A stretch of 64,000 nucleotides of DNA, taken from IMG/VR virus record IMGVR_UViG_3300034092_002689; one strand, given 5' to 3'. The stretch is from an uncultured virus (IMG/VR IMGVR_UViG_3300034092_002689) (lineage: Duplodnaviria > Heunggongvirae > Uroviricota > Caudoviricetes). The position numbers and the translations under genes are program-made. Shown one piece after another: positions 1 to 64,000 of the stretch; positions within the stretch are counted from its first letter, which is position 1, and every line of letters begins with the position of its first letter. The notes beneath the pieces were generated by a model. That model was not told the DNA's origin, did no database searches, and saw nothing but the letters and a program-made list of their open reading frames with translations.

Positions 1-258
1 AAAAAGAGTACTCTTAGTTATTTAAGATTTACAAAAATGTGCGGATTATTTTTACAGTACAAAAAATTTAATGACAGTGATGTTAAATGGTTTGCAGTGG
101 ATGAAAGTATAAAACAGTCAATTGATGTAGAGGCGGTACTCAATTGGCGCAGGGGGAGAGAACGGCGTGGGGCGGCGAAAAAGTACAGCATCAAAAAAGA
201 AGACAGGAAAGAAATCATTTACCCGGAAGCAAAAACAAAACAGGAGGCAGAGGAGTAA
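1..258 (+). CDS. 3' part of a hypothetical protein (probably begins before the window)
   Basis: Frame is open from the window edge to TAA at 256-258 and overlaps the next ORF; no motif recognised. Confidence 0.45.
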   Translation, partial: KKSTLSYLRFTKMCGLFLQYKKFNDSDVKWFAVDESIKQSIDVEAVLNWRRGRERRGAAKKYSIKKEDRKEIIYPEAKTKQEAEE

Positions 259-649
259 GTATCCTGCTTTAGATCCGAGTTTAAATCTAAGATCTCGAAC
301 AGAGCTTTTAGATTATGACTATTTACACAAATTAACTGAGAAAGAACTCGAATGGCTTAATAAGTTTACAGAAGAGTATGTAAACGCAAATATAAACACT
401 ACTAAGCCAAAAAAGAATTTACACCGCAATAAGACTCTTAGAAAAGATTGTTATGATCGCAACAATTCTCGGAATCGAGATATCTTAACAAGACAAAAAG
501 CAAGCAACCATACAGTCTATTTAGAAGATATTGTCGAAAAAGGTTATGATGAACAAGATCGTTTAAATGCAAGAGTGGAATTAAAGAAGCTTGGCGTTCT
601 TGATGAAAATGGCTTTTTAAAAAAAAGAAAAAGAAACGCTAGCTTCTAA
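167..649 (+). CDS. Basic hypothetical phage protein (160 aa)
   Basis: GTG start after a GGGGAGAG RBS; Lys/Arg-rich N-terminus; converges on the late arm. Confidence 0.65.
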   Translation: MGRRKSTASKKKTGKKSFTRKQKQNRRQRSKYPALDPSLNLRSRTELLDYDYLHKLTEKELEWLNKFTEEYVNANINTTKPKKNLHRNKTLRKDCYDRNNSRNRDILTRQKASNHTVYLEDIVEKGYDEQDRLNARVELKKLGVLDENGFLKKRKRNASF

Positions 650-923
650 AGAAATTTAAAATAGTTATAATACCAATACAGATACCAGCAAATAATGCCA
701 ATATCTTACTTATATTAACGATAGTTTCTTTAGCTGCCTCTACTGGTTGTATCTTTTCTTCAATATCAAATACTTTTTTTTCCAAAATATCAGTGCGCTT
801 TATGTGATATTTTAAATCATTTTCCATTCGTACTTGAACGATTTCGACATTGTGTATCTTATCTTTAACTTCATCTACTTTTTTGTCGATGGTTTGTAAT
901 AAACCGAAATGTTCCTGATCCAT
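639..923 (-). CDS. Coiled-coil protein with C-terminal transmembrane helix (XhlA/holin-like)
   Basis: GGAGGGG RBS; heptad region followed by ILALFAGICIGIITILNFF; last gene of the virion operon. Confidence 0.6.
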   Translation of the reverse strand: MDQEHFGLLQTIDKKVDEVKDKIHNVEIVQVRMENDLKYHIKRTDILEKKVFDIEEKIQPVEAAKETIVNISKILALFAGICIGIITILNFFRS

Positions 924-943
924 AAAGCCCCCTCCGCTTTATT

Positions 944-2797
944 TTACTCTTCTTCTTTTCTATTCACCGATATACCTAATAATTGTCTCTTTTTTGGATC
1001 CTGCATTACTTGATTGATAAATGCAGCTTGCGCAGCATCGGAAGGATTGTTTAATGCCTGTACTGCGTTTTCACCAAATTCTTTAGTGGCCGGATTTTTT
1101 CTAAGCATCTCAGCAAATCCACGAAGCTGATCTACAGAATATTTCTTTAATCCTTTAGCTACAGGTGCCAAAGTTTTACCGGCTCTGGCTGCAGATACGG
1201 CAGCTTCTGTTAATCCCGTTTCTACAATTCCAGTAGGGCCAAGCGCACTCATTGCCTGTTTAATATTTTCGTCTGTGAGAGGTTTATCTCCTAATAATGT
1301 TTTTAGAACAGCAACATCTTTTCCTGCTTCCTCTACTTTTCTTTGAAAAACATCAGCAGGTGAAGCTCCGGGTATTTCAGGTTTAATCTTTGCTGTTTTA
1401 CCTAAAACAGTTTCCATTCCCTCTGTTGGGCGAGTACGCATTGCTTCTGCGATTCTTTTTAATAAATTTTCTTTTTCAACAGACTGAAAACTTCTGCCAC
1501 CAATTTGAGCAATGTATCTCGTAATTTCTTTTTTTAATGACTGTCTAACTTGTTCGTCAGTTTTATCGTACAATTTAATTACATGATCTAATGGATCATC
1601 ACTTCTGTTGATAATCATTTCGGGAATTTCAGCAGCTTTTTGATATTCAGTTCTAGCTTGTCTTAAACCCGGTAATTTTGATTCTAATAAATTATCAATA
1701 GTGTTTACTAAACCGCCAGACAACCGTTTATCATCACCGAAAGTACCAATAAGTTTTTCTAAATCATCATCGGTAATTAACTGAAGTTCTTTTTTCCTTC
1801 TAATATTTTGTAAAATGCTTTTTCTTAAATCGACAAGATCTTTTAAATCTGCTTGACCAGAAATAAGCTTTGAAGTCACATTTTTATTAAAACTTTTTAA
1901 TAATGAAGCAAACTCGGGGTTTTCTTGAGCTTCATTTAATATAGAATTATATGTTTTATCGTTAAGTGGTATTTTTCCTTTAGCCTTTTCGTAAATTTGA
2001 AATACTTGTTTGCCGTATTTTTCTCTATTTGCAGCTAATGAATCTACGATATCGTTTACTGTATTATTAACTTTTTGTACTACAATATCTGTGCCTTCTT
2101 TTGATGCGATAGCAGTACCAATAGTATCTAATTCTTCCCCTAATAATTTTTCTAATTTAGCTCCATGAATAGCTCTAAGAACAGCAGGACTTTCTTGTAT
2201 ATATTTTTTTATTCCTTGTGTTCCTTTTTCATACAATGCTCCCATTCCTCTTGAAACCGCACCTAAACCTCCACCAATAGCAGCTCCAGTGGCTCCTGCT
2301 TCCGTTAATTCTCCTAAAGAAGCTCCGCCCTTTTCTTGACCAACTCCAGCAACTCCACCTATTAATGCCCCAGATAAAGCAGCCTGTCCTAATTTACTTG
2401 TAGCGCCTAGTGCTTTAGCTCCTCTGATTGCAGCTCCACCGGGAATTAAAAAACCTCCGGATATCTCTCCAGCAAGCGTTGCCATAGGTGATCGCTCTTG
2501 AGCTTGTTTATAGGCTTCCTCATTAATTTTTTGATATTTACGATAAAGCTCTGCCAAGTCTGACATTTCAGGCTTTCCTAAAGCCACTTCGCTTCCTGCT
2601 CTTAATGCAGCAAGAAGCTCATCACCAAATCCAAGAGTAGCACCTTGTCCTGCTGCTTTTAAAAAATCAGATGCAGTAGAAGGTTCTTCCATTATTGGTT
2701 CCTCTGCTACCGGAACAGGAGAGGAAACAGCAGAAGGTACATAAGTTTTTTCAAATTGTTCAATTTCTTCCGGAGTAGGATCTTTAAATTTTAGCAT
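944..2797 (-). CDS. Internal virion / DNA ejection protein (617 aa)
   Basis: GQGATLGFGDEL motif and Gly/Ala-rich segments typical of podoviral ejection proteins; lies downstream of the nozzle gene. Confidence 0.65.
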   Translation of the reverse strand: MLKFKDPTPEEIEQFEKTYVPSAVSSPVPVAEEPIMEEPSTASDFLKAAGQGATLGFGDELLAALRAGSEVALGKPEMSDLAELYRKYQKINEEAYKQAQERSPMATLAGEISGGFLIPGGAAIRGAKALGATSKLGQAALSGALIGGVAGVGQEKGGASLGELTEAGATGAAIGGGLGAVSRGMGALYEKGTQGIKKYIQESPAVLRAIHGAKLEKLLGEELDTIGTAIASKEGTDIVVQKVNNTVNDIVDSLAANREKYGKQVFQIYEKAKGKIPLNDKTYNSILNEAQENPEFASLLKSFNKNVTSKLISGQADLKDLVDLRKSILQNIRRKKELQLITDDDLEKLIGTFGDDKRLSGGLVNTIDNLLESKLPGLRQARTEYQKAAEIPEMIINRSDDPLDHVIKLYDKTDEQVRQSLKKEITRYIAQIGGRSFQSVEKENLLKRIAEAMRTRPTEGMETVLGKTAKIKPEIPGASPADVFQRKVEEAGKDVAVLKTLLGDKPLTDENIKQAMSALGPTGIVETGLTEAAVSAARAGKTLAPVAKGLKKYSVDQLRGFAEMLRKNPATKEFGENAVQALNNPSDAAQAAFINQVMQDPKKRQLLGISVNRKEEE

Positions 2798-5629
2798 TTA
2801 AATATCTCCTCTTTCAATCAAAAGAGCTTTTGCTTTTTCAACATCACCATTAAAGTTTTTATTTGCAAAATCTTTAATCGCTGGCTCAATAAAGCTTTCA
2901 TATTCTTCTTCGCCTAGAACATTTTTAAGTGTTTCTGATTCTTTAAGATTGTATCTTTTTCCTCTTTGAACAATAGAACCCACTTCTTTTCTAAATTGAT
3001 CCGAATAAACTTGATGTCGGCTTTTAATTAAATTTTTAAAATCTTCTGCTTTTTCTCTCGAAAATTTACCGCTAAAAATATCGTATAGATATTCTCGTGC
3101 CTTCGAATATGCACTTCCTGATAATCCAAGAAGTCTTAATTCGCCTTCTTTAACACCAGTTTGTGGATCCATAAGTTTCGGAAACAAATATTTAAGACCC
3201 TGTGATTTTGCCGGAGTAGGATCTTTAATATAATCATCAATAGTTTTAATTGCGCTATCGGTTAATAGATATGCTTTTCTAGTATCGCTTTTTGTAATTC
3301 TACTTGCTTCTGTATTTAAAAATTTATTTTGATTTTCAGTAAGTTTTGCCTCTTCTTTGTCAGAGCGTTTTTCTGCCGCTTCTTTACCTTTAATTTTAGC
3401 TAACTCAAGGCGTTCAGCCATTCTAGATATATTTGGATATATTTCAGTTAATTGGTTATATGACATATTTCCAAAATTAACTCTTTTCCCCGTAGCTTTA
3501 AAAACATCTTCTTCTGCCAATTGACGCAACATTTTAGAAGCATCGCTATTTGGATCATCTTTCTCTATAGCGATTTTTTCTTTTAATTCAGCAATTGGCA
3601 TTCCTGCTTGTTTGATCATTTCATCAAACGCACTTACTTCTGGCACTTCTACTTTAGAGCGAGACCCTATTCCATATAAACCAGAAATAATAGGCATTAC
3701 GGATTTGCCTACTTCACCAATAAGAATATCTCTTTTTCTTTGCTCTTGAGCTTGCTTTAATTGATCTTGAAAATCGCTTTGAGTTTGTGCCATTCTTTCT
3801 AATCCTTCTAATTCAGTAGAAGGAGTAATGGCATCTGATGGTACTTCCGCAGTTGGAATTTTAGGTTCAGGGCGTTCGAATGGCGTTTGTTTTAAGCCTT
3901 TAAGATATTCATATTTATCTTTAAGCGCCATTAACTTTTCTTGATCCTGTCTAAATTTATTATATTCCTCACCCGAAGCTACCGGACCAAAAGATAATGG
4001 AGCATTTTCTTCTCCAAGATTAGCAGAAGAAGAGGTTAAAAAAGCTTTTAATCTTCTTAATGCATCTGCTTTTTCTTCAGGAGATGCTGCAACAGAACTT
4101 GGGCTTCTATCTAATTCTTGTTCTTCTTCAGTTAATTGATTCATACCTGTTAATTCTTTTTCGTATCTAGGTTTTCTTCTCAAGATTTCATTAAAATATT
4201 TGACATTTTTAGGAGTATTGTAATACTTACCTTTACTTCCTGCATGATAAAGCTTTAAAAATTCTTCTTCATTTTGAGGATTTCTGTTTTGTTTTAACCA
4301 GTTTCGATAATCAAAAAAAGCATCAACTTGAGCTTTCCAGTTTTCTGGTTGCATCGCTTCTTCATAAGAAAGATTTTTAAGAGTACCTTTCGTATCAATT
4401 TTTTTGGCATCGTCAAATGCTGTTGGAAAATGTTGACCTAATCCCCTTGCTCCTTCTTCACTAACCGCAAATGGGTTAAAAGACGATTCTTGCGCCATCT
4501 GAGCTAAAGCAAGAGCTGGATCCTCTCCTCTTTCTCTAGCCTGTTCGATTACATATTGTTTAACTTCTTCAACTGGAGGTCTATTTTTTTCTAAAATTTG
4601 AGGTAAGTCTTTTTCGCTAACTTTATCTAATACATCAATAGTACGAGCTTTATCTGCTTCTTTTTTATCTTCTTCAAATACAGGAGCAGGAGACACGACA
4701 GGTTGTCCTGAATCATCCAAATACTCACCCAAACCATACAAACCAGCACCCACTAAACCGGTAGGAATGGCAACAGGAGTAGCAGCTCCAGCCGACATAA
4801 TTTCCATTGGAAGTACAGAAGCCATTGCTGATCCGCCGAGAAGTTTAGCGGTTTTTCCCATCTTCTGCTTTGTAGTTAAATTATCATATCCAAACAATTC
4901 ACCACCAGCTTTTGATGCTTCAGCGCCAGCAATAGCAGTTTGAATAGGAGCTGCAATTTTTGCTCCTTTTGTTAATAAATCAATAGCAGATGTTTTACCT
5001 TTTAAAAGAGAAGATAATACTTTGTTTTTAATGTCAGTAGGAAGCTTTTTTAAAGCATCTATATTCTCTTCCAATGGAGAAACCATTGGTTTTATTGATG
5101 CATATTTTTCAGCATCTGAAACAGCCTCTACTACAGGCTCCGCTTTTTGAGCAGCAGATCCAAGCTTACTGGCATAGCGCTGTCTTAAATTTTCACGAAT
5201 TGCTTCTTTTTCTAATACGGGCTTAAAAGTTTGTTCTAATTCTTTTTGTTTAACAAACTTATCAACTTTTAATGGAGTTCCAGACTCTACTGCGCTTTTT
5301 GTTACTATTCTACGAATTTTTTCAGCGGGAGTTTTAGTTTTTTTTGAAACCTGTTTTATGGCTTCTGGCTCATTAACGGTTTGATATTCTTCTAAAGCTT
5401 TTGCGCTCTTACGAGCTATATCCATTTCTTCTGGAGTAACATCGACCATTTCAGCCATGCTGACTGGTCCACCAAATTCTGGATTAAAAACTCCACCTTT
5501 GGTTTGAATACCTTTAGTTCTTGCTGCTGCTTGTTTTTTAACATATTCATCGAGTAATTCGTTAGATTTTTTTTCACTAACATTTTCATCGATTAATTCG
5601 TTAATAATGTCCTCTAAACTTTTTGCCAT
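2798..5629 (-). CDS. Internal virion protein with soluble lytic transglycosylase (SLT) domain (943 aa)
   Basis: LALAQMAQESSFNPFAVSEEGARGLGQ...YHAG at ~4170-4560 matches SLT motifs I-III with catalytic Glu. Confidence 0.8.
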   Translation of the reverse strand: MAKSLEDIINELIDENVSEKKSNELLDEYVKKQAAARTKGIQTKGGVFNPEFGGPVSMAEMVDVTPEEMDIARKSAKALEEYQTVNEPEAIKQVSKKTKTPAEKIRRIVTKSAVESGTPLKVDKFVKQKELEQTFKPVLEKEAIRENLRQRYASKLGSAAQKAEPVVEAVSDAEKYASIKPMVSPLEENIDALKKLPTDIKNKVLSSLLKGKTSAIDLLTKGAKIAAPIQTAIAGAEASKAGGELFGYDNLTTKQKMGKTAKLLGGSAMASVLPMEIMSAGAATPVAIPTGLVGAGLYGLGEYLDDSGQPVVSPAPVFEEDKKEADKARTIDVLDKVSEKDLPQILEKNRPPVEEVKQYVIEQARERGEDPALALAQMAQESSFNPFAVSEEGARGLGQHFPTAFDDAKKIDTKGTLKNLSYEEAMQPENWKAQVDAFFDYRNWLKQNRNPQNEEEFLKLYHAGSKGKYYNTPKNVKYFNEILRRKPRYEKELTGMNQLTEEEQELDRSPSSVAASPEEKADALRRLKAFLTSSSANLGEENAPLSFGPVASGEEYNKFRQDQEKLMALKDKYEYLKGLKQTPFERPEPKIPTAEVPSDAITPSTELEGLERMAQTQSDFQDQLKQAQEQRKRDILIGEVGKSVMPIISGLYGIGSRSKVEVPEVSAFDEMIKQAGMPIAELKEKIAIEKDDPNSDASKMLRQLAEEDVFKATGKRVNFGNMSYNQLTEIYPNISRMAERLELAKIKGKEAAEKRSDKEEAKLTENQNKFLNTEASRITKSDTRKAYLLTDSAIKTIDDYIKDPTPAKSQGLKYLFPKLMDPQTGVKEGELRLLGLSGSAYSKAREYLYDIFSGKFSREKAEDFKNLIKSRHQVYSDQFRKEVGSIVQRGKRYNLKESETLKNVLGEEEYESFIEPAIKDFANKNFNGDVEKAKALLIERGDI

Positions 5630-5648
5630 CGCAGCGTCCTTTTACTTA

Positions 5649-6773
5649 TTATTTAAAATAATCAGAGGGATCTTCGTCTTCGCCAAATAAACTAAAGCGT
5701 CTAGGGTTTTTATATCTTAAATCTCCCATACTGCTTTCTCGAGTTTTACCAAATGAAGGATATAAACTTTCAGTGCTAGCTCCGCCCTTGTATGCGGTTC
5801 CTGCTAATCCCAATAATCCTCCACTAATGTTTGACCAATTTTGACCTTCAGCCGCCATTCGTTCTTGAGCAAGCTTGCCTTGATTGCCATATATTCCGGA
5901 TTTAGCTTTTGCTAAAGCCAATTGATTTTCATACATTTGTTGTGGAGCAGTATATTTCCTACGCAACAATTCTTGATTTTGCATAGCAATATTTCTATCC
6001 ATAATTTCTTGCTGACGCTGAAGATTCATAATATCCGCTTGTGACTTCATTGCGACATTTGCTTTTTGACGAGCAAGTTGATTTTGAATATCGAAAAGCT
6101 GTCTTTGTCTTTGAGCTTCAACATTAGATTGCTGAACGCCTAAGTCTTGTTGACGAAGTCTTTCAGCTCCACTCATTGCTGCTTGTATTGCAGCTCTGCG
6201 GTTTTCTTGTTGCATTGCTGCTGCTCGCATATTAGCAAGCATTTCATCCTGAGAAGACTGTTGTAATCCACCCAATTGAGCAGCTAATGAAGCAGGACCG
6301 CCTCCTTGTCCCATTTGAGCATACTTTTGCAATAAACCAGCTTGGCGAGCTTGTGCGTTTTGTGCTGCTTTTAAACGAGATTCTTCAAGAGCTAAACGCT
6401 CCTGTGCTCCCATACCAGTTTGAGCCAATTGCTCTAATGCGCTTAATTGAGCTTCTTGTCTTTGTCTTGTTTCTGGTGTTTCTTGAAGAAGAATGACTTC
6501 TTGTGCTTCGATAGGAAGCATCGCCATTTGCTGAGGAGTTAACTGTCCACCCTGTTGAAATTGCGTGAAGACAATGGCTTGCGCTAAATCTGGAGGTACA
6601 ATGCCTTCAAATTGCGCAAGTGCTTGTCTTATTGCTTCTTGTGCTTCATCGTCACTATCAAATAAACCACCTAAAGCTCCGCCAATTGCAGATCCGGCAA
6701 GTAATCCGGGAACCCCAAAAAAAGCTCCTCCTGCTGCACCTAATCCTGTACCTATTGCTTTACCTTTTGCCAT
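5649..6773 (-). CDS. Internal virion / DNA pilot-like ejection protein (374 aa)
   Basis: Gly-rich hydrophobic N-terminus (GTGLGAAGGAFFG...GGALGGLF) followed by a Gln/Ala coiled coil. Confidence 0.65.
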   Translation of the reverse strand: MAKGKAIGTGLGAAGGAFFGVPGLLAGSAIGGALGGLFDSDDEAQEAIRQALAQFEGIVPPDLAQAIVFTQFQQGGQLTPQQMAMLPIEAQEVILLQETPETRQRQEAQLSALEQLAQTGMGAQERLALEESRLKAAQNAQARQAGLLQKYAQMGQGGGPASLAAQLGGLQQSSQDEMLANMRAAAMQQENRRAAIQAAMSGAERLRQQDLGVQQSNVEAQRQRQLFDIQNQLARQKANVAMKSQADIMNLQRQQEIMDRNIAMQNQELLRRKYTAPQQMYENQLALAKAKSGIYGNQGKLAQERMAAEGQNWSNISGGLLGLAGTAYKGGASTESLYPSFGKTRESSMGDLRYKNPRRFSLFGEDEDPSDYFK

Positions 6774-6776
6774 AAA

Positions 6777-8312
6777 CTACACCTGCCTCGGACCAGTTCT
6801 TTGAGGGAGTTCTCCCATTGTAATTCCTTTAGTGGGATCAGAAGTATATACTGTTCCAAACATTTGATTTAAATAATCTTGAAGAGTCATTCTTTTACTT
6901 AAAAATTCATTTCTAAGTGCTTTTTCTTGTTCTTTTAATCGATATAATCCGGTTTCTAATAAAACACGCATTCCTTCAACTTTGTCTCTAGGAATATTTA
7001 AATCTCTTCCTGTTACTTGTTCATAAATTTCTTTATAATTTGGTAATTTTCCAAAATCACTTGTGTTATTATTTAGTGCGTTTAATAAATATTGTCCCTT
7101 ACTTTGTAAATCTATATTTTGCGAAACAGGTTCAGGAATAGCATTCATCATATCCTGATATGTTTGCCCCTTTTTAATATCTTCTTCTCCTGCAAACACT
7201 GCAGTTCTAAACGGGCTAGTTTCTTGAATAGTTTTAGCTAAATCGGTTTGTCCTGTCATCAATGCTAAATTGCGAGCGGCTTCTTGTTGTGGCCCTTGAT
7301 AGTATGGAGCGTTAATATTTGTCTCTCCAGTAGCAAGACCTTGCAATACAGTAGTTAAATAATCGCTTTGTGACGGATCTACCAAAACTCCTGTACCCAA
7401 TCCTCTTTGACCTAAAGTGGTCATAATTCTTTTATCTTCTTCTGCCTTAATAGGATCGTACACTCTTCCTAAATTCGGATCCATTTTCATTCCAAATTGA
7501 GTAGGATCAGCTAAAAGTTCATTTGCTCTGCGAGTTTCAGAAGCAAATTGTTCGCCTTGTTTTGTAGCTTGCTCTTGAATGCCACTAAGATATTCCAAAG
7601 CACCTTTGCCTACTCTTTCTTTTTCTTTACCTACTTCACTTTCGATATCTTTAGCTCTTTGTGCTGTTGTGCCGAGTAATCCACCAATGGCCTGTTTTGT
7701 GCCTAATGCTTCTTGTGCCCCACCTCTTACTGCTCTTTGTCCTGCTGCGGATTGCCCAAGTAAAATTTGGTCTAAAATAGATTGACCGGATGTGTATGTG
7801 CCGGGAGCTGCTACCGCTTGTCTCAGAAGTTGTCTTTGACCACCGGGACCGCCATAACCATAAATAGCCGCTTCGCCTAAAGTACCAGCTTTTTTCTGTA
7901 GTCCTTCGGCTCCCATCATTTTTGATGGTCCAGCATATTTTGCACCTCTTAACTTTTCTCCAGCAGTCTTTGCTTGCTCTTCACTAAGACCGGCAAGCCC
8001 TTGAGGTACAGATGCGGGAGTTGCTCCCAAAAATTGACCAACACCTGAAATATCTTGTAATGCTTTTGATCTTGCCTCTTCCGCTTGAGTGCGAAATTGT
8101 TGAGCACTTCTTTCTGCACCGGCCCTTACTTGACCTGCTTGAAGACCCAAAGCTTGACCCACCTGCTGACCCATTTGTTGACCAGCACCAATATTAGCTC
8201 CTAGAATGCGACCAATATTAGTAAAACCAGTACCCCTTTGTCGCCTTCCTTCTGGCATTGTGGATTCTGGTTCGTTAGATGGTTGTTGTTGATTAGCTGA
8301 GATAATTGGCAT
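6777..8312 (-). CDS. Putative internal virion protein (511 aa)
   Basis: Gln/Gly/Ala-rich helical protein heading the ejection-protein cluster; has its own promoter-motif copy. Confidence 0.55.
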   Translation of the reverse strand: MPIISANQQQPSNEPESTMPEGRRQRGTGFTNIGRILGANIGAGQQMGQQVGQALGLQAGQVRAGAERSAQQFRTQAEEARSKALQDISGVGQFLGATPASVPQGLAGLSEEQAKTAGEKLRGAKYAGPSKMMGAEGLQKKAGTLGEAAIYGYGGPGGQRQLLRQAVAAPGTYTSGQSILDQILLGQSAAGQRAVRGGAQEALGTKQAIGGLLGTTAQRAKDIESEVGKEKERVGKGALEYLSGIQEQATKQGEQFASETRRANELLADPTQFGMKMDPNLGRVYDPIKAEEDKRIMTTLGQRGLGTGVLVDPSQSDYLTTVLQGLATGETNINAPYYQGPQQEAARNLALMTGQTDLAKTIQETSPFRTAVFAGEEDIKKGQTYQDMMNAIPEPVSQNIDLQSKGQYLLNALNNNTSDFGKLPNYKEIYEQVTGRDLNIPRDKVEGMRVLLETGLYRLKEQEKALRNEFLSKRMTLQDYLNQMFGTVYTSDPTKGITMGELPQRTGPRQV

Positions 8313-8329
8313 ATTATTAACCTACCTAT

Positions 8330-8340
8330 AGTTGTTAAAA
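8330..8340 (-). promoter_or_regulatory. Phage late-type promoter motif TTTTAACAACT
   Basis: One of 15 intergenic copies; upstream of the ejection-protein cluster. Confidence 0.8.
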
Positions 8341-8344
8341 TTTA

Positions 8345-8755
8345 TTAAATTGCTAATAATTTTATTGTATAAATAACATCGGGAGTAAGTCCCGTAATGC
8401 GGCGTAAAATAACGCTATTTTCGCTTTTTCCAAAAGAAACGAACGGAGCAGAATTAGGGGGATTGTTTGGCGTTTTCAAAGTATAACAATCAAGTACTAT
8501 TAAGCCCCTAATGCTAGTTTGAGATGCATCTAATTTAAAAACGGTGCCATTTTGAGGAACTCCATCAACATCGACGACAACATTCAATTCTGCATAAGTA
8601 GAAATAATATTATCATTAAATGTTAACTTCTTATTTAATGCGTCATATAAACTATCAAACCCGTAATTGATGGATACCGCCATTTTTTCCACCAAAGCTT
8701 GATATTCTTCGGCATAATCGGTTTTAATAATGCGTCGATAACTAGGCAGCTTCAA
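8345..8755 (-). CDS. Hypothetical virion (tail-associated) protein, ~136 aa
   Basis: More likely start is the TTG at 8755 overlapping the nozzle stop (TTGA) after a GAGGG RBS, rather than 8815. Confidence 0.6.
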   Translation of the reverse strand: MKLPSYRRIIKTDYAEEYQALVEKMAVSINYGFDSLYDALNKKLTFNDNIISTYAELNVVVDVDGVPQNGTVFKLDASQTSIRGLIVLDCYTLKTPNNPPNSAPFVSFGKSENSVILRRITGLTPDVIYTIKLLAI

Positions 8756-11700
8756 CGGTATGCCCTCGTGCTCTCTTGTACATTTCCAGTGAGAGTTATG
8801 CCATAAAGCGACCAAAGTTCTCTGGCGACATTATGGGAGAATTTTACATTGATAAAACGACATCTTTGAGTTTCTCTTGGTATAATAGTACGGAATGGAG
8901 CAGAGTTGCTTTCCCCTCCATAAAATCCAAAACCATATCCCGGTTCTGAATAATGACCATAAATACCGCTTCCTTGACCGTAAAAATCAATAGGAAAGAA
9001 TTCTGGTTTTAAATCGCTACTAAACGAAGCAGTAGCTCTCGTAAATGCTTTATTATTAAACATAAGAGTAGCTTCGTATATTTGTTTTAATCTTAAAGGA
9101 TCGCCAAATATAAGAGGAGCGTACTGTAATTCACAAGCAATAGAACTATAGATTTGAGCTGGACCCACGATCCATTGAAGCGGTAAATTAACCGTAAGAA
9201 TATTTAAAGCTTTATTTACAGACAATATAACAGCCTCATACAATTGACTGCTAGATACTGTTGCATAATTCTTAAAAGAAGTGCCGCTAGTTAACTCATT
9301 AAGCATATTAATAATGATGTTATAGCAAGCAGCAATATCTTCTTGTGTTTGCAAATTTTGATTGGTGGAGTAGGTCAATCCTACCCCTAATGGGTTACTA
9401 TCACCCACAATAATGACCACCGGAATAGTAAAGGTATTAGGTCCAGTCACTGTTACTGAATAAGTACCATTAATACTAGGAGTAATGGTCCCATTAGTAC
9501 CACTTATAGTAACTCGTCGATTAGTAATTAGTCCGTGCGGAGTACTTGTTGTGATTATTGTATTTGTTATGTCCGGAGTTACATCGGTAATAATGCCAGT
9601 ATAATCACCAATATTTGCAAAATAGCTCGTAGAAGTAAGACCCACATCTGTGTCCAACAAATTTGCTAAATTCACTATAGCAGTTCTTAAATTCGCTCCA
9701 GTGGTGATTGTTAAAGTGTCATATGGATTTTGTGTACTAGGATCAAATACCAATTTATTTAAAAGAGAATTGTATGCATAAATAGTTAGTATTTGATTTT
9801 GAGTGATTACATCACCTTCTTTAATTCCACTAACACTAGCTAAACGAAGCGTACCTCCGCCATTTAAAATATTAGTATCGGTTAATTGTACTCCAAAATC
9901 CCTGTCAGAATAATCTAATCTATTAAACTGTTTTCTTTCTTGATCCACTAAAGAGTAAGTACCAGATCCTGTGTATATTTTATCATCAAACGGATTAACT
10001 ACTCCACAGGTTTGAGATCTTTTAATGTTTGTCCATGTATTTGTTAGGTTAGAAAAACGAAATCCTACAGTAGCGTATTGATCTCCAATTTGCGAATTGG
10101 TGAATACTGTATAACTGTTATCGCTATCGTATCCCAATCCCCATGTAACTTTATTAAAAGTATTATAATTACTTGATGCTAATTTTAATATTTGGGTATC
10201 AATAGGTCTGCTAATTTCGGTAACGCCAGCTTCAGTTACATTTGAAATACCCTTATTAGTCCAAGCATAAATAATATTATTTGCAACAGCAACGCTATCT
10301 GGAGCAATTAACACACAGCTTGTATCAAAAAGTGTAATAACAAATGGTTCTACTTCACCAGAAATACGGAATAATCCGTCTTGTTTAAAAACAAACAAAC
10401 TATCTCTAAGAGGAAATATTCTCAATATTTCTTGATCTTCAGATCCAACATCCAAAGCATTTAGAATAGGAACAGCTTCTGGTTGTAAATATTTGCTGTA
10501 GTAAATGCGATTTGGTTTCTTTTCATTTGAAGAAACTACAGTATCTGAAAGTTTAGACCAAGCTCCAGCAAATGAAGTAACAGTGATAACATTTACCGGT
10601 ATAGTAAATGTATTAGCACCAGTACGAATGATAGTATGAATGCCATTAATATCAGCATTTGTAATTGTGTTTGCAATGATAATTTTATCTCCGGTCATCA
10701 ATCCATGCGGAATATTTGTAGTAATTGTACATGGATTTCCCGGAGTAATAGATGTGATATATTTACTAGCAGTTTGATCGGCGCTATTTAATGGTGCGAT
10801 GTCTGGGCTAAAAGAAGTACCTACCGCTAAATTTTGAGCCATTATATAAATAGGAATATCTAAAAGAGTTTTAGATTCTAAATTCATTATTCCCGGTAAA
10901 GTAGTAGATCCAGAAATATAATATGCATTAATGGGACTATTTATATTTTTATTTATAACCGAAACCATCGATCTTGCGGTAATATCAATGGCTTGAGCAC
11001 GGGAATCCACTTGAGATAAAAGTATTTTATTGTTTAATGCATCTTCCCCACTACCTTGCTCGATAGACAAAGAAAGTTTAGAAGCATTTATATCTCCAAT
11101 GGTAGCATCTGAAGTAATGCCTTCATTTACATTTTCGCTAATTACGACATTAGTTATTGAAGTGAACGCAGAATAAGAAATTGTAGGGTCTCCAGATCCC
11201 TGTAATAGCGACAAATTACTTGGACCAGCAACGGGATTAGTATCTCCTATAACTACTAAAGTAGTGCCTCCACTGATCGTACTAACAACGGTGAATAAAC
11301 TACCGTTTGTATCTTCGTAAATATCCCCTTGTGTGGCATTTGCTGCAGTAACTGTAATGGTATAAGTATTATTGGTAATTGCAGTAAAATCGTAGCTAAG
11401 GGAGTTTATAGCATTAATGGTTTTAACACATATTTTTGCTAATGTATCTCCGGTTAAAATATCTATTACTTTTCCAATTTTATTTGGCACTAGAGGATCT
11501 ACGCCAACATTATCTAAACGATACCAAAAATAATAAAAAATTTCGTCATCTGCAGAATTCATTGTAAAATATTTATTCTGAAGATCGGCTACAGTAGTGC
11601 TGTTATCAAAAGTAAATGTATTTATTTCCGGAGAACCTAAATTAAATGTATATTCAGTGGTTCCTGCAGTGGTTCCATCTGATATAATAATTTTATCCCC

Positions 11701-13494
11701 ATCATTAATATTACTTGTTCCGAGCAATGTAATAGGATTTATGCGATGACGAGTTTTTGTATTTGCGTAAAAAGTAACATTCTTAAAAAAGTTAATGTCT
11801 TTAGCAATCGGCGGTATATCGTTTGCTTGATTAATGCCTTCTCCAGTAGCAGGATTTGTATACAAAGGAGTATTTGTATTTCTTAAATCTTCTGGATAAG
11901 TATCAATAAACTCTAATAGCAAAGCCGCATATTCTGCTGGAGTAGGAAATGCTTCGTATACAAGGTTCATTTCCTCATCAGGCGTTACATCGATACCCAA
12001 TATTGCATTTTGTCCCGCCACAAAATTTCGAGTGCGATATACTTGAACAAAATAATCTGGATTGTTTTGGATAGTAGAAGGAATATTTATCTGAAGCTTT
12101 ACATTTGCCTCGGTAGTGCTTTGAAAATCTAAAAGATAAACATTGTATAGTGCTGAAGAAATATATTTAGAAGAAGGAAGAGCGGCATCCGTCTTTAATT
12201 GTAAAATTATATAATAAACATTTGAATAAATATTAGCCCAAACAGAATTTGGAACATCAAGCGGAATATCTAAATTTACAAGAGACTCTGCAAATGTTGG
12301 AGATCCTTGAGCGGTAACATCATTTTGAGCAGTATTTACAATATTGCGATAATTGTAAGAATAAATGTTTGTAGTGGCTGCAGGTGCTGCTGCCGGTACT
12401 GCTGCTGCAGTAGATGAGAACTTTATTGTAGTAGCAGATACTTCTGTAATTAACCAAAAAGGAGTAGTGGTGGTATTATTTAGAGCATTAAATGTTGCTC
12501 CAGCTCCTTGTATCTCAATTCTATCTCCTACTCTAAATACTTCAGTAGGATTACCAGAAGAAAAAGTTACAATTCCTTGCGAACCTGTAGTTTCAAATGT
12601 GCTAATCTGTAAAGGTTTATTATTAGCAATAGCATTTGTATCGGCTAAAAGCGAAAATCTATCGATATAAGTGGCAATATCTACAACATTAGTACGCATT
12701 GTTTCAGCAGAAGCATTTTTTTCTGTATAAAATTCCTGAGAAAATGTCGTATTGAATGTTTCGCTTAATGCGTTAGTGTTTATATTGTGTATTACAGAAA
12801 AATATGTAACGCCGTTTTGCTGTAGATTATCTAAGGTCAAACAAAGCGCATTAATATCCATTGCAGTTACAGAAGAAAGATAATTATATACCGCAATACT
12901 ATCGCTTGGTGCTCCTAAAATAAGATTATCGTTTAAGTCTTTGTATCCCCAAATTACTCGATAAGCCACTGTAGCATCTAAAGGAAGAAATCCTGTTTGT
13001 TGGCCCTGCACTATGTCCAAATTGGCATAAAAATTTACAGCTTTTACTGCACCGGCATCTTTAATAAATCCTGATGCGGTAGTAAAATCTGCAGGACTTC
13101 TGGCTGCAATCTTTTTAATCCCTTTATTAGTAGTAAAATATAAATTCTTATTAGATTGAATGGATTTTATTCTTAAACCATCTTCTACTTCTTCTATGCT
13201 TCCGGCAAAATCAGCAAAAATCGCTTTTCCGTTAATATCAACCTCTCCCGTGTCGTATTGAAGAGTTTGATGTAAATGATTTAGAATGCGATTTTTATAT
13301 GCAATAACCTGCTTAGATCGTTTCGTTCCATCTCCTAGAATGTCAGTATATTCATTGTATCCTCTTCTGGATTCAACGACATTATCTCGACGAATAATGA
13401 CATTGTCAGCGACAACGAGCGAACCTTCCGGCAAAGCCAGATTGTTGGGGCTATAATTTAAACCCAATGCTTTGAGGTTAATCTGCGAGGCCAA
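8752..13494 (-). CDS. Tail nozzle / tubular protein B-like (P22 gp10-type stabilisation protein) with inserted beta-domains (1580 aa)
   Basis: N-terminal GLNYSPNNLALPEGSLVVADNVIIRRDNVVESRRG; propeller-like NRIYYSK...LFVFKQDGLFRI; FCCH-like inserts (CTITTNIPHGLMTGDKIII; ITTSTPHGLITNRRVTI); follows the adaptor gene. Confidence 0.7.
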   Translation of the reverse strand: MASQINLKALGLNYSPNNLALPEGSLVVADNVIIRRDNVVESRRGYNEYTDILGDGTKRSKQVIAYKNRILNHLHQTLQYDTGEVDINGKAIFADFAGSIEEVEDGLRIKSIQSNKNLYFTTNKGIKKIAARSPADFTTASGFIKDAGAVKAVNFYANLDIVQGQQTGFLPLDATVAYRVIWGYKDLNDNLILGAPSDSIAVYNYLSSVTAMDINALCLTLDNLQQNGVTYFSVIHNINTNALSETFNTTFSQEFYTEKNASAETMRTNVVDIATYIDRFSLLADTNAIANNKPLQISTFETTGSQGIVTFSSGNPTEVFRVGDRIEIQGAGATFNALNNTTTTPFWLITEVSATTIKFSSTAAAVPAAAPAATTNIYSYNYRNIVNTAQNDVTAQGSPTFAESLVNLDIPLDVPNSVWANIYSNVYYIILQLKTDAALPSSKYISSALYNVYLLDFQSTTEANVKLQINIPSTIQNNPDYFVQVYRTRNFVAGQNAILGIDVTPDEEMNLVYEAFPTPAEYAALLLEFIDTYPEDLRNTNTPLYTNPATGEGINQANDIPPIAKDINFFKNVTFYANTKTRHRINPITLLGTSNINDGDKIIISDGTTAGTTEYTFNLGSPEINTFTFDNSTTVADLQNKYFTMNSADDEIFYYFWYRLDNVGVDPLVPNKIGKVIDILTGDTLAKICVKTINAINSLSYDFTAITNNTYTITVTAANATQGDIYEDTNGSLFTVVSTISGGTTLVVIGDTNPVAGPSNLSLLQGSGDPTISYSAFTSITNVVISENVNEGITSDATIGDINASKLSLSIEQGSGEDALNNKILLSQVDSRAQAIDITARSMVSVINKNINSPINAYYISGSTTLPGIMNLESKTLLDIPIYIMAQNLAVGTSFSPDIAPLNSADQTASKYITSITPGNPCTITTNIPHGLMTGDKIIIANTITNADINGIHTIIRTGANTFTIPVNVITVTSFAGAWSKLSDTVVSSNEKKPNRIYYSKYLQPEAVPILNALDVGSEDQEILRIFPLRDSLFVFKQDGLFRISGEVEPFVITLFDTSCVLIAPDSVAVANNIIYAWTNKGISNVTEAGVTEISRPIDTQILKLASSNYNTFNKVTWGLGYDSDNSYTVFTNSQIGDQYATVGFRFSNLTNTWTNIKRSQTCGVVNPFDDKIYTGSGTYSLVDQERKQFNRLDYSDRDFGVQLTDTNILNGGGTLRLASVSGIKEGDVITQNQILTIYAYNSLLNKLVFDPSTQNPYDTLTITTGANLRTAIVNLANLLDTDVGLTSTSYFANIGDYTGIITDVTPDITNTIITTSTPHGLITNRRVTISGTNGTITPSINGTYSVTVTGPNTFTIPVVIIVGDSNPLGVGLTYSTNQNLQTQEDIAACYNIIINMLNELTSGTSFKNYATVSSSQLYEAVILSVNKALNILTVNLPLQWIVGPAQIYSSIACELQYAPLIFGDPLRLKQIYEATLMFNNKAFTRATASFSSDLKPEFFPIDFYGQGSGIYGHYSEPGYGFGFYGGESNSAPFRTIIPRETQRCRFINVKFSHNVARELWSLYGITLTGNVQESTRAYR

Positions 13495-14853
13495 TTAGTA
13501 CCTCCTTCTGAAGCGGCTCTTACCTAAACGCAATAATGAATAACGATTAAAAACTTTTGAGATACTGCCTTCTACTCTCGATCCAATTAGCGTTTCTTGA
13601 TATTTATTCATTTCTGCTAATTTAGATTGGCTAATTTGATATCCTTGCACATCACCAATAGCCATTAATACACGAGAAGCGGCTCTTTCTGCCAAAGCAT
13701 TATGTAATTCAGGGGGAATTTGAGGAATAATACATTCATTTTGTAAACAAATGTAATCTCCAATTTTAATATTAAAAAACGAAAGACTTCCACCGCTGCT
13801 ATTGTTTAAATATGTTTGCAGACTAGATACAGAAAACTTAGCAACGGTTCCGCTAATAGCGACAATTGGAATGTCATATGTATAAGTACGGTGGCCGGGA
13901 TTCGTTTGTAAGAAATCCACTAAAGACCCAACGGAATATAAAGAACTTACATCCATCGTTTCTGGATCAGTATATGTCGACGGAAGCTGATTAAAATTAA
14001 TAGATAAGTTTTGATTATCTATTTCAAACCCTTGAGGATTTAAAGCATTTTCTTTTTTAATCAAAGTAAAACTATCGTAAATATCGTTATATGTAACTGT
14101 TACAATGTTTGCAGTCACATTAGAAGAAACGCCAGATAAATTTGCAGCATTAATAGCAGTATTTAAATTAACTGCCGTTAAAACATTCGTAGCGCCTATA
14201 ACAAATTGATAGTTAGGATTAAGAGGATCAATCACCGTTACTGCTTCAAAAATATAAAGATCGGGTGTAGGAGAGTTATTTCCCAATCCAATATATATTT
14301 TATCACCAGCCTCTATGTTTGTATTATTAACGACTTCAATATCTTTTTTGAAGTTTTGAATAATAGCAGCTCTATCATTGTTTACTAATGCATTTGGTCT
14401 TAGAAAAATAAAGAAGTTTAGCTTTCCATTTGCACCAGATTGTACAAGAGGAGTAAGTACTACTTCATTACCTTCCAGATAATATTTAGAGATTGTTTGA
14501 TTTGATCCGTTGCTTTGTTGAAAAAATGCCTTATCATCCGGAGCAATACGACTCATGTCGTAAAAGTTTCCGTATGTATCGGAATACTTCAAGTCACGCA
14601 AAGTCATGCCAATCGCTCTATTTGGTATCTCGTAACGGCTCACTCCATTCACTAAATCCACAGTTTGCTTGTAGATAAAGTATTCTTCATGCTCCATCTT
14701 TACCGAAGGCACAGCACTAAGCTGCAACTCTTCGTTTAGAAAAGCTACCAAATCACTATATTTAAGCGAATTTTGACTAATAGGGAACGATATACGCCTT
14801 TTTATCGAGGCGATCAGATCGTCCGTTGTCATCCACGGTTTTGCGTTTGCCAT
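13495..14853 (-). CDS. Head-tail adaptor / tubular protein A-like (452 aa)
   Basis: Helical N-terminus (TDDLIASIKRRI...LVAFLNEEL), RYEIP, C-terminal IPPELHNALAERAA; immediately upstream of the nozzle. Confidence 0.6.
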   Translation of the reverse strand: MANAKPWMTTDDLIASIKRRISFPISQNSLKYSDLVAFLNEELQLSAVPSVKMEHEEYFIYKQTVDLVNGVSRYEIPNRAIGMTLRDLKYSDTYGNFYDMSRIAPDDKAFFQQSNGSNQTISKYYLEGNEVVLTPLVQSGANGKLNFFIFLRPNALVNNDRAAIIQNFKKDIEVVNNTNIEAGDKIYIGLGNNSPTPDLYIFEAVTVIDPLNPNYQFVIGATNVLTAVNLNTAINAANLSGVSSNVTANIVTVTYNDIYDSFTLIKKENALNPQGFEIDNQNLSINFNQLPSTYTDPETMDVSSLYSVGSLVDFLQTNPGHRTYTYDIPIVAISGTVAKFSVSSLQTYLNNSSGGSLSFFNIKIGDYICLQNECIIPQIPPELHNALAERAASRVLMAIGDVQGYQISQSKLAEMNKYQETLIGSRVEGSISKVFNRYSLLRLGKSRFRRRY

Positions 14854-14863
14854 TTAGCACCCC

Positions 14864-15289
14864 TTAAGCAAGATTGTGCTTGGCGAGTTTTTCTTTAAGC
14901 TTCTTAATTTCTTCTTCTAAATCGGCAACTTTTTTCTCTTCACCCTCTTCTTCAGATTCCTCTTCAGATGCTTCCATTTCAGGAGCTTCTTCTTCTTCGG
15001 ATTCTTCTTCTTCAGAAGCCATTTCTGGCATTTCTTCAGACATCATTTCGGGAGCGAGATCTTTATTTCCAACAATTTCTTTTGCCTTATCGAGACCCTT
15101 TTCGAGTCCTTCTGGCGAATCAGAAGCAACGGTGACTTTTTTAAGGTTTTTAACCTTATCGCCTTCCATGTCCATCATTTCACCAATCAAATCTTCCAGA
15201 ATACCGGATTTTGCTTTGGCATGATTTTCAGAAAGAACTTCACCTTTATCGGCTTTTTTCTTCATCAATTGATGTAACTTGTGTTTCAT
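14864..15289 (-). CDS. Hypothetical protein with Glu-rich acidic tract (141 aa)
   Basis: GAGG RBS; KVTVASDSPEGLEKGLDKAKEI followed by PEM/ASEEE repeats. Confidence 0.7.
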   Translation of the reverse strand: MKHKLHQLMKKKADKGEVLSENHAKAKSGILEDLIGEMMDMEGDKVKNLKKVTVASDSPEGLEKGLDKAKEIVGNKDLAPEMMSEEMPEMASEEEESEEEEAPEMEASEEESEEEGEEKKVADLEEEIKKLKEKLAKHNLA

Positions 15290-15304
15290 TTACTTTGCCT
15301 CTAA

Positions 15305-15505
15305 TTAAGACAGATTGTAAGTAACGGAATTTCCGCCAGTAACGGCAACAGCAACAGTAGCGTCTACAGTTCCTGCTTCAATTCCTTTGATGAGGTTTTC
15401 CAGTTCTACCATTCCAGACTGGGGGTTTGCCGCATCTTTAAGTTTAGCGTTCATATCGCCAACAGAAAGTTTGCTAGCGTTAATAGTGATGGTCATAATA
15501 GCCAT
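15305..15505 (-). CDS. Hypothetical protein (66 aa)
   Basis: AGGAGA RBS; in operon. Confidence 0.65.
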   Translation of the reverse strand: MAIMTITINASKLSVGDMNAKLKDAANPQSGMVELENLIKGIEAGTVDATVAVAVTGGNSVTYNLS

Positions 15506-15528
15506 TTGTATTTCTCCTACTTTATAGC

Positions 15529-15963
15529 TTATTTTTTTAACAGCATTATTAATGAAATTAAGGCTTGTGCTGCTAACAATGCCTTAATCCAACTTGGTAA
15601 ATCTTGTTGTACAATTTCTTTAAGAATTACAGGTTTTTCGATAACTTCTATTTCTTTTTGAACGATAGGAATTTCTACTCGTTCTACTTGCCATTCTTTT
15701 TGTAGTACTATGACTTGTTTTTCGATTTCTTTAATTTCTGTTTCTTTTACAATAACGGGAACTTCTATGCGTTCTACTTGTAGTTCTTTTTGAGTGATTA
15801 TTACAGGAACTTCAATTTTTTGTATTTCAGGCATTTTAAGTTCCGGAATGTTAAAGGTAGGCATTTCTCCGCCGACCACTATGACACGCTTTGCGTCAAG
15901 AGATTCATCATGCTCAAACGCAGTAATCTGATTATAATCTCTTAAAGTGATCTTTCTGCTCAT
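15529..15963 (-). CDS. Membrane-anchored protein with VERIEVPVI-type repeats (144 aa), probably leaderless
   Basis: Repeats QKIEVPVI/VERIEVPVI/VERVEIPIV; C-terminal TM helix; ATG 6 nt after the promoter motif with no RBS. Confidence 0.7.
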   Translation of the reverse strand: MSRKITLRDYNQITAFEHDESLDAKRVIVVGGEMPTFNIPELKMPEIQKIEVPVIITQKELQVERIEVPVIVKETEIKEIEKQVIVLQKEWQVERVEIPIVQKEIEVIEKPVILKEIVQQDLPSWIKALLAAQALISLIMLLKK

Positions 15964-15969
15964 GTATAT

Positions 15970-15980
15970 AGTTGTTAAAA
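15970..15980 (-). promoter_or_regulatory. Phage late-type promoter motif TTTTAACAACT
   Basis: 6 nt before the ATG of 15529-15963. Confidence 0.8.
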
Positions 15981-15985
15981 TTTGA

Positions 15986-18748
15986 TTAAGTTAAAGATAA
16001 AGCCCTAAATTTTACTACAGCGTTATTGAATCCGGCAATGTTCCCAATAGTCATCATCATTTGTCCATTATTAACCATGTTAAAATCTAATAAAGAAATA
16101 GTATCGCCAATATAGTTAAATTGAAGCTCATAGCTAGACCAATTAGATGGATCTTTTCTAAGCCCTCTAATTTCGACAGAAGTATAAAGATCTGTAGTAG
16201 CGTCGATATAGATGCTCATATAAACAATAAAACTGGTCACAGAATACGAGAATGTTAGTCCAGTAATATATTGATTGGTAAAGTTATTTAATAAACCGTT
16301 CCAAGTGGTAGGAGGAATATCTCCACTAGATGCTCCGCTTGCGCTAATGGTAATAAGATTAGCTCCATGGCTAATGCTAATACCTGTACCTGCTGCAATA
16401 TTCTTAGATTCAATGGCATTATTAGCGTTATTAAAGCCTATGACATAGTTAGCGCCGGGATATGTATTAAACCCTAATCCGCCATTAGCAAATGGCAGGA
16501 TACCGCTTATATCGGTCGTAGCGTCGATTTGAGCGGATCCAGAAGTAACCCTGCCCTTTGTGTCGGTAGTTACTTTGACATAGGTGCCAGCCGTTCCTAC
16601 GGCGGCTAATGTAGCGCCTACAGAGCCCGGTCCGGTAGCAGTAACATCTCCGGTAAGATCGGTAATATAATTACCAACAGGCTGTTTACCGGTTAAGAGA
16701 GTATCTACCTGAGTTTGAGTATAATACCGAGCATCGCCTCGAGCTTGGTTAAAGTACTGCAAATGGTCGTCATTTGATAAATTAGAGAGCAGACTATGAG
16801 AACTGGCCACTGCTCCAGATGGAGTGTAGGTTTGAGTACCCCTAAAATCTACATAGTTTGCACCAGTGTCGGTAGACCGAACACGAGCTTTGGGAACATT
16901 AGGATAACCATCAGCAGTTTCAAAAATAACCGTACCAAGCGCTACAAATTCTGCGAATGGTAAACCGGTAAGAGATGTTATTTCACTAATTGCTCCAGTT
17001 CTTGCGCTAACTATTGTGTTGTATGCATTGATGCCTTGTACGCCGACTACTGGATTATCTATGTCGTTAGTAGCAAAAATATGTACTAAAACATATTGAT
17101 TATTTGGCACTTCAGATAAAGACCAGTTTCCTCCGCTAAGTAAATTGTAAGGAAGGCGACCATGTGATCCAGTGTATCCGGCAGTACCGCTATAAATTAC
17201 GGGATATGCATCTGCTGCTTTTTTGCGCCATTCAGTATTTATTCTATAAAGAATGGGAATTTGAGATTGTGCTAAATATTGTATTAATAAATCTTCGTCA
17301 CGAATAGAACCGGAGTCAGAAGTAAATTGAGCATCGGCAGCAGTATTTCCAGTGCCATCTACGGAGAAGTTTTGTAATGCTCCGCCTGATAAAAATCTGG
17401 CTCCAAATACCGTATGAAGGTATGTGTGAGTCATACCGTCCATAACTAGACCATGGCGTTCATTTGCGAAGTATACATGAGAACCAGTGGTATTATTCCA
17501 ATATACAATAGATACAAAAGCATTATCTAAAAATATATTTGAATTAAAAACATCGGTATTAGTCAGATTACCACTAGCATCGAAATAAATATAATGACTG
17601 CCTGTGCTAGTACCAATAGTAGTAGTTAAAGATGCAGATTTAGTATATTTTGCACCTTTTACATATACATCGTAACTTCCAGATACTGGAGCAATAGTAA
17701 ATTCACGAGTAGCGTCATTAAAAGATATTGTTGTAGTAGAGGCATCTGCAAATCCAGTAGGTTCTTTTTGTACTAAATTATAAGCATCAAAAGTAGCTAC
17801 TGGTAAGTAGTTTCCGGCTACACCATCAACATAACTTTTTACCGCATTTTGTGAAGGGTATAAAGTGTCAGAAGTACCAAGAGCAGTATTGGTAGATTTA
17901 TTTGCAACATCTTCTGGAGTAAATCCTAAAGCGTCTTGTTTTCCATCAAAAGTATTCCAGTCCGTAGAACTTAATGCGCCATTTGTAGAAGCACTAGCTA
18001 AGTCTAGCGACAATACTTGTCCAGTAACATTCAGCCCGTTACCATTTACGCCATCAATAGTAACAGGATCATGACTACTTTGATCGATGGTAATACCTGC
18101 AGAACCGGGAGTTAATGTTACTACTCCTGCGGTATCTGGAGATTTTAAAATCCAGCTAAGACGGTCAGTGCTGACCTCTACATAACCGGTTACTATTGCA
18201 TTTTCTTCTACATGCAATCCGGCAGAACCACCTGATCCAGCACTTCCTCCGCTGTTTAATGTAATGTTTTTATCTTTAACATTAAGATTAGTGACATCTT
18301 GATAGAAGGTAGTACCTTGAATATTGACCGTTGCTCCAACATTACCAATATTGATGGTAGATGCATTGGTAGGTCCAATATTTAATGTACCACTAGCAAG
18401 AGTAGTATCTAATGTTCCAGTGAGATTTAAACTATTAAAAGTTACGGTAGATCCTGTGCCTATGTCTTGTGGAAGGCTTAATCGTATTTCATTCGCATGA
18501 GTAGTGGCATCTACGCTTATTTGATTAGCGTTATCTCCGGTAATGGAAGACGCTACTAATGATCCGCCTTGAGAAGTTACTAATTCGCCATTAGTAAGTG
18601 GTACATCTTGAAGCGTAAGAGATCCATCTACCACCAACACTGAGTTAGCATTAGCACCTGTTACCGGACCACCTATAGACACGCTAGGTGAAGATGCTGC
18701 TCCAGTATCGATTATTTGTCCGGTGAAAACATCAAAAATTACAGGCAT
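15986..18748 (-). CDS. Tail fibre / structural protein (920 aa)
   Basis: Thr/Gly/Ser-rich fibre motifs (LTGDVTATGPGS, GTYVKVTTDTKGRVTSG, NIAAGTGISI). Confidence 0.7.
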   Translation of the reverse strand: MPVIFDVFTGQIIDTGAASSPSVSIGGPVTGANANSVLVVDGSLTLQDVPLTNGELVTSQGGSLVASSITGDNANQISVDATTHANEIRLSLPQDIGTGSTVTFNSLNLTGTLDTTLASGTLNIGPTNASTINIGNVGATVNIQGTTFYQDVTNLNVKDKNITLNSGGSAGSGGSAGLHVEENAIVTGYVEVSTDRLSWILKSPDTAGVVTLTPGSAGITIDQSSHDPVTIDGVNGNGLNVTGQVLSLDLASASTNGALSSTDWNTFDGKQDALGFTPEDVANKSTNTALGTSDTLYPSQNAVKSYVDGVAGNYLPVATFDAYNLVQKEPTGFADASTTTISFNDATREFTIAPVSGSYDVYVKGAKYTKSASLTTTIGTSTGSHYIYFDASGNLTNTDVFNSNIFLDNAFVSIVYWNNTTGSHVYFANERHGLVMDGMTHTYLHTVFGARFLSGGALQNFSVDGTGNTAADAQFTSDSGSIRDEDLLIQYLAQSQIPILYRINTEWRKKAADAYPVIYSGTAGYTGSHGRLPYNLLSGGNWSLSEVPNNQYVLVHIFATNDIDNPVVGVQGINAYNTIVSARTGAISEITSLTGLPFAEFVALGTVIFETADGYPNVPKARVRSTDTGANYVDFRGTQTYTPSGAVASSHSLLSNLSNDDHLQYFNQARGDARYYTQTQVDTLLTGKQPVGNYITDLTGDVTATGPGSVGATLAAVGTAGTYVKVTTDTKGRVTSGSAQIDATTDISGILPFANGGLGFNTYPGANYVIGFNNANNAIESKNIAAGTGISISHGANLITISASGASSGDIPPTTWNGLLNNFTNQYITGLTFSYSVTSFIVYMSIYIDATTDLYTSVEIRGLRKDPSNWSSYELQFNYIGDTISLLDFNMVNNGQMMMTIGNIAGFNNAVVKFRALSLT

Positions 18749-18763
18749 AATTTTTCCGTATTT

Positions 18764-19021
18764 TTAAGCAGTTCTTTCGGCAGAAACCATTTGTGTACGA
18801 GTATTATCAGTATAAGTGATAGTGTATTCGTACAAGGTTACTCCATTTTCTATGAAAGTGTAAACAGCAACACTTCCTCCCGATACATCAACTTCTACTC
18901 TTCTTCCTACCTTAGCAATAAGAAATCCATTTGTGCTAAGGGAAGCATCTGCGTCATTGAACGATAGCTTCAATGTTTGCTGAAAATCTCTATCGCTCAT
19001 TACCTTTTTTGTATTAGACAC
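18764..19021 (-). CDS. Small structural protein (85 aa), paralog of 36513-36992
   Basis: Shares N- and C-terminal motifs with the 159-aa protein (see findings). Confidence 0.65.
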   Translation of the reverse strand: MSNTKKVMSDRDFQQTLKLSFNDADASLSTNGFLIAKVGRRVEVDVSGGSVAVYTFIENGVTLYEYTITYTDNTRTQMVSAERTA

Positions 19022-19023
19022 AA

Positions 19024-19551
19024 TTACCTCACGATTCTAGCTCTAGCTGCAGCTCTTTCTGCTTTAATTTCTGCAGGGCAAGGAATTCCAGCATCCATTT
19101 CTCTAATTACTAACCAATCAGTCGAGGCAAGATATTCTAATGATTCTTTATTTATCTTTTCTTGCTCAAGCTGTGCTGTAATATCTTCAATCTCTACCGT
19201 GTACTCGGCTTTCAGTTTTACTTCCTTGTGGGTCTTGGCAGGAACTCCCTCGGTGTAAACCGCAGGAACTTCCTCCGTTGCCTCAGAGATTAGGTTTCCA
19301 TTGTCGTAAACCGCAGGCTTTGCCGGGATACCTTCAGAGATTAAAACAGGTTCAACGGCTGGTTCGTCTTCGACTACACGCTCATCGAGTACATCAGCCT
19401 CGTCGTAGCTTTCGGCCATCGGCTCGTCCTTGTGTGGTACCCAGCGCTCGGGGAGGCCGTGCCCCATTCGATGCAAGCGCTCGACTAAATTTGCATTATC
19501 AATATACTCACAAAATGCACCTGATTTTTCAGTTACTTTTATTTTAAACAT
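19024..19551 (-). CDS. Tail fibre assembly chaperone-like protein (175 aa)
   Basis: C-terminal YLASTDWLVIRE...IKAERAAAR resembles phage tail assembly chaperones; follows a fibre gene. Confidence 0.55.
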   Translation of the reverse strand: MFKIKVTEKSGAFCEYIDNANLVERLHRMGHGLPERWVPHKDEPMAESYDEADVLDERVVEDEPAVEPVLISEGIPAKPAVYDNGNLISEATEEVPAVYTEGVPAKTHKEVKLKAEYTVEIEDITAQLEQEKINKESLEYLASTDWLVIREMDAGIPCPAEIKAERAAARARIVR

Positions 19552-19553
19552 AA

Positions 19554-21419
19554 TCAGTTCCCGATTCTTTCGATGTTTATATAACTTCTTTGTGTCGCCA
19601 CGGTAGTTCCCGCAAAAGTAAACGATGATGTGTCTCGAATATCAATATAGTCCCCGGCATTTAATTGAATCAAAATGACTCCACTATTAAAATAAACCAC
19701 ATTGTCAATGTAAAACATCGTCGCAAATACTGTTCCGTTTTTGTGTATGTTAACATTCGTGTTTGCTCCTGCGCTGTAATATAAAGAAGTGTTGACTCTA
19801 TATATTCCACTCACTGGAGCCGTAAATTTCCAAGATGCTCCTGTCGTAACAGCGTTATGAGTATCAAAATTTTTAGTATCGTAGTTTATCTGTGAAGTGT
19901 TAACGGCAAGAGATGCTGGTGAAATATAATAACTCGCCGCCACCGTCTCACTGGCAGCGATGGCGCTGGGGCCGGAGAGTCTAAACATTGAAAAGGTGTC
20001 TGAAGCAGGAATAGAACTTGTAGCAGAAAGTACCGGAACTAATGTGATTTGATCTCCAGCCACTAAATCTTGAAGAAGAAAAGTGTTTGCAATATTTCTT
20101 CGTGCGCTTGAATCAGCATAAATAAAAGTAGTGGGATCAAATATCACACCATTTTTACGCACTTCAATATTCATTGCCGCACTAAATCCATAGAAAAATG
20201 CAGTAAAACAATAATCTCCAGAAACAGGAACCGTGTAAGTATTGGTTCCGTTAAAAGTCCCGTGACTATTTTTTGAAACAGTTGACCAACTTAAAGGCGT
20301 TCCAGAAGTTATAGTTGAACTTGATAAACCTCTTACTTTAAAATCAACAACCCTCGTATCCGCAGAGTCGCTTGTCTGAACGGACGAGCTCCAGCCTTCC
20401 ACAGGTACGGAGGCGGTAAAAGCCATGAAAGTTCCAGAGGCAGTAAGCTGGTTTCCATTCAATTTTCCAAGCCCCGCAAATGATGTAGCCTGTACTCCGA
20501 AAGTAACATAGGAGACTGAAGAGTCCATAAGAGCAGTGAATGACCCTGCCCCAGTACTGTTAAATACCGCAACCCCACCTGTCGGCTGAGTAGATCCAAT
20601 TTTAGATGAGCTTGAGGTTAATCCTGAAGGTAGGCTAACTCGTGCCTCTACTGCGGTAGATGTACCACTAGCAAATTTACCCCGAATCTCAACATTATCG
20701 CCAACCCTGCGCCATTGAAACTGGACTGATGTCGGAGTTCCAAATCCCTGAAATGTCGGCGTGTAGCTCTGCCAATCAGTAACAGGCGTACCGTAGATGT
20801 AATTAGATCTAGTCATTTGAAAATTATCAAATACTAATCCGACAGAAATGCTGGGGGTGGTTTGCAAGCAAACAATGGCGACACGATATTGTTGTCCTGC
20901 TACCATTGCGGTTTGAAAAGTAGCTCTAGCAGTAGAAATGCCATTTCCTGTCATGGACAAGAAACCTGCTGGCTGTACCCAAGCACTTGCTGTTACATCG
21001 TAAACATAAATGGCAAATGTTTGTTGTCCTAATACTCCGGAAAAGTTTATGGAAGAAGGATTTATAGTGGGTTCATAGTCAAATGTAATATTTAGTACTT
21101 TACCTTGATCTTGGCGATCAATAGTAATTACATCCGAAATAATACCTTGTCCTGCTGTCCATCCAGTGTTTCCCGAGTTTACTCTTAATGATAATTTACC
21201 AGTAAGGGGATTAACTGCGTATGCATCAAAAAATGTAATAGATGCTGCTGTTCCAACAGTGAGAGATCCAGTAGGAACTCCGCTGGTTAAAGTAGTGGTA
21301 AATTTATTCCAACCTGCAGTACTAGCATTTTCAAAATTACTTTTTAAATAATTTTTTTCTTCAGCAATACCTTCAATATTGCTTAATGTGAGAGTACGAA
21401 ATGAACTATTTGTAGCCAT
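19554..21419 (-). CDS. Receptor-binding / fibre protein with tandem C1q-like domains (621 aa)
   Basis: FTAPVSGIYRV...QLNAGDYIDI and YTVPVSGDYCF...LVAGDQITL are C1q/TNF-like signatures. Confidence 0.7.
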   Translation of the reverse strand: MATNSSFRTLTLSNIEGIAEEKNYLKSNFENASTAGWNKFTTTLTSGVPTGSLTVGTAASITFFDAYAVNPLTGKLSLRVNSGNTGWTAGQGIISDVITIDRQDQGKVLNITFDYEPTINPSSINFSGVLGQQTFAIYVYDVTASAWVQPAGFLSMTGNGISTARATFQTAMVAGQQYRVAIVCLQTTPSISVGLVFDNFQMTRSNYIYGTPVTDWQSYTPTFQGFGTPTSVQFQWRRVGDNVEIRGKFASGTSTAVEARVSLPSGLTSSSSKIGSTQPTGGVAVFNSTGAGSFTALMDSSVSYVTFGVQATSFAGLGKLNGNQLTASGTFMAFTASVPVEGWSSSVQTSDSADTRVVDFKVRGLSSSTITSGTPLSWSTVSKNSHGTFNGTNTYTVPVSGDYCFTAFFYGFSAAMNIEVRKNGVIFDPTTFIYADSSARRNIANTFLLQDLVAGDQITLVPVLSATSSIPASDTFSMFRLSGPSAIAASETVAASYYISPASLAVNTSQINYDTKNFDTHNAVTTGASWKFTAPVSGIYRVNTSLYYSAGANTNVNIHKNGTVFATMFYIDNVVYFNSGVILIQLNAGDYIDIRDTSSFTFAGTTVATQRSYINIERIGN

Positions 21420-21428
21420 ATTTTTTCC

Positions 21429-22355
21429 TTATGAATTCCTTGATATTTCTATCCATCTGTCAAACAGACTATCGTATTGTAATGTGATGCTATCGTATTG
21501 ATATAAAATACAATTACCATTTAAAATGGCACCTTTGCTTGCGTCATTATTCGACAAAGAAATCGCAAATTGCGTATCTCCTCCTATCAAGTTTACCAAT
21601 GTTCCATTAGGATAAGCAGTGGTGCCAAATGGTGTAACAGAAAGAGCGGTTATTCCTTGAGTTGCTGCTGCCACTATAATTTTTTGAAGAGGCTTAAGGG
21701 GATCAATAAGAACATATTGGCCAGCACTTATACTTGCTTGCGTATCGGTATGCCAATTATTTGCCCCTATTTGATAAGCAGTACCAAATGCCGCTGGATT
21801 TAAAAGAAGAGTAGTGGCAGATGTTGCGATACCTAATTCTACCACCCATTCATTAAGAGTAAACGGAATAGCAGTTTGAACTCCACCGGGTACAGTAGTA
21901 GATCCATAAACCGGACTTCCTGTTGATAATCCGCTTAATCCGGTTAATTCTCCATTAATTTGTACATCAACCGTAGATCCTGAAGATACCGCTCCTGTTG
22001 TAAAACCAATGGCATTATAGCGTCTGTTGTTAGTAACATCTAATTTGTAAATGCGTCCTGCGGTTCTTGCGCTATCAACAGCGCCTTCAGAAATATATAC
22101 AGCATCACCTGCTAATAAGTTTTCACCTGCAGTAAGATTTAATGTACTTGTTCCTCCACCGCCACTGATTGCTACCCAATATCCTGCTGCTAAATCTGTA
22201 GCAAATGATCCACTAGATGTATGAGCAACGAGACAGCGATAAATGGCATCGTTGTAAATGACTAGATCATTTACATTATACGCTTGCGATGATGCCCAAA
22301 GAGGTATCGGCGTATCTGTATTTGTAAAATGTTGTAATGTTCTATTATATGCCAT
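21429..22355 (-). CDS. Fibre-associated protein with N-terminal CBM5/12-like carbohydrate-binding module (308 aa)
   Basis: WASSQAYNVNDLVIYNDAIYRCLVAHTS...W; central TAGENLLAGDAVYIS domain shared with 23472-25430. Confidence 0.65.
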   Translation of the reverse strand: MAYNRTLQHFTNTDTPIPLWASSQAYNVNDLVIYNDAIYRCLVAHTSSGSFATDLAAGYWVAISGGGGTSTLNLTAGENLLAGDAVYISEGAVDSARTAGRIYKLDVTNNRRYNAIGFTTGAVSSGSTVDVQINGELTGLSGLSTGSPVYGSTTVPGGVQTAIPFTLNEWVVELGIATSATTLLLNPAAFGTAYQIGANNWHTDTQASISAGQYVLIDPLKPLQKIIVAAATQGITALSVTPFGTTAYPNGTLVNLIGGDTQFAISLSNNDASKGAILNGNCILYQYDSITLQYDSLFDRWIEISRNS

Positions 22356-22359
22356 ATGC

Positions 22360-22629
22360 TTATAATCCTAAGATTGCCTGTATTTCTTCTTCATTTAATC
22401 CAAGAGCTGTTAATTTTGCTTTTGCTGAATTAATTTTTTGCATTTTTTCCAAATCTTCAACCGCACAAACTATTTCAAATTCTTTAGTTTCTGTAGTAAC
22501 GCTAAAATTAGAATTCCAATATGGTTTATTTTTTTCTTCTTGCAACCAATTTTCTAATTCATTTTCCGAATTAAAATGTTCAGTCCAAATCAAAGCAGAG
22601 TCTGCATTAAAAATTTTTAAAATTTTCAT
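22360..22629 (-). CDS. Small tail accessory protein (89 aa)
   Basis: C-terminal AKAKLTALGLNEEEIQAILG, a motif I recall from small proteins that follow glycine-rich tail genes. Confidence 0.6.
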   Translation of the reverse strand: MKILKIFNADSALIWTEHFNSENELENWLQEEKNKPYWNSNFSVTTETKEFEIVCAVEDLEKMQKINSAKAKLTALGLNEEEIQAILGL

Positions 22630-23468
22630 AAATAGTATTCCTCCACTATAATTACTCCAGAACCTCCAGCATAACCACCACTAGCTCCGCCTGATCCTAT
22701 TGAATATAAATAAGTATTTTGAGGATTATGTAAAAATGCTTCTATATATCCTCCAGCTCCACCACCGCCGCCCATTGCATTGTTTGCACAAGCATTTCCT
22801 GCTCCTCCGCTTCCGCTATTTGCAACGGCTGAAGTACCCGGCGATCCACATCCCACACCTCCAGTGCCAGCTCCGCCAAAATATGAACTTCCGCCCATAC
22901 CGCTTATTGTTTGATTTATTGCTATATGTCCCCCGTAGCCGCTGCCGCCGCCACCTCCGGCCACTCCCCAGCCAACTGCTGGAGAATTAATGGTAAAAGA
23001 TCCACCATTTCCAGCATAGCTTCCTGCTGTTGGGGCACCAAATCCGCCATTAGCTATAAGTAATGATATACCAAATACTGATGCAGTACCGTTAGCGCCA
23101 GCGCTACCTCCTGAACCACCCCCGCCGGAACCTCCCGCTCCCACCATTCGGACTTTTAAATATTTAACTCCGGATGGTTTTGTATATGTTAACAATAACT
23201 GATATGAAGAAAAAGTAATCGTGGCATCTCCAGTGCCAGAAGTTCTAGTTAATGTTCCACTAGCTAATGGCAATCCTGTTGTATTAGAAGTAAATAATCT
23301 TGTTTCTCCTGTTATTGTTGAAAGCACTGTAAATGTTTGACCATTATTGGTGTATGTTGCTCCTACTGTGGCATTTGCTGCAGTAACTGTGAACAAAATA
23401 CCGGATTGTGATCCTGCATTAGATGTAAATCTCTGTATTGTAGGGCCATTAAAATTTATACTAGGCAT
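22626..23468 (-). CDS. Glycine-rich tail protein (280 aa)
   Basis: TYTKPSGVKYLKVRMVGAGGSGGGG...GGSGVIIVEEY glycine-rich domain. Confidence 0.75.
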   Translation of the reverse strand: MPSINFNGPTIQRFTSNAGSQSGILFTVTAANATVGATYTNNGQTFTVLSTITGETRLFTSNTTGLPLASGTLTRTSGTGDATITFSSYQLLLTYTKPSGVKYLKVRMVGAGGSGGGGSGGSAGANGTASVFGISLLIANGGFGAPTAGSYAGNGGSFTINSPAVGWGVAGGGGGSGYGGHIAINQTISGMGGSSYFGGAGTGGVGCGSPGTSAVANSGSGGAGNACANNAMGGGGGAGGYIEAFLHNPQNTYLYSIGSGGASGGYAGGSGVIIVEEYYL

Positions 23469-23471
23469 CTT

Positions 23472-25430
23472 TTATACTCCGTAAATTAACTGCAGAATAA
23501 ATCCGTTTGGTGTACCAGATTGCACACTTGTAATGTTAAGACGCAACAAAGTACCTGCAGCTAAAGATAAAGGATTAGAAGTTAATATGGCATTAGTAGA
23601 TACTGCATAATTACCAGCAGATGAAGCAACAGACGGCCTTGTTGCGAAAATGGATGTCCAAGTACCGCCATTATTTGTAGAATATTCAATATCTACTTCG
23701 GTGGTTCCGCCACTACCTGCTGTTTGTATTAAAAGTTTAGCATCACTAACACTAAGAAGAGTAATAGCTCTGTCTAACATTACTTCTGTTTGCGTAGATC
23801 CACCAAGATAGTAAGGACCAGTAACATTAAAATTTAATGCTTGATAAAGAGTAGCACCCGGAGCCGCATTAGACACTACTTTCACTGCAGTAGCGCTACC
23901 TGCTGCGTTGATGACAAGAGATGATGTGGTGGATGCAAGACCTACTGGAACAATCCATTCACCAACAACCCAAGGAGCGACAGTAACAAGCTTACCCGGA
24001 TTTGCAGGATCAGCGAATACTGGCTTTCCTCGAGAAAGACCACTTAGTCCTGTAATTTCACCTGCAATTTGTACCGTGACAGGGTCATTTAAGTTAGCTC
24101 CAGCTTGTGCAAATCCAATAAATTCAATTTTTGCATCATTTGAAGCGTCTAATCTGTAAACTTTACCATCAGCATTTGAAATGTACACTGCATCTTTTGC
24201 TGCAATTACTTCTCCTGCAGTGCCAGTAGTAGTGACTTCACTTGTTGCAATAGAACTCCAAACAAAATCAGAACCATCGTAAACAAGAGCTGTATCGACA
24301 GTAGGCGCTGATGCTGGAAAATTGATGGAATATGTAGCTGAACCACTAGACGCACCAAGAGATAATATTCCGGTATTTACAAATCTTACTGTATTTCCGG
24401 TATCTAATTCTAAACCGGAGGCATCAACTGTCGCAATCAAGTTACCTGCGTTTTTAAGTTCGATAGTATCTGTAGCAAGAACAGTATCTAACACCAACTC
24501 AGTAGAACCAGTTTTATTTTTAATGGTATCTGTAGTGGGAGTAAGAAGAATAGGATTATCTAAGGTTTTATTGTATACCGTTTGTATTTTATTTATTAAT
24601 ACTACGGTATCGGTAGTAGCGGGGGCATCGGGATGAGGGAGTGTGATAGTGCCAGAAGCATTAGCTTCTGCATTTAATGCTGTAGTGCCAGAAACAGAAC
24701 CTTTTAAAAGCAATGCGCTAGGTTCAAACGATTTTGCACCAGCAAGCACGATAGTTTGTGTTTGATCTGTGTATAAAACATTAGAAGGTAATGCGCTGGA
24801 TGGAATATTTAAAAGAGTGTTATTATTTCCATCGATAGTTTTATTCGTCAAAGTATCAGCGGTATTAATACCCACTAATGTATCTGTTGTATTTGGAACA
24901 GTGACTGTACCCGTGCTGTTAAAATTAATAGTACCTGCAGCATTTATTAAACTAGCTGCGGTATTTCCAGTAAGAGTTTTATTAGTCAGAACATCAGAAG
25001 TATCTCTACCCACTAATGTATCAGTAGCTGCAGGAAGTGTAAGAGTACCAGAAGCCACTGCTGATGCATTTAATGTGGTAGCTCCGGAAGTAGAGCCATT
25101 GAAAAGAATAGTATTCGGATTAAAGCTTTTAGCTCCGGTAACAGTTTGTATGCCGTTTACTAAAAGAACATTTGCACTTAATGCACTATCCGGAACATTA
25201 CTAATGGTGTTTCCTGTAGTACCAGTATCGAAGTCTAGAGTTTTATTTGTGAATACAGCGGAGTGAGCTTCAGTAGCGATGGGAGAAGATTGAGTAGTTT
25301 GAAGACCATTGTAAAAGTAAAGTTTGCCATTACTTGTAACAACATTCAAATCGCCTGTAACTGTATTCTGATCGGCACTATTTGGTACTAACCCAATGCC
25401 TTTATTAAAATTTTGATAACGAGAAGCCAT
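23472..25430 (-). CDS. Tail fibre protein (652 aa)
   Basis: Repeated TLTLPAATDTLVG/TLTNKT fibre repeats. Confidence 0.7.
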   Translation of the reverse strand: MASRYQNFNKGIGLVPNSADQNTVTGDLNVVTSNGKLYFYNGLQTTQSSPIATEAHSAVFTNKTLDFDTGTTGNTISNVPDSALSANVLLVNGIQTVTGAKSFNPNTILFNGSTSGATTLNASAVASGTLTLPAATDTLVGRDTSDVLTNKTLTGNTAASLINAAGTINFNSTGTVTVPNTTDTLVGINTADTLTNKTIDGNNNTLLNIPSSALPSNVLYTDQTQTIVLAGAKSFEPSALLLKGSVSGTTALNAEANASGTITLPHPDAPATTDTVVLINKIQTVYNKTLDNPILLTPTTDTIKNKTGSTELVLDTVLATDTIELKNAGNLIATVDASGLELDTGNTVRFVNTGILSLGASSGSATYSINFPASAPTVDTALVYDGSDFVWSSIATSEVTTTGTAGEVIAAKDAVYISNADGKVYRLDASNDAKIEFIGFAQAGANLNDPVTVQIAGEITGLSGLSRGKPVFADPANPGKLVTVAPWVVGEWIVPVGLASTTSSLVINAAGSATAVKVVSNAAPGATLYQALNFNVTGPYYLGGSTQTEVMLDRAITLLSVSDAKLLIQTAGSGGTTEVDIEYSTNNGGTWTSIFATRPSVASSAGNYAVSTNAILTSNPLSLAAGTLLRLNITSVQSGTPNGFILQLIYGV

Positions 25431-25442
25431 TACATTTATTCC

Positions 25443-25955
25443 TTAAGTTAAGTTGCTCACTAATAAAGTTTTAGCAGAATATGATATTTTACTATTTAAG
25501 TTATCGTAAGCTCCTCCTAGAGCTACAGTGTCTAAGTAAATTTGATCATTTGTCATATAGAATGTGTGATATTGATTTCCATTCGCTTGCCTTGGACCAC
25601 TAAATTGATGCTCTATCATCCATTCGCTTACGCCGGGAGATGGTACTTTATTGTAAACACCAAAAATAGTACCTGTCTCGCTAAGCGTAGTTACGCCATT
25701 AGTGCGATAAATAGAGTAGCTGAATACAAACGAACGCACTTGCAAATTAGGAAAAGCAGCACTTGGAATGGCATAGCCCACATTGGCATCGTTTGCTAAC
25801 ACTTCAACTCGAGGACTAATATCAAATGCTGATACTAAGCCAGCAAGAACATCAGATACTGCTTGTGCAAATTCAATAGTAGCTGGTGCCCAGTTTGCAT
25901 CTGCACCGCTAGAAGGAAAGTCAATAACTGTCGAACCGATAATGATATTAGGCAT
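25443..25955 (-). CDS. Hypothetical structural protein (170 aa)
   Basis: In the fibre operon; beta-rich; weak resemblance to the C-terminal domain of 15986-18748. Confidence 0.6.
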   Translation of the reverse strand: MPNIIIGSTVIDFPSSGADANWAPATIEFAQAVSDVLAGLVSAFDISPRVEVLANDANVGYAIPSAAFPNLQVRSFVFSYSIYRTNGVTTLSETGTIFGVYNKVPSPGVSEWMIEHQFSGPRQANGNQYHTFYMTNDQIYLDTVALGGAYDNLNSKISYSAKTLLVSNLT

Positions 25956-26196
25956 CAGTTTTATCTTTTTTATTGATAGCTTTATTCAAGCTATAAAGAC
26001 CACCAAGTGCGGCCATAGAAGCAGCATAATCAGTGCCGCTAAAGTCTGAAAATTTAAATCCTTTTAAATCCATTCCAGACATTATCAATTTTAAATTTAC
26101 GATGAATACGCCTACGATAAAAGCTGTCAATGTATAAGACGGTTTTCCTGTTTTTACATTTTTTATAATCAACTTTGATATCACCGTATTCAACAT
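25948..26196 (-). CDS. Small two-TM membrane protein (holin candidate, 82 aa)
   Basis: Two hydrophobic helices and a basic C-terminus; promoter motif upstream. Confidence 0.5.
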   Translation of the reverse strand: MLNTVISKLIIKNVKTGKPSYTLTAFIVGVFIVNLKLIMSGMDLKGFKFSDFSGTDYAASMAALGGLYSLNKAINKKDKTDA

Positions 26197-26210
26197 ATGG
26201 ATTTACCTAT

Positions 26211-26221
26211 AGTTGTTAAAA
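26211..26221 (-). promoter_or_regulatory. Phage late-type promoter motif TTTTAACAACT
   Basis: Upstream of the fibre operon. Confidence 0.8.
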
Positions 26222-26230
26222 TTGATAAAT

Positions 26231-27100
26231 TTACAATAAAAATAATTTTTTTGGTCTATACCAGCACCGGCTACGCACTCCTGTGATATCATTACACTCT
26301 TCGGCACATGCCCCTTGGCATGGAGAATCAGCACTCAGCTCATCTTTATGGCTTTTGCCACATACAGATCCTGCAAAATAGGTATCTAGACGACACTGAG
26401 CTTTTGGATGTCCATTATATGTTTCCAGTACTTCTTTTTTATCTGGGGTATCAAAACTAATATTAGCTGAAGAATTGGATAGATTATTTAATACACGGGC
26501 TAACTTGTACCCAATGAAGGATGATTTTTTACAAATAGCTATTTCTTGCGCTGATTTATGTTGTACAGCGCACATTTTAGACACAGATGGAGGAACTGGC
26601 GCATCGTATATATTACTTATTGCTCCGCTCTGTATCATAAGCCTGAACCCCTTTAGTGTGGCATAATAATCGGCTCCGCCTTCATTTGTTGCCCAACTCT
26701 TCTTTGGATATCCACCCAAATGATGACCTATTTCGTGTAACATAACTGCCAAATAAGTCTCGGCATCCATCATTTCATGCCGTGCTAACCCGCCAAATGC
26801 ATTGACTATCCAATATTTTCCACTAACCGTAGTATTCGCATTAACAGTATCGTCATTCCAAAGACGATGGACTTTTAATGTATAACCGCTTTCTTTAACT
26901 ATTGGTTCATATACTTTAGTAAAATGATCAATTACCAAATTAAAAGTAACTTCATCCATTCCGGTTTTATTAAAAACAGATATGCGTCTTTCTACAGGAT
27001 CAATTAAAGTACAATGCTCATCTATTTTATTGGTATTTGAGTATATTAAAATAGATGATAACAGGGTTATTTGAGCTATAAGAGTGGCTAATAATTTCAT
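26231..27100 (-). CDS. Secreted zinc metalloprotease (HEXXH, M48-like), Cys-rich
   Basis: Signal-peptide-like MKLLATLIAQITLLSSILIYS after a GGAG RBS; VNA...FGGLARH...HEIGHHLGG...NEGGADYYA...HPKAQCRLDT. Confidence 0.75.
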   Translation of the reverse strand: MKLLATLIAQITLLSSILIYSNTNKIDEHCTLIDPVERRISVFNKTGMDEVTFNLVIDHFTKVYEPIVKESGYTLKVHRLWNDDTVNANTTVSGKYWIVNAFGGLARHEMMDAETYLAVMLHEIGHHLGGYPKKSWATNEGGADYYATLKGFRLMIQSGAISNIYDAPVPPSVSKMCAVQHKSAQEIAICKKSSFIGYKLARVLNNLSNSSANISFDTPDKKEVLETYNGHPKAQCRLDTYFAGSVCGKSHKDELSADSPCQGACAEECNDITGVRSRCWYRPKKLFLL

Positions 27101-27164
27101 TTTGTATTCTCCATTCATCTCCGAAAGGTATTTTTGGAAATGAAGGGAAAAGACAATATTATTA

Positions 27165-27175
27165 AGTTGTTAAAA
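27165..27175 (-). promoter_or_regulatory. Phage late-type promoter motif TTTTAACAACT
   Basis: Between the MCP terminator and the metalloprotease gene. Confidence 0.8.
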
Positions 27176-27196
27176 TTTTTGACTATGAAACAAAAT

Positions 27197-27227
27197 AAAA
27201 AAGGCCCGATCCAACGGACCGAGCCTT
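27197..27227 (-). terminator. Rho-independent terminator after major capsid gene
   Basis: Minus strand AGGCTCGGTCC-GTT-GGATCGGGCCT followed by a T run. Confidence 0.85.
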
Positions 27228-27249
27228 CCTTATGTAATTTTATTTTAAA

Positions 27250-28500
27250 TTACTGTTGATTTACGATGCCGTAGATCAGAGTTTGCTTACCGGGAGCAGC
27301 ACAGAATACTGCCTGATCGGTATAGCAACGAAGCTCGTAACCAGAAGCATTCTCGAGGTCACGGAAGAAGTTTCCGTCAGCACCCGGACGCTTGAAGGTA
27401 ATGTCGGTAGAACCAACACGAGCGAAATCTTCCATCGACAGGAGGTAAGCATAGCCTTCCTTCACATAGATGGATGGGATGATTTCGATTTCACCGTTCT
27501 GAGAGTAGAAGGTGAGAGCTTCAGTACCGTTCTCAAGCTTCTTCTTGGAGTACGAACCATCGTACTTACGAAGAGCAGCTTGATCGGAAAGCATGTTTGC
27601 CCAACCACGAGGGTTAACAAGGCAGGTTACTTTGCTTTCCAAGCCCTTTTCAACAGAGCGAGCCACTGCTTGATTCAACTTGGAGAAAGAAAGCGCACCA
27701 GACTGAGCGTCATAGAGGTTTCCTTTGAACAGGTTGTAAGTAGAGGTGTCGATGTTGAAGAGAGTGGTGATACCAGACTGTTGAATGATCTTATGGATAC
27801 CTACGAATTCATTTCCGTAAGCACCTTTGTGCCAAACAACATCGTTAGCCAGAACACCAGCAGGAAGAGCGTCAACGGTGATAACACGGGTGTCCATGTT
27901 AACAGATTGAACAGCGCAGCTCCCACGAAGAACACCAGCAGGAGAACGGATTTCGAGAGGCATATTCTCAGATCCAGCCCAAATACCGGGTGCCCACTCA
28001 GCGGTGGTAACGGTGAAATTGCTTGCGCCGGTAGCGGAAACGGTAGCGTATCCAACTTGACCGTAGAGCATTTCAATTTCGATTTTCTTAGCCATAGAGC
28101 GAAGCATGTTACCAACAACAAACTTGGTGGCATCCATGAACGCTTGTGCTCCGCCTTGAGCGGCACGGCTAGCTGCGCTGTATCCGAGGATAGAGCGAAG
28201 AACAGCCGGTGAGCCTTTCACTTGGGCATCTTTGATAGCGCCAGCGATTGCAGGTTGCAATGCGAAAGCGTCATCGTCAGACGAAGCGAAGGTAATACCA
28301 TGCTCGAGACCGAGAACGACTGGTTGATGATAGAGGTTTCCGGGTTGCTTGTCCTTAGACATGAACTTAATCATGTTAAGGAGCTTCACCATATCCGGGA
28401 TAAGCTCTTTAAGTTTATCTGCATAAACTTCCTTGAACAAACCGTTCAAGTTACCGACTGTATTATTCGGTGTACTAAATGTATTTGCTACTTGAGACAT
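27250..28500 (-). CDS. Major capsid protein (416 aa)
   Basis: Size; position after scaffold; NGLFKEVYAD N-terminus; strongly biased codons; AGGAG RBS; terminator after. Confidence 0.85.
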   Translation of the reverse strand: MSQVANTFSTPNNTVGNLNGLFKEVYADKLKELIPDMVKLLNMIKFMSKDKQPGNLYHQPVVLGLEHGITFASSDDDAFALQPAIAGAIKDAQVKGSPAVLRSILGYSAASRAAQGGAQAFMDATKFVVGNMLRSMAKKIEIEMLYGQVGYATVSATGASNFTVTTAEWAPGIWAGSENMPLEIRSPAGVLRGSCAVQSVNMDTRVITVDALPAGVLANDVVWHKGAYGNEFVGIHKIIQQSGITTLFNIDTSTYNLFKGNLYDAQSGALSFSKLNQAVARSVEKGLESKVTCLVNPRGWANMLSDQAALRKYDGSYSKKKLENGTEALTFYSQNGEIEIIPSIYVKEGYAYLLSMEDFARVGSTDITFKRPGADGNFFRDLENASGYELRCYTDQAVFCAAPGKQTLIYGIVNQQ

Positions 28501-28514
28501 TGTTTATTCTCCTA

Positions 28515-28817
28515 TTATTCCTGAATAACATACTTCAGGATGATACAATCTTCGTTAGCGAGAGCTGCCGAGAGAGTAAGGGTTACTTTGTTGGCAACGG
28601 AAAGATCGATACCAGATTGAGCGATCATGTAGATACCTACAGAATCATCACAAACAATAGCGGCACGAACTTCCTGAACTGGTTCTTTCAGGTCAACAGT
28701 TACATCAAGACCTGCAACAGATACCATCTGAGTATCTGCTTTTTTAACTACGAGTTCTTGGACTTTCAGTTGAAGCCCTTGAACCGCAGCATCTTTTGGT
28801 TGATACGAAATAGACAT
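28515..28817 (-). CDS. Small head protein (decoration/minor capsid candidate, 100 aa)
   Basis: Between scaffold and MCP; AAGGAG RBS; beta-rich. Confidence 0.6.
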   Translation of the reverse strand: MSISYQPKDAAVQGLQLKVQELVVKKADTQMVSVAGLDVTVDLKEPVQEVRAAIVCDDSVGIYMIAQSGIDLSVANKVTLTLSAALANEDCIILKYVIQE

Positions 28818-28970
28818 TTAAGTCTCCTTCTTTTTTATTGGTTATTAGTTATGAAACAACGAAATTGTCGTTTCGGGCTTATTCGTTCGTCCATTGGTAG
28901 TTAAGCATCTCGTTTGAGGTAGCAAAACATCTATGACTACTAAAATTTTATTTTGGATTTTCATCAGCGA

Positions 28971-29897
28971 TTAAAACCCAAAGAAGTTTTTATAATTTAT
29001 CGGAGCAGCAGGTTTTTCTTCTGTCTTTTTTGTACCTACATCTTTGATGCTTGATTTAACAGAAGCGGGAGTTTGCTTTGCTTTTGCGAGATTCTTTTTC
29101 CTAAAACGATTAAGAACCTCTTTACCGATAAACTCCTCTGCCTTTTCTTCTGGCAGAGAATTAATAATTTCTTGAAGATCACCAAGTAATTCTTCCCTGA
29201 CTAATGGTAACACTTCATCGGCAGAAAGATTGATGCCATTCCTTGCACCGATCAACATATATTCTGCCATTTTTCTTACTACATAAGGCTTTTTAGGAAG
29301 GTCAGACTTATCAATAGCGCTAGTCATTTGCGTATCAATTTTTTCAAATTCGATTTCACGCAAGCGTTCTAATTCACGCTGATTAAATTCTTCTTCCTTC
29401 TTTTTTGCTTCGGCTTTAAGCTTATTGAGTTCTTCTTCAAGCTCCTGTTGACGAATCTGTTCAGGACTCATCTCAGCTCGCTTGATTTCTTCCTCAATAA
29501 CAGAAGCAGCAAATTCTTTCGGATCAATACCAAGTTCTACAAGCTTTGCTTTAGTATTGGTTTTCAATTCTGAAAAAAACTGTTGTACTTGCTTTTGAAA
29601 AGAGCTGTTCTCTTGCATTGCTCGTTGAGCAGCTTTAGATAATTGAAGCTGTTTAGTAAGATACTCTACCGCTTCTGGATTCTCTTCAATTTCAAAAGGA
29701 AGTTCTTCTGTTATTTCTTCTCCGTGTACTTTTAACTTAAGTTCACGAATACGCCTAGCTTCGGCTTTAGCTGCTTCCTGTGCAGCTCCTTGATTTTCTA
29801 CTACTTCTTCAGTATTCAACGCATCAGCGCTTTCTACTTCTGAAGCTCCAACATTTAAAGCATCGGCTGCTGGAGCGCCGTTTTGTTCTTCAAACAT
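28971..29897 (-). CDS. Capsid scaffolding protein (308 aa)
   Basis: Acidic N-terminus, LKLKVHGEEITEEL motif, coiled coil; upstream of MCP. Confidence 0.75.
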   Translation of the reverse strand: MFEEQNGAPAADALNVGASEVESADALNTEEVVENQGAAQEAAKAEARRIRELKLKVHGEEITEELPFEIEENPEAVEYLTKQLQLSKAAQRAMQENSSFQKQVQQFFSELKTNTKAKLVELGIDPKEFAASVIEEEIKRAEMSPEQIRQQELEEELNKLKAEAKKKEEEFNQRELERLREIEFEKIDTQMTSAIDKSDLPKKPYVVRKMAEYMLIGARNGINLSADEVLPLVREELLGDLQEIINSLPEEKAEEFIGKEVLNRFRKKNLAKAKQTPASVKSSIKDVGTKKTEEKPAAPINYKNFFGF

Positions 29898-29992
29898 TTA
29901 TTTCTCCTTCACTATCCTCACGGGTAAGTGTTAGATAATCCATCCAGCCAATTTGGATAGGATAAAACATCGTAGAATTGGCCTACATATAT

Positions 29993-30003
29993 AGTTGTTA
30001 AAA
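29993..30003 (-). promoter_or_regulatory. Phage late-type promoter motif TTTTAACAACT
   Basis: Upstream of the scaffold-MCP operon. Confidence 0.8.
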
Positions 30004-30007
30004 TTTG

Positions 30008-30178
30008 TTATTTTTTACATTCACATTTCGGCTTAAATTTGCAATTACACTTTTTATCGTGTTCTTTGTGCTCTTTTTTAAGCTTTGACTGTATCTTCTG
30101 AAAACGCTTATTTTTACCGGCGTATGTATTTTTCATTTCTGGCTTTAAACTGCCGAAAGTATTGGAAGTATTAGACAT
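30008..30178 (-). CDS. Small basic Cys-tailed protein (56 aa), not in ORF track
   Basis: Hand translation MSNTSNTFGSLKPEMKNTYAGKNKRFQKIQSKLKKEHKEHDKKCNCKFKPKCECKK; starts 2 nt after the upstream stop. Confidence 0.65.
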   Translation of the reverse strand: MSNTSNTFGSLKPEMKNTYAGKNKRFQKIQSKLKKEHKEHDKKCNCKFKPKCECKK

Positions 30179-30180
30179 AT

Positions 30181-30429
30181 TTATTTTTTTACTTTGGATT
30201 TAATGCGACTAAATCGCACTTTACTTGTTTTATGTCCGACTTTTTGCTTGTCGGATATAGCCCTTTTCTTTTGACTTTCTGTTAATTCGCCCCAAGTTTT
30301 AGGACTTTTTTCAGTGACTCGTTTAGATGGTCTACATTTAGGCGTACCCTTTGTAGTGCCAGAGCCACAAGGATCACCCTTTTGATTGGTCCATTTTTCT
30401 GCAAACCAACGCTTAAGACCTTCAGCCAT
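30181..30429 (-). CDS. Small basic phage protein (DUF5872-like C-half, 82 aa)
   Basis: GLKRWFAEKW...CG...PKCRPSKRVTEKSPKTWGEL; ATG at 30429 coupled (TAATG) to the upstream stop. Confidence 0.7.
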   Translation of the reverse strand: MAEGLKRWFAEKWTNQKGDPCGSGTTKGTPKCRPSKRVTEKSPKTWGELTESQKKRAISDKQKVGHKTSKVRFSRIKSKVKK

Positions 30430-30608
30430 TATCGATAGCCTCCGCCTCTTCGCTTGTATTCTTTTACGACCCAAGCGGAAGCATATGCACTAGGCCATCT
30501 ATCAAACTTCTTTTTTGCTTCAGATTTTACTTGAGAATAAAGTTTAGGATTAGTAGGTTTATTTTTGGATTTCGTAGATAATTTCTTTTTTAATTTATCG
30601 AATGCCAT
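30429..30608 (-). CDS. Small basic phage protein (DUF5872-like N-half, 59 aa), not in ORF track
   Basis: Hand translation MAFDKLKKKLSTKSKNKPTNPKLYSQVKSEAKKKFDRWPSAYASAWVVKEYKRRGGGYR. Confidence 0.75.
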   Translation of the reverse strand: MAFDKLKKKLSTKSKNKPTNPKLYSQVKSEAKKKFDRWPSAYASAWVVKEYKRRGGGYR

Positions 30609-30747
30609 ATTTATAAATCTTTTTGTGGGGAGGGATGATAAACATCATCACTTTTCATCGTCGTGATTCCCATCAGGACGGAGCATCTAATACTAATCAC
30701 CTTTTTTCCCTTTAATTAGTATCGGCAGCAATTGCACCCCACGATCC

Positions 30748-31164
30748 TTACATTAATCTCCGTTTAATTTTGTAGCTTCGCATTTCGCTTTTATTAGCAA
30801 TTTCCCCAACTAATTGCTCTACACCCGGACTAACGCCAGCATCGATGATTTGCTTAATAAGATTACGAAGTCTTGATTCTAATCTTTCTTGATATTCGTA
30901 AAATATTTTATTATCAGGAACCCCAACGCTTGGAGCATCTGAAATTTTACTAGCAGCAGAACCTAAAACGACATCAAGTTTTAGAGTTTCTTCGCCATAT
31001 AAACCGATAATTCTTTCTGCTACATCGTCAAAATCACCTTCAAGTTCTCCATAAACTTCGCCAAAAAAATTATGGTCTGAATGAAATGGAGTGCCTTTAA
31101 CTAAATGATGAGCACCGTGTGCAAAAAAATACATTCCTCTTAGTAAATACAATAGTTCTTTCAT
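30748..31164 (-). CDS. Dps/ferritin-like protein (138 aa)
   Basis: AHHLVKGTPFHSDHNFFGEVY...DDVAERI ferroxidase-type signature. Confidence 0.8.
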   Translation of the reverse strand: MKELLYLLRGMYFFAHGAHHLVKGTPFHSDHNFFGEVYGELEGDFDDVAERIIGLYGEETLKLDVVLGSAASKISDAPSVGVPDNKIFYEYQERLESRLRNLIKQIIDAGVSPGVEQLVGEIANKSEMRSYKIKRRLM

Positions 31165-31176
31165 ATATCCTCGTTA

Positions 31177-32964
31177 TTAAACGGTGGTTCCAGTAGCATC
31201 AACCCAATTTGAACCATTATACCAAATGGGTTTATTTAATGTTGTATCAAAATAATATTGTCCTGTTGTTGGAGATAAAGGACGAGATCCGGTAATTCCA
31301 TTTAAAGTTAACTGGCCAAAATTAACCGCATCTGTAGATGCAGAACCATTAGCAACATTAACAATTTTTATATTACTAACATCTAATTCTCTAGCATCGA
31401 CAGTGACTTTACCTCTAATTCCAGTGCCAGAAACAGAAGCGGTTACAATATCAATATTACCGCCATTTGCGTTAGCTTGTAATCCTGCTCCATCAGCATA
31501 GATACCAATATTTTTACCTACGGTGTCTGCACCAAAAGCCAAAGGATATGAAATTAAAAATAAATCAGTACCAGTAGATGCGTGAATATATCCAAAATTC
31601 CAAAACCATTGTTTTCCCCAATCGCCAAAATTTGTAGCGTTTGTAGTAGCTGGCATTATTGGAGCATTAACTGCCGTTGGTGAGCTTAAATTTGAAAGAC
31701 TTGTATTTGCATTACCTTGATTTATTCTAACAAGGTTTGCTCCGTTTAATACTGTAACTCCAGCACTAGGAATGCTAGAATCTGTGACATCTGCATATGC
31801 ACTTGGTCCATTAATAGTTACAGCATTCATCCAGTATGAACGAGCAAATAAAGCACAACGCCTAGCGAAGTTATTTACGGAAGCTGTAGCTGTTACAGTA
31901 CCAGCGCAATAACCGCCTGTAGCTGATAATATTGTTGCCATACCAGCGGTTGGGTGTTGACTTAAAGTCACATTAGCAAAGTTAACATTGTTTGTATAAA
32001 CGCCAACATTAATGCCAGAAATAGTCATTGCTCCGAATATTAAACAAGTATCAAAAAAACATTGAGCAATAGAGCTATTATATCCGTATAAATTTAAAGT
32101 GCTGTTAAAAGACACTTCGTTAAAATAAAGTTTACCTGCGCCTGAAGTAACTGTAGTCCAATTAAAATCACATGCACTAATTAAAGTAATTTGAGTAAAT
32201 CCAGAACGATGATCTGCAGTTCCTGTAAAATTGGCATTAAGAGAAACTGGCCCTGTTATTTTTGTACTCTCTCGGCTTTCCCCCACTACAAAAACATTAG
32301 CTTTTAGTGATACAGACGCTTCGGTATAGTCACCAGCCAATACTCTAATAACATATCTTTTTGTCGGACTAGCGTCAGTAATTGCGCTCATTGCCGCAGA
32401 GATGGTTAAATAAGGCTTTTGTAAGGAACCATTTCCGGTGGCATCGTTACCATTTTTTGCAACATAATAAGTTTGTTGAAAATTTAAAGTAGGAAATGTA
32501 TCAAGAGTTCCATCTCCCCTAATATATTGAGCAGTAGTTCCTGTTGGATTATTAAATTTTCCAGCTAAACTGCTTACTAAATTTGTTACTTGCGCTTGAG
32601 GTAATTGTATTAATGTATTTGAAGCAGATGTAACTAATCCTTTACCATTAACATTAACAGTAGGTACGCTAGTAGCGGTACCAAAACTTCCGGTAGTTAA
32701 ATTTACCGTTTTTAATGTGGCATTAACCACTCCGGGTCCAGAAGCTAAAACATCGCCAGTTAATCCATCTACTGCAGTAGGAGAACCACCGGGACTTGCC
32801 ACCGATATCCAAGCAGTACCGTTCCAAGCATAAATAATATTAGTGTCGAGAGCTTGTCTAGTATCTCCAACGGTATTATTTAAAGACGGAAGCGCCGAAG
32901 CTGTTGTTACGGCATCTTTCCAAAATTCTGAAGGAGGAGCCGGAATATTACGAAAGCTATCCAT
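31177..32964 (-). CDS. Fibre/spike protein with beta-helix-like domain (595 aa)
   Basis: YYVAKNGNDATGNGSLQKPYLTI...GDYTE entry motif; paralog of 33736-36057. Confidence 0.7.
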   Translation of the reverse strand: MDSFRNIPAPPSEFWKDAVTTASALPSLNNTVGDTRQALDTNIIYAWNGTAWISVASPGGSPTAVDGLTGDVLASGPGVVNATLKTVNLTTGSFGTATSVPTVNVNGKGLVTSASNTLIQLPQAQVTNLVSSLAGKFNNPTGTTAQYIRGDGTLDTFPTLNFQQTYYVAKNGNDATGNGSLQKPYLTISAAMSAITDASPTKRYVIRVLAGDYTEASVSLKANVFVVGESRESTKITGPVSLNANFTGTADHRSGFTQITLISACDFNWTTVTSGAGKLYFNEVSFNSTLNLYGYNSSIAQCFFDTCLIFGAMTISGINVGVYTNNVNFANVTLSQHPTAGMATILSATGGYCAGTVTATASVNNFARRCALFARSYWMNAVTINGPSAYADVTDSSIPSAGVTVLNGANLVRINQGNANTSLSNLSSPTAVNAPIMPATTNATNFGDWGKQWFWNFGYIHASTGTDLFLISYPLAFGADTVGKNIGIYADGAGLQANANGGNIDIVTASVSGTGIRGKVTVDARELDVSNIKIVNVANGSASTDAVNFGQLTLNGITGSRPLSPTTGQYYFDTTLNKPIWYNGSNWVDATGTTV

Positions 32965-33305
32965 TAGATTACCTTACCATTTACACTCGCTGTAATTGTT
33001 CCATTAGCTGAAGTACAGCTCCATTTTACTTTGATATACGCATAACCCGCTTTTTCAACATTCACTAATCTTCCTCCGGTAGTTCCAGAAGGAACATAAC
33101 TATCGATAGTGACAAATGGCATATCTAAAGAATTTGAACCTAAAATTTCTAAAAGAGGATCTACTGCTGAAAAACCCGACCAGCTATAATGCACACAGTA
33201 CAAAGAAAAGCCTTGAATACTTATGGGGTCTGATAAAACAGAAGTGCTGCTTGCGTTTATATTATCAAGCAGTTTAACATTTAATTTATGTACAATTAAA
33301 TCCAT
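32964..33305 (-). CDS. Hypothetical structural protein (113 aa)
   Basis: Translationally coupled on both sides; beta-sandwich-like. Confidence 0.65.
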   Translation of the reverse strand: MDLIVHKLNVKLLDNINASSTSVLSDPISIQGFSLYCVHYSWSGFSAVDPLLEILGSNSLDMPFVTIDSYVPSGTTGGRLVNVEKAGYAYIKVKWSCTSANGTITASVNGKVI

Positions 33306-33472
33306 TATTTTTTACCTATTTTTTCTTTTAATTTAGCAAAGCGTTTCTTTCCGACATTTTTAGAAGTAAATTCTTTTGCTTTTTCTTGAGAAATACCAAT
33401 GCGTTTTGCGACTTTTGGATCGGTTTCCGCTGCTTTCATCAAGCGGAATTGGGCTTTACTTTGTGCTGGCAT
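33305..33472 (-). CDS. Small basic phage protein (55 aa), not in ORF track
   Basis: Hand translation MPAQSKAQFRLMKAAETDPKVAKRIGISQEKAKEFTSKNVGKKRFAKLKEKIGKK; GAGG RBS; promoter motif upstream. Confidence 0.8.
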   Translation of the reverse strand: MPAQSKAQFRLMKAAETDPKVAKRIGISQEKAKEFTSKNVGKKRFAKLKEKIGKK

Positions 33473-33497
33473 TTGAACCTCTTATATTTTTATAAAT

Positions 33498-33508
33498 AGT
33501 TGTTAAAA
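33498..33508 (-). promoter_or_regulatory. Phage late-type promoter motif TTTTAACAACT
   Basis: Upstream of the 55-aa basic ORF. Confidence 0.8.
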
Positions 33509-33522
33509 TTATGTAATTAATT

Positions 33523-33657
33523 TTATGTTTTTAATAAAACAAAACAGTTAAAAATTATTTGTAAAATATTTAAAATAATAAGGATTTTTAATAAAGTACT
33601 GTTTTTATTAAACATTCGTAATTTTTGTTCATCCTTGGACACTTTTACTTTAGCCAT
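33523..33657 (-). CDS. Small single-TM protein (44 aa), not in ORF track
   Basis: Hand translation MAKVKVSKDEQKLRMFNKNSTLLKILIILNILQIIFNCFVLLKT; GGGA RBS; own promoter-motif copy. Confidence 0.6.
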   Translation of the reverse strand: MAKVKVSKDEQKLRMFNKNSTLLKILIILNILQIIFNCFVLLKT

Positions 33658-33671
33658 ACAATCCCTAGTAT

Positions 33672-33682
33672 AGTTGTTAAAA
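33672..33682 (-). promoter_or_regulatory. Phage late-type promoter motif TTTTAACAACT
   Basis: Just after a terminator; upstream of the 44-aa TM ORF. Confidence 0.8.
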
Positions 33683-33687
33683 TAAAG

Positions 33688-33720
33688 AAAAAAGGAGGGG
33701 AGAAATTAATCCCCCCTCCC
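33688..33720 (-). terminator. Rho-independent terminator
   Basis: Minus strand GGAGGGG...CCCCTCC stem followed by a T run, after the 33736-36057 gene. Confidence 0.8.
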
Positions 33721-33735
33721 CATATTAGTACATTA

Positions 33736-36057
33736 TTAGACTAATTTAGTAAAATACTGTACATAGACTTTATCGCCAGCAGCGAAATCGCCACTAAGAA
33801 GAGCCAAGCGAGTTTTACCGCCTACAACAGACAAGCTGTAGTCAACTCCTTCATGAATCGCAAGACCTTCAGTAAATGCGTTCATTGAATTAGCAGCAGC
33901 TTCGTGTTGCATTTCAAGATATCCATTAGTGATATCGCTTGCCGAAAGAGTAAATGCTTCTTTACGGAAAACAATACTGTTCTTCAAATTGGTAACTTCA
34001 GTAGAAACGCTACTAATTTGAGAAGTAATGCTGGTAGCAAAATTAGGATCATCTCCCAAAGCTTGCGCCAACTCATTGAGAGTATCGAGCAATGCAGGAG
34101 CAGAATCAACTAAATCTGCCACCTTTTGATCGGTATATGCATTAGCGCTTGCTAAAGTAGCAGCATCTTGTGCATCAATGTAGCTTTGCTGAGTCATTCC
34201 AGCTACTGCAGCATCAAGTTGTCCTTTATTTACTGCATCAGAAGGATCAACACCGGTAGCAAGATTGGTAATTTTAACGCTAGATGCGTCAATTTCTCGA
34301 GCATCAAGTTTAATTTTACCACGAACTCCAGTACCGCTAACTGCTCCGGTTTTTACATTAATATCACCACCATTAACATTTGGCTTTAATCCATATCCAT
34401 CAGCTTCAAGATGCACTGAGTATCCAGCAGAAGAACCTGCTGCATCATAAGAGCTATCCACTGAAGTTAAATAAAGATCAGTACCAGAAGAAGCGTGGAC
34501 ATAACCAAAGTTAAACATCCACTGCTTACCCCAATCACCCATATTGTGTGAATTGGTGTTAAGCGGCTTAATCATTTGAGTTTCAAGGTCATGGCTAATT
34601 CTTGGATTGAGAGCTACCAAGTTACCGCCATTCAATTTTTGAGTGCTAGACTTACCTTGAGATATAAGATCCACATCAGCGTATGAACTAGGACCATCAA
34701 TGATCAAGTTCTCAGATGGGAAAGCACGCAAGAAACTAGAGCAACGACGATTAAAATCGTTAACAGTAGTGTTAAAACGAACAGTTCCTGAGCAGTAACC
34801 GCCGCTTGCCGATAAGATACTTGCCATTCCGCCATTTGGATGTTGATTTAATGTGACATTGTTGTAGCAAATATTATTGCTAAACACGCCAACATTTACA
34901 CCGCTAACAGTCATCGCGCCAAAGATCACGCACGAATCAAACTGAGCCTGAGCAATGGCATTGTCGTAGCCGTACAAATTCAAAGTCGACGCGAAGACGA
35001 CTTCGTTCATGTACAATTTACCAGCACGAGACTTAGCAGTTTCCCAATTAAAGTTAGCCGCACTCAAAAGCGTGACCATTGAGAACCCTGAACGGTCATC
35101 AGATCCAGAGTTGTTCTGAGTCCATGCACCCATCGATACTGCGCCAGTAATGCGAACGGTTTCTTTTTGTTCACCGATTACGAACACATTTGATGGAAGA
35201 GCAACGGACGCTTCAGTATAGCTACCAGCAGCAACACGAACGACATAACGCTTGGTAGGACTTGCGTCAGTAATCATGCTGAATGCTTTAGAAAGAGTTA
35301 AAAACGGAGCATGTTGACCGCCGGTTCCGGTGGTGTCATTACCGTTTTTAGATACATGCATAACTTGAGTAATGTTATACGCTTCAAGTGCGGCAACTCT
35401 CGCATTGTTTGTTGAAACATAGCCAGCAAAAGCGCTGTCATTAGTAGCGTCAACACTGTTAATGAGAGCTACAATTTCAGCAAAACTATCTTTATCTGCT
35501 TCAGAAGCAGAAAGAATAGCGTCGATGCGAACTTTTTCTGCATCAATTTGAGATTGAAGACCGCTATCTCCAGATTGACGATCAATAATTTCTTGAGCAA
35601 GTCCCGATTGCAGAGTATCGATTTCACCTTCGGCAGTCGTCAAACGACCATCAAGAAGAGATTCAACACCTTCTGCGCGATTTTTTTCTTCAAGAACTTC
35701 AGCATCTGCGTATGCTTTTGCTTCATCAAGAATTCGAATATCTTCTGCTGCACGAAGAAGAACTTCTGCATCAATAACAGATTGCAGTGAAGCAATATCC
35801 GCAACACGAGCAGCAGCTTCGGAAGAAATTGCTCCATCTAGTTGAGATTTAACAACTACGCTATTGCTATCACTTCCAGCAACAGCAAGAATTCCGTCTA
35901 AGAATTCAATTTTGTTTTGTGAGTTAATTTTAAATACTTCAAGATTTCCGCTGCCATCAAATTTCTTCGCTTGAAGAGCTTGGTTGTTTTCAAACAAGAT
36001 CTTTGTTGCGTCTACTGCGGCATCCTGAATATACTTTTTTCTTATTTTTTGTGCCAT
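33736..36057 (-). CDS. Fibre protein with coiled-coil stalk and beta-helix-like domain (773 aa)
   Basis: Coiled-coil stalk; HVSKNGNDTTGTG...; APALLDTLNELAQALGDDPNFATSI fibre motif. Confidence 0.75.
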   Translation of the reverse strand: MAQKIRKKYIQDAAVDATKILFENNQALQAKKFDGSGNLEVFKINSQNKIEFLDGILAVAGSDSNSVVVKSQLDGAISSEAAARVADIASLQSVIDAEVLLRAAEDIRILDEAKAYADAEVLEEKNRAEGVESLLDGRLTTAEGEIDTLQSGLAQEIIDRQSGDSGLQSQIDAEKVRIDAILSASEADKDSFAEIVALINSVDATNDSAFAGYVSTNNARVAALEAYNITQVMHVSKNGNDTTGTGGQHAPFLTLSKAFSMITDASPTKRYVVRVAAGSYTEASVALPSNVFVIGEQKETVRITGAVSMGAWTQNNSGSDDRSGFSMVTLLSAANFNWETAKSRAGKLYMNEVVFASTLNLYGYDNAIAQAQFDSCVIFGAMTVSGVNVGVFSNNICYNNVTLNQHPNGGMASILSASGGYCSGTVRFNTTVNDFNRRCSSFLRAFPSENLIIDGPSSYADVDLISQGKSSTQKLNGGNLVALNPRISHDLETQMIKPLNTNSHNMGDWGKQWMFNFGYVHASSGTDLYLTSVDSSYDAAGSSAGYSVHLEADGYGLKPNVNGGDINVKTGAVSGTGVRGKIKLDAREIDASSVKITNLATGVDPSDAVNKGQLDAAVAGMTQQSYIDAQDAATLASANAYTDQKVADLVDSAPALLDTLNELAQALGDDPNFATSITSQISSVSTEVTNLKNSIVFRKEAFTLSASDITNGYLEMQHEAAANSMNAFTEGLAIHEGVDYSLSVVGGKTRLALLSGDFAAGDKVYVQYFTKLV

Positions 36058-36094
36058 ATATTTCCCTTTTTTTATATGTTAACGAAAAAGATGC

Positions 36095-36511
36095 TTAATC
36101 TCCTATTTGATAAAATATTCGAATAAGTTCATCCTCTTCTAAAAATCCGTCAAGCCCCATGCCTGACCAGATTAAGTCGTTTCCGACAACTTGGTAATCC
36201 TCTCCATAATTTTGCATAATTCCACTTGTTGATAATATTGTGGTATCTGGAAAATCTGGAGCGACTGGTAATGTGACTTTTTGCTCGGCTATTTGTTGAG
36301 CAGTTAATTTCACATCCAGTATATTAAATTTATAACTTTTTTTACTTTTAAAATTTCCGTAATCTTCGGCAGTGATAATTCCCGGAGTGGTTTCACTAGC
36401 GATATTAATACTAATTTTTTTATCTACTATATTTAAACCCGGACCTTCTACCTGTAGTTCTTCCGGAATATATTGAACAGTAGCGGTAGACGGATTGAAT
36501 TTATACGGCAT
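36095..36511 (-). CDS. Structural protein (138 aa)
   Basis: N-terminus resembles 15986-18748; C-terminal QNYGEDYQVVG domain resembles the C-terminus of 33736-36057. Confidence 0.65.
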   Translation of the reverse strand: MPYKFNPSTATVQYIPEELQVEGPGLNIVDKKISINIASETTPGIITAEDYGNFKSKKSYKFNILDVKLTAQQIAEQKVTLPVAPDFPDTTILSTSGIMQNYGEDYQVVGNDLIWSGMGLDGFLEEDELIRIFYQIGD

Positions 36512-36512
36512 A

Positions 36513-36992
36513 TCAAGTCCTCACTAATGAAAGTAATTTGTTTTTTGCGGTGTCTTCGTAAGTAGCTGTTACTGTAGCTACTGTTACTCCACCGTATTTA
36601 TATACAAAAACTTCAGTATAGTCGTCTGGATATGAGTAATATATAGCGTCATATTCGTATGGAATAATGCTATTCACTGTCAAAGTTTTAGCATTTCCAC
36701 TGCTGTCAACTTTTATTGGACGCTTTGTTCCGGCTAATGTTCCGGTTTCGGAACCTACTACTAAGATGTTATCTTCACTAGAACTAATGGCGACATTAGC
36801 GTTTATGCTGCCATCTGTATTAATTGCTAAAGAATTGCCACTATCTGGATCACGAATGGCAATGTCAGAGTCATCGGCATTAATTTCGGTATCCGTGACC
36901 TTTGCCACTACGGTAGCATCAACGGCCAAACGCTTGGTCTTTTCGTTGAATACTAACTGCATTATCTGGTTTTGATCTAAATTTGTAGGCAT
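36513..36992 (-). CDS. Structural protein (159 aa), paralog of 18764-19021
   Basis: LDQNQIMQLVFNE and YKYGGVTVATVTATYEDTAKNKLLSLVRT motifs. Confidence 0.65.
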   Translation of the reverse strand: MPTNLDQNQIMQLVFNEKTKRLAVDATVVAKVTDTEINADDSDIAIRDPDSGNSLAINTDGSINANVAISSSEDNILVVGSETGTLAGTKRPIKVDSSGNAKTLTVNSIIPYEYDAIYYSYPDDYTEVFVYKYGGVTVATVTATYEDTAKNKLLSLVRT

Positions 36993-37000
36993 GCAAAAAA

Positions 37001-37246
37001 CTACTTACAGTTCCAGCGTTTTAAAGCTAAACAAATGCGTTTCTTTGGTTCTTTCTTGCAATCAATGTTATGATCTTTTTTCATTCCACCCATTCTTGCA
37101 CAGAAAGATTTCTGTCTAGATCCGCCTTGCGGTTGGGGTGCTTTTAGATTATAACCTTTAGATTTTGCATAAGCCCTACCCTTTTCCGTCAATCCTCCCT
37201 TTAAAGATTTATGGATTTTTTTAAATTTTAATGGTGCTTTTGCCAT
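37001..37246 (-). CDS. Small basic phage protein (DUF6321-like, 81 aa)
   Basis: KGGLTEKGRAY...NLKAP...RQKSFCARM...ALKRWNC. Confidence 0.75.
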   Translation of the reverse strand: MAKAPLKFKKIHKSLKGGLTEKGRAYAKSKGYNLKAPQPQGGSRQKSFCARMGGMKKDHNIDCKKEPKKRICLALKRWNCK

Positions 37247-37260
37247 CTTCTATTCCCCAT

Positions 37261-37271
37261 AGTTGTTAAAT
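37261..37271 (-). promoter_or_regulatory. Phage late-type promoter motif ATTTAACAACT
   Basis: Downstream of the portal gene; upstream of the 81-aa ORF. Confidence 0.75.
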
Positions 37272-37315
37272 TTTGACTTTTAATTTGATAGTCTTTTGTT
37301 ATCGTTAGATAAATA

Positions 37316-39376
37316 CTAACTTGGTAACATCTGATCTGCAGTTACTGGTAATTCAGAAAATGGAGCAGGAGGAGTAGGCATGTTAGGCATAGTGCCGCCT
37401 CCCAAATTTCCTTGTCCTCTAATTAATTCTTCAGGAGTAGAAGGCATACCGCTCATTGGTGCCATAATTTGATCCATACCTTGTTGAGGTATAGGACCGC
37501 CCATTACAGGCACTTGTTGAGGAACTCCCGGACTCTGAAGAGGTTGTTGACCAGTAAGCATCAACAAATCAGGATCAGTGGTGCGCAAGTAATCGATATG
37601 TTCTTGAATATGATTTTGCACTACTGCTCTTAGCTCTGGATTCATTCGCAAATCAGGATCTGCCATAACAGTGCGATGTTCCATGATATGAGCAGCATGC
37701 GTATCAAGCATATCTGCCATCACTTCTTTTCCTGCCATCAAGAACTCATTTTCTTTTTTAATAAGCAACATTTCATTCATGTCGCCCTCAAACATACTTT
37801 CAATAGATCCAGTATTTATCACTTGAAAGTATTCTTTAGGATTCTTAATGAGTCCCATCTGAAGCATTTGTTCAGCCATTTGCACTCTACCTGCAGTGGT
37901 ACGAGCTAATGGATTACCCACAGTGACAATTACTCGATTTATTGCTCCAATTTCATCTCCAGTAAATTGAGCTAATGAAGACCTATTATTTTTTCCTACT
38001 AGAGATATTGTTTTTGGAGTCTTCGCATAATCTTTTAGAATGTTAATTAGACCAGTGCCAATGTCTTCTATCAATTTGACATAGTTGTGTTGCAACCCAG
38101 AAATGAATTGCAAAGACATGGATTGGACAAGAGCCAAAGCCGTACCCGATTTAAGGGATGCCTCGGGATTCCCTCTCGTAACGGAGTTGACACCAGAGAT
38201 GGTTTCCATTTGTTGAACAAGCATTTCCACAAATTTGAAAACTTCTGGAGGTGTAGCAGTGAGGTTTAACGGCTCTGGCTTTGCATTACCTTCGAGAATG
38301 TTTAGCGCACCCTCAAGGCTGTTGATGTCCAAATCAGCACCACGGGGTACAAACAAATTTTGCACTCCGAATGCCGATTGGTTTGTCATAATAGTGCTGT
38401 AAAGGGAATTTGCTGCCTCTTGGAGAGGAAACAAATCGAACATGGGGCTGTAACCATATGGGGTGCCCATATATTCGCCAGCACTAATACGAAACACTGG
38501 TATTTGACGATAAGGTAGTGGCAAATCAAGCAATACCAAGTCGTCATCTAAAAACATAACATATCGTCCATCCGGAAGAGCTTCTGTGCGTTCATGAAAG
38601 AACTCATAAACCGGAATGTCGTCCGTATTATCATTAGAAAATACTGACAAACGATATTGTGAAGCAAAGTTTTTAGTCTGCATCCGGCTAATGCGTTCAG
38701 CAAGCTCTGGATACTTAGCCATTAAATTAAATTTATTCTCAAAACTACGAACAATAACCCATTCGTGATCCCAAGTTTCCTTTGTGCCATCGAAAACGAC
38801 ATCAAAAGGAGATAAATTGGTGAATTCTAACTCACCTTCGAAGTTTTTTTCGCCCGTATCTGGGTCAAAGTCATATAATTCACCAGCAGTGGCATTCCAC
38901 TCCATGCGAACAAATCCAGTACCTAGTACAATAGCCATTTCGGTAGCTTTACGGATAACATCTTCGAGTTTTTTCTCTCTCATGTAGTAGTCTAATATGC
39001 CGTTTGCAATATAAGTCTGAGAGAGCGACTTGTAATCGGTATTTACCGCTCTAGCTTCCATCGTAGGACGGTTAGCGGTAATCATATTAAGCATATGTTG
39101 AGCAATATTGCGGAAATGATTGACAGGAAGACCTACAAGTTCACCCTGTTCGCCCATGAAAGATACCCTATGGCTATCTCCCGCAATGGTAGCGTTGTAT
39201 TGACCATGATAAAAAAGCCACATGCGCACCAAGTTATCTAAATAATAGTTCATGGTGAGGATGTTGTAGAAAGAAGAAGCTTTCGATAGGCACTGAGAAG
39301 CCAATTTTTCAGCATCTTCCGCCGCAAAATACTTCTCTAATGTGCTTTTATCGTTAGGTAAATTTTGACTTTCCAT
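37316..39376 (-). CDS. Portal protein (686 aa)
   Basis: Directly after TerL; VNHFRNI, ISGVNSVTRG...SGTAL motifs; Pro/Gln/Met-rich C-terminal tail as in P22-like portals. Confidence 0.85.
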   Translation of the reverse strand: MESQNLPNDKSTLEKYFAAEDAEKLASQCLSKASSFYNILTMNYYLDNLVRMWLFYHGQYNATIAGDSHRVSFMGEQGELVGLPVNHFRNIAQHMLNMITANRPTMEARAVNTDYKSLSQTYIANGILDYYMREKKLEDVIRKATEMAIVLGTGFVRMEWNATAGELYDFDPDTGEKNFEGELEFTNLSPFDVVFDGTKETWDHEWVIVRSFENKFNLMAKYPELAERISRMQTKNFASQYRLSVFSNDNTDDIPVYEFFHERTEALPDGRYVMFLDDDLVLLDLPLPYRQIPVFRISAGEYMGTPYGYSPMFDLFPLQEAANSLYSTIMTNQSAFGVQNLFVPRGADLDINSLEGALNILEGNAKPEPLNLTATPPEVFKFVEMLVQQMETISGVNSVTRGNPEASLKSGTALALVQSMSLQFISGLQHNYVKLIEDIGTGLINILKDYAKTPKTISLVGKNNRSSLAQFTGDEIGAINRVIVTVGNPLARTTAGRVQMAEQMLQMGLIKNPKEYFQVINTGSIESMFEGDMNEMLLIKKENEFLMAGKEVMADMLDTHAAHIMEHRTVMADPDLRMNPELRAVVQNHIQEHIDYLRTTDPDLLMLTGQQPLQSPGVPQQVPVMGGPIPQQGMDQIMAPMSGMPSTPEELIRGQGNLGGGTMPNMPTPPAPFSELPVTADQMLPS

Positions 39377-39409
39377 ATTTATGCCCTTTTATTCAATCTT
39401 TTCAATAAT

Positions 39410-39420
39410 AGTTGTTAAAT
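39410..39420 (-). promoter_or_regulatory. Phage late-type promoter motif ATTTAACAACT
   Basis: Upstream of the portal gene. Confidence 0.75.
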
Positions 39421-39421
39421 A

Positions 39422-40873
39422 TTAATATCTTTTCTTTAAATTTAAAATTTTACGATAGACATTCTCGTTTTCTATCGGTTTTTGAGCACTAAATGTCTGC
39501 ATATCCTCGCTTCTATAGTTCATTCCGAAGTTCTTGGGATATGGATTCCTTTTAAAATCAACAGCTTTGATAAGATATGCACACGCATCTACAGCGTCAT
39601 AATGGGAACCTTGAGGACAACGAGCAAAAGTATCTTTAGAAGTAGTAGATGCCCATTTAGCGTTCTTTAAATGCCTGATAAGAGTAGTACATCTTGGATG
39701 TATCGATATCTTATTAGCATTAATCATCATCCTGAGATTGTTAATACTGGCATGTTTTGTTTCTTTTTGTGCTAACTCAAAATGTATTTGATAGTTGGTA
39801 GCTCTTTTTATTTCATTAATAGCAATTAAGTTATGATCACTAACTCTTTTTTTAGGTTTCATGACTTCTCCAGTAATAGGATTAGTCCATAATTGCTTTT
39901 CTTTTAGTAATATTTGACTTCCAAGTTTATCTAAATACATCTCATTACCATAAGTAATGATTTCGTCTTGTACTACTACCTTGTCGTTTTTAAAATCGTA
40001 ATAGGCAAACAGAATGACAGTCCAATCTTTGTATCCCAAATCCATTGAAACATAGGCATCATAAAATGGAGGCAATACAGATTGATCTGTTACAATTTCC
40101 GGTATCTTTTCTTCCGTAAACTCTGGCACCACAGAGTTAGTTTTAGATTTTATCATCTTGCAGTAAAGCTCTCGTAAGGTAGATTCACTGTTTGGGCCGC
40201 CCAATTCCTCAATGAGTTTTAACTTTTCTGCCCTATCAATACGAGGATTGTCGTCAATCGTCTTAATTACGATAGAGCCTCTAGCTTCTGCTTCCTCAAT
40301 AAAGTCAATAAAATCGTGTTCTGCATCTTCTGGCGGGGTAGAGGCAAGTAATATCTTACCCTTTGTAATAAGAGTGGTAGGAAGAAGAATGTCCTTCACA
40401 CAATATCTTAAATCGGTACAGCTTCCGGCCTCATCGACAATAGCAAGATCGGAGTCACCACCCCTTAATCTTTCAGCAGATCCACCATCAGTACCAGATA
40501 ATTGCAATTCTGAACCATTCGGGAAATAAAAGATGTTATCTTTAGCTCTGTATTCTGGTTTAATATCATCCGGACAAGACTCTAATATCTTTCTCATCAA
40601 CGGACGAATAATTAAATTAACCTGCACTCGAGTAGGAGCTAGGAACTTAATAATAGCTCCGGGTTTTTTTAAACAAGTCTCAATGGCAAGTACACAAAGA
40701 CAATAGGACTTACCACTACGACGAGCAAGCAACCATGTTTGCACTCTATGATCAGTATTGTAATACAAATCATAAAGTTGTTTTTGGTTTGTATCTAACA
40801 ACCAAGACAAATGCCCTCTTCTCCAAAGAGCATCTCTTGCTATTTTTGGATCTATTTTAGCTGCTGCTGACAT
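39422..40873 (-). CDS. terL: Terminase large subunit
   Basis: Walker A ARRSGKS, Walker B AIVDEAG, motif III ASTP, nuclease SMDLG...HYDAVDA. Confidence 0.92.
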   Translation of the reverse strand: MSAAAKIDPKIARDALWRRGHLSWLLDTNQKQLYDLYYNTDHRVQTWLLARRSGKSYCLCVLAIETCLKKPGAIIKFLAPTRVQVNLIIRPLMRKILESCPDDIKPEYRAKDNIFYFPNGSELQLSGTDGGSAERLRGGDSDLAIVDEAGSCTDLRYCVKDILLPTTLITKGKILLASTPPEDAEHDFIDFIEEAEARGSIVIKTIDDNPRIDRAEKLKLIEELGGPNSESTLRELYCKMIKSKTNSVVPEFTEEKIPEIVTDQSVLPPFYDAYVSMDLGYKDWTVILFAYYDFKNDKVVVQDEIITYGNEMYLDKLGSQILLKEKQLWTNPITGEVMKPKKRVSDHNLIAINEIKRATNYQIHFELAQKETKHASINNLRMMINANKISIHPRCTTLIRHLKNAKWASTTSKDTFARCPQGSHYDAVDACAYLIKAVDFKRNPYPKNFGMNYRSEDMQTFSAQKPIENENVYRKILNLKKRY

Positions 40874-41261
40874 TTGCTGGATCTTCCACTAATTTTAAAA
40901 GTTCTTCATCCGATAATTTTTGAACATTTATATCTGAAGATTTAGTATTTTTTCTTAGCGTTTCTAACACTTCAGTAAAAATGGCGAACTTTTTTGCTTC
41001 TTCAAATGTTAATTCACGAGTAACTGCTTTATCTTTTAAAATGGTTATTTGCGTTTCACAAATCAACTGTTCATTGCTTATTCCCATTCCATCAAAAGTT
41101 ATTGACGGTAGAGAAGATACGGAAGTGTTCTTTTTCAAACTTGCGTTTTCTTCTTCAAGTTTTTTGATTTGCTTTTTAAGTTCAATAATAGATTTAAATT
41201 GGCTATCGCTGTAGCTTTGTAGCTCGTTAAATGACTTCTCTAAATCTTTTATATCCTTCAT
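40857..41261 (-). CDS. Putative terminase small subunit (134 aa)
   Basis: Overlaps the TerL start; helical; C-terminal LSDEELLKL. Confidence 0.45.
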   Translation of the reverse strand: MKDIKDLEKSFNELQSYSDSQFKSIIELKKQIKKLEEENASLKKNTSVSSLPSITFDGMGISNEQLICETQITILKDKAVTRELTFEEAKKFAIFTEVLETLRKNTKSSDINVQKLSDEELLKLVEDPANVSSS

Positions 41262-41266
41262 AATAA

Positions 41267-43825
41267 CTACTTTCTAACTTTGCGTTTCAAATTTCTAAAT
41301 CGCATTGGCTGTAAGTTTTTATCTTCTTTCATACTAGCCTCTGCTTCTTTTGACATTAACCCGCCAGTTAAAGCAGCACCCGCTCCAGTAAACAACGGAA
41401 ACTTTTCTTTAAGAATAGAAGCTTTCATTTCCGGAGTAAGCTTCATAGTCCATACTTCACCTGCTTCTGGAAGCACAATTTTTTCAGGTTTTACTCCAAA
41501 TTTTTTACCCATTTTAGACATAAAAGACGGAATAATCTCATCATAAAATCCTTTCATTCCTGCGCTTTCTATCTTTAAATCATCTCCTTCTAAACTATGG
41601 ATATTTCCTTCTTGATCAAAAACTCCCTTCTTTGGAGTTTGCAATAATTTTTTCGTCAAATCTTTACCGATATATTCTTCTAATTTTTCTGGAGGAATAT
41701 TCGGTTCCCTAATTACTTGACCACCTTTTTTTCCATAAGCAATCAATATTTGATTTTTTGTATCATAAGTAATTTGGCTTAATTGTTTAGTAAAATTATA
41801 TCTATCGGATTGTTGAGAACCAGTGGTCCAAGAAATATTATCTACATCTTTTGTTGCTGCTTCGTGCAATAAGCGTTTAGATAAAAATTCAGGCCATGCT
41901 TTTTCTAAAGGAGCCTTTGGCTTTTCTGCTAATTCTCTTTCTAAAAATTTAACTTGTTGTGGCGATGATTCTTGTTTTGCTAATTCTATTTTGTTTTTAA
42001 AGTCTCTTATTCCTTGTTGCCAATCTGATTGTAATTCTTCCGCAAATAAATGTTTTTCACCTTGTGGTCCTATTCTTTCATTTGTTCTAGTATGAGCAAA
42101 AACATTTGACTCATCCCAATGTGATCCATAATAAGGATTTTTAATGTGTGGACTTAATGCTAATGTTCTAGCTCGTTCTAACTCATATATTTTATCTTGT
42201 AATCGGTTGTTTTTTACCCGAAATGGGTAAGATAATTTATCATATTCTTTTGCTTTTATTTTATGCGCTTCTTCGTCTAATATATTAAGTACATCCGTTA
42301 ATTCTTTCATTCTTTTTTGTCGTGCTTGAAATTCCGAATTACCTAAAATATTAGTGTTAAAATAATCATATATTTCTTTTGACAATTGTTTGTTTTCTAA
42401 TCCGTATTTTAAATTGTCTAAAACATCGCCATAATCTTTATTATTAAAATTTTTCAGAATGATTTGATAAAGAATATTGTCAATATTGGAATTTTTAATT
42501 TTTTCTAAAAATTCGTTTTCAATTTTTTTATTTTGAGAAAAAAGTGGATCTAATTCGCTTCGTATTAATTGGTGTGTTTTTTCAAATTCTGCCATTTCAG
42601 GAGCAATCGCTTTTTCTACCATCTCCCTAGACGCAGCTTTTTGAAGTTGTTCGCTGTTATATTTCTGTTCATTATATAGATTTTGTATTTGGTTTTCATA
42701 ATCATCATAAATTTTTGCGCCTTCTTTTGATAAAGAATATTTATCTCTTTTTACTATATTTTTAGGATTATATTGGAAAAGATGTTCTTCGTAACTTTTT
42801 CCACCGGGCAACACTAACGAACTTCGATCAAATTTAGTCACCGGTGCAACATCTCGTAATTCAAATAATGCAGATTCAGCAAAATTTAATTCTGTACCAA
42901 TATTAGTAGATTCCTTACTTTTTTCTGCATATTTTTCTAATTTAGCTAAACTTTCTTCTGATAAATTAATACCCAAATCTTCTAAAGTAGATACTGGATG
43001 CCCATCATCAAGATTAACTAAATCAATTACTTTTTTCCATTGACTTGCTGATAGTTTATGGTCTTTTTCTGCAGACAAAAGAAATTCATATTCGTATATT
43101 TCTTTTTCATGTTTACTTTTACGAAATTCTTCGTCTAATTTTAATATTCTATCTTCTAAATCGGCAATGCCTTTTTCGTCTATTCTACCTTTTACCGGCA
43201 ATGCTTGAATTTCTGGTAAATTAGAACGAATATGTTCCAACATTTCTTCTCGAGTTACTTTATTTTTACCCTCTAAAAATTGAGGAATACCCAAATATTC
43301 TAATTCTTCTGGCTTTGCTTCACGAAGCATTCCACCAATTTGTTGCGGAGTAGCAGATCCGCCCATTTTATTTTCAATGATGGCTTCTGCTTTTGAATAC
43401 ATTCCGGGTAAAATTTCTCTAATTTTTTGAAATTGAGGTCTAATAGCGGGGGCACTCTTTACAGCAGGAAGTACTTCTGGCATTGCTGCCGTTCCTTTTA
43501 ATCCGGGTACTTTACCTGTACCAATAGCAGTCCCTAATCCTTCAATATACTTTTGATCTAATGCACTCTTTATTCTTCCCCATTGTTCTGGATCTTTTTC
43601 TTTGATGTACTCATCCATTATCGAAGGTTCAATAAGAGCTTCTTTCTCTTTTTGTCCTTCAGGTGTAATCCAAAATTGAGGAGAGCGATATTCTAATCCT
43701 TTTTTGTACTCTTTAGCATACTCATCGCTTCTGCGCAGAGTAGGGCTAATAAAATCCATCAAAGCATCAGTATCTATTTCCGGTTGTTGACGGGGGTCTT
43801 TGGGATATTCGCTGTAATCAGCCAT
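41267..43825 (-). CDS. Large polyvalent-protein-type domain protein, probably virion-packaged (852 aa)
   Basis: YSKAE...KPEEL; PGGKSYEEHL; HWDESNVFAHTR...LFAEELQSDW; GMKGFYDEIIP motifs recalled from phage polyvalent/injected proteins. Confidence 0.55.
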   Translation of the reverse strand: MADYSEYPKDPRQQPEIDTDALMDFISPTLRRSDEYAKEYKKGLEYRSPQFWITPEGQKEKEALIEPSIMDEYIKEKDPEQWGRIKSALDQKYIEGLGTAIGTGKVPGLKGTAAMPEVLPAVKSAPAIRPQFQKIREILPGMYSKAEAIIENKMGGSATPQQIGGMLREAKPEELEYLGIPQFLEGKNKVTREEMLEHIRSNLPEIQALPVKGRIDEKGIADLEDRILKLDEEFRKSKHEKEIYEYEFLLSAEKDHKLSASQWKKVIDLVNLDDGHPVSTLEDLGINLSEESLAKLEKYAEKSKESTNIGTELNFAESALFELRDVAPVTKFDRSSLVLPGGKSYEEHLFQYNPKNIVKRDKYSLSKEGAKIYDDYENQIQNLYNEQKYNSEQLQKAASREMVEKAIAPEMAEFEKTHQLIRSELDPLFSQNKKIENEFLEKIKNSNIDNILYQIILKNFNNKDYGDVLDNLKYGLENKQLSKEIYDYFNTNILGNSEFQARQKRMKELTDVLNILDEEAHKIKAKEYDKLSYPFRVKNNRLQDKIYELERARTLALSPHIKNPYYGSHWDESNVFAHTRTNERIGPQGEKHLFAEELQSDWQQGIRDFKNKIELAKQESSPQQVKFLERELAEKPKAPLEKAWPEFLSKRLLHEAATKDVDNISWTTGSQQSDRYNFTKQLSQITYDTKNQILIAYGKKGGQVIREPNIPPEKLEEYIGKDLTKKLLQTPKKGVFDQEGNIHSLEGDDLKIESAGMKGFYDEIIPSFMSKMGKKFGVKPEKIVLPEAGEVWTMKLTPEMKASILKEKFPLFTGAGAALTGGLMSKEAEASMKEDKNLQPMRFRNLKRKVRK

Positions 43826-43827
43826 TA

Positions 43828-44106
43828 CTAGACGACTTTCTTGAACCCTTGGTTCATTTTAAGTCCCACCATGGAGGTTTTTATGGCATCTACTTCCGTT
43901 GCCATTTTAGCTAATACTTCATTTTGTTTATTAATAATTTCAGACATCTCTTGTACCTTCTTGTGTTTATCCATGTAATCCTTCATGGCAACATAAGCGG
44001 TGAGTGCAAATACAACACCCATTTCGGGGAAGCTTGTACCAAAAGCAATAAGCTTCAAAATAAATGCACAAAGAAGTCCTGTAGGTAAAAATTTAACTTT
44101 TTCCAT
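43828..44106 (-). CDS. Two-TM membrane protein with coiled-coil tail (92 aa)
   Basis: GAAAGG RBS; two hydrophobic segments; divergent from the endolysin. Confidence 0.65.
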   Translation of the reverse strand: MEKVKFLPTGLLCAFILKLIAFGTSFPEMGVVFALTAYVAMKDYMDKHKKVQEMSEIINKQNEVLAKMATEVDAIKTSMVGLKMNQGFKKVV

Positions 44107-44208
44107 GTCATATACCTTTCGTAATTATATAGGCGTACTTTAGCGTGAACCTCTATGTAATATTTGCGACTTATCGCTGTAGGCTTTGCATGGGTTCGCC
44201 TACCTTAT

Positions 44209-44219
44209 AGTTGTTAAAA
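44209..44219 (-). promoter_or_regulatory. Phage late-type promoter motif TTTTAACAACT
   Basis: Upstream of the terminase operon; back-to-back with the copy at 44246. Confidence 0.8.
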
Positions 44220-44245
44220 TAACAAAATCTAGAACTTTTTTTAGC

Positions 44246-44256
44246 ATTTAACAACT
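44246..44256 (+). promoter_or_regulatory. Phage late-type promoter motif ATTTAACAACT
   Basis: Inverted copy in front of the plus-strand endolysin; 6 nt before GTG. Confidence 0.8.
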
Positions 44257-44262
44257 TTTGGT

Positions 44263-44781
44263 GTGACCTTAAATAAAGTGTGCCACCAGTGCTCCGGTTT
44301 TTTTAGACCACTCGACGATAAACCGGGCTGGAAAGGGTGCTCCTGTGGGGTCAGAAGAAGGGAAAAAGAAATGATTGACCTTGAGAGTTACATTACGGCT
44401 TCGGGTAAATACAAAGAGCGCTTAAACAGCGAAGAGCTTACAAAAGAAGTAAAGGATAATGCCACCGTTTTACTTAATCGTGTAAATCAATTATTAAAAG
44501 ATCTTGGCATTGAAAGCGTTATTGTTTCTTCTGGCTTTAGGCCATCAAAAGTTAATGCAAACATTAAAGGAGCGGCTAAGAAGAGTCTACATATGACAGG
44601 GAAAGCTGTAGACATCGCAGATGCTAAACACGAAATAGCTCATAAAATATTAGCTAGACCTGATTTATTAAAGAAATATGACCTTTGGATGGAAGACATT
44701 GTTCACACACCCACATGGGTTCATCTTGATATTGGAGTTAGAAAAGAGCGAGAGCTTAGAGTTTTTAAAATAGTCGCTTAA
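44263..44781 (+). CDS. Peptidase M15A-type (Zn D-Ala-D-Ala peptidase fold) endolysin
   Basis: SSGFRP..N..GAAKKSLHMTGKAVDI...WVHLD; start is either GTG 44263 (adds CxxC/CxC) or ATG 44371. Confidence 0.85.
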   Translation: MTLNKVCHQCSGFFRPLDDKPGWKGCSCGVRRREKEMIDLESYITASGKYKERLNSEELTKEVKDNATVLLNRVNQLLKDLGIESVIVSSGFRPSKVNANIKGAAKKSLHMTGKAVDIADAKHEIAHKILARPDLLKKYDLWMEDIVHTPTWVHLDIGVRKERELRVFKIVA

Positions 44782-44782
44782 A

Positions 44783-45040
44783 TTATACTGTCCAAAGATC
44801 AAACATATCCATTTGCTCGTCTTGGTCATCTCTTTTTTGACGATCTTCCATCATCATCTCGTCCATTTGCATGTGCGGATTAATATTACTATTAGCTTTG
44901 TACCATGCCACTCTCTCTACTAAGTCCTCATCTACTTCGCTCTTACAAGTAGAGCAGTACAAATATTCAAAGGTGTTGAATTTGACAGGCTTAAAGGAAC
45001 ATGTAACTCCGTTACAATAATGTTTTACTTTATCGCTCAT
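44783..45040 (-). CDS. Hypothetical Zn-ribbon protein (85 aa)
   Basis: HYC...C...CSTC; coupled to the upstream ORF. Confidence 0.6.
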   Translation of the reverse strand: MSDKVKHYCNGVTCSFKPVKFNTFEYLYCSTCKSEVDEDLVERVAWYKANSNINPHMQMDEMMMEDRQKRDDQDEQMDMFDLWTV

Positions 45041-45209
45041 TTTCTTCTTTTTGATCCATTTCTTTTACATAGTGGACTATTTTACACAGCAATTGATCTT
45101 GTAATCCCCAATCGCTTGTATCATTCCATTCCACTATCATAGACAATAGAACATCGTCATGTTGAGCTAAATCGCCAATACGCTTTAATTCTTCAGCACT
45201 AACCCACAT
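45030..45209 (-). CDS. Hypothetical protein (59 aa), not in ORF track
   Basis: Hand translation MWVSAEELKRIGDLAQHDD...KEMDQKEENER fills the gap and overlaps both neighbours. Confidence 0.55.
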   Translation of the reverse strand: MWVSAEELKRIGDLAQHDDVLLSMIVEWNDTSDWGLQDQLLCKIVHYVKEMDQKEENER

Positions 45210-45426
45210 AGAGGCTACTCTTCTTCCTAGAGGCTCGCTTCTTAGCTACCCGTTTAGCGCATTTATTGGCATGGCAATCAGGGCATACTTTCCCACTAAA
45301 TTCTCGACCATTATTGTCAATCCATCGCTTATCCTTGCCATTAGGATAGCGACCAGCAAAGTACCTTCTGCACTCTTTTTCACACACTTTACAAACAATA
45401 ATGGAATAATCATTATTTTGTTCCAT
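45199..45426 (-). CDS. Zn-finger protein (75 aa), probably leaderless
   Basis: CKVC...CPDC; ATG 6 nt after the promoter motif. Confidence 0.7.
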   Translation of the reverse strand: MEQNNDYSIIVCKVCEKECRRYFAGRYPNGKDKRWIDNNGREFSGKVCPDCHANKCAKRVAKKRASRKKSSLYVG

Positions 45427-45432
45427 GTGTTT

Positions 45433-45443
45433 AGTTGTTAAAA
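45433..45443 (-). promoter_or_regulatory. Phage late-type promoter motif TTTTAACAACT
   Basis: 6 nt before the ATG of 45199-45426. Confidence 0.8.
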
Positions 45444-45450
45444 TAAAGTA

Positions 45451-46266
45451 TCAATTATCTGGATACCAATAGAAATATCTACCGTTAGGATGCGATTCAT
45501 TTCCGGGGTTATATATGTCACCGAAATGCACCCCTTCATACTTTTTCATAATGCGACGAATAAAAAACCGTCTAGCTATATCGCACCACCAAGACTTATT
45601 TTTACCAATATGGTAGCACATCCATCCGAGATTAGCCGGATCCACATTCCTAAGATTGTCAGCATCTTGTACTGCAGAGATAATAAGACCTATGGAATAA
45701 CCTAGCTTCTCAATGAAGGTGGGTTCTATGTTTGCGGCGAACTTTAATGTGGCTATTAGACCCGGTTGTCTGCCTAACCAGCATTCTTTAAAGGTGTGAT
45801 CAGGCTCCCATTTATAGACATATTTTAACTTATACCATCCAAATAAGAATGATGCGCATTTAATCCAAAAGGTCTGCGGGAACTCAGCAAGTAAGTGCTT
45901 TAATCTGTATCCATGATCTTTCTGACCATATTCCAGCATATCTTGTACAAATTGAGGGTCGTTAAAGACATAACTACTGCATGCTATACCGATGAAATTA
46001 TCGGGGGATTGCCAATTATTACTATGCGTAGCATTATGGCGCATATAAATGCCCGGAGAATGCTTACAAGCAAGCATCATATTTACCCATTGAGGATGGA
46101 ACTCTGGAGTTAATGTATCAGAGCAGCGCAATAACAAATGCGTTATAGCGACATATAATTGACCATTTTGTGAGATACCATCTGATGAAGATTGACCCGG
46201 ATACCTCGGTGATCCATGTACTTGTCCAATATCATCCATATAGGGCTTAATTTCATCTCTTAACAT
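45451..46266 (-). CDS. Hypothetical protein (271 aa)
   Basis: AAGGA RBS; long ORF; aromatic-rich; no motif confidently recognised. Confidence 0.7.
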   Translation of the reverse strand: MLRDEIKPYMDDIGQVHGSPRYPGQSSSDGISQNGQLYVAITHLLLRCSDTLTPEFHPQWVNMMLACKHSPGIYMRHNATHSNNWQSPDNFIGIACSSYVFNDPQFVQDMLEYGQKDHGYRLKHLLAEFPQTFWIKCASFLFGWYKLKYVYKWEPDHTFKECWLGRQPGLIATLKFAANIEPTFIEKLGYSIGLIISAVQDADNLRNVDPANLGWMCYHIGKNKSWWCDIARRFFIRRIMKKYEGVHFGDIYNPGNESHPNGRYFYWYPDN

Positions 46267-46268
46267 AT

Positions 46269-46442
46269 CTATCCTTCGTTAATATAAAACCGCTTAGAAC
46301 AATGAACACATTCTAATTTATTACTCATGTGTACATATGACCACTCATGCGGAGGACATGAGGATTTCTGTATCTTTACATCTCCCACTATTGCGCCTAC
46401 TATAATGCTGCATATAAATGGCAATAATATTGCTAACAACAC
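46269..46442 (-). CDS. Small TM plus Zn-ribbon protein (57 aa), not in ORF track
   Basis: Hand translation MLLAILLPFICSIIVGAIVG...CPPHEW...CVHC; fills the gap. Confidence 0.5.
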   Translation of the reverse strand: MLLAILLPFICSIIVGAIVGDVKIQKSSCPPHEWSYVHMSNKLECVHCSKRFYINEG

Positions 46443-46849
46443 AAAGACTCTAAGATAGTAATACAGTTATTGTATGAATCGATGTCATATGCTTTTACTC
46501 GAATAACCGTATAACCCTTCTTTTTTAATTTCATATCTTTTATAAAATCTTTAGCTATTTGATGCTCCTGATCATGATAAGATCCATCTATTTCGATGAC
46601 TATTTTCTTATCTATATACAAAACATCCACTATGTATTTATCGATAATTTGATTCTTTAAAAATAAGGGATATAGAGAATGAGATTTGAATAACTCATCA
46701 AACCAATGTTCGCTTTTAGGTAAATTATCATTTAGCCGTTCAGCGTATCTAATTAAACGATTCTTTGGTTTTTTCTCAGATTTCTTTTTCTTGGGTTTTT
46801 TATATACACATGCTTTAGACAATGCTTTGAATGTATTAGAATGTGCCAT
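46433..46849 (-). CDS. DUF559 / Vsr-like endonuclease (138 aa)
   Basis: SEHWF...YIVDV...IEIDGSYH...KDMKLKKKGYTVIRV. Confidence 0.85.
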   Translation of the reverse strand: MAHSNTFKALSKACVYKKPKKKKSEKKPKNRLIRYAERLNDNLPKSEHWFDELFKSHSLYPLFLKNQIIDKYIVDVLYIDKKIVIEIDGSYHDQEHQIAKDFIKDMKLKKKGYTVIRVKAYDIDSYNNCITILESLCC

Positions 46850-47196
46850 ACTTACACTTTCCCCACAGTCTACGACGACCTCATTCTTTGTATCATACCA
46901 TTTTCATTTAATGCTGTAATTATTCTTTTGAATCCCGTAGCGAGAGCACAAGCGGTAAGCGAAGGGACGAACGAAGTGAGCTTTAAAAACGAACAAACAA
47001 ACTTACTGCATTACTTTTTGGCATAGCACGGCCATTAGGGGCGGTTACAAAATTATTAAGATAGCCATATCGTTTCGCAGATATGTAAGCGTTTAATGTA
47101 GCTACATCGTAAGATGAGGCGAGTATTACCAAATACTACATTAACCAGATGGCGACCTTGATAGAGCCAGAACTATTATCGGCATCTGTACTACTG

Positions 47197-47207
47197 AGTT
47201 GTTAAAA
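47197..47207 (-). promoter_or_regulatory. Phage late-type promoter motif TTTTAACAACT
   Basis: ~345 nt upstream of the DUF559 gene. Confidence 0.75.
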
Positions 47208-47309
47208 TAACATACTATAGGGAGAAATTTTTCATAAAATTTCGACCGCTAACTTATTTCTATATTACCCCATACTCTCATCATTATTCCGTACTCTTTA
47301 TATCTACTA

Positions 47310-47828
47310 TTACTTTAAATACTTTGTAGTGTAACTGTTATTAGCAAATACAATATTGTATATATTGTTTGTATCTGGATACGATGTGTCAATAAACTCT
47401 TGCATTTCTTTCTCTGACTTAAATAGACCTACAATATTTCTATTTTTACTACCGTCTTTTAAATACACCGTATGATAAACATCGTTACCTAATACATGTA
47501 CTCCTGTACCTACTTTGTACTTTACTAAATGGATAGGGTAATATTGTTTATACCCTTTATCTTTGTACTGATTAGTATGCCAAGATACCTTTACCTTACC
47601 CTCTAATAGATGCTTTATATCTTTCTCCAATATCTCTAATTCCATACTATTTATATCCATTTTAAACTGTTTATACTTAGGCGTTTCTAGATCATGACTT
47701 ATTCTACTAATAGCGGTCAGTAAATGTTTCGTATAACCCACCATAAATCTCTTACTCTCATGGCATACAAAAGCATACACACAATGCTGAGGCATACTAA
47801 ATAACTCCACTATTCTCATCTTACCCAT
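47310..47828 (-). CDS. Hypothetical protein, GIY-YIG-like N-terminus (172 aa)
   Basis: CVYAF...FMVGYT..L..AISR resembles a degenerate GIY-YIG; GGAG RBS. Confidence 0.5.
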   Translation of the reverse strand: MGKMRIVELFSMPQHCVYAFVCHESKRFMVGYTKHLLTAISRISHDLETPKYKQFKMDINSMELEILEKDIKHLLEGKVKVSWHTNQYKDKGYKQYYPIHLVKYKVGTGVHVLGNDVYHTVYLKDGSKNRNIVGLFKSEKEMQEFIDTSYPDTNNIYNIVFANNSYTTKYLK

Positions 47829-47882
47829 ACAAATACTCCTTCATTATATCCCAGACTTACTTCTTTCTACTTAATAATAACC

Positions 47883-47893
47883 AGTTGTTAAAA
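47883..47893 (-). promoter_or_regulatory. Phage late-type promoter motif TTTTAACAACT
   Basis: Upstream of the first gene of the late arm. Confidence 0.75.
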
Positions 47894-48183
47894 GGGGGTT
47901 TTGGTTTCTAGATAAAAAATCGTGTGTAAGTGTTTGGGGTATACTCACACTCACACTTCATCAAGGTCTACTACCCCCCTACCTTGCTCTACTAACTCCA
48001 TTGATTAACGAACCTCATTGACCCATTCAACGATACAAATTTATTAGCCATACTAATAATATGTCATTAGAAAAAAAGTAATAAAAGAAAAGGTTATGCA
48101 TTTTTTTGTTGCTGTTTTTGTTGCCTAGTGTATAATCATCATATGATTAAATCATTTAATCATAGAAAGACAGGTAAAGTAAA

Positions 48184-48531
48184 ATGGTAGAAGTAAAGAT
48201 CGTAAACAAGGTTAGTTTAACTACTCAACAATATGCATTGATTGTGGCACGGAATGTCGCAGTCTATGCAGGTAAATCAGATCGGTTTATTAAAAAACAA
48301 GTAATGGATTTCATTAAGTTCTACAATGAATACAGTGAAGGTGGAATATCAACTAAAGCGATGGAATACTATCAACAAGATTGGTTGTTAAACAGGAATA
48401 ATGAACAAGTGATTCGATTGATCAACGAAGCTAGTGATTGGACAATAGAAGTAAACGAAGATGCTTTATACCGTTTAATCATGGGTCATCATAAACCAAT
48501 CTCATTGACTTCAGCGACATCAACCGTTTAA
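48184..48531 (+). CDS. Early hypothetical protein (115 aa)
   Basis: TATAAT at 48131, CAGGT RBS; first cassette gene. Confidence 0.75.
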   Translation: MVEVKIVNKVSLTTQQYALIVARNVAVYAGKSDRFIKKQVMDFIKFYNEYSEGGISTKAMEYYQQDWLLNRNNEQVIRLINEASDWTIEVNEDALYRLIMGHHKPISLTSATSTV

Positions 48532-48542
48532 GTTAATCAACC

Positions 48543-48579
48543 AAAGCCGTAGACTCGAAAGGGTCTACGGTTTTCGTTT
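48543..48579 (+). terminator. Terminator hairpin, repeat unit B
   Basis: GCCGTAGACTC-GAAA-GGGTCTACGGT followed by TTTCGTTT. Confidence 0.8.
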
Positions 48580-48714
48580 ATCTACCACTCAACTAAAAGC
48601 ATTGATCAACCAAAAAGGTTGCATTCGCAATCGGGGGTCAACTAGATCCATAGAATTAGTAGAACCACCATATTTGTTTAATGACTCTACTAAAACAGTG
48701 TACAAAAATAATGC

Positions 48715-48743
48715 TTGACATAAGTCAAAAAATATGCTATCCT
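48715..48743 (+). promoter_or_regulatory. sigma70 promoter TTGACA-17-TATCCT
   Basis: Consensus -35, extended -10; a second promoter TTGACT-17-TATTAT at 48810-48838. Confidence 0.75.
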
Positions 48744-48880
48744 GTAATTTGGTTTACTTTATCTACTAATATCGTGTAGAAAAAAAAGCACTAACAACAA
48801 AAAAAAAGATTGACTGATAGCATTCTATGGTGTATTATTGACTCATCTCAATAATGAGAAAGAAAGAAAGGTAGATAGTT

Positions 48881-49189
48881 ATGGCAAAGAAAGTAAAATC
48901 GTTTAATGAAAAGTGTGAGGCTTACCTTAACATTTCAGAGCGTATTAAAAAACTAGAAAAGCAACTAAGTGAATTGAGGTCTGAATTCATCGCCTCTAAT
49001 GGTGGTGAGTCAACGGATTTCCTTGTGTCTATTCGGCATAGTGTTCGGGAAAGCGTAGCGGCTAAAACGGAATTCGTTGCGAAGTTCGGGCCTGACTTCC
49101 TCAAGGAAAATGGTTTACTCAAGGTGTCTGAGGTTAAAACTGTTAGCGTTACAGATAAATCAACCGTAGGCATTGCTCAATCTGCATAG
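48881..49189 (+). CDS. Early hypothetical protein (102 aa)
   Basis: GAAAGGT RBS; N-terminal coiled coil. Confidence 0.75.
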   Translation: MAKKVKSFNEKCEAYLNISERIKKLEKQLSELRSEFIASNGGESTDFLVSIRHSVRESVAAKTEFVAKFGPDFLKENGLLKVSEVKTVSVTDKSTVGIAQSA

Positions 49190-49231
49190 TTTATACGGCT
49201 CAAGGATGAGCCTTAAACTAAAGGAGTTTAT

Positions 49232-49441
49232 ATGATTAAAATGGGATATGACAATAAACAGTTTAAGTTGATCAATAAGGATACCGGAATTGAAGTGAAT
49301 GAAGGGGATGATATAGTAAGCTTTCGTGGAGTAGCCACTAAAGTGAACTATGTACAGGCTCCACATAAGCCATCATCATCGGGCAAGGTGAACGGCTATT
49401 ATGCATCAGTCTACAATTTAAAATGGGAAGAGATACAATGA
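49232..49441 (+). CDS. Early hypothetical protein (69 aa)
   Basis: AAGGAG RBS; APHKPSSSGKV...YYASV. Confidence 0.75.
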   Translation: MIKMGYDNKQFKLINKDTGIEVNEGDDIVSFRGVATKVNYVQAPHKPSSSGKVNGYYASVYNLKWEEIQ

Positions 49442-49587
49442 ATACCGTTTACTGCAAATGGTGCGATTGTGAACTCGATGACATTAAATCCGTTGAATGC
49501 GATGAATGCATCGAATACAATAGGGATCAGGAAGAGTACTTGAATTCCGTTGAAGGTATCACTGAATTCTTTGAATGTAACTACTAA
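49438..49587 (+). CDS. Small acidic Zn-finger protein (49 aa), not in ORF track
   Basis: ATGA overlap; MNTVYCKWCDCELDDIKSVECDECIEY... Confidence 0.65.
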   Translation: MNTVYCKWCDCELDDIKSVECDECIEYNRDQEEYLNSVEGITEFFECNY

Positions 49588-49590
49588 ACT

Positions 49591-49628
49591 AAAGCCGTTG
49601 ATGCCACTGGTGTCAACGGTTTTCTTTT
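49591..49628 (+). terminator. Terminator hairpin, repeat unit C
   Basis: GCCGTTGATGCC-ACT-GGTGTCAACGGT followed by TTTCTTTT. Confidence 0.8.
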
Positions 49629-49881
49629 ATCCACTACTCAACTAATCTAGTTGACTCAGAGAGATCGGGGTCAACTATTTTCGTTTAATCAGTCCGGGAT
49701 CCAAATACAACTAAATCAGTGTACAAAATTATTTGAAATAATCCTTGACATAAAATGCCATTCTATGGTATCCTGTAATTTGATGCATTTTTTACCTACT
49801 AAAATAATCGATGTAACATCAAAAAAATATATTTCAAAATCAAAAAACTATGTTATACTCATGAGCGAAAGGTAGGTAATT

Positions 49882-50544
49882 ATGGCAAGCTTATTAACTC
49901 AAAACAGCAAGATCAAGGGAAGCGGTAGCGCAAGGGTTATCGTTTACAATTTTGGTATTCCTGCATTCATGTCTGAAACGGGATTTAAAACATGTCCTAT
50001 GGCAGGCATTTGCGCCGGTGCATGCTATGCTCGATCAGGTTTTTACATAATGTATAAAACAGTCAGGAATGCTTTAGAATGGAGATTAAAGCGCACTCAA
50101 TCAAAACAGTTTCATTGGGAAATGAGAATGGAATTGAACAAAGCTTTAAAGCGGCATAAAGGAAAACAATTGATAATTCGCATTCACGATAGCGGAGATT
50201 TTTACTCGCTCGAGTACTATAGGAAATGGGAAGCCATTATGCTGGAATTCCCTGATATCAGGTTTTATGCTTACACTAAAATGGTTAAGATGTTCAAGGA
50301 ACTTGATGGAACTCTTCCTGCTAATTTTACTCTGATATATTCTTTCGGCGGTAAACAAGATAAATTGATTGATCGTTCTAAAGATCGTCATTCCTTTGTT
50401 TTCGCTGATAGCATCGAACTCAAGCGTAAAAAATACATCGATACATCAAAGAATGATTTAAATGCTATTGGAAAAAATCACCGTATTGGGTTAGTCTATC
50501 ATCATCCTAAAAGCTTTGAGAATACAGGATGGTCTAAACTATAA
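49882..50544 (+). CDS. GP88-family (radical-SAM-like) protein (220 aa)
   Basis: TCPMAGICAGACYA (Cx5Cx3C), RIHDSGDFYS, FYAYTK. Confidence 0.85.
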   Translation: MASLLTQNSKIKGSGSARVIVYNFGIPAFMSETGFKTCPMAGICAGACYARSGFYIMYKTVRNALEWRLKRTQSKQFHWEMRMELNKALKRHKGKQLIIRIHDSGDFYSLEYYRKWEAIMLEFPDIRFYAYTKMVKMFKELDGTLPANFTLIYSFGGKQDKLIDRSKDRHSFVFADSIELKRKKYIDTSKNDLNAIGKNHRIGLVYHHPKSFENTGWSKL

Positions 50545-50589
50545 TCGTTTACCTACTCGTCTAGCATGGTGCTGGATGAGCTTTCAGCG

Positions 50590-50626
50590 AACGCCGTAGA
50601 CTCTCATGGGTCTACGGTTTTCGTTG
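50590..50626 (+). terminator. Terminator hairpin, repeat unit D
   Basis: GCCGTAGACTC-TCAT-GGGTCTACGGT followed by TTTCGTT. Confidence 0.8.
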
Positions 50627-51124
50627 CTTATACGGTCAACTAAAAGCGTTTAACAACGAATCTCATTGACTAATCGAATCGGGGGTCAATTAATTTCATT
50701 GCGTTAGTCAACGGTACAAATTTACTAAAATAACTATTGACAAAGTCAAAATTGTGTGGTATTCTGGAATTAGTATCTTTTTTTCCTACACCTTATTCAT
50801 TTAACATTCTATCTTATCCATTTACGCTTTAAAATGCCATTTAAGCGCATTTTTTTAGCAATTAATACCTAACCTAGTAGCATTTTCTAAGCGTTTAAAC
50901 GGGATTTTAGAGCGTTTTAAAGCTTATACATTAAAATTGTTTTAGCAATTAAGTCAGATAAACAAAAATCGTTGTAATATTAATGCTTTACAAGCGTTTG
51001 ATTTTGTGATAAAGTGGGAAGTTACGCTTGATTTTGACTGGATTTATGGGGTGAGGAGAGCTTCCCTCCCAATCCCCCCTCTAAACCCCATCACTCTACC
51101 CATAAAAAAAACATAAAAAAAAAT

Positions 51125-51153
51125 TTGACTTATCCCAAAACCCTTGATAACAT
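51125..51153 (+). promoter_or_regulatory. sigma70 promoter TTGACT-17-TAACAT with A-rich UP element
   Basis: Upstream A tracts; extended -10 TG. Confidence 0.65.
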
Positions 51154-51159
51154 ATTTTC

Positions 51160-51412
51160 AAGATAGGGAATGAGACTGAAAACCTCCTCCCTCCTGACAA
51201 GGTAAAGGCTTCTTGAAACATCCACCGAAAGGGTCGCTGACTCCTCGATGGGTAAGGCAAGAAAACCTTCTAAGTAAGTGCATGAATCCTACCCGACAAG
51301 TAGCGTCAAGAACGCAACGGACGGATGACCGCTTTGATGCCTTGTCTGTCTCTGATTGAGTGAAGCGTGACGAAAAGTGAACAACCCACGGACAACGAAA
51401 TCAGTAGAGAGA
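51160..51412 (+). ncRNA. Candidate structured ncRNA or long leader
   Basis: No ORF; multiple nested and crossing helices (see findings). Confidence 0.5.
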
Positions 51413-51528
51413 AATAAATGAAAGTAAGGTTCATTGATTTAACAAGCGTATTAGTTGAGTAACTTAGTCAATTAGTACGCTTGATTACTTCAATAAGCAA
51501 TGAAGTATGAAAGAGAAAGGGTAACAAT

Positions 51529-51834
51529 ATGACACAAAGAGAAATAGCTGAGACTATCAATCAACAATTAAACTGGGCAGGTTTACCTGTTCGCTGGTCT
51601 TGGGGCATTCATGCTCTGAAGGCATTGCCTCCAAAGGATGGCATGAGAGGCGGTCTGCAATTCGCTGTGAATGGAGCGAAGCACAAAGGCCATGTCCGAG
51701 TGTGGCTTACGGGTGGCGATGATTACACCATCGAATTAGGCCACCTGAGAGGATCTTTTAATGTAGCATATTCGGTGGATGGTATTTATTGTGACGAACT
51801 TGCTACGACTATCGATGGAATGGTGGAAACATGA
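51529..51834 (+). CDS. Conserved phage hypothetical protein (101 aa)
   Basis: GLQFAVNGAKHKGHVRVWLTGGDDYTIE; GAAAGGG RBS. Confidence 0.75.
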   Translation: MTQREIAETINQQLNWAGLPVRWSWGIHALKALPPKDGMRGGLQFAVNGAKHKGHVRVWLTGGDDYTIELGHLRGSFNVAYSVDGIYCDELATTIDGMVET

Positions 51835-52028
51835 ATAAAATGATCAAGGTTTTTGTTTTAATTCCTAACGATTGTGAATTTTCCGTACAGTATTTTGACG
51901 ATAAAGAAAGCGCGGAGCAATGGGCGAAAACTTATGAAAGCGGAGCCGACATCATCGAAGATATTGTACCGGAAAAAGTAGTGCGAGAAAAAAGAATGAG
52001 AACAGCGAGGAGAGGATATCGCATATGA
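51831..52028 (+). CDS. Hypothetical protein (65 aa)
   Basis: ATGA coupling. Confidence 0.65.
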   Translation: MNKMIKVFVLIPNDCEFSVQYFDDKESAEQWAKTYESGADIIEDIVPEKVVREKRMRTARRGYRI

Positions 52029-52219
52029 AAATTAAAACAGGTTTGTATGTTTTTAGGGTAACTCTCACTAATGGTATGATGCATGAGATTTACAAGCTTT
52101 ACAAATATCCAAGAACATCGAAGGGTGCGAATGCTTACCTGACAAGATGGGTCAATAAAGTTTGCAAGCGAGAGGAACTTGAATGGACGGAAAAAGAATG
52201 GGCATGGGTAGCAGAATGA
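52025..52219 (+). CDS. Hypothetical protein (64 aa)
   Basis: ATGA coupling; GAGGA RBS. Confidence 0.65.
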   Translation: MKIKTGLYVFRVTLTNGMMHEIYKLYKYPRTSKGANAYLTRWVNKVCKREELEWTEKEWAWVAE

Positions 52220-52425
52220 AAAGGAAAGAAGAGTATGAAAACATTCTCAAAAAAATTGATATCGATGCTTTTGATGGAGATTATCGAACGGCTATTGAGG
52301 ACTTCGCTGAGAAGAACAAGATACCTGAGGATCTCACGGAGAGTCTTATCTATTATCAGGAATATGTAGATAATTATGATCTTTTAACTATGAATGTGAG
52401 AAAACAGTATGAAGCAATGTTCTAA
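52216..52425 (+). CDS. Hypothetical acidic protein (69 aa)
   Basis: The ATGA-coupled start MKRKEEY is preferred over 52183. Confidence 0.6.
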   Translation: MKRKEEYENILKKIDIDAFDGDYRTAIEDFAEKNKIPEDLTESLIYYQEYVDNYDLLTMNVRKQYEAMF

Positions 52426-52786
52426 TGTTTTCGTTTACAGGAACCTGCACTATCGGGATAAGGTGGTGTATAGTGTACGAAATGAGTCCACTAAACGGGT
52501 ATCATTTCATTCGAGTCTTGTGTACTTGTATGATGTTGTCTTCAAAGTAGGAAAGGCAGGACAAAGTAGAGTGCGCAAAGAGAAGCGAAAGAATGTCCAT
52601 GCAGGGGTCAAAGGATCACTTGCTCCGATGGGTTTGGACTTATGGTTCGGGCCTTTTGTACAGGTGCGATACAATCCTTATGAAACGGGAACCTTTGTGC
52701 GGTGTGACAATGGCGAACCCGTGCATCGGGCTAAGAAAGTATTGATAAACGAACAGGGTGTATTCTGTTTTGGAATAGAGGAGTGA
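52409..52786 (+). CDS. Conserved phage hypothetical protein (125 aa)
   Basis: VYRNLH...RVRKEKRKNVHAGV...VRYNPY, a motif I recall as widespread in lytic phages. Confidence 0.75.
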   Translation: MKQCSNVFVYRNLHYRDKVVYSVRNESTKRVSFHSSLVYLYDVVFKVGKAGQSRVRKEKRKNVHAGVKGSLAPMGLDLWFGPFVQVRYNPYETGTFVRCDNGEPVHRAKKVLINEQGVFCFGIEE

Positions 52787-52788
52787 AT

Positions 52789-53052
52789 ATGCAAACGATA
52801 TGGATAGATGCGAAGAGAAAAGATGGAACACTTTCGAAGGTGCCTATCATTTCAGTGACCTCAATGGAATTCAATGATCTCGAAAACGATAATGTCGGGA
52901 TGTGTTTTGCTTGTGGTGAGTTAATGTATAATGTTGAGCCTGATGCGACACGGTACAAGTGTGAAGAGTGTGGTCAGTTAAGAGTGTTCGGTCTTGAATA
53001 TGCAGTGTTGCATGGGAGAATGAACATCGTATCAGAAAATCAAATGGAGTAA
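52789..53052 (+). CDS. Zn-ribbon protein (~87 aa)
   Basis: GMCFACG...VEPDATRYKCEECG; GAGGAG RBS. Confidence 0.7.
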   Translation: MQTIWIDAKRKDGTLSKVPIISVTSMEFNDLENDNVGMCFACGELMYNVEPDATRYKCEECGQLRVFGLEYAVLHGRMNIVSENQME

Positions 53053-53063
53053 GGAGAAGTAAA

Positions 53064-53351
53064 ATGAATGACATTAGAACACAATGCATCAATATGCTTG
53101 TCACTCGGATTGTCAATGATGCTTTGGAGAATAGAAATCAGGACACAATTATCGCTCATCTTTTAATCTTTGGTAAGAGTTATTGTCTCAGCGATAAAAA
53201 TACCGAAGAACTTCTTGATATGGTGTGGGACGAATACCAAAACGAGTTTGAAGATAGTGAAGAGGCACAAGCTGTAGCCGAGCCAGACAAGGCAACGCTC
53301 GAAGCTTGGATCATGAAACAAACCCCGTATAATTGGCTGGGGCAAATGTGA
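53064..53351 (+). CDS. Hypothetical protein (95 aa)
   Basis: AAGGAG RBS. Confidence 0.7.
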   Translation: MNDIRTQCINMLVTRIVNDALENRNQDTIIAHLLIFGKSYCLSDKNTEELLDMVWDEYQNEFEDSEEAQAVAEPDKATLEAWIMKQTPYNWLGQM

Positions 53352-53362
53352 GAGGATAAGAT

Positions 53363-53608
53363 ATGTATGAAATAAAAAACATTCCGGTGGCGAATGCCTC
53401 CGAAGATACCGGATGGATAAAGCATTCCGAAGGGCGGTGCTGGACTATGTGGACTCGCACGATAAAGACCGACCGTACTCCCGAAGAAGTCTCGGCTGAA
53501 GTGTATGCCAACAAAGATTACCCCGGATGGACAGGAGTAGAATGGTTCAGTCATGCATCAAAGAGTGGTGTTGTGGTATTACATAGCACTTGGGATTCGA
53601 GTGATTAG
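53363..53608 (+). CDS. Hypothetical protein (81 aa)
   Basis: GAGGA RBS; ends TWDSSD. Confidence 0.65.
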   Translation: MYEIKNIPVANASEDTGWIKHSEGRCWTMWTRTIKTDRTPEEVSAEVYANKDYPGWTGVEWFSHASKSGVVVLHSTWDSSD

Positions 53609-53616
53609 GAGAGAGC

Positions 53617-53793
53617 ATGAACAAAGTAATTGAGAAAGAATTAATTAATAGCATTGATAATCTTTTGTATTATTACTACAATGAAGCAGAAAAAGAACAG
53701 ACCATAGATTTTGATAGATTAAATGAACTGATGCACAAACTAATGGTGCGTCGAAAAGTTTTAACAATGATAGAAGAGGAGAAGAAAAAATGA
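53617..53793 (+). CDS. Hypothetical protein (58 aa), not in ORF track
   Basis: AGGAG RBS; MNKVIEKELINSIDNLLYYY...; ATGA coupling to the next gene. Confidence 0.6.
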   Translation: MNKVIEKELINSIDNLLYYYYNEAEKEQTIDFDRLNELMHKLMVRRKVLTMIEEEKKK

Positions 53794-54104
53794 AAACATT
53801 TAAATTTCATTCGGACAGTGGACATGGATGGTTAGCAGTGAAGCTGAATCTGCTCACTGAATTAAACATAGTGGATAAAATTAGCCAGTATTCATATCTG
53901 CGTGGACAGACTGTTTACTTGGAAGAAGACTGCGATGCTCGTGTATTTCACGAAGCGTACACTGCAAAGTATGGTGAGTATGAAGTAGAGACATTCTACT
54001 ATGATCGACGCTCCCCTATCCGTAGTTATACTTCATTCACTGGTGATGTAGTGAAGCGCATTTTAAACAGTAAGAATCGTTTACCATTTCAATCAAAGGA
54101 GTAA
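53790..54104 (+). CDS. Conserved phage hypothetical protein (104 aa)
   Basis: FHSDSGHGWLAV...SQYSY...VYLEEDCDA motif. Confidence 0.75.
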   Translation: MKTFKFHSDSGHGWLAVKLNLLTELNIVDKISQYSYLRGQTVYLEEDCDARVFHEAYTAKYGEYEVETFYYDRRSPIRSYTSFTGDVVKRILNSKNRLPFQSKE

Positions 54105-54107
54105 TGT

Positions 54108-54638
54108 ATGACAGAGTATAAAATAAAATTAAGAAAGAAAATTATTGAAGATTTGAATGCTCAGAGTGCTTTGTTTTCTGAATCCGAGAAGGCTCCTCTG
54201 TCCGTGCTGATAGAAAAAATGATGAAAGCAAATGCGGATGCTGAGGAAGCAAATCGCATCAAGCCTGAAGAGGAGTCGGAATTTTGGGACATCATTCACG
54301 AATGTAAGTGGTCAAGTGATTTCAATTACAAGCGCATCAAAGAACATTTAATTTCTAAATACACCGCAAAATTCATGAATCGTTTTAGTCATTGGGTCGA
54401 TGGTAAATTCAATGCCCTTGGAAAGGCTATTGATCGTTTCGAAAAAGCAAACGGTAAGGGAACTCTTCCTTACAGTGGCGATGATGGATGGTCGGATCTT
54501 CTCCATCATGTCATCGGTAATGGTAAAGAATATTACGAGACCGCAATCTCTGATCCATCAATACTGCGCCAATTAAAAGTGGAAGAATCATTTTCATATG
54601 CCATTCCGTTTTGGACTGACTATGAAAAAAAGGTTTGA
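54108..54638 (+). CDS. DUF4240-like protein (176 aa)
   Basis: EFWDII...GDDGWSDLLHHVIGNGKEYYETAISDP. Confidence 0.6.
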   Translation: MTEYKIKLRKKIIEDLNAQSALFSESEKAPLSVLIEKMMKANADAEEANRIKPEEESEFWDIIHECKWSSDFNYKRIKEHLISKYTAKFMNRFSHWVDGKFNALGKAIDRFEKANGKGTLPYSGDDGWSDLLHHVIGNGKEYYETAISDPSILRQLKVEESFSYAIPFWTDYEKKV

Positions 54639-54664
54639 CTTTCAGTCAAAATATAATGTATAAT
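54635..54664 (+). promoter_or_regulatory. sigma70 promoter TTGACT-18-TATAAT
   Basis: Near-consensus boxes upstream of the DUF932 gene. Confidence 0.7.
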
Positions 54665-54688
54665 CAAAAAGAGAAAGGTAGAATATAC

Positions 54689-55462
54689 ATGTCTAATGTA
54701 ATTAGTATTATCCCCAACAAAACAGAAATCGTTACTCTTGATGCGAAACACACAAGGGTATCAGAGAAATATCAACTCATTCCTACAAAGGAAATTGCTC
54801 AGAAGTTTTTCGATCTTGGATTCAAGGTCGATGAGTACAAGAGTGTGAGGGTCAGAGATGCTTCCCGCCAAGGGTATCAAAAGCACTTCGTTAGACTCTC
54901 GCACCCTTCACTCCTTACTACGCAGCATAATGATGTGAAGCTCCAATTGCTTGTGACCAACTCGCATGATGGATCATCCTCATTCACCATTCAACTCGGT
55001 ATCTTCCGACTCGTATGCTCGAATGGATTGGTAGTGGGTACAACCTTTGAGAGTGTGTCTATCCGTCACACGAAGAAAGCAGTGATTGAAATTGAACCTG
55101 CGGTAGAGCGCATCGTTGCTCAGGTGGCGAAGCTTGATCGATACTTGACTGCGATGAAGAACACCAAGCTCACCGATGAACAGATGAAAGAGTTCTACCA
55201 GAAGGCTGTCGCCATTCGATATCAGGATAACAAATACAGTGATGTAGACATCTCTTCTCGGCGCTCCGCTGATGATGGCAATGATCTCTTTGTTGTTTAC
55301 AATCGGACTCAAGAAGCTTTGATGCGTGGTTCTCAGGTGCGTCTAACTAACGGACGCTGGAGACAATCTCGTGCCATTCGTAGCATTGATAGAGATCGCA
55401 CCATCAATGAGAAGCTGTTTGATCTCGCTTGCGAGTACTTGGACGAGGCACTCGTAGCGTAA
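54689..55462 (+). CDS. DUF932/DUF945-family protein (257 aa)
   Basis: LLVTNSHDGSSSF...GIFRLVCSNGLV; ATG 54689 after GAAAGGT. Confidence 0.85.
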   Translation: MSNVISIIPNKTEIVTLDAKHTRVSEKYQLIPTKEIAQKFFDLGFKVDEYKSVRVRDASRQGYQKHFVRLSHPSLLTTQHNDVKLQLLVTNSHDGSSSFTIQLGIFRLVCSNGLVVGTTFESVSIRHTKKAVIEIEPAVERIVAQVAKLDRYLTAMKNTKLTDEQMKEFYQKAVAIRYQDNKYSDVDISSRRSADDGNDLFVVYNRTQEALMRGSQVRLTNGRWRQSRAIRSIDRDRTINEKLFDLACEYLDEALVA

Positions 55463-55470
55463 CAACCACA

Positions 55471-55502
55471 AGCCCCCTGCTCGAAAGGGTGGGGGGTTAT
55501 TT
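55471..55502 (+). terminator. Terminator hairpin
   Basis: AGCCCCCTGCTC-GAAA-GGGTGGGGGGTT followed by ATTT. Confidence 0.65.
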
Positions 55503-55512
55503 GGAGGATGCA

Positions 55513-55707
55513 ATGGATTACAAATTAAACAACCTTAGTTATTTTGAAAAGGATCTCTTAATCAATTGGTTCTTGTACCATATGTCAATGGAACAGCGTT
55601 ACAATCTCATGGAGAACTTCCCGAAGATCTATTTCAAAATGACCGGAGTGAAAGCGAAGATTTGGAAAGAGGAGAACGCAAATGAAAGGAATGATTATGC
55701 TGAATAA
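55513..55707 (+). CDS. Hypothetical protein (64 aa)
   Basis: GGAGG RBS before MDYKLN. Confidence 0.65.
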   Translation: MDYKLNNLSYFEKDLLINWFLYHMSMEQRYNLMENFPKIYFKMTGVKAKIWKEENANERNDYAE

Positions 55708-55879
55708 ACTTTTAAATTTATTTGGATATCACGCAATTGTTGTACCTACACCAACCGCAACAAGTATCTATGATGTAACTCGGTACTGGTCACAAGAAAT
55801 CGGATTCGATTCTGAGACAGATCAAAAAATTTTTAATCAGGTAACAAATCTTTTTAATATAAAAGGAGAACGCAAATGA
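55697..55879 (+). CDS. Hypothetical protein (~60 aa)
   Basis: Overlap coupling; start uncertain. Confidence 0.5.
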   Translation: MLNKLLNLFGYHAIVVPTPTATSIYDVTRYWSQEIGFDSETDQKIFNQVTNLFNIKGERK

Positions 55880-56005
55880 ACGAAACAATGAAGTCTAATA
55901 TGGAAACTGCGCAGAAGTTTTTCGAACTGTGCAACATCATGAGTAATGACCGCTCGCTCGCCGATCATTTTAATTTGAAACTAAAAGTAAAAGAGGAAGA
56001 ATAAT

Positions 56006-56524
56006 ATGTACGACTTTATTAAGACAGAAAAACCTACAGGATTTGTTGTTCGTGATAAGAACAAATACTACTTCAAACGAGGGAAAACTTTGGCAACAAT
56101 GAAAAATACTCCGTTTGTTATCGATGCTATGATTTTTAAAACAGAGAATCAGGCAAATAAAAAATTGAGTGCATTCATGGACAAGAATTTGTTCACTGTT
56201 ATTCCGGTAGAAACTTTGTACCATGAAGCATACTACTTCGATGGGAAGAAGTTCACAAAAGGATATGGCCCTTATCCTATTAATAAAAAGAAAGCGGTAG
56301 AGATATACAAGGAAGACATTGAAACTCAGATCAGTGAGATTAAATGGGATATTGAAAATCTACAATTTAATGTCGAAGAAGTTGAGGATGAAATAGCGAT
56401 ATTAAAAAAACAATTGTTGAAGAGGAAACAGGTGCTCGCCAAAAATAAAAAGGCTGCGATGCCGAAGATCAAAGCACTGAAGAAACTAATTAAACAAGGG
56501 GAACGCAATGCGAAGCTTGCGTAA
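56006..56524 (+). CDS. Hypothetical protein with C-terminal coiled coil (172 aa)
   Basis: GAGGA RBS. Confidence 0.7.
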   Translation: MYDFIKTEKPTGFVVRDKNKYYFKRGKTLATMKNTPFVIDAMIFKTENQANKKLSAFMDKNLFTVIPVETLYHEAYYFDGKKFTKGYGPYPINKKKAVEIYKEDIETQISEIKWDIENLQFNVEEVEDEIAILKKQLLKRKQVLAKNKKAAMPKIKALKKLIKQGERNAKLA

Positions 56525-56539
56525 TGGGATAAAAATAAA

Positions 56540-56683
56540 ATGATGATATTAGTGTTATGCATTCTTTTGTTGTTACTGCTGGTTAGTGGTGCCTCAGAGA
56601 TTTTGTTTCTTGTATCGAGTCTCTTGTGTATTCTTATACCGATAGCATTTTATGCTTTTCTTCTTTTCTACGGAAGAGTATAA
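56540..56683 (+). CDS. Very hydrophobic small membrane protein (47 aa), not in ORF track
   Basis: Hand translation MMILVLCILLLLLLVSGASEILFLVSSLLCILIPIAFYAFLLFYGRV. Confidence 0.55.
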   Translation: MMILVLCILLLLLLVSGASEILFLVSSLLCILIPIAFYAFLLFYGRV

Positions 56684-56813
56684 TAAGATTAGGGCGAGGC
56701 ATTATCTTTCTACTTTTCTCAGATGTCTCGTCTTAAATACTTCGGGGGATGCGGTAATACCAATTCTTCATAAGCAACCGTATCCTCCGAATGTATTAAA
56801 AAGGGGAAACATC

Positions 56814-57086
56814 ATGGAACGGGAAACATTCAGAAGAAATGTAAAGCATTCACCACTCTGCACTTGGGATGGTAAATCTCGAATACTGACAATGCATGTG
56901 GGAAGATGTAGAGCGTGTGACGACATCAAAGAAATACGCACGATAGGAAAATCCAAAGGCATCTACGGAATTGATAGAAAAGAAATGAACAAATTTTGTT
57001 TAAGCTTTATCGAGTGGGCTATTTGTACAAAGCATACGAACCCATCTTGTGCGTGCGGAAAACCCGTACTGCAAAGAAGCTTATGA
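56814..57086 (+). CDS. Cys-rich hypothetical protein (90 aa)
   Basis: AGGGG RBS before MERETF; the upstream part of the track ORF is hairpin DNA. Confidence 0.6.
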   Translation: MERETFRRNVKHSPLCTWDGKSRILTMHVGRCRACDDIKEIRTIGKSKGIYGIDRKEMNKFCLSFIEWAICTKHTNPSCACGKPVLQRSL

Positions 57087-57289
57087 GAAAGATACAATGG
57101 GTAGTGCTCGACAAGACAGGTAATGTATTGGGCATTTTCTCCACTAGAAAAAAAGCCTTTCAGTTCTTTGATGAAAGCGAAATTAACATTACCAAATTAA
57201 TATGGAATGGTTTTTATCATTCCGAAAAAGCTTTAGAATATGATCCATATGCAGAAGGTAAATTAAATATCTACGATCCAATGTTTTAA
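57083..57289 (+). CDS. Hypothetical protein (68 aa)
   Basis: ATGA-coupled start MRKIQWVV. Confidence 0.55.
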   Translation: MRKIQWVVLDKTGNVLGIFSTRKKAFQFFDESEINITKLIWNGFYHSEKALEYDPYAEGKLNIYDPMF

Positions 57290-57321
57290 CTCACCTCATA
57301 GACCATCAAAATGCATTCTCT

Positions 57322-57397
57322 GCGCCATTAGTTCATCGGTTAGAATGCGGGTCTTATAAACCTGAGGCGCATGGTTCAATTCCATGATGGCGCACCA
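57322..57397 (+). tRNA. tRNA-Ile(UAU)
   Basis: GCGCCAT/ATGGCGC acceptor stem, A discriminator plus CCA; anticodon arm CGGGT-CTTATAA-ACCTG; T loop GGTTCAATTCC. Confidence 0.88.
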
Positions 57398-57415
57398 TTA
57401 ATAAGGAGAAGTAAA

Positions 57416-57652
57416 ATGAAAACAGAATATCTTTGTATGAACATTAAAGGTGTGCCACCACTCAAGCGCATTGGTCACAATACCAGAAAAGGTAAACCTA
57501 AAAATCATGTGTACAAATCTATCATCAATGATAATGTATACTACATTGTGAGATTGAATAGATCTAATAAACAACTCACGAAGTATTTTAAGACCAGAAA
57601 AGAAGCTAAAGAATTCGTTCAGCTTTTGGCTTCAAAAAGAGTATGGGACTAA
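57416..57652 (+). CDS. AP2-like DNA-binding protein (78 aa)
   Basis: AAGGAG RBS; YYIVRL...TKYFKTRKEA. Confidence 0.55.
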   Translation: MKTEYLCMNIKGVPPLKRIGHNTRKGKPKNHVYKSIINDNVYYIVRLNRSNKQLTKYFKTRKEAKEFVQLLASKRVWD

Positions 57653-57675
57653 GGGGATAAGATAAGGGGTGGGGG

Positions 57676-57942
57676 TTGCAGTTTAAGGGGAAAAAGTTAA
57701 TACGATTTAAGGACAATACTTTTTGCTGGAATGATAACGGATGTTTTTCCGATATTGTTTCTTTACCAAAAGCCATAGCACAAGGTACTTGGCATCTAAA
57801 AATTGATCGTAAAGAAATTGATAAAGCTTTGAGTTTTTTGGGTGAAAGTAAAACTCATCATTCCGTTGCTTTATTTTCTTCTTTAGGTCATTTCTTGTAT
57901 GCTGATCAAATTGATATGGAAGAGGAAGAGTGTGGAAAATAA
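57676..57942 (+). CDS. Hypothetical protein (88 aa)
   Basis: TTG start after a G-rich RBS. Confidence 0.55.
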   Translation: MQFKGKKLIRFKDNTFCWNDNGCFSDIVSLPKAIAQGTWHLKIDRKEIDKALSFLGESKTHHSVALFSSLGHFLYADQIDMEEEECGK

Positions 57943-58231
57943 AATTGGTAGATATGTTGGCATAGTAAAAAGATGGGATCACGAAAGATGTTTTGGTTTC
58001 ATAGCCATGCTTTCAAAGGATCGTCATCTTACAAAAGAACAACTCGTTTTCATTCATAGCGACGAGATAAAAGAAGAATATAAAAATCTTTTTGAAGAAC
58101 AAGTAGTAGAATTTGATTTGTACCAAAACAATATCAACGATAAGAAAACCGCATTTAAAGCTAAGGAAATGAGGCAAATTCGATCGGGGTACAAATTATT
58201 TTCCAGCGTAAGTCGAGGGTCGGAATTTTAA
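57932..58231 (+). CDS. Cold-shock domain protein (~99 aa)
   Basis: GIVKRWDHERCFGFI (RNP1), VFIHSDEI (RNP2), L.E.Q.VEF; GTG start after GAGGA. Confidence 0.8.
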   Translation: MENKIGRYVGIVKRWDHERCFGFIAMLSKDRHLTKEQLVFIHSDEIKEEYKNLFEEQVVEFDLYQNNINDKKTAFKAKEMRQIRSGYKLFSSVSRGSEF

Positions 58232-58242
58232 AATAAAGTTTT

Positions 58243-58329
58243 GTCGGGATGGTGGAATTGGTAGACACAAGGGACTTAAAATCCCTCGGAGTAACATCCA
58301 TGCGAGTTCGAGTCTCGCTCTCGGCACCA
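58243..58329 (+). tRNA. tRNA-Leu(UAA)
   Basis: Anticodon arm AGGGA-CTTAAAA-TCCCT; long variable arm; CCA end. Confidence 0.93.
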
Positions 58330-58333
58330 TGTT

Positions 58334-58408
58334 TGGCGAGTAGCTCAGTGGTAGAGCAATCGGCTGTTAACCGATCGGTCGTAGGTTCGATCCCTACCTT
58401 GCCAGCCA
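58334..58408 (+). tRNA. tRNA-Asn(GUU)
   Basis: Anticodon arm ATCGG-CTGTTAA-CCGAT; G discriminator; CCA end. Confidence 0.93.
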
Positions 58409-58513
58409 CTTATACGGCATCCAAATAAGTCCGTACAGCCCTTGGGTGGCGGTGCTGAGAGAGGTGAAAATCCTCAGCCACCCTGTTTTAAAAGTTTGAG
58501 AGGTAATATATTT

Positions 58514-58729
58514 ATGAAAGCCATATTAGAATTTAACTTACCTGATGATGAAGATATGTTTCGTTTGGCAAATAATGGAGCCTCCGCTCATTTCGCTTTA
58601 GCTGAGATAAAAGAATACTTGAGACAAAAGATTAAGTATTCCGAACTTACTGAAGAGCAATACAACATCTACGAAGATTTGAGAGATGCTGTTTGTAAAA
58701 TTATTGAAGACAATGAATTGAGTATATAG
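58514..58729 (+). CDS. Conserved phage hypothetical protein (71 aa)
   Basis: MKAILEFNLPDD motif; GAGGT RBS. Confidence 0.75.
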   Translation: MKAILEFNLPDDEDMFRLANNGASAHFALAEIKEYLRQKIKYSELTEEQYNIYEDLRDAVCKIIEDNELSI

Positions 58730-58732
58730 TAA

Positions 58733-58980
58733 GATTGATTATTATACGCATTAGCGTATTACGGCGAACTATCAATGGATCGTGAAAAACGCATTCGTGC
58801 GACAGAGGCTCGGGGATAACACTGAGAGGTGAACGAGCACTACGATACCGAAATCCAGAAGGTCGTAGCGACAGGCCAAAGATAGATACGGCATCAAAAG
58901 ATGCTAGCAAGAGCATTAGAGCAGATTGGTTGCTCGGCTCATTGTGTGGAAACTGACAAGTACACACTCTGATTGATCAC
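58733..58980 (+). ncRNA. Candidate multi-stem ncRNA downstream of the tRNA cluster
   Basis: No convincing ORF; at least five hairpins (see findings). Confidence 0.5.
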
Positions 58981-59111
58981 CTTGTAAGGTCATATTTTTT
59001 TTTGACTTTTTCCTTACAGAGTAGGCCAATCCCTTGCCTCGTATATTGACCATCTTATTCTATTGATATAATTTTGTACTACTGCTATAATTAAATGGGG
59101 AGAATGGAATA

Positions 59112-59348
59112 GTGGAAATCGATAGATTCATTAAACACAAAGTATTTAAACATAAAAACAATGTAGATGTTGCGTTTTTAATTACTGACATAAATGAAGA
59201 ATTTCATAATGAAATACATTTACGAGGTTATTGGATGCGCATTACTTCAATGAATAATTTATCGTTACTATGCCATGATGTAATTACAGTAAATGTAAAC
59301 GATATTTCTAATTGGTCGTTATTTAATGGTGAGGAAGCATATGAGTAA
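59112..59348 (+). CDS. Hypothetical protein (78 aa)
   Basis: GGGGAG RBS; TTGATA...TATAAT promoter upstream. Confidence 0.6.
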   Translation: MEIDRFIKHKVFKHKNNVDVAFLITDINEEFHNEIHLRGYWMRITSMNNLSLLCHDVITVNVNDISNWSLFNGEEAYE

Positions 59349-59541
59349 GCTTGAAGCAGTAATTGGGATACAAGGTAGTGACGAATACAACGAAGGATTT
59401 AATGCTGGAGTTAGTTTCGTTAAAACAGTAATTGAATCAAAAGAATTCGAAGATAAATTATTTAAAGCTATAATTAAAGCTAATACTAATAATGACATTA
59501 ACATTAGAATAATTGATACATTAAAGGAATTTAATTTATGA
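59341..59541 (+). CDS. Hypothetical protein (66 aa)
   Basis: GAGGA RBS before MSKLEAV. Confidence 0.6.
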   Translation: MSKLEAVIGIQGSDEYNEGFNAGVSFVKTVIESKEFEDKLFKAIIKANTNNDINIRIIDTLKEFNL

Positions 59542-59777
59542 GCGATTATAATGAATATGCGCAATACTACAAAATTGCTTGGGAGAAATCCCTTAATGAT
59601 AAAAAAGCTGAAGCCGAAGAAGTCGGATTCAATAAGGTGTTAGAAGTATTTAAGCGTAATGGATTATTCGACAACGACGAATCTGTACCCTCTTACATGG
59701 CTTACGCCAATTCAGATGAAGGACTATATCATTGGTTATTGAGTAACAGAGAACGCATTTTAAAGGGAACCAAATAG
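59538..59777 (+). CDS. Hypothetical protein (79 aa)
   Basis: ATGA coupling. Confidence 0.65.
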   Translation: MSDYNEYAQYYKIAWEKSLNDKKAEAEEVGFNKVLEVFKRNGLFDNDESVPSYMAYANSDEGLYHWLLSNRERILKGTK

Positions 59778-59778
59778 T

Positions 59779-60036
59779 ATGCGTGAAAAAATCTTACAAG
59801 ATCATCCGGAGAATAATCAGATGGTTTTTCTTGAAGGGTTTGATGATGCAATAATTGGAACTGCCTTATCTCAAGGCAACACTGTAGTTTGTTATTCTAT
59901 TTCTCGAATGATTGATAATCTAAAACAAAATCATGAGATGGAATATACAGAAGCTTTAGAATGGCTGGATTTTAATACTTTGTACGCATATTTTGGAGAA
60001 CATACTCCCGTTTATGTCGAAGACCATGGAGTTTAA
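59779..60036 (+). CDS. Conserved phage hypothetical protein (85 aa)
   Basis: GFDDAIIG...EALEWLDFN...YFGEHTPV motif. Confidence 0.75.
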   Translation: MREKILQDHPENNQMVFLEGFDDAIIGTALSQGNTVVCYSISRMIDNLKQNHEMEYTEALEWLDFNTLYAYFGEHTPVYVEDHGV

Positions 60037-60301
60037 TGTGAAAATTTATTTTGGTATTTCATTTGCTGCTATCGTTATCCTTACTTATTCTTTCCTCGTT
60101 AAAAGAAAAGATCCTTTGTTTGGACAACCAAAACCTACTTACACTGTTTACAGAGCAACAATAAATAACAAATTGGTTACTTGTAATTTTGTCGAGCATT
60201 CAAAGCTTGGATACAATTTAAAAGACTGCGATAATGATAGTAGATACTTCAATGTTACAAACATCGAAATGTCAGTAGGTGAAAGCAATGGAAGATACTG
60301 A
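60026..60301 (+). CDS. Membrane-anchored hypothetical protein (~91 aa)
   Basis: N-terminal TM helix; start uncertain. Confidence 0.55.
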   Translation: MEFNVKIYFGISFAAIVILTYSFLVKRKDPLFGQPKPTYTVYRATINNKLVTCNFVEHSKLGYNLKDCDNDSRYFNVTNIEMSVGESNGRY

Positions 60302-60467
60302 GAAGCAAAAAACATTTATTGATCCGCCGAGTGGATGGCTTTATGGATTTCCTAAAGAATTGCCTGATGACATTAAAGATGTTAGGCAATGGTTAATTGA
60401 TAACGGATATCCTGAAAATCTCGTGGACTTTGGAATGCAACACTTAAAATTTTGGGTACAGCAATAA
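60288..60467 (+). CDS. Conserved phage hypothetical protein (59 aa)
   Basis: IDPPSGWLYGFPK...WLIDNGYP motif. Confidence 0.7.
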   Translation: MEDTEKQKTFIDPPSGWLYGFPKELPDDIKDVRQWLIDNGYPENLVDFGMQHLKFWVQQ

Positions 60468-60661
60468 TGTCACACACTAAATGTCCGGAGTGTAATTTGA
60501 TATTTACCCCAAAAAACCATGAGGATGAAATTAAAACCCTCCGAGCCGAAAACGCCCGCTTTCGTGATGCGCTCGAGGACATTGTCCACTGCATCTATTC
60601 GAATGAGGCTACGCTCAATTATTGCGAGAAGAAGGCCCGTGAAGCGTTGAAGGGTGAATAA
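60467..60661 (+). CDS. Hypothetical protein (64 aa)
   Basis: TAATG coupling; CPEC...LRAENARFRDAL...AREAL. Confidence 0.6.
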   Translation: MSHTKCPECNLIFTPKNHEDEIKTLRAENARFRDALEDIVHCIYSNEATLNYCEKKAREALKGE

Positions 60662-61200
60662 TGCTACATTCAACAGTAAACATTCCGCTCACTAAGGTAC
60701 TGGTCAAGAATTCGTATCTTGGTATTGGGGAAGGTTATACTTTTGGATATTGGTATGGAATTACCTCTATACCCGCTAGACAATTTCTTTGTCATGTAAT
60801 GCTTTTTAACGGTACGAATTGGTACGGTCTTCCTCTGTCTGCGCTCAGTATAAAAGAACCCACACAAGAGCTTACTCTTAGTCAGACACAAGCATACGAT
60901 TGCTTCAGCTATGATATAAACTGTACTCGCTTTGATTTCCTGCGAGATCAAAGGGTAAGTACAAGAGTGGGCGATGGATTGTATATGTTTACCATTATCT
61001 CTCATGATCCAAATGGCTCCGCACCATTTGCCGAATTTCCAGAACAAACTAAAACCTTTCTCTTTATTGCACTAGAATCAGGTAACATTATTGCCTATCC
61101 AAATAATTATGTTCATTGGACGGTAGATTCATTATACGAGAAACCAAATGATTATCCTAAGTACAAGCGTATTTCGGAAACCTATAGGAGTGAGACATGA
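60661..61200 (+). CDS. Conserved phage hypothetical protein (179 aa)
   Basis: GITSIP...LPLSAL...YDCFSY...GNIIAYPNN. Confidence 0.75.
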   Translation: MLHSTVNIPLTKVLVKNSYLGIGEGYTFGYWYGITSIPARQFLCHVMLFNGTNWYGLPLSALSIKEPTQELTLSQTQAYDCFSYDINCTRFDFLRDQRVSTRVGDGLYMFTIISHDPNGSAPFAEFPEQTKTFLFIALESGNIIAYPNNYVHWTVDSLYEKPNDYPKYKRISETYRSET

Positions 61201-61427
61201 AGTTTGATTGCATAAAGAAACTTGCTGATAAACAATATGATGCTGCAGATTGGAATAATGTGTTTAGTGATTGGGCAAAAGAGTCCAATGATTATTTAAA
61301 GATAGATTATGAATGGTTCCATTCGTGCTTAACCGAGGCATACAAGTTCGGATTTGAAGACGGATACCTTACCGCTAAGGATTGCCCTCAAGATGAATTT
61401 GGTAACTTTATTGAGGATGAAGAATGA
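61197..61427 (+). CDS. Hypothetical protein (76 aa)
   Basis: ATGA coupling; AGGAG RBS. Confidence 0.65.
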   Translation: MKFDCIKKLADKQYDAADWNNVFSDWAKESNDYLKIDYEWFHSCLTEAYKFGFEDGYLTAKDCPQDEFGNFIEDEE

Positions 61428-61726
61428 AAATACATAAGTGGAAAAAGACCTTTAGTGATCCCATTAAATTGCTCCGAGGAGTAGGTGCTGTAGCGGATAG
61501 GCAATCTTTTCCTGATTGTGTCTATGTTTCACCCAAGAGATATAAAGAAATTAAAAAAATCGTTTACAACGAATGCAAAAAAGAAAACCCTTCTGCAACA
61601 AAAGCTAAAATAATGTATTCTGCGGAATTGTTTTTATTGAATTATGGACCATGTGAATTACATGGATTACCTGATCAATTAGTTTTGGTGAATGTTAAAG
61701 GCATTCAAGACAACATCAATAGATAG
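61424..61726 (+). CDS. Hypothetical protein (100 aa)
   Basis: ATGA coupling. Confidence 0.65.
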   Translation: MKIHKWKKTFSDPIKLLRGVGAVADRQSFPDCVYVSPKRYKEIKKIVYNECKKENPSATKAKIMYSAELFLLNYGPCELHGLPDQLVLVNVKGIQDNINR

Positions 61727-61781
61727 TTTATAGTTTGACAATTGATATAAACCAAAATAATATATGATTAACGGAGGGGAT

Positions 61782-61985
61782 ATGAATAAGAAAACAGCTA
61801 AACCTACCTGTGTATTTCCGATTAAGAAAGACGGTAAGATCTACCGTTACATGGTGCGTACCATTATTAACCGTGAATCATTTTATATCGGTTGCTTTAA
61901 AACTGAACAATTAGCGACCGAAGCATATCAACGCTTCACTGAAACAAAAGCGTATAAAGATGCTGTGGCAAGGGGAAGATATTAA
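61782..61985 (+). CDS. AP2-like DNA-binding protein (67 aa)
   Basis: RYMVR...FYIGCFKTEQLATEAY; GGAGGGG RBS; TTGACA promoter at 61735. Confidence 0.6.
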   Translation: MNKKTAKPTCVFPIKKDGKIYRYMVRTIINRESFYIGCFKTEQLATEAYQRFTETKAYKDAVARGRY

Positions 61986-62224
61986 TGAAGATACTATTGC
62001 CCCTGCTTGTTCTCTTCGGTTGTGGGGGAACAGTAGGAGATACATCATTTAAATATCAGGTGGGTGATTTAGTGCATGTCCGTGTCGATCAACATAAAGA
62101 TTGTCGTGGATATGTAACTGCATATTTCACTACCGGCGTTAATCATTACAAAATAACCGGTATAATTTGTAATGGTAAAAAGTTTTATGATTTGTGGGTG
62201 CCAGAGCATGACATCTCAAGATAA
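61985..62224 (+). CDS. Putative lipoprotein (79 aa)
   Basis: MKILLPLLVLFGC lipobox-like; KYQVGDLV SH3-like. Confidence 0.6.
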   Translation: MKILLPLLVLFGCGGTVGDTSFKYQVGDLVHVRVDQHKDCRGYVTAYFTTGVNHYKITGIICNGKKFYDLWVPEHDISR

Positions 62225-62426
62225 ATATGACAAGTGCCTATCTTTGTTAGCGGAAATGCATGATATCATTCATATCATCATTGAGACCGGAGTAGATGAT
62301 GGCTTAACCGCCATGCAACTCATAGAAGAATCAATAACGCTGATAAAGACAATGGAGAATGAAAATGTGGCGTACTATCCGCCACTGACTGACAAAGAGA
62401 AAAAAGACAAAAAGATAGTACATTAA
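62208..62426 (+). CDS. Hypothetical protein (72 aa)
   Basis: Overlapping ATG start MTSQDK. Confidence 0.55.
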   Translation: MTSQDKYDKCLSLLAEMHDIIHIIIETGVDDGLTAMQLIEESITLIKTMENENVAYYPPLTDKEKKDKKIVH

Positions 62427-62448
62427 TTGTTAAATACGGGGGATACAA

Positions 62449-62721
62449 ATGACACGCATCAGATACAAAAAAGACGGCACAAAGTTAATTTCAGTAAAAC
62501 CTATCATCTGCAATAATACTGCAGCCAACATCATCATTCATTTAGATAAGATGAAATACCAAATCATTAATTTAGTTAATGAGCAAGTCATTGCTGAAGG
62601 TACCGCTCAGAGTCCTTACTTGTTGAAGCGTGACGCTAAGAATCTAGCCAAAACACTTGGTGCAAATTTCCTTGATGAAATCAGAAAGCCGGAAAGAAAG
62701 TTTGTCCTGAGTGAAGCATGA
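62449..62721 (+). CDS. Hypothetical protein (90 aa)
   Basis: GGGGGA RBS. Confidence 0.7.
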   Translation: MTRIRYKKDGTKLISVKPIICNNTAANIIIHLDKMKYQIINLVNEQVIAEGTAQSPYLLKRDAKNLAKTLGANFLDEIRKPERKFVLSEA

Positions 62722-62971
62722 CATTCGGGAATGGATAATTGTTAATATCGACCATCTAAAAGATTTGATAGAACCTCTTAAAAAGAGAAAATTATCAGAG
62801 TTTTCCTGTAACGATGTTGTTTTCCATGACGATATTGAAAAGGAATATAGATCATTAGCTCGGGCGATAATCTGTATCGAGATATCAAAGTCTCTTGCTT
62901 GCAGTACAGAGAGTATTTACGATAGTATTGAGGATACTGAGTGGGAGGAATTGTGGACAAAGATATTTTAA
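62711..62971 (+). CDS. Hypothetical protein (86 aa)
   Basis: Overlap coupling. Confidence 0.55.
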   Translation: MKHDIREWIIVNIDHLKDLIEPLKKRKLSEFSCNDVVFHDDIEKEYRSLARAIICIEISKSLACSTESIYDSIEDTEWEELWTKIF

Positions 62972-63207
62972 TCGCTCGAGTTAATGCTCATGTTGATTAT
63001 CTTTACCCAAGAATTGTGGATGAAGAGAAACGATCTGACTTCTACCGAACAATACAGAATTTAATTAATGATGAAATTCCACTACCTACAAGTAAAACTG
63101 GTGGTGTAGAAATGGCGATTGACATCTTTTTAGAGATTTTGCACTATCATAAAAGAAGGTTTGTAGATGGAAGACATCGAGCAAACTTTTATTTAGAGAA
63201 AATCTAA
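62953..63207 (+). CDS. Hypothetical protein (~84 aa)
   Basis: GGAGG RBS before GTG. Confidence 0.55.
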   Translation: MDKDILIARVNAHVDYLYPRIVDEEKRSDFYRTIQNLINDEIPLPTSKTGGVEMAIDIFLEILHYHKRRFVDGRHRANFYLEKI

Positions 63208-63223
63208 GTAAGAAAGGGGAGTT

Positions 63224-63493
63224 ATGGGGATCAGAACAAACCTGCTTGTCAGCCTCGACGAGGACACGGTTAGCGGGGACACATCCGTTATAAATTTTAA
63301 AACAACAGATGCAGGAAACATTATTGTTGAATGCTCTGTACCCAAAGTCGCCATCAAACTAAATGATTTGGAAGAAGCGATAAAAGAATTGCGTAGTTTT
63401 TTTATCACACAAAAGCATATTGATGTTGTGGTCAATAGCTCACAAGTGGTTGATAACGCTCAACTTAATTTCGAATATGGGGCAGTAGAATAA
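63224..63493 (+). CDS. Hypothetical protein (89 aa)
   Basis: GGGGGAG RBS. Confidence 0.65.
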   Translation: MGIRTNLLVSLDEDTVSGDTSVINFKTTDAGNIIVECSVPKVAIKLNDLEEAIKELRSFFITQKHIDVVVNSSQVVDNAQLNFEYGAVE

Positions 63494-63512
63494 ATATTGA
63501 AACTCACCTTTA

Positions 63513-63523
63513 TCTTAACAACT
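63513..63523 (+). promoter_or_regulatory. Promoter motif variant TCTTAACAACT
   Basis: 20 nt upstream of the RNR start, on the same strand as the gene. Confidence 0.6.
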
Positions 63524-63543
63524 TATGCTACTGAGGGGACAAC

Positions 63544-64000
63544 ATGAATAAGATAGAAACTCCGTGGGGAGAAACCGGTTACATTACATATAAGCGCACT
63601 TATGCTCGTCGCTTAAAAGATATCGGTGAAGAAACAGAAGAATTTAAAGACACCGTAGAGCGAGTTATTCGTGCTTGTGATAAACAACTTAAAGTAGGCT
63701 TTAGCTCGGAGGAAGAGAATAGGCTGAGAGAAATCCTCCTGTCTTTGAAGGGGATTGTTGCAGGAAGATTCTTGTGGCAATTGGGGACAAAGACTGTGGA
63801 CTCTCTCGGCCTTGCATCTTTGCAAAACTGTGCTGTAACGCTTGTAAACGAGCCTGTACGCCCTTTTACTTGGGCAATGGATATGCTTATGCTTGGCTCC
63901 GGCGTAGGCTACAATATCCAGCGTGAGTATGTCTATGAACTCCCTAAAGCTAAAAGGGTTAAGATCATTAGGCAGGACACCAAGGATGCCGATTTCATTG
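63544..64000 (+). CDS. nrdJ: Class II (adenosylcobalamin-dependent) ribonucleotide reductase, 5' part; runs off the window
   Basis: Hand translation MNKIETPWGETGYITYKRTYARRL...TVERVI...AGRFLWQLGT...LQNCA...FTWAMDMLMLGSGVGYNIQ. Confidence 0.85.
   Translation, partial: MNKIETPWGETGYITYKRTYARRLKDIGEETEEFKDTVERVIRACDKQLKVGFSSEEENRLREILLSLKGIVAGRFLWQLGTKTVDSLGLASLQNCAVTLVNEPVRPFTWAMDMLMLGSGVGYNIQREYVYELPKAKRVKIIRQDTKDADFI

Follow-up and report, generated by a model that had tools for sequence, protein, structure and literature searches.

Structured RNAs in Phages and Bacterial Chromosomes

Only a handful of small self-cleaving ribozyme classes have been described, and what they do in phages is still mostly unclear (PMC6765202). 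For type III hammerheads, the reference used here is Perreault et al. (2011; PMC3088659), the available part of which reports hammerheads that flank phage genes, with one at the 5′ end of the early transcript of a halovirus, and natural hammerheads in which the C3–G8 pair is switched to U3–A8. According to the accessible portion of PMC10861870, the raiA motif RNA comprises helices P1 to P6 or more together with two pseudoknots, and is found in the chromosomes of Bacillota and Actinomycetota.

The RNA motif described here lies near the start of the early region of an uncultured tailed phage and is carried in diverged form by three other phages (G005, G037, and G022). Comparison of the four sequences establishes the conservation of the motif, its helices P1, P2, and P3b, a covarying lone pair, and its position. 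In Rfam 15, no family reached the gathering score for this motif, among them raiA, ROOL, GOLLD, tmRNA, RNase P, twister, pistol, hatchet, the riboswitches, and the hammerheads. The best E-values, from cmscan searches with E up to 10, were at least 2.4 for the window core and at least 0.52 for the G037 copy, all far below threshold, in agreement with the initial annotation, which had not recognized tmRNA, RNase P, 6S RNA, or a known riboswitch in it. No description of the motif was found in the literature searched, in which the coverage of subscription papers was limited. There is also a survey of candidate viral RNAs, which we take to be that of Fremin et al. (2023). In the accessible part of its record (PMC10690425), the supplementary tables hold no match to the motif, and its 8495 IMG/VR alignments may contain it.

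The Phage Genome and the Early Promoter

The window, that is, the whole stretch of DNA analyzed (64,000 nucleotides), corresponds to bases 1–64000, and thus to most of the genome, of a phage of about 80.8 kb (80,835 bases, 37% GC), the two ends of whose sequence overlap by 127 bases. The phage encodes a terminase, a P22-like portal, and three tRNAs; its closest isolated relative is a Silvanigrella phage (32% for the capsid, 28% for the terminase), from which one might guess that its host belongs to the Silvanigrella group. A tRNA gene at 57322–57397, called Ile by ARAGORN, has the anticodon TAT, which is unusual in bacteria. Below about 47.8 kb, the structural genes are encoded on the minus strand; above that point, the plus strand carries small genes and those for replication. 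In the relative G007, a stretch of roughly 150 bases is directly repeated at a C-rich tract where the end and start of the record join (L183/L184); similar C-tracts are found at the early-region boundary in several relatives (about 47970 in the window) and perhaps mark the physical genome end.

The tract of interest sits between a GP88 gene (49882–50544) and an ORF of 101 aa (51529–51834, plus strand), which is the first of a long early operon and has no Pfam match. It lies downstream of the last of several promoter cassettes, which terminate in strong terminators, and is followed by about 30 kb of genes on the plus strand. A cassette repeated three times at intervals of about 1 kb (48543–48743, 49591–49774, and 50593–50765) consists of a terminator hairpin, the word GGGGTCAA, and a TTGACA promoter.

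The initial annotation had proposed a pseudoknotted RNA of about 250 nt in an ORF-free, GC-rich tract behind its own sigma70 promoter. Every word that it listed is present (TTGACT, TAACAT, AGGGA/TCCCT, GACAAGG/CCTTGTC, TTCTTGA/TCAAGAA, CATCC/GGATG, and the second domain at 51349–51410); the closing helix and the position of the promoter were confirmed, and a conserved structured RNA behind that promoter was supported, but the crossing helices, the pseudoknot topology, and the 250-nt unit were not. The tract is indeed richer in GC (49% in 51200–51399 versus 27–40% just upstream), and no ORF of at least 60 aa overlaps it, although three of 41–54 aa do. The predicted sigma70-type promoter (51106–51153, plus strand) comprises an A-tract, the −35 element TTGACT (51125–51130), a 17-nt spacer, and the −10 element TAACAT (51148–51153). 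It matches the consensus at 9 of 12 positions, and such sites are no commoner than in shuffles (11 found versus 10.1 expected). In its favor, each of the homologues is preceded by a promoter-like site, close to where the early region begins: an A-tract plus TTGACT in G005 and G037, and a weaker TTGCAT site in G022.

Homologues of the Motif

Homologues were sought among capsid relatives (35 loci). BLAST across 36 records gave matches in three, of which one, G005, was genuine. A pattern scan added G037: 3 of its 47 matches were genuine (the phage itself, G005, and G037), two of them already known. Two other pattern scans of the collection yielded 2 genuine matches of 16 and 3 of 26, the latter again being the phage itself, G005, and G037, and a loose first pattern revealed no homologue among the at least 120 matches listed. 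In metagenomes, 90 matches included 2 to the same phage and 18 to rRNA-like sequences that have the AGUA/GAA word in common, presumably large-subunit rRNA; the rest were unrelated. None of the 8 matches in GTDB was genuine. The patterns used for the collection, the metagenomes, and GTDB all required a long P3 arm and were therefore blind to short copies of the G022 type. Since these scans preceded the recognition of that short form, the family probably has more than four members.

The covariance model R1, built from the window, G005, and G037, matched 2 of 37 records, and its default filters missed G022. Without filters, G022 became the top match (15.1 bits, E = 0.4), not significant by itself; this copy shows the whole junction, and only 26 of 20,000 anchored shuffles reach its P1+P2 pairing. 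The copies of G005 and G037 are divergent from the homologue of the window gene at 47310–47828, near the start of the early region, and that of G022 is located in the same early region. On the capsid tree (22 rows, G037 not included), the carriers split into two clades.

The motif is absent from several complete relatives. Isolated phages gave no meaningful blastn match to it, and all model matches in the Silvanigrella phage had E-values of at least 1.5. A weak model match in G033 was rejected as it falls in coding sequence. G007 contains a 13-bit look-alike of the 3′ half of the motif, and unrelated sites share the word CCGCTYHGAYG as well (8 matches versus 7 in the control). Mimicry of rRNA was considered and discarded: two additional rRNA-like words of the window recur in neither G005 nor G037, and the model has no match on four rRNA-like loci.

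Fold of the Motif

Taken alone, the window sequence has an unremarkable fold (MFE z = −1.48). When the four carriers are compared, a three-way junction of P1, P2, and P3 is supported by compensating changes, the covariation for which the initial annotation had advised looking. The order is the same in all four: P1, U-A, P2, YUAARYAM, GUG-C, the P3 arm, C-CGC, UYY-GAYG, and the 3′ strand of P1. A small invariant junction is thus kept in diverged carriers while the arms vary.

P1 (51196–51346; 51196–51202 paired with 51340–51346) is the GACAAGG/CCTTGTC closing helix already seen in the window; it has 7, 9, 6, and 3 contiguous pairs (the last followed by a bulge) in the four carriers, with two-sided changes. 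The G-U-A at the P1/P2 junction (51202–51204) is invariant in all four. P2 (51205–51269) is a variable hairpin of 56–97 nt with the base AAGG/CCTT, whose pairs differ among carriers yet stay paired; the P1+P2 pairing observed is reached in 5, 1, 6, and 26 of 20,000 anchored shuffles, respectively. In the 8-nt junction YUAARYAM (51270–51277), the lone pair 51270–51274 is C..G in the window and G022, and U..A in G005 and G037.

The P3 arm (51278–51332), of 21–49 nt depending on the carrier, stands on a GUG/CGC stem whose invariance leaves it predicted, without covariation. In P3b (51286–51295 with 51318–51326), 6 of 8 pairs are changed on both sides, a count drawn from the three long-form sequences only; this covariation is reached by 3 of 500 shuffles, and slid controls gave 0–2. 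The apical part (51299–51315) consists of AGUA (51299–51302), GCGUCAA (51303–51309), and GAACGC (51310–51315). In the three long forms, AGUA and GAA flank the loop GCGUCA, in what we take to be a bulged-G (loop E) arrangement. P3 of G022 is a 7-bp hairpin with the loop GCGUA and no AGUA/GAA part.

The last junction strand, UYY-GAYG-C (51333–51340), is the predicted partner of the loop GCGU(C) (51303–51307) in a pseudoknot. This pairing is plausible: its uninterrupted length is 8 pairs in the window, 7 in G005, 5 in G037, and 4 in G022, and among these a single G-C to G-U substitution is seen, but none that alters both sides. Its formation might preclude the invariant GUG/CGC stem, since the entire arm would then have to be bridged by a linker of 3 bases.

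The conserved core amounts to about 150 nt rather than the 250 nt proposed, and the elements around it are kept less strictly. The 5′ hairpin AGGGA/TCCCT (51165–51192) is well predicted in the window (pair probability 0.77–0.97), but its sequence is not conserved, with two different hairpins at this place in G005 and none in G037. Similarly, the hairpin after P1 (51349–51410), the second domain of the initial annotation, folds well (z = −3.2); G005 and G037 have a hairpin at the same position but of different sequence. The inner pairing GGGTA/TACCC has a probability of 0.00 in the window and was not confirmed by the homologues. Further downstream, a near-perfect hairpin of about 16 bp (51443–51483) precedes the first ORF and is a predicted RNase III-type site; all four carriers have long near-perfect hairpins there, unrelated in sequence. 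No terminator was found behind the motif in the window, which leads to the prediction that it forms the 5′ portion of the early transcript, not a self-contained ncRNA gene. In G022 (L374 940–1560), the GC-rich leader of about 600 nt contains additional structured domains 3′ of the motif and, ahead of the first ORF, a long hairpin.

Hammerheads and Other RNAs in Sister Phages

Canonical type II hammerheads are present in this early leader in four lineages of sister phages: G007 (L184 704–769), G018 (L188 968–1059), G024, also G034 (L191 16035–16104 and 16431–16492), and G023 (L416 3172–3230). All have a canonical core; in the one of G023, stem II opens with a U facing a U. At the Rfam gathering score, those of L184, L188, and L191 were missed. 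G023 is the sister of the carrier G022 on the capsid tree. No canonical hammerhead was found in the leaders of the carriers, nor elsewhere in the window genome, in G037, or in the G022 stretches examined. Loose matches in G005 (two) and G031 (one) were dropped as AT-rich and outside the leader, and one in the window genome vanished under stricter descriptors. The carriers of the motif and of hammerheads (4 and 4 of 12 lineages) show zero overlap, for which p = 0.14 by chance; G012, G020, and G031 have neither. By eye, the sister hammerheads lie about 10–30 nt before the first start codon; their exact position is that of the long hairpin in the carriers, not that of the motif.

In G004, which belongs to the clade of the window phage, the same slot contains an ORF-free tract of about 430 nt with a promoter and a U-tailed terminator (L385 7097–7545). 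Three words of the motif are found there in order, without the G-U-A junction (463 of 200,000 shuffles, with a pattern chosen post hoc), and model R1 gives no match. This tract has many crossing helices and no Rfam match, and is possibly a larger relative of the motif. If so, the loop pairing would gain a compensating change, and the reading as a free RNA would gain ground. What occupies this one early-leader slot varies with the lineage: the motif, a canonical hammerhead, or a terminated RNA of 430 nt. In the leader of G007 (L372 550–586 and 727–737), an 11-base word of the 3′ junction of the motif occurs twice, one copy being inside a closing helix following U-A and the other being the hammerhead cleavage site. 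G024 (L373 660–1230) has several hundred ORF-free, structured-looking bases upstream of its hammerhead, with no Rfam match.

Possible Functions

The initial annotation had suggested a ribozyme, a decoy, or a complex leader, and the first is narrowly favored. We propose, with a probability of roughly 0.35, that the motif is a self-cleaving RNA of hammerhead-like layout and rebuilt core, which would trim the 5′ end of the early transcript. The host polymerase would transcribe it early in infection, and a cut after G-U-A (51204) would drop a 5′ piece of 13–70 nt and leave an early mRNA with a 5′-hydroxyl and a hairpin cap, likely to resist 5′-end-dependent decay. The resistance of mRNA with such ends is established chemistry. 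The GCGU/GAYGC pairing could serve to stabilize the active fold or, conversely, to keep it from forming. The hammerheads of the sister leaders provide a context that favors self-cleavage, weakly; on the other hand, the predicted pseudoknot would tie up the GA that matches G12–A13, which would count against it. In a tentative extension of this proposal, which we hold to be less probable than not, the motif would represent a previously undescribed class of self-cleaving ribozymes, with hammerhead-like connectivity and its own catalytic core, which this phage family uses instead of canonical hammerheads to process its first transcript.

A serious alternative, which we hold to be possible though doubtful, is a non-catalytic early RNA, freed by RNase III at the long downstream hairpin, which would then work in trans, titrating a host defense or RNA-binding factor as its decoy or sponge. 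The near-perfect hairpin before the first ORF in all four carriers is consistent with it, as are the leaders of several hundred bases in G007 and G024, upstream of hammerheads that would release them, and the G004 tract with its own promoter and terminator. Against it, the ends of the RNA are not conserved, and the G004 tract, a putative homologue, is not matched by model R1.

It is rather unlikely that the motif is a cis-acting leader, providing put-type antitermination or a 5′-end shield for full transcription of the 30-kb early operon. Its place behind the last promoter cassette, and the strong terminators of the cassettes upstream, would suit such a role, but there is little to read through: plus-strand terminator-like sites number only 2 in 51.4–64 kb and 4 in 63.9–80.8 kb, where the total of 10 is at the shuffle level (11.1). 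Moreover, several complete relatives manage without the motif, and its architecture differs from that of put, which consists of two short hairpins.

There is a small chance that the locus is a DNA-level signal (an entry stop or a protein site) or a decayed hammerhead without current function. The motif is near the predicted genome end, and 51329–51379, the sole match in the genome, fits a type III hammerhead given two core insertions, under a descriptor tailored after the fact. Neither G005 nor G037 has an equivalent of this hammerhead with two insertions. The junction stays the same in carriers from two capsid clades, and the helices tolerate G-C to G-U changes, which fits an RNA. Finally, the original fold, a 250-nt RNA with two long-range crossing helices, is very improbable: the 7-bp (TTCTTGA/TCAAGAA) and 5-bp (CATCC/GGATG) complementarities exist in the window, but their pairing probability is 0.00, TTCTTG pairs instead with the local CAAGAA at 51258–51263 (probability 0.80–0.99), and the best upstream partners of these segments in G005 and G037 reach only 3–5 nt.

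Comparison With raiA RNA and Hammerhead Ribozymes

Insofar as the accessible part of PMC10861870 describes it, the raiA motif RNA resembles the present motif: it is an orphan RNA of about 200 nt that has pseudoknots, numerous conserved bases in its junctions, and an E-loop domain that is not always present. It differs in having more helices and in being chromosomal, and the motif does not match it in cmscan at E up to 10.

The likeness to type III hammerheads was drawn post hoc, by visual comparison of four sequences. Both have three stems around one junction, with an open stem III and the same order, which in the motif reads stem, G-U-A, hairpin, Y-U-A-A-R, G-C-opened hairpin, GA, stem. P1 would correspond to stem III, P2 to stem I, and P3 to stem II, and G-U-A, in all four carriers, resembles the NUH cleavage triplet between stems III and I. 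Also shared are a G-C pair that opens stem II, a GA preceding stem III, and the setting in a phage early leader. The Y..R pair, which switches from C-G to U-A as C3–G8 does to U3–A8, may correspond to that pair, but it spans 3 nt instead of 4.

The core itself is different. In place of CUGAnGA the motif has YUAARYAM, one base longer and with A for G5; in place of GAAA and the A15.1–U16.1 pair it has UYY-GAYG, with Y for A14 and G for A15.1. Its junctions, of 8 and 7 nt, hold five bases more than those of the hammerhead, and the conserved complement of its loop is part of the core strand instead of stem I. Lacking G5, A14, and A15.1 and having five additional bases, the motif is not, by its sequence, a hammerhead, and the known hammerhead chemistry cannot be assumed for it. 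If it does not cleave, this phage family is still a comparative system; if it does, a junction with hammerhead connectivity and most core bases swapped would show how far the fold can be rewired.
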